Origin: Verrucomicrobiales bacterium
Lineage (GTDB): Bacteria; Verrucomicrobiota; Verrucomicrobiia; Verrucomicrobiales; SLCJ01
Assembly (NCBI GenBank): GCA_046075565.1
Contig: JBJTQJ010000058.1
Coordinates: 1 to 14,722, forward strand
Direction of reading: 5' to 3'
Length of the DNA: 14,722 nt
The translations under genes and the position numbers were made by a program. Of this stretch, positions 1-14,722 are shown in pieces. The notes below the pieces were generated by a model. It did not search any database, was not told the DNA's origin, and saw only the letters and a program-made list of their open reading frames with translations. Numbering within the stretch: position 1 is the first letter of the stretch; each line of letters begins with the position of its first letter.

Positions 1-164
1 GTGCCGCCTTCGCCTTCCATGCCGGGGAAGTTTCCCAAGCACCCGGATGGATCCAAAACGCCGGCCTCGAGTGGCTCTACCGTCTTTGCGCCGAGCCGGG
101 GCGTCTCTGGAAGAGATACTTCCTCTATAATTCCCTATTTCTTTGGTATAGTCTGCGAGATTGA
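1..164 (+). CDS. WecB/TagA/CpsF family (GT26) glycosyltransferase, C-terminal part (5'-truncated by window edge)
   Basis: Not in the ORF track. Manual translation from base 3 gives [53 protein letters not shown], stop TGA 162-164. This is the characteristic GAAFxFx[21 protein letters not shown] terminus of WecG/TagA enzymes. Confidence 0.92.
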
Positions 165-235
165 CCCCTCCAGTGATGGCAACTAAGGCCATCCTCTGCC
201 CTGAACATTCACCACCCCATCTCCGGTCTAGCTTT

Positions 236-271
236 TTCTGTCTTCTCGTCTTCTGTCTCCTCATTCCTCCT
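236..271 (+). repeat. Degenerate pyrimidine-rich 7-8-bp tandem repeat upstream of the GT2 start
   Basis: Units ttctgtc, ttctcgtc, ttctgtc, tcctcat, tcctcct read directly, ending 6 nt before ATG 278. Confidence 0.5.
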
Positions 272-277
272 TTCATC

Positions 278-982
278 ATGACCCCCGTCCCTATCCCCGA
301 ACGTTGTCTTGGTGTTGTTATGCCCGTTTACAACGAGGAGAAAACACTCCACCTCATCGTTGAGAGAGTATTAGCCCGTCCGGAAGTGGGTGAGCTTGTC
401 ATGGTCGATGACTGCTCGAAGGATGGCACTTGGACCCGGATGCAAGAGATTGCGGCCAGCGACCCCCGCATCCGGATTTTCCACCATGAGGTGAACCAAG
501 GCAAAGGAGCGGCACTACGCACTGGATTCAAGGAGGTCAAAAGCGAGCTTATCGTCATTCAGGATGCGGATCTCGAATACGATCCCGACGAATACCCGCG
601 TCTCCTGATGCCGGTTCTATCCGGTCGTGCGGATGTGGTATTTGGTTCCCGATTCCTCGGTTCGGAGGCGCACCGTGTTTTGTATTTCTGGCATGCCATG
701 GGAAACCGTTTTCTCACCACTCTATCAAACATGTTCACCAACCTGAACCTCACCGACATGGAGACTTGTTACAAGCTCTTCAAGGCGGACGTTCTGCGCA
801 AGATCACTGTCGAAGAGAACCGGTTCGGCTTCGAACCCGAAATCACCGCCAAGGTTGCCAAACTGCGTGTTCCCATTTACGAAATCGCCATTTCTTATCA
901 TGGTCGCACCTATGAAGAAGGCAAAAAGATTGGATGGCGCGACGGCTTCCGCGCCCTCTGGTGCATCGTGAAGTATTCGTGA
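278..982 (+). CDS. GT2 glycosyltransferase, DPM1/polyprenol-phosphate sugar synthase-like
   Basis: Motifs [39 protein letters not shown] (DxD), [35 protein letters not shown] 278 preferred to TTG 161 because the extension is low-complexity intergenic sequence. Confidence 0.93.
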
Positions 983-1023
983 GTCAGGATGTCAAAGGTC
1001 AAAGGTCTGGCCGTCAAGAGACC
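983..1023 (+). repeat. GTC-anchored 7-8-bp degenerate tandem array (left arm flanking four-helix-bundle gene)
   Basis: gtcaggat gtcaaag gtcaaag gtctggcc gtcaagag acc; GTC at 983, 991, 998, 1005, 1013. Starts immediately after the GT2 stop. Confidence 0.65.
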
Positions 1024-1041
1024 GGCACATGAGTTGCCACT

Positions 1042-1416
1042 ATGAAAGTTGAACGTTTTGAAGATCTGCGAATTTGGCAGGAGGCCCGTGTCCAAGTCCG
1101 GTCCATCTACAAGTCCTTCGATGCGGATTCGCCCGCCGGTCGCGATTTCACTTTTCTGGATCAGATTCGTCGTGCTGCGACCTCGGTGATGAACAATATT
1201 GCTGAGGGCTTTGAGCGAAATTCGGATAACCAGTTTTCCCACTTCCTGACCATTGCCAAGGGTTCAAATGGCGAAGTTCGAAGCATGCTCTATGTGGCGG
1301 AAGACCTTGGCTATTGCGCCCCGGCCTTCGCAAACGAAGCCAGGGAATTCTCCGAGAATCTCAGCAAGGGCATCGCTTCATTTATCCAGTATCTCCGCTC
1401 ATGTTCCGGTAAGTAG
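1042..1416 (+). CDS. Four helix bundle protein (23S rRNA intervening-sequence protein / Avd-like family)
   Basis: 124 aa with the hallmark FEDLRIWQEAR...DQIRRAATSVMNNIAEGFER...FL.IAKGS.GEVRSMLYVAEDLGY pattern. Confidence 0.93.
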   Translation: MKVERFEDLRIWQEARVQVRSIYKSFDADSPAGRDFTFLDQIRRAATSVMNNIAEGFERNSDNQFSHFLTIAKGSNGEVRSMLYVAEDLGYCAPAFANEAREFSENLSKGIASFIQYLRSCSGK

Positions 1417-1425
1417 GTCTTGGGC

Positions 1426-1473
1426 TTCCCGACCTTCCGACTTTCCGACTTTCCGACTTTCTGACTTTCTGAC
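1426..1473 (+). repeat. 8-bp tandem repeat array (consensus TTTCYGAC, 6 units; right arm flanking four-helix-bundle gene)
   Basis: ttcccgac cttccgac tttccgac tttccgac tttctgac tttctgac; GAC at 1431, 1439, 1447, 1455, 1463, 1471 (exact period 8). Ends 3 nt before ATG 1477. Confidence 0.92.
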
Positions 1474-1476
1474 CGA

Positions 1477-2190
1477 ATGTCCTCCCCCAACGCCAACGCC
1501 ACCACCGCTGATTTCGAATTCGCCGCACTCTGGGAAGCTGCCAATTATCGTGCGGCCATCGTGCATGAATTCCAGCAGCATCTGCGCGGCCATCTCCTTG
1601 AAGTCGGGTGCGGCATCGGGCAGATGACCCGCGAGTTCCAGCTTCTTTCAGCCATCGACCGAATCACCTGCATCGAGCCGGACCAAGGATTTGCCGCCAA
1701 GCATGCGAAAGATATCCAAGGAGCGGAACTCCTCATCGGCACCGCTGGGGATCTGCCTCCAACCGTGGAAGCGGACTCCATCGTCAGTATCAATGTTCTG
1801 GAACACATCGAACAGGATCAGGAGGAAATGACACGTTATGCCCGACTCTTGAAAAGCCGCCGCGGCCATCTCTGTGCACTGGTGCCGGCTCGGCCGGAAA
1901 TCTACGCTCCTCTCGACAAGGACTTCGGCCATTTCAGGCGTTACACAGCCCCGGAACTCCGTGAGAAGTTGGAGAAAGCGGGCTTCAAAGTCGAGAAGCT
2001 GCACTACTTCAATTTGGTCGGTTATTTTGCCTGGTGGTTTTCTTTTTGCCTGAGGAAACAGCGATCGTTCGGGATCCAACAGGTCCGATTCTACGATCGC
2101 ATCATCTTTCCTGTGATAAACGCCATTGAGACGAATGCCTTTAGGCCGCCCATCGGCCAAAGCCTCATCGCCATTGCCAGGGCGAAGTGA
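1477..2190 (+). CDS. Class I SAM-dependent methyltransferase
   Basis: Motif I LLEVGCGIG, DSIVSINVLEHIEQD, LVPA...LDKDFGHFRRY; a type commonly linked to DPM-like GT2 genes. Confidence 0.9.
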   Translation: MSSPNANATTADFEFAALWEAANYRAAIVHEFQQHLRGHLLEVGCGIGQMTREFQLLSAIDRITCIEPDQGFAAKHAKDIQGAELLIGTAGDLPPTVEADSIVSINVLEHIEQDQEEMTRYARLLKSRRGHLCALVPARPEIYAPLDKDFGHFRRYTAPELREKLEKAGFKVEKLHYFNLVGYFAWWFSFCLRKQRSFGIQQVRFYDRIIFPVINAIETNAFRPPIGQSLIAIARAK

Positions 2191-2199
2191 ATTTTCATC

Positions 2200-2724
2200 A
2201 TGGCTTCCCTAGCGCAAACTCTCTCCGCTACGACTCCGGTTTCGGCTCTTCTGCGAAAGGCCAGGAAATTCGGACTGGGCGACCTTACCGCGGTTGTGAC
2301 CATGGCAGTCCAGAGAGGGTGTAGGCACTATCGGGCCTTTGCCAGTCAACCCGTCTGCGATCCGGGTGAGGAAATGATCTCTAATGAAGAATTAGTGGTC
2401 CTTCTGCTCGTCGGCGAACACCCCTTCAATCCTGTCGCCATCCGCTGCGCCGCGCAAATGGCCAAGTCGCCGGGCGTGAGCCCCTTGAAGCTCGCACGGT
2501 TGGCAAAAATGGAGAAAACGGAGCGAGTTCTCGCGCATATCGCAAGAGCAGGATTGCGGCACGACCTTTCCGCAGTCTCATTCTGGGGCAGAATCCTCGA
2601 AATGCTTCCCGACCAACCGGAAAGATTGGAGCGAAATTTGCCCCATTGGACAAGATTTGTTTCCATGCCCGGCTACCAGAAATACGGCCCCCAGCCAGCG
2701 GTCTGGCTGAATCCAAACCCATGA
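2200..2724 (+). CDS. Hypothetical protein (174 aa), candidate antitoxin/partner of the downstream nucleotidyltransferase
   Basis: ATG 9 nt after the previous stop; ATGA overlap with the next gene. Apparently helical soluble sequence (RGCRHY, SNEELVVLLL, IRCAAQM, LPHWTRF) with no family I can name. Confidence 0.75.
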   Translation: MASLAQTLSATTPVSALLRKARKFGLGDLTAVVTMAVQRGCRHYRAFASQPVCDPGEEMISNEELVVLLLVGEHPFNPVAIRCAAQMAKSPGVSPLKLARLAKMEKTERVLAHIARAGLRHDLSAVSFWGRILEMLPDQPERLERNLPHWTRFVSMPGYQKYGPQPAVWLNPNP

Positions 2725-3272
2725 ACAACCCCGAAGTCATCTTAAGCACCCTTGATGGCTTTCTCTCATCGCCACGCCATCTGGTGCTTTACGGGCGGGC
2801 GGCTTTGGCACTCGGCTATGACGAGCCGGAACCTGCGTTTCAGACCACAATGGATGTCGATGCGATCATTCCGCTCGCGGAATTGGCTTTTCTGGAGGCC
2901 GACGAACTCCTCTGGGATGCGCTTGATAAAACAAACTCTCGTCTGGAATCTTCGGGACTCTATATCACACATCTCTTCGACGAATCTCAAGTCATTCTCC
3001 GTCCGGATTGGATGAATTTTCTGGTAAAGTTGAATGTGCCGCATCTCAAGCACCTCAGCCTGAGCCGCCCTGCATCCGAAGACCTCGTTCTGACGAAAAT
3101 GATGAGGATCGATCCTCATGATCGCTCGGATATTCTATTTCTTCTCAAGCAAACGCCAATTTCTGCGGCAGAATTCGAGAGTGTTTGCAATGCTGCTCGC
3201 ATTCCTGATATCGAAGAAATCCACGTGGCGTTCGAGGACTCCAGAAAATGGATCAGAGAAAAGTTGAAATGA
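2721..3272 (+). CDS. Putative nucleotidyltransferase (Pol-beta superfamily; DUF6036/AbiEii-like)
   Basis: ATG 2721 overlaps TGA 2722-2724; 183 aa. LVLYGRAALALGY...TTMDVDAII matches hG[G/x]xA...TxDxD; C-terminal DLVLTKMMR...HDRSDILFL matches K..R...D..D. Confidence 0.75.
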   Translation: MNNPEVILSTLDGFLSSPRHLVLYGRAALALGYDEPEPAFQTTMDVDAIIPLAELAFLEADELLWDALDKTNSRLESSGLYITHLFDESQVILRPDWMNFLVKLNVPHLKHLSLSRPASEDLVLTKMMRIDPHDRSDILFLLKQTPISAAEFESVCNAARIPDIEEIHVAFEDSRKWIREKLK

Positions 3273-3376
3273 GGAAAATCCATTTGAGAGGCTCGCTCTC
3301 TCGCCCGCCCATCGGGCAAAGTCCCGTCGTCATCGCGCGGGCACCTTAATCGGAGACTCAATCACATGATTGACGG

Positions 3377-3405
3377 TTGACTGAGCAACTGGAATTGCAT
3401 ATCCT
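3377..3405 (+). promoter_or_regulatory. Candidate sigma70-type promoter for the methyltransferase/GT-C/GT2 block
   Basis: TTGACT (3377-3382), 17-nt spacer, TATCCT (3400-3405). Predicted +1 near 3412-3413, coinciding with GTG 3413. Inverted repeat TCAATCA-CA-TGATTGA at 3358-3373 lies just upstream. Confidence 0.45.
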
Positions 3406-3412
3406 CTTTATC

Positions 3413-4096
3413 GTGAAAAATCCCTACTTCGATGGCTATGCGGTGTCTTACGACGAGGATTTGGGCAAAGCCCTGAGTGTCTCAGGCGAAGACAAGAATT
3501 TCTTTGCCAATGGTCGGATGCTCTGGCTTGCAGATTGGCTCGGCCGAAAAGGCAAGCCGACCAGGACGGTGCTTGACTTCGGCTGCGGGACGGGTTCCGC
3601 CACGCCGTTCATCTGGAAGCATCTTCGGCCCAATTCTGTGCTTGGCACAGATATCTCAGACGAGTCGCTGCAGGTGGCGAGAAACTCCTATGGAGAAACC
3701 GGAGCGGAGTTCGAACTTACAGGGCAGCCCCGCGCAAAAGCCTTCGATGTCGCTTTCTGCAATGGTGTTTTTCATCACATACCGCCGGACGGAAGGCAAG
3801 AAGCCCTTCGTTACATTTTCGATTCGCTTGAAGATGGTGGTGTATTCGCGCTTTTTGAGAATAATCCATGGAATCCGGCAACCCGCTATGTTATGAGCCG
3901 TTGCGTCTTCGATGTTGACGCCATCACACTATCCCCCGTGGAGGCTCGGCAACGAATGGAAAATGCGGGGTTCAAGGTGCAAGCCACTCGATTCCTCTTT
4001 GTTTTTCCAGCTGCTTTGAAAGTCTTCCGATGGATGGAAAAGCCTCTTTCGCCGATGCCCTTCGGGACCCAATACGTTGTCATCGGGATGAAATGA
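3413..4096 (+). CDS. Class I SAM-dependent methyltransferase
   Basis: VLDFGCGTG motif I, GTDIS, FDVAFCNGVFHHIPP, FENNPWNPATR, FGTQY. Start GTG 3413 (MKNPYFDGYA) preferred; TTG 3377 possible. Confidence 0.88.
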   Translation: MKNPYFDGYAVSYDEDLGKALSVSGEDKNFFANGRMLWLADWLGRKGKPTRTVLDFGCGTGSATPFIWKHLRPNSVLGTDISDESLQVARNSYGETGAEFELTGQPRAKAFDVAFCNGVFHHIPPDGRQEALRYIFDSLEDGGVFALFENNPWNPATRYVMSRCVFDVDAITLSPVEARQRMENAGFKVQATRFLFVFPAALKVFRWMEKPLSPMPFGTQYVVIGMK

Positions 4097-6075
4097 GCGG
4101 CAGTCGCGTGCAACTTCTCCAGCCTATGACGTCCATTCCAAGTTGCAGAGGCTTGCCGTCGGGATCCGTCTTGCTTGGGCATTGGATTCTTATCGCGGCG
4201 GCGTGCAACATATCGGGTTGGGGGCTGTCGTCCATCCGGCAACTGACTCCTCTCGGCTTGGCCTTGGCGATTCCCTCCGTCTGGTATGCCTTGGTCCGGT
4301 TGATATGCCTGCCATGGCCGCAAGTTAAGCCCCTTGCTTTTCTTAATCGGTCTAGATTCCGATTCCGTCGGCTTTTCCCTGCCGCATTTGCCGCCATCGC
4401 GTTTCTTGTGTTGCTCGGCGGCACTTTACACGCCCCGAATAATTTTGATGCGCTGGTTTACCGTTTGCCACGGCTGCTGCACTGGCTGATGTCGGACGGG
4501 TGGGAGTGGATCCCCACCAACAAAAACAATCTCAACACACGTTCGACGGGATTCGAATGGTGGATGGCCCCCCTCCTGGCGATCCTGCGTAGCGACCGAG
4601 CCCTCTTTCTTTTGAACTGGATTTCCTTCCTGTTCATGCCTGGACTTGTCTTCAATGTCTTCAGACAAATGGGCGTGTCAAATGGCGTCTCGGCTGTGTG
4701 GATGTGGATCTTCCCCGCCGGATATTGCTATTCCTTACAGGCTGGAGGGATCGGAAACGACATGGTCGTCGCCGTCTTTGCCCTCGCTGCGTTCGATTAT
4801 GGGTTCCGCTGGAAAGCGAGTGCCGCCCCGATTGCGATGTGGCTCTCCTTGGTTTGTTGTGCTCTGATGACAGCTATGAAGCCAACCACCCTTCCGCTGT
4901 TGCTTCCCTACGGTGTCTTGTTTTTCGCCATGTGGAGACCACTGATCGGCCAGCCGTTCAGAACCATCACTCTTGCCGGACTTCTTGTTTGGACATCATT
5001 CCTGCCGACAAGTGTGATCAACCATAGAAAATGTGGAGATTGGACTGGGGCCGCCGCCGAAGACCAGAAACTGGGCCAGGTGGAACCATTGATCGGAATC
5101 TCTACGAACATGATTAACGCAACCATTCAAAACTTGGCCCCACCGGTTCTGCCGGTGGCGGGCGCATGGAACAAAATGATTGATGACGTGATTCCAGCTT
5201 CCGTCCTGGAGCGGACCAGAAGGTCCTTCGAACCGGCTGGAGCCCGATTCGCCCTCAATGATTTTCAAAACGAGGAATCCCTGGGAATCGGAACCGGCTT
5301 GTCTTTGCTAGTTATCTTGTCCCTCGTTTGCGCGTGGGTCTGCCGCGGGAAGCATCGGCAGGCAATCGCCAACTACGGTTCCAGGTATGAATGCGCCCTG
5401 CTTTGCGGGCTGTTCGGAGCGGCATTGCTCGCCTACTTTAGCAAAGCAGGCATGTCCACGGTGGCGCGCCACATTGCACCATTTTATCCATTCTTTTTTG
5501 CCGTGGCTTTGCGCTCGCCCCTGCAAAAATCCGTTTTGAAGCTCCGCCTTTGGAAGTGGACAGCTTCTCTGGCGATGGGTTCAACCATTTTCTTGCTTGT
5601 CATCACTCCTTCGCGTCCACTTTGGCCCGCCCGCTGGTTTTTTTCCAAAGGCGTGGAATCGGATTCTAGGATTTTCCAGCGCGCGAAAAACGGCTACGAT
5701 GTCTACGCAAACCGCGCCGATGGACTTGGCCCCTTGCGGCACGCGATTCCGGCAGATACACGCGACGTCGCTTATCTGAGTTACAGTACCAGTGCAGAGT
5801 TGCCACTTTGGAAACCCTATATGCTGCGCAAACTGTATCATGTCGTTGCCAGTGACACGATCAATTCCCTGCGCGGCCGCGGCATAAAGTATTTGGTGCT
5901 CAACACAGGCGGCTTCGAGAAGCAACGAGGCGTTACGCCCGAGAGATGGATTGACCATGAGGGCGCAAAGTTGATTTTCAGAACTAAGCTCCAGTTGTTG
6001 GCAAGCGAACTGCCTTCGGAATGGTGGGTCGTATCGCTGTTCCCTGAGCGCACTCCAGATCATACTGCCCGGTAA
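4093..6075 (+). CDS. Multi-pass membrane protein, probable GT-C fold (ArnT/PMT-like) glycosyltransferase
   Basis: Many hydrophobic segments; first-loop motif APNNFDALVYRLPRLLHW, then GNDM and AMKPT, followed by a soluble C-terminal region. ATG 4093 overlaps the upstream TGA (ATGA). Confidence 0.7.
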   Translation: MSGSRVQLLQPMTSIPSCRGLPSGSVLLGHWILIAAACNISGWGLSSIRQLTPLGLALAIPSVWYALVRLICLPWPQVKPLAFLNRSRFRFRRLFPAAFAAIAFLVLLGGTLHAPNNFDALVYRLPRLLHWLMSDGWEWIPTNKNNLNTRSTGFEWWMAPLLAILRSDRALFLLNWISFLFMPGLVFNVFRQMGVSNGVSAVWMWIFPAGYCYSLQAGGIGNDMVVAVFALAAFDYGFRWKASAAPIAMWLSLVCCALMTAMKPTTLPLLLPYGVLFFAMWRPLIGQPFRTITLAGLLVWTSFLPTSVINHRKCGDWTGAAAEDQKLGQVEPLIGISTNMINATIQNLAPPVLPVAGAWNKMIDDVIPASVLERTRRSFEPAGARFALNDFQNEESLGIGTGLSLLVILSLVCAWVCRGKHRQAIANYGSRYECALLCGLFGAALLAYFSKAGMSTVARHIAPFYPFFFAVALRSPLQKSVLKLRLWKWTASLAMGSTIFLLVITPSRPLWPARWFFSKGVESDSRIFQRAKNGYDVYANRADGLGPLRHAIPADTRDVAYLSYSTSAELPLWKPYMLRKLYHVVASDTINSLRGRGIKYLVLNTGGFEKQRGVTPERWIDHEGAKLIFRTKLQLLASELPSEWWVVSLFPERTPDHTAR

Positions 6076-6094
6076 AGGATTCCCTGAAAATCTC

Positions 6095-7270
6095 ATGAAC
6101 GCAGAACTCGAACTATCAATTGTGATGCCGTGTCTCAATGAGGCCGAAACTCTTGCGGTGTGCGTGCGCAAGGCTCTCATCGCGATGAAGGAAGCTGGTG
6201 TTACCGGTGAAGTTTTGGTGGCCGACAATGGCAGCACAGACGGTTCAAAAGACATTGCCGTCGCCGCAGGAGCAAGAGTCGTGCCGGTCGCTGAAAGAGG
6301 CTATGGCAATGCTCTTCGGGGGGGGATCCAAGCGGCACAAGGCAAATGGCTACTAATGGGGGATGCGGACGACAGCTACGACTTTTCGCAAATCAAGCCG
6401 TTCATTGAGAAACTCCGAGAGGGGCACGATCTGGTGATGGGCTGCCGGCTTCCTTCCGGTGGAGGCAAGGTGATGCCCGGAGCCATGCCGTGGAAACATC
6501 GATGGATTGGCAATCCAGTTTTGACATTCATCGGACGACTGTTCTTCCAATGCCCTGCCCACGATTTCCATTGCGGGATGCGTGCCTTTACAAGAGAGGC
6601 TTGGAACAAAATGCAACTTTGCACTACGGGAATGGAATTTGCCTCCGAAATGGTCATTAAGTCCACTCTAAAGGGGTTAACTATCGCGGAGGTTCCGATA
6701 ACGCTGCATCCGGATGGTCGCTCACGACCTCCCCATCTCCGAAGCTGGCGGGATGGTTGGCGACACTTGCGTTTTATGCTGCTTTTCAGTCCACGCTGGC
6801 TTTTCCTTGTTCCCGGCGCTGCTTTGTCCCTTGCAGGACTCTTTCTTATCGGAATGCTGGCTGCAGGGCAAGTGCACTTTGGCAGGATCGTGCTTGACGT
6901 TGGAACCATGGTCGCCGCATCAATGCTGCTTATCGTTGGTGTTCAACTCGTCATATTTGCAGTTTTCACCCGTGTTTTTGCCTTCGGTGCCGGCCTTCTG
7001 CCCCCGAACAAACGACTTGAATCCATGATGAGATCCTTCACGCTGGAAATCGGGATCGTTCTCGGTATTGCGCTGGCGTTGGCGGGAGTCGGTATCTTCT
7101 TGGTCGCATTCTTCGGATGGAAAGACGCTGGATACCAAGGGCTTTCTTATGCGGACAACTTACGCCGAATCATTCCCGCCGCCACGCTGATTGTCCTCGG
7201 AACACAGGTCATTTTTGGGAGTTTCTTCCTGGGAATTCTTGGCCTCAAGACCGTAACTAGGGCGACTTAA
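6095..7270 (+). CDS. GT2 glycosyltransferase (DPM1-like) with about four C-terminal transmembrane helices
   Basis: SIVMPCLNEAET, VADNGSTDGS, RGYGNAL, MGDADDSYDF, DFHCGMRAF, GMEFASEM, PHLRSWRDGWRHLRF, then hydrophobic helices. Confidence 0.92.
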   Translation: MNAELELSIVMPCLNEAETLAVCVRKALIAMKEAGVTGEVLVADNGSTDGSKDIAVAAGARVVPVAERGYGNALRGGIQAAQGKWLLMGDADDSYDFSQIKPFIEKLREGHDLVMGCRLPSGGGKVMPGAMPWKHRWIGNPVLTFIGRLFFQCPAHDFHCGMRAFTREAWNKMQLCTTGMEFASEMVIKSTLKGLTIAEVPITLHPDGRSRPPHLRSWRDGWRHLRFMLLFSPRWLFLVPGAALSLAGLFLIGMLAAGQVHFGRIVLDVGTMVAASMLLIVGVQLVIFAVFTRVFAFGAGLLPPNKRLESMMRSFTLEIGIVLGIALALAGVGIFLVAFFGWKDAGYQGLSYADNLRRIIPAATLIVLGTQVIFGSFFLGILGLKTVTRAT

Positions 7271-7499
7271 GATTGCGGAAGGCAAAACCGCTTGCCATCG
7301 GCGGCAAATTTGCCGGTGTGGTGGCGTATGCTTCCCAAAATGTAATCCTCTTCTTGACTCAGCGGTGACCACCCCGACCTTCCCACTCGCCGGGATAGCT
7401 TCCGATATCGGGCTTTCCTGCTTGTAACCTTTGAGACTTCCCTAATCGCTCTTCTCCAGGAAGAATGAGCCGGTTATCCTTCCAAGAGCTTTTCAACCG

Positions 7500-8984
7500 A
7501 TGCTTGACCCCCGTGTTATCACCAAAACAGTTGCGCCCTTCGTCGGGCTCGTGTTAGCCGTTATCCTCGGTTCGCAGCTCGTCACCGATCGCACCACAGC
7601 GATCTCCTGGCTTGCTTTCGGAGGCCTGGTCGTCTTCTGCATCTACGCCGGGAAGTCGATTTGGTTGCTTTTACCATTCATGGCCAACTTGGAAATCGGC
7701 CTGCGCCTGCCCGGACAACCCGATAGCATGCTCCTTGGCCAGATGATCGTCCTTGGATTCTGCATGATCCTGTTCCTGATGCGGAAATTGCCGCTGGGAT
7801 TTGAAATCAAAGAATCGGAGATCTGGATGCTGGCAATTTCCGTCACCATTGTCCAGGCTTATCTGCGTAATCCAGTTGGGTTGAATATTTTTGGTGGCTC
7901 AACTGTCGGAGGACGACCCTATTTTATTTTTGGATTGACCGTTATCACCGCCCTGCTTCTGGCATCGCTGAGGGTGCCCGTGCGGGAACTCAAGTTGATC
8001 ATTCCACTTTCCATCGCCGGTGGCCTCGGCAACGCGCTTGTCGCCCTTGCCAGCGTGTTCTCACCCACGGTGGCCTACTACACCGGTGCTGCATTCAACC
8101 GGACCGATGAGACCAATTATGAAAATTTCGACCAGGTGGTGGATACCCGGCAGGCCGGTCGCAACTCAGCGTTGAGCAAGTTGGGGCCCAATCTTGCCTT
8201 ATGGGTGTCCATCCATATCTCACCCGTCCGTGCGATTCTAAGGCCGCTCTATGCGATTCTCCTGCTTGCTGCCCTTGTTGCAGCCATGCTTGGCGGGTTC
8301 AGGAGCGGTCTGCTGATTGTCGTACTGACCCTGATGGTTGGAACCTTTTACCGGAATGGCATCGCGGGTGTTTTAGCGATTGGATTTGTCATCGCAATCG
8401 CCACCGTGATTCTTGCCTTTGTCAACTTGGTATCTCCACTTCCTCCAAACGTGCAGAGGGCCCTGACCTTTCTTCCCGGAACCTGGGAACAAAGATACAA
8501 GGACGACGCCGAAGGATCCACCGACTGGCGGGTTGAGATTTGGAAAGAAGCTTTGGGCAGTGAACGATGGATCAGGAATAAAATTCTGGGCGACGGTCTT
8601 GGATTCACTGCTGCTGATTTGAAGAAGGCAGCATTGCTGACAAATTCGTGGTCTGGGAGGGGATGGGATCTCCACCGCGAGCAGGTGCTTATCAATGGGG
8701 ACTACCACAGCGTGATCGTGAGCACCGTCAGAACCTCGGGGTATCTCGGGCTCATCATTTTCTTTGTGGCGAGTATTCGCATTGCTCTCATGGCCCATCG
8801 CTTGATCAGAAAATGGACCAACACGCCTTGGATGCCGGTCACCATGCTCGTGGGCATTCCTTTGATTTACGGACCCTTCTGGATTTTCCTGAGCGCAACC
8901 ACCTTCGTCCAAGCCGCTTCCGGGTTGATCATGGGTGCCGGTATGCTGAGATTGCTGGAGAAAAATCTTCCGGCCGAAACGTAG
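7500..8984 (+). CDS. O-antigen polymerase/ligase (Wzy/WaaL-like) family membrane protein
   Basis: About 10-12 hydrophobic segments, GGFRSG motif, large late loop (STDWRVEIWK...LGDGLGF...DYHS...GYLGL) with the conserved-type Arg/His; immediately upstream of a flippase. Confidence 0.78.
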   Translation: MLDPRVITKTVAPFVGLVLAVILGSQLVTDRTTAISWLAFGGLVVFCIYAGKSIWLLLPFMANLEIGLRLPGQPDSMLLGQMIVLGFCMILFLMRKLPLGFEIKESEIWMLAISVTIVQAYLRNPVGLNIFGGSTVGGRPYFIFGLTVITALLLASLRVPVRELKLIIPLSIAGGLGNALVALASVFSPTVAYYTGAAFNRTDETNYENFDQVVDTRQAGRNSALSKLGPNLALWVSIHISPVRAILRPLYAILLLAALVAAMLGGFRSGLLIVVLTLMVGTFYRNGIAGVLAIGFVIAIATVILAFVNLVSPLPPNVQRALTFLPGTWEQRYKDDAEGSTDWRVEIWKEALGSERWIRNKILGDGLGFTAADLKKAALLTNSWSGRGWDLHREQVLINGDYHSVIVSTVRTSGYLGLIIFFVASIRIALMAHRLIRKWTNTPWMPVTMLVGIPLIYGPFWIFLSATTFVQAASGLIMGAGMLRLLEKNLPAET

Positions 8985-9015
8985 GCATTGAACCCCGGAT
9001 GCCTGGAAGACACAC

Positions 9016-10515
9016 GTGGAAAAGCCCATTGGTTACTGCAGCATGCTCAAGGCCACCTCGACCCTCGCGGGGGCAAAGGTGCTTACCATTCTCATATCCA
9101 TTTTCCGAACCAAGGTGCTGGCCATTCTCCTCGGCCCGTCGGGAATGGGAGCTCTCGGCCTCGTGATGGCTTCCACGGATCTCGCCAGAGTTGCATTTTC
9201 TTTCGGTTTGGACACGGCCACCGCCCGTCGGGTGGCCGAGACATCGGCCACCGGTTCGGCGGATGCGGTTGATCACGCCTACCGAACTTCAGCCCGCACC
9301 GCATTGTTCGCTGGTCTTTTCTCCTCCGTTGTTCTTTGCGCCGCCTCGCCGGTTTTGGCCCAGAGGATGTTGGGGGACGTCGGAAAATTCTGGTGGTTCG
9401 GACTCGGGGCCTTGTCTTTGGTGTTCACGCCTTTGTTGGGTGTGCAACTGGCCTTTCTTCAGGGGCTACGGCAGACCCGCTCGCTGGCCAGTTGCCAAAT
9501 CCTCGCCTCGTTGTGCGGCGCGGTTCTGAACATCACGCTCGTCATTTTTCTCGGAGTGCTCGGGAGCATCCTCGCCCTAGCGCCATTGACCATCACATCC
9601 CTGATCATCCACCATTGGTTCCTAAAGCGCCATCGGCCCGTTCCAAGCGGGGTGCTGGTCCCGGTTCTGCTCAAGGACTCGGCCGGATTGATCAAACTTG
9701 GCTCCGGTTTCGCCATCAATGGCATCTGGCTAGCCGCTTCCGGATGGTTGAATCTCGTTTTTATCGGCTACTACTATGGAAGCCAGGAAAGTGTCCACCA
9801 GATCGGGCTATACGGGGCGGCTTCCACCATGTCGAACCTGTATATTGGAATTCTGGTTTCAGCCATGGCCACAGAGTTTTACCCGGCGCTCGTGCAGGCC
9901 GCGAGCGATCGGAACGCGATTAAACACCTGCTCAATCAACAAACCTTCTTGGCCGTTACCCTTGGGGTCCCGGCGACCATGGGGCTGATGATCATGGCGC
10001 CCTTGGTCCTAGCCCTGCTCTATTCCCCTGATTTCACTCCGGCATCCGATCTGACGAAATGGATGCTTGCTGCCATGGCCGTGCGGTTCGCCTCCTGTCC
10101 GCTTGGCTTCACCATGCTGGCCGTCGGTCGGCCAAGACTCATCGTCGCCAGTGAACTCGCCATGGGTGCGGTCATGATCTCCTCCTCTTATGCGCTGGTT
10201 CAAGTGTTCGGGCTGGTGGGCATCGGGATAGCGATGCTCTCCACCAATCTGCTCTACCTGATTGGTGCGATCTTCGTCACTTATCGTATGGGCATCCATT
10301 GGAACTTCCGGAGCTTCATGGTCCTTGCGGAAACATTCCTTATTCTCGCCCTCTGCCTGGCGGCGTCCCTCTTGTTTCCAGGCTGGAAGGGCCTCGCCTT
10401 TGGGTTGTTTTTGGTTGCCGGCTACAGTTTCCACCTCATTTTCATGATCCGGCGGGATGCCGGTGTCGATCTCTCGGCCATCCTCCGCAAACTTCTGCCC
10501 TGGAAACATGCTTAA
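9016..10515 (+). CDS. wzx: Wzx O-antigen/oligosaccharide flippase (MOP/PST family)
   Basis: 499 aa, highly hydrophobic; KATS...RTKVLAILLGPSGMG, IGLYGAA, AMATEFYPAL, NQQT, LLYSPDF, FGLVGIGIA. Start GTG 9016 or ATG 9043. Confidence 0.88.
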   Translation: MEKPIGYCSMLKATSTLAGAKVLTILISIFRTKVLAILLGPSGMGALGLVMASTDLARVAFSFGLDTATARRVAETSATGSADAVDHAYRTSARTALFAGLFSSVVLCAASPVLAQRMLGDVGKFWWFGLGALSLVFTPLLGVQLAFLQGLRQTRSLASCQILASLCGAVLNITLVIFLGVLGSILALAPLTITSLIIHHWFLKRHRPVPSGVLVPVLLKDSAGLIKLGSGFAINGIWLAASGWLNLVFIGYYYGSQESVHQIGLYGAASTMSNLYIGILVSAMATEFYPALVQAASDRNAIKHLLNQQTFLAVTLGVPATMGLMIMAPLVLALLYSPDFTPASDLTKWMLAAMAVRFASCPLGFTMLAVGRPRLIVASELAMGAVMISSSYALVQVFGLVGIGIAMLSTNLLYLIGAIFVTYRMGIHWNFRSFMVLAETFLILALCLAASLLFPGWKGLAFGLFLVAGYSFHLIFMIRRDAGVDLSAILRKLLPWKHA

Positions 10516-11254
10516 AAGACTCATTCAATCGTTCCTCCTTCGCTTCGGCTACTACCTGAAATCATCCCGCCGTTTTGGCGAGGATCACTGGCAGGACCTT
10601 GTAACACTCGCCGCTTCCCCGAAACCCGGTCGTGATCGGGTAATCTTTGATGTTGGTGCCCACCAGGGCCAGACCCTTGCCGCCGCAGGCCGGTATTTTC
10701 CTGAGGCGGCGATCCACTGTTTCGAGCCGGATCCCTCATCAGTGGAAATTCTTCGCGCCGCCGCCGCCGCCCGCCCCAAGGCGAGGATCCATGCGTTCGC
10801 TCTGGGAGCGGCTCCGGGATCCGCTGATTTCCACCGCAATCGCGAGTCCATGACGAACTCTTTGCTCCCCACCAGTATCGGCGGCTTGAGCGGGGAGTAT
10901 GGAGTATTGTCTGCCACCGACGAGGTGATCCAGGTACCGGTTCGAACCCTCGACGAATTTTGCGAGGAACAGGGTATTGCCTTTATCGACCTTCTCAAAA
11001 CCGACTGCCAAGGCTATGACCTGAAAGTGTTGGAGGGAGGGGAGCGAATGCTCGCGAACCATACCATCGGAGTGATCACCTGCGAGGTAATCTTCGACGA
11101 CGAATACGAGGGCCAAGGGCGATACCATGAGTTGATGGCCTTTCTCGACGCCCGCGGGTATCGGTTCATGGGCTTTCAGAACATGGCACGCAACGCCGCG
11201 CTGGAATGCACCTTCTGCGACGCGGTTTTCCGCCGCCCGCCCTCCGCCTCCTGA
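10508..11254 (+). CDS. FkbM family methyltransferase
   Basis: IFDVGAHQGQ, IHCFEP, VRTLDEF, IDLLKTDCQGYDLKVLEG. ATG 10508 overlaps the end of wzx by 8 nt. Confidence 0.92.
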   Translation: MLKRLIQSFLLRFGYYLKSSRRFGEDHWQDLVTLAASPKPGRDRVIFDVGAHQGQTLAAAGRYFPEAAIHCFEPDPSSVEILRAAAAARPKARIHAFALGAAPGSADFHRNRESMTNSLLPTSIGGLSGEYGVLSATDEVIQVPVRTLDEFCEEQGIAFIDLLKTDCQGYDLKVLEGGERMLANHTIGVITCEVIFDDEYEGQGRYHELMAFLDARGYRFMGFQNMARNAALECTFCDAVFRRPPSAS

Positions 11255-11259
11255 TTTCG

Positions 11260-12450
11260 ATGGCAGAAAACGCGCCCCCGATTCCCCGCATTGTCATCCT
11301 GACCGGTGCCTACGATGATCAATATCTCCGCACCCGCACGGATGATCCTGCGATTTGCATCAGCGCGGGAAAACGGGTGATGCTCTACCGCGCGTTTGCA
11401 GAGGCCACCGGTGCGGAGCTAATCCTCGTCAGCCCCCAGCCCAAAGGGAGGGGCCGACCGCACGCACTGCCTGCTGTAGAATCCCGATTCGATCGCTTTG
11501 CCCAGCGATTCTCGCGCTCCAGCGGCATACGGAAAATCCGTTACTTCGCGGATTTCTGGCACTACGCCCGCCATGTTGCCCGGCACGTCCGCGACGGTGA
11601 TGTTCTAATTTTCGACAACTACGAGTTGATCTACATTCTTGCCCTTCGCTATTGCCGCTTGCTCGGTCGGAAAAATCGTGTTGTCCTCGAATACGAGGAT
11701 GGCAAACATCTCATCGACAAGGGCTTCTACCTGATGATCAGCCGACTCGCCGAATGGCTGGGCCGACCGCTGGTTCAAGCAGCCATCCTCGCCACTCCCA
11801 CCCTCGCGGAACGCTTGCCCCTGGGGACGCCCACCACCAGCGTGCCCGGCATCCTGCGCGATGACCTGGTCTTCCACCCGCTCCCGCGGCAGGGAGAGCC
11901 TGTTCTTTTCCTTTACTCCGGTTCCATCGATTACGAGCGCGGTGGGCCCTTGCTGTTGGAGTATCTCGAAGCGGGCTACTTCCCGCCGAACGCCGTTTTT
12001 CACATCACCGGGCAAGGCCATTTCACCGACCGCCTTGCCGTCCTTGCTTCGAAACATCCGGGAGTGATCCACTTCCACGGCATCGTTTCCCAAGAGGAAC
12101 TCGCGCGGATCCGTTCGATTTGCCATTTCGGCCTGAACCTCCAATCGTCCGCCAATCCGATTTCGCGTGTCACGTATCCATCCAAGACCTTCGATTACCT
12201 CAACGCAGGAATCCGCGTCATCTCCACCCGCGCCGCGGGTGTGCCCGAGGTGTTGGGTGAGGGGGGGATTTATCTTGCCGCGGAGAATTTGCAGGGGCTG
12301 AAAGATGCGATCCAGAACGCGGTGAATCAGCGGGAGAGCGAGAGGGACCAGGTTTGCCAACAAGATGCCCTCAAGCGGCTTACATTCAGAGGAAGCATCA
12401 CCAGACTCCAGAGCCTCTTCGGAAGCTTGACTCCCCATGCCGGGGGATGA
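11260..12450 (+). CDS. GT-B fold glycosyltransferase (GT4-like)
   Basis: FLYSGSIDYERG, FHITGQG, FHGIVSQEEL, YPSKTFDYLNAGIRVIST. ATG 11260 lies 5 nt after the FkbM stop. Confidence 0.85.
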   Translation: MAENAPPIPRIVILTGAYDDQYLRTRTDDPAICISAGKRVMLYRAFAEATGAELILVSPQPKGRGRPHALPAVESRFDRFAQRFSRSSGIRKIRYFADFWHYARHVARHVRDGDVLIFDNYELIYILALRYCRLLGRKNRVVLEYEDGKHLIDKGFYLMISRLAEWLGRPLVQAAILATPTLAERLPLGTPTTSVPGILRDDLVFHPLPRQGEPVLFLYSGSIDYERGGPLLLEYLEAGYFPPNAVFHITGQGHFTDRLAVLASKHPGVIHFHGIVSQEELARIRSICHFGLNLQSSANPISRVTYPSKTFDYLNAGIRVISTRAAGVPEVLGEGGIYLAAENLQGLKDAIQNAVNQRESERDQVCQQDALKRLTFRGSITRLQSLFGSLTPHAGG

Positions 12451-12496
12451 ATGACACCATGCGTCAGGCAGGTCACCTCATTTGAACGTCACGAAT

Positions 12497-13366
12497 ATGC
12501 TTTTGCGAGTCCTCAGAAAAATCAAAAAGGATGGATTGGCTGACACCATCAAGACGACTTGTCGCGTGGTCAATTACCGGCTCTTCCAGCCCGATTGGGA
12601 TTTCAAGCTGGTTCCTTCAATTCTTGAAAGGCTCTCAAAGCAGCAAGAACATGTGGTGATTGTCCAGGTCGGCGCGAATATCGGAAACACTGACAGCGAC
12701 CAAATCTTTTCCTTCCTCGTGAGGAACTTCGGGCCTGAGGCCGTGAGTTCCCAATCAAGCTGCACCGCGATTTTGGTGGAACCCGTTCGACATCTCTATG
12801 AAGGCCTCCTTGTGAATTACAAAGGAGTCAAGGGGGTCGACTGCGAGAACATCGCCATCGCGGAATCCAAGCAGAAGAAGAAGTTCTACAGGCTTCGGGA
12901 GGGAATCGACCTGGCAGCCAACGGTCTTCCACCTTGGGCTGAAGAATTGGGCTCCTTCGAGCGCGAGCAACTCGATTTCTTGTGGAAAGACACGCCGCAA
13001 AATACGAAGCTCCGGGAGTTCGTTGACAGCAATGTTGTCGCCGAAGATGTCCCATGCTTGCCCCTGCGCGAGTTATTTGAGAAGCATGAGTTGAACGCCG
13101 TCGATTTCCTGCAAATTGACACCGAGGGGTATGATTTGGAGGTGCTCAAGACTCTGGACTTCAAGCGAGTCGCGCCCCGATTCATCAACTTCGAGAGAAT
13201 TCACCTCAAGAAGAATGAGGCACGCTGCCGCGAGATGCTAACCCGTCTTGGCTACAAACTTTTCGATCACGGGCAAGATACGCTTTGCGAATTGACCACG
13301 GGACTTTCGGTGACAGTCCGCTTGCGTGAGTATGTCTATCGAAAATGGCTGAACATCGTTTATTGA
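12497..13366 (+). CDS. FkbM family methyltransferase
   Basis: IVQVGANIG, ILVEPV, ENIAIAE, VDFLQIDTEGYDLEVLK, INFERIHL. ATG 12497 (TTG 12482 alternative). Confidence 0.9.
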   Translation: MLLRVLRKIKKDGLADTIKTTCRVVNYRLFQPDWDFKLVPSILERLSKQQEHVVIVQVGANIGNTDSDQIFSFLVRNFGPEAVSSQSSCTAILVEPVRHLYEGLLVNYKGVKGVDCENIAIAESKQKKKFYRLREGIDLAANGLPPWAEELGSFEREQLDFLWKDTPQNTKLREFVDSNVVAEDVPCLPLRELFEKHELNAVDFLQIDTEGYDLEVLKTLDFKRVAPRFINFERIHLKKNEARCREMLTRLGYKLFDHGQDTLCELTTGLSVTVRLREYVYRKWLNIVY

Positions 13367-13407
13367 AGGCTATTTTCGTGCAAGGCTCCGCCCCATCCGA
13401 CCGAACA

Positions 13408-14442
13408 GTGCGCAACAGCAATCGAATCCTGATGATCGCCGATCCCGGCTTGCCGGTTCCGCCCGTCACTTATGGCGGAATCGAGCGGATCGTGGCCATG
13501 CTTGCTGAAGGATTGGCCGGCCACGGATGGGATGTGACACTCGCCTGCCATCCGGAATCCACCTGCGCAGTGGAGAAAATCCCGCTCCGTCACCAGTCGA
13601 TTCGGGCTGGAGACCGCCTGCGCAACGCTCTCTGCATCCTGACTCGGAACCCCTGGCGCTTCGATCTGGTTCACTCCTTCGCCCATTTCGACATGCTGGC
13701 CGCCCTATGGCCGATGTCTTTCCCGAAGATTCAGTCATTCCAGTCCATTCCTCCATGGGAAGCGTTCCAAAAGCGGCTGCGCGTGATTCCCCGCCGGAAT
13801 TTCCACGTCACAGTCTGTGGAAGACACATGGTGCCCCGCTTCAAAGGCATCGCACCTTGCGTGGCCATTCACAACGGCGTCGTTCCAGACTCGTTCGACT
13901 TCATCGAAACGGTGGCTGATGACGCGCCGCTGGTGTTCTTGGGCAGGATCGATCCCGTCAAGGGCACCCATCATGCGATCGAGGTGGCGCACCTGACGGG
14001 ACGCCGACTCGTCATCGCCGGCAACATTTCGGAAACAGCGGAGGCCAAGAGCTATTTTGATCAACAGGTCGCGCCTTTTCTCTCGGAGCGAATCGAATAT
14101 ATCGGCCCGGTCGATGATGTGCGGAAAAACAAGTTGCTGGGCGGGGCTGCGGCGATGTTGATGCCGATCGAGTGGGACGAACCGTTCGGGATCGTCATGG
14201 CGGAGTCGCTGGCATGCGGCACTCCGGTGGTCGGTTTCGCGCGAGGCGCTCTCCCCGAAATCGTGGATCACGGAATCGCCGGATTTCATGCAACGACGGT
14301 TGAGGATCTGGTCGATGGAGTTGGCAAGCTTGGCCAAATCCGGCGGCGGGCCTGCCGTGACGCTGTGGAATCCCGCTTTTCCGCAGAAGGCATCGTTCGC
14401 CAATACTCGGACTTCTATACCTCGCTCCTCGGGCGTTCATGA
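13408..14442 (+). CDS. GT4 family glycosyltransferase
   Basis: ILMIADPGLPVPPVTYGGIERIV, IHNGV, FLGRIDPVKG, EPFGIVMAESLACGTPVV (ExxGxxxxE). Start uncertain: GTG 13408, TTG 13363 (TTGA overlap) or ATG 13345. Confidence 0.92.
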   Translation: MRNSNRILMIADPGLPVPPVTYGGIERIVAMLAEGLAGHGWDVTLACHPESTCAVEKIPLRHQSIRAGDRLRNALCILTRNPWRFDLVHSFAHFDMLAALWPMSFPKIQSFQSIPPWEAFQKRLRVIPRRNFHVTVCGRHMVPRFKGIAPCVAIHNGVVPDSFDFIETVADDAPLVFLGRIDPVKGTHHAIEVAHLTGRRLVIAGNISETAEAKSYFDQQVAPFLSERIEYIGPVDDVRKNKLLGGAAAMLMPIEWDEPFGIVMAESLACGTPVVGFARGALPEIVDHGIAGFHATTVEDLVDGVGKLGQIRRRACRDAVESRFSAEGIVRQYSDFYTSLLGRS

Positions 14443-14722
14443 CAAGCATCCTCAAAAGCCTCAAGCGATCCGTCTTGCAGTCGCTTGCCCGGCGCGACGA
14501 ACGGCGGATTCTCAATGGTAAGGACACGGTGAAACTCGGGGAATTCAGGGCATCCCTCGTCCAGCCGGATTCCTATTATGCCGCCGCACATCGGTTTTTC
14601 CATGGGCAGCTTTGTCCAGAACTCCGCGCCCACCGCGCCTATTTCAGACAGGAGAACCGTGGTTTCGGCGAGGATGCGTTCCACACGATGTGGTGGCTCT
14701 TGCTCCAAAGGCTGCGACCCGC
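14439..14722 (+). CDS. Probable class I SAM-dependent methyltransferase (Methyltransf_24-like), 3'-truncated by window edge
   Basis: Not in the ORF track. ATG 14439 overlaps TGA 14440-14442 and the frame is open to the end: MTSILKSLKR...HRAYFRQENRGFGEDAFHTMWWLLLQRLRP. GFGEDAFH..W...RP resembles the lead-in to a SAM motif I, which would lie outside the window. Confidence 0.6.
   Translation, partial: MTSILKSLKRSVLQSLARRDERRILNGKDTVKLGEFRASLVQPDSYYAAAHRFFHGQLCPELRAHRAYFRQENRGFGEDAFHTMWWLLLQRLRP

What the first reader, a model, noticed from the sequence alone, without database searches (positions are those of the whole stretch)
974..1479. Four-helix-bundle (IVS/Avd-like) gene bracketed by inverted tandem-repeat arrays that could join the upstream stop to the downstream start
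Seen: the left array (gtcaggat gtcaaag gtcaaag gtctggcc gtcaagag acc, 983-1023) starts at the first base after the GT2 stop. The right array (six 8-bp GAC units, 1426-1473) ends 3 nt before the methyltransferase ATG. The reverse complement of the right arm (gtcagaaa gtcagaaa gtcggaaa...caagacc) resembles the left arm. Inner ends AGACC (1019-1023) and GGTCT (1416-1420) are complementary, and ATTCG (975-979) can pair with CGAAT (1474-1478), leaving the TGA stop as a 3-nt bulge. Established: this family is encoded in 23S rRNA intervening sequences (stem-bounded, RNase III-excised) and is homologous to the DGR accessory protein Avd, a nucleic-acid-binding oligomer. Inference: this is a self-contained 'mRNA intervening' cassette. 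Its arms could loop out the passenger gene to preserve translational coupling, act as repeated binding sites for the protein, or mediate recombination, gain or loss.
Basis: partly seen in the sequence, partly recalled or inferred. Interest (0 to 1): 0.85.

Follow-up and report, generated by a model that had tools for sequence, protein, structure and literature searches.

The report
Repeat-armed four-helix gene cassette insertion
A small, conserved gene of unknown function, wrapped in two mirror-image runs of 7-8-base repeats, has been inserted between two genes that lie directly against each other in related bacteria; it is one copy of a widespread cassette so far described mainly inside ribosomal RNA genes.

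Summary
An intact PF05635/TIGR02436 gene (1042-1416) lies between inverted GTC/GAC arrays (983-1023, 1426-1473). The arms pair modestly above shuffles (z -2.4 to -4.0) and need G·U pairs; the whole region folds no better than shuffles (z +0.5). It is an insertion: 26 of 26 distinct orthologous GT2-methyltransferase junctions lack it, and 17 of them overlap stop and start. Relatives are framed the same way (60 of 73 above control) at 33 kinds of junction. The repeat unit follows the protein lineage, not the host genome, although synonymous sites are saturated, so the unit is probably under selection, perhaps as the protein's own binding site. The 'join stop to start' idea is weakly supported: left arms start at the upstream stop, but the downstream start lies inside the stem in only 11 of 51 loci, and the arms show no sense-strand G·U bias. 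A paralog replaced 100 codons of hsdM, which points to DNA-level movement. No RNA data were available. The scan noted this layout before on other genomes (288 notes); I found no paper describing it outside rRNA intervening sequences.

The parts
278..982 (+). Host gene upstream: GT2 glycosyltransferase (PF00535). It ends 1 residue after the terminal KY, against 3-6 in empty orthologs, so the insertion may have clipped its last codons (inference)
974..979 (+). Last GT2 bases that extend the stem outwards by pairing with 1474-1479
   Evidence: p 0.84-0.94
983..1023 (+). Left arm: five purine-rich 7-8-nt units starting with GTC, beginning at the first base after the GT2 stop
1021..1033 (+). Inner helix partner of 1398-1410 (13 nt, 92% complementary)
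1042..1416 (+). Four-helix-bundle gene (PF05635 23S_rRNA_IVP, TIGR02436), 124 aa, intact, all invariant family residues present (Q41, S48, N52, E55, S75, E78); no promoter-like site found inside the cassette
1426..1473 (+). Right arm: six pyrimidine-rich 8-nt units ending in GAC; one contig from the same study carries 16 more bases (two more units)
1474..1479 (+). Outer stem segment holding the methyltransferase ATG (1477-1479)
1477..2190 (+). Host gene downstream: class I SAM methyltransferase
229..277 (+). Solo pyrimidine-rich array (TTCTGTC x3.1, 236-258) just before the GT2 start; same unit as the right arm of the paralogous cassette on contig C118; possibly a remnant

Best explanation
983-1473 is a promoterless 'arm-gene-arm' cassette that entered a formerly overlapping GT2/methyltransferase junction at the DNA level (shown: empty orthologs; GT2 tail shortened). 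It is transcribed by the host operon (inferred from near-universal co-orientation and no promoter-like site). The protein is kept under strong purifying selection (shown). Each protein lineage keeps its own repeat unit across phyla and sites (shown), so the units most likely are recognition sites for the protein, probably acting as a pentamer like Xcc0516 (inferred). Slippage changes unit number (one example seen), and DNA-level copying between the arms keeps them mirror-symmetric with no strand preference (inferred). Movement is rare and probably uses host recombination or template switching at short homologies, since no matching transposase or reverse transcriptase was found (inferred). Gene-less hairpins in the same genome are derivatives. 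On the transcript the arms can form a long bulged stem; this may be cut by RNase III as in the 23S intervening sequence and may, at this locus, tie methyltransferase initiation to GT2 termination. I take these RNA effects as what makes the insert tolerable, not as its defining function.
For: Empty sites: 26 of 26 distinct GT2-MTase junctions, from 36 loci with MTase at 40% identity or more (29 with a close GT2 end, 3 of them duplicates; 7 without), hold no four-helix gene; 17 overlap and 9 have 2-23 nt gaps. Arms in relatives: own-partner score 40.9 against 23.8 for other partners; 56 of 73 beat all 100 shuffles; 60 of 73 exceed the control 95th percentile; 96 of 123 in the wider set. 33 junction types among 56 loci. 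Both neighbours co-oriented in 56 of 66, against 111 of 300 control ORFs. Unit tracks protein: Spearman 0.38, Mantel p 0.001; 0 of 62 same-genome pairs cross-complement; the trend persists after removing same-site pairs (21.0, 24.5, 30.0, 31.9 for 40-80% identity). Synonymous sites between the window gene and its 15 closest relatives are near saturation (pS 0.68-0.90, pN 0.26-0.33); dN/dS is 0.04-0.19 in the 29 of 89 pairs that are not saturated or identical. No strand bias: G·U 273 vs A·C 256; fraction 0.45-0.49 under three other scorings; sense strand better in 46, worse in 47 of 94. A paralogous cassette of 423 nt replaces exactly 100 codons of hsdM, with 3-bp inverted host ends. Right arm has two more units in one contig. 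A gene-less hairpin with window-type units lies on C101.
Against: No binding or mobility was shown. The protein is acidic (pI 5.85; family median 7.9), which is odd for a nucleic-acid binder. No near-identical empty/filled pair was found, so ends and target rules rest on one hsdM case and on distant orthologs. Many cassettes are stably inherited at one site (12 of the loci precede cysN), so mobility is slow. Kin are not independent, so the p values overstate. The G·U test had no adequate same-method positive control (23S hairpins 8 vs 4, p 0.15; tRNA acceptor stems 23 vs 1 by another method), and repeat registers may blur it. An earlier whole-flank comparison leaned slightly to the sense strand (43 of 73 vs 129 of 300 in mismatched pairs). 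Left arms are purine-rich in 78 of 94 loci, a strand polarity that a purely double-stranded-DNA model does not explain.
Confidence: 0.5

Rival explanations
1. mRNA-borne intervening sequence: the arms are selected as an RNA stem that RNase III cuts, releasing the passenger ORF and splitting the operon transcript without religation, as for the 23S rRNA IVS. The protein chaperones or guards this processing.
For: The Coxiella IVS has the same parts: S23p ORF, terminal 28-bp stem, GACAGAT heptamers, and an RNase III cut at the first repeat (PMC4990558, passages). The C118 paralog uses GACAGAA-type units. RNase III is present. 58 of 94 cognate duplexes have an unbroken helix of 11 bp or more. Co-orientation with operons. 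One relative lies between two tRNA genes.
Against: No G·U or sense-strand advantage. An RNA stem alone does not explain why the unit sequence is kept per protein lineage. The window's own stem is bulged and weak on Watson-Crick pairs. No RNA evidence was obtained.
Confidence: 0.25
2. The arms are selected to loop the passenger gene out so that the upstream stop lies beside the downstream start. Ribosomes ending GT2 melt the base of the stem and free, or re-initiate at, the methyltransferase ATG, preserving the original translational coupling.
For: Here the ATG is paired (p 0.84-0.94) opposite the last GT2 codons with TGA bulged. Empty orthologs overlap stop and start in 17 of 26. The stem's outer end lies a median 2 nt from the upstream stop, and both ends are within 20 nt in 31 of 51 loci.
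Against: The downstream start lies a median 15 nt outside the stem and is inside it in only 11 of 51. The right arm is nearer the host start than the passenger stop in only 21 of 51 (starts called crudely, no shuffled control). Any compact insert in an overlapping junction abuts both genes. The same cassettes sit between tRNAs and inside hsdM, where coupling is irrelevant.
Confidence: 0.12
3. An ordinary host-useful small gene that is shuffled between operons by generic recombination; the arrays are by-products of slippage and template switching with no specific role.
For: Strong purifying selection and long residence at some sites. Many 7-8-mer arrays occur in this genome without any gene. 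An unrelated family (GxxExxY) also has inverted arms in 3 of 5 copies, judged by eye.
Against: Units differ between paralogs in one genome and are shared between homologs in different phyla. Neutral flanks would not survive synonymous saturation.
Confidence: 0.1
4. An intron-like element: the cassette is removed precisely from the mRNA and the flanks are religated.
For: Removing 983-1473 would leave stop and start 3 nt apart. The hsdM cassette is a multiple of 3 long. PF05635 ORFs occur in insertion sequences of CPR 16S and 23S rRNA genes (10.1101/2024.02.27.582315, passages).
Against: No ribozyme family matched. The Coxiella IVS leaves fragmented rRNA. The hsdM case lost 100 codons, so splicing would not restore it.
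Confidence: 0.03

Closest known systems
ORF-bearing intervening sequence of 23S rRNA (Coxiella burnetii helix 45, S23p; PMC4990558)
   Same: Same protein family in the loop of a terminal inverted repeat that contains tandem heptamers with variable copy number; similar size (428-444 nt vs about 490 nt); patchy presence.
   Different: Here it lies between protein-coding genes of an mRNA. This genome's 23S genes carry no such insert. The ORF is under purifying selection, whereas S23p was reported as decaying and probably not expressed. RNase III cleavage is untested here.
RAYT/REPIN systems (PMC3337134)
   Same: A short gene flanked by its own family of inverted repeats; gene-less inverted pairs spread through the genome; gene and repeat lineages co-vary; long persistence.
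   Different: The protein is a four-helix bundle with no HUH/Y transposase domain. The arms are tandem arrays of 7-8-mers, not REP palindromes. None of the 11 Y1 transposase hits in the genome carries these arms.
Avd of diversity-generating retroelements; Xcc0516 (2GSC); BT_0352 (2RLD)
   Same: Same four-helix fold (Z 18.5 to 2GSC, 15.9 to 2RLD, 14.0/13.8 to Avd); 30% identity to Xcc0516.
   Different: Only 11-12% identity to Avd, not reached by the sequence profile; acidic rather than basic; no reverse transcriptase found in the genome.
Inverted GGGAATC heptamer repeats of Xanthomonas (PMC4692102)
   Same: [quoted passage not shown]
   Different: In the passages and one section I read, they are treated as possible G-quadruplexes, are not linked to a four-helix gene, and were generally not found with mobile elements.

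Membership tests
PF05635 / TIGR02436 four-helix-bundle protein | Score above curated cut-off | tested here: met
   104.7 vs 33.8 bits; 97.3 vs 24 bits
PF05635 / TIGR02436 four-helix-bundle protein | Four-helix fold like Xcc0516 | tested here: met
   pLDDT 97, four helices; Z 18.5, rmsd 1.2 A, 112 aligned to 2GSC
PF05635 / TIGR02436 four-helix-bundle protein | Homopentamer | not testable with these tools
23S rRNA intervening sequence (IVS) | Located within an rRNA gene | tested here: not met
   Flanked by GT2 and MTase genes; no rRNA match in 1-2300; own 23S genes are 2823 nt
23S rRNA intervening sequence (IVS) | Bounded by a terminal stem | tested here: met
   Predicted stem, outer 24 pairs at p about 0.84-0.97, bulged and G·U-dependent
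23S rRNA intervening sequence (IVS) | Excised by RNase III without religation | not testable with these tools
   No RNA holder listed; RNase III gene present
RAYT/REPIN | HUH-Y transposase flanked by the repeats | tested here: not met
   Only PF05635 hits the ORF; Y1 transposase flanks lack these arms
RAYT/REPIN | Gene-less inverted repeat pairs in the same genome | tested here: met
   C101:14011-14120 has window-type units; other unit types on C2, C3, C4, C28, C94
Diversity-generating retroelement | Reverse transcriptase with TR/VR pair | tested here: not met
   No PF00078 match in the genome (100% complete by markers); neighbours are GT2 and MTase; TR/VR not searched separately
IS element / MITE | Target-site duplication and cognate transposase | tested here: inconclusive
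   No close empty allele of the window site; the hsdM paralog shows replacement of 300 nt without duplication

The most novel reading that the evidence does not exclude
PF05635 proteins are sequence-specific binders, and possibly the movers, of their own tandem-repeat arms. Arm-gene-arm cassettes would then be a class of self-propagating element with no transposase or reverse transcriptase of its own, of which rRNA intervening sequences are a special case and many unexplained bacterial heptamer/octamer arrays are gene-less derivatives.
Probability: 0.25. Interest if true: 0.85.

Novelty: new variant of a known kind. Interest (0 to 1): 0.6.

Why it matters
PF05635 is a large family with solved structures and no known function, and 7-8-nt tandem repeats are a long-noted unexplained excess in bacterial genomes (PMC4692102, passages). 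Tying each protein lineage to its own repeat unit gives a direct, cheap binding test with built-in non-cognate controls, and would explain where ORF-bearing rRNA intervening sequences come from. This locus adds a clean empty-site series with stop/start overlap. The same genome adds a case in which a cassette replaced part of a coding sequence.

Tried and rejected
Whole-region fold vs shuffles: no signal (z +0.51). Watson-Crick-only score of the window's arms: not above control. Outer-end distances were discarded because the lenient alignment ran far into coding DNA; only its orientation counts are used, and one search replaced the distances. Sequencing runs: no RNA holder listed; four DNA runs of one study, contigs only. 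No joint skipping the cassette was listed in them, which shows nothing about absence. Protein tree: quick method, window protein not placed with support, so no donor is claimed. Same-method positive control for G·U bias on six 23S genes: underpowered. Rfam on 1-2300: one chance hit. Promoter/terminator scan: nothing above chance. Rfam on 20 of the four-helix loci: no rRNA match. hsdM relatives: none of 29 fetched loci had a four-helix gene. Mobilising enzyme: no reverse transcriptase; no Y1 transposase with these arms; other transposase families not searched. Literature: searches returned nothing; searches returned no paper describing inverted arrays around four-helix genes outside rRNA. Most subscription papers are not in the library. 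The 2026 noncoding-map preprint (10.64898/2026.10.21.760802) has no hit for 'helix bundle', 'intervening', PF05635 or Avd in its main text; its supplements and web clusters could not be seen and may hold these arms. No supplements of any paper were read. No complex prediction was run.

Full report
Observation. The GT2 gene (PF00535) ends at 982. The left array fills 983-1023. A 124-aa ORF at 1042-1416 scores far above the cut-offs of PF05635 and TIGR02436. Six 8-mers ending in GAC fill 1426-1473, and the methyltransferase ATG is at 1477. The pairing is real but modest. The region 960-1490 folds no better than shuffles (z +0.51; 72 of 100). The arms alone reach z -2.4 (20 of 1000), and with inner and outer extensions z -4.0 (0 of 1000; bounds picked after the fact). 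In a partition function over 900-1560 the outer stem (974-979 with 1474-1479, 983-1000 with 1455-1473) has pair probabilities of 0.84-0.97, with the TGA unpaired and the ATG paired. On Watson-Crick pairs only, the window scores 24, under the control 95th percentile of 26.

It is an insertion. I fetched methyltransferase relatives from 61 and 401 genomes and from metagenome contigs. Of 36 loci at 40% identity or more, 29 have a close GT2 end directly upstream (26 distinct) and 7 do not. None of the 26 holds a four-helix gene; 16 use a 4-base stop/start overlap, one a 1-base overlap, and 9 have gaps of 2-23 nt. GT2 ends 3-6 residues after its terminal KY in all of them, and 1 residue after it here, so the insertion may have clipped a few codons (inference). 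These orthologs are distant (GT2 57-76%, MTase 43-58% identity), so exact ends cannot be read from them. Four DNA runs of one study (contigs only) show strains that carry both arms and one contig with 16 extra bases, two more units, in the right arm.

The layout is the rule for the family. Of the best 80 of 520 confirmed homolog loci, 7 were dropped for short flanks or an incomplete ORF and 1 as a duplicate. With the window, 73 remain. A left flank fits its own right flank with a mean inverted score of 40.9, against 23.8 for other loci's right flanks. 56 of 73 beat all 100 base shuffles and 60 of 73 exceed the 95th percentile of 500 control ORFs. Adding 51 more diverse genes from the order (52 kept from 73 loci and regions, one a duplicate; the profile missed some divergent genes) gives 96 of 123 above that line. 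The homologs sit at 33 kinds of junction among 56 loci. Both neighbours are co-oriented in 56 of 66, against 111 of 300 control ORFs called the same crude way. TIGR02436 occurs in 33 of 41 genomes searched, with up to 8 copies. This genome has four full copies and one weak partial hit; by eye, all four full copies have inverted arrays, each with a different unit.

The unit follows the protein. Cross-complementarity between loci rises with protein identity (Spearman 0.38; Mantel p 0.001 on 999 permutations), and none of 62 same-genome pairs exceeds a score of 30. The trend stays after same-site pairs are removed, though the top bin of 5 pairs dips to 28.6. Window-type units occur in both arms of 32 of 73 homologs above 45% identity and in 1 of 49 below, and the best cross-partners include Bacteroidota and Kiritimatiellota records at other sites. 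Synonymous sites between the window gene and its closest relatives are near saturation, and dN/dS is 0.04-0.19 in the 29 measurable pairs of 89. Neutral flanks would have lost their likeness, so the unit itself is probably under selection; the simplest agent is the encoded protein (inference). Kin are not independent, so the p values overstate.

DNA or RNA. If the arms were selected as an RNA stem, G·U should outnumber A·C (established for structural RNA; tRNA acceptor stems of this genome give 23 vs 1). They do not: 273 vs 256, fractions of 0.45-0.49 equal to mismatched controls, and the sense strand is better in 46 and worse in 47 of 94 arm cores. My same-method positive control on 23S rRNA was underpowered, and one whole-flank comparison leaned slightly to the sense strand, so this is suggestive only. 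The left arm is purine-rich in 78 of 94. On contig C73 a 423-nt cassette replaces exactly 100 codons of hsdM, between DPACGSGG and AWVQHF, with host GGC and GCC extending the inverted repeat and no duplication; five intact orthologs define the missing part. This single case favours replacement at short homologies over classical transposition; an assembly error is not excluded. The genome has RNase III, no detectable reverse transcriptase, and no Y1 transposase with these arms among 11 hits. Gene-less inverted arrays are common, one with window-type units.

The stop-to-start idea. Among 55 co-oriented loci folded, 51 have a stem of 15 or more pairs. Its outer end lies a median 2 nt from the upstream stop and 15 nt from the downstream ATG. 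Both are within 10 nt in 17 and within 20 nt in 31, and the ATG is inside the stem in 11 (first-ATG calls, no shuffled control). The window is at the tight end. Coupling by stem melting is plausible here, but it is not a conserved feature, and abutting follows from inserting into an overlap.

The protein. The model (pLDDT 97) matches Xcc0516 (Z 18.5), BT_0352 (15.9) and Avd (14.0, 13.8; 11-12% identity), with an unrelated bundle at 13.1. N52, E55 and E78 are invariant in 123 sequences, the pI is 5.85 and the family median is 7.9. Avd binds DNA and RNA without detectable specificity and averages pI 9.5 (PMC5758913, passages); RNA lies over the narrow end of its barrel (10.1101/2023.10.23.563531, passages). 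So Avd shows that the fold can handle RNA, not that this protein does so in the same way.

Comparison. It has the parts of the Coxiella 23S IVS, including heptamers next to the RNase III site (PMC4990558, passages), but it is not in an rRNA gene, so it is not an IVS by definition. It is organised like RAYT/REPIN (PMC3337134, passages) but lacks the transposase. PF05635 genes were noted between cas genes (PMC3936711, passages) and in CPR rRNA insertions (10.1101/2024.02.27.582315, passages); flanking arrays were not mentioned in what I read. Heptamer pairs were described in Xanthomonas without this link (PMC4692102, passages and section 13). PMC5524665 only lists such genes in a table (passages). 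Ten literature searches found no description of the cassette outside rRNA. Earlier notes of this scan report the same layout on other genomes (288 findings); they are unchecked AI notes and are not counted as evidence.

Verdict. Real, not an artefact, and not unique to this locus: a new variant of the ORF-bearing intervening sequence that lives mostly in operon junctions. That it is an inserted cassette is about 0.9 likely. The mechanism (protein recognises its own arms; DNA-level movement by host functions) is about 0.5. Interest 0.6.

Noticed in passing
G000:C73, L003:666-2588: Type I restriction-modification hsdM whose central 100 codons, including the NPPF motif, are replaced by a 423-nt four-helix cassette. 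The hsdM frame stays open through the cassette while the four-helix ORF runs in another frame. The gene also carries what look like several in-frame palindromic inserts.
   Followed up: partly
window 229-277: Solo pyrimidine-rich TTCTGTC array just before the GT2 start, same unit as the C118 cassette's right arm, with no partner arm seen.
   Followed up: no
G000:C118 (L001): Four-helix cassette with GACAGAA-type units between genes that look like metK and ahcY (names recalled from their sequence, not from a scan); similar junction flanks recur in several genomes of the order.
   Followed up: partly
L167, L168, L169 (G000 C124, C82): GxxExxY (TIGR04256) genes with inverted 9-10-mer arms in 3 of 5 copies, judged by eye: the same packaging on an unrelated family.
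   Followed up: partly
L200 (G001:C1:2569500-2583500): Four TIGR02436 hits within about 12 kb on one strand, at least two truncated or with a stop; the three recovered have different arm units.
   Followed up: partly
L101:2383-2969: Four-helix cassette with arms placed between two co-oriented tRNA genes.
   Followed up: no
L037-L069 group (cysD-cysN-like junction; names recalled): One junction is occupied in 12 loci by two protein groups with two different arm vocabularies, each fitting mainly within its own group.
   Followed up: partly
window 2200-3272: Unannotated 174-aa ORF overlapping a DUF6036 nucleotidyltransferase gene, inserted in the polysaccharide operon; resembles an AbiE/MNT-type toxin-antitoxin pair (recalled, not tested).
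   Followed up: no
G000:C4 16172-18994 and 63515-66337; 33111-33243 and 49266-49398: Contig C4 holds mirror-image copies of the 23S gene and of a repeat hairpin, which may be a large inverted duplication or an assembly artefact.
   Followed up: no
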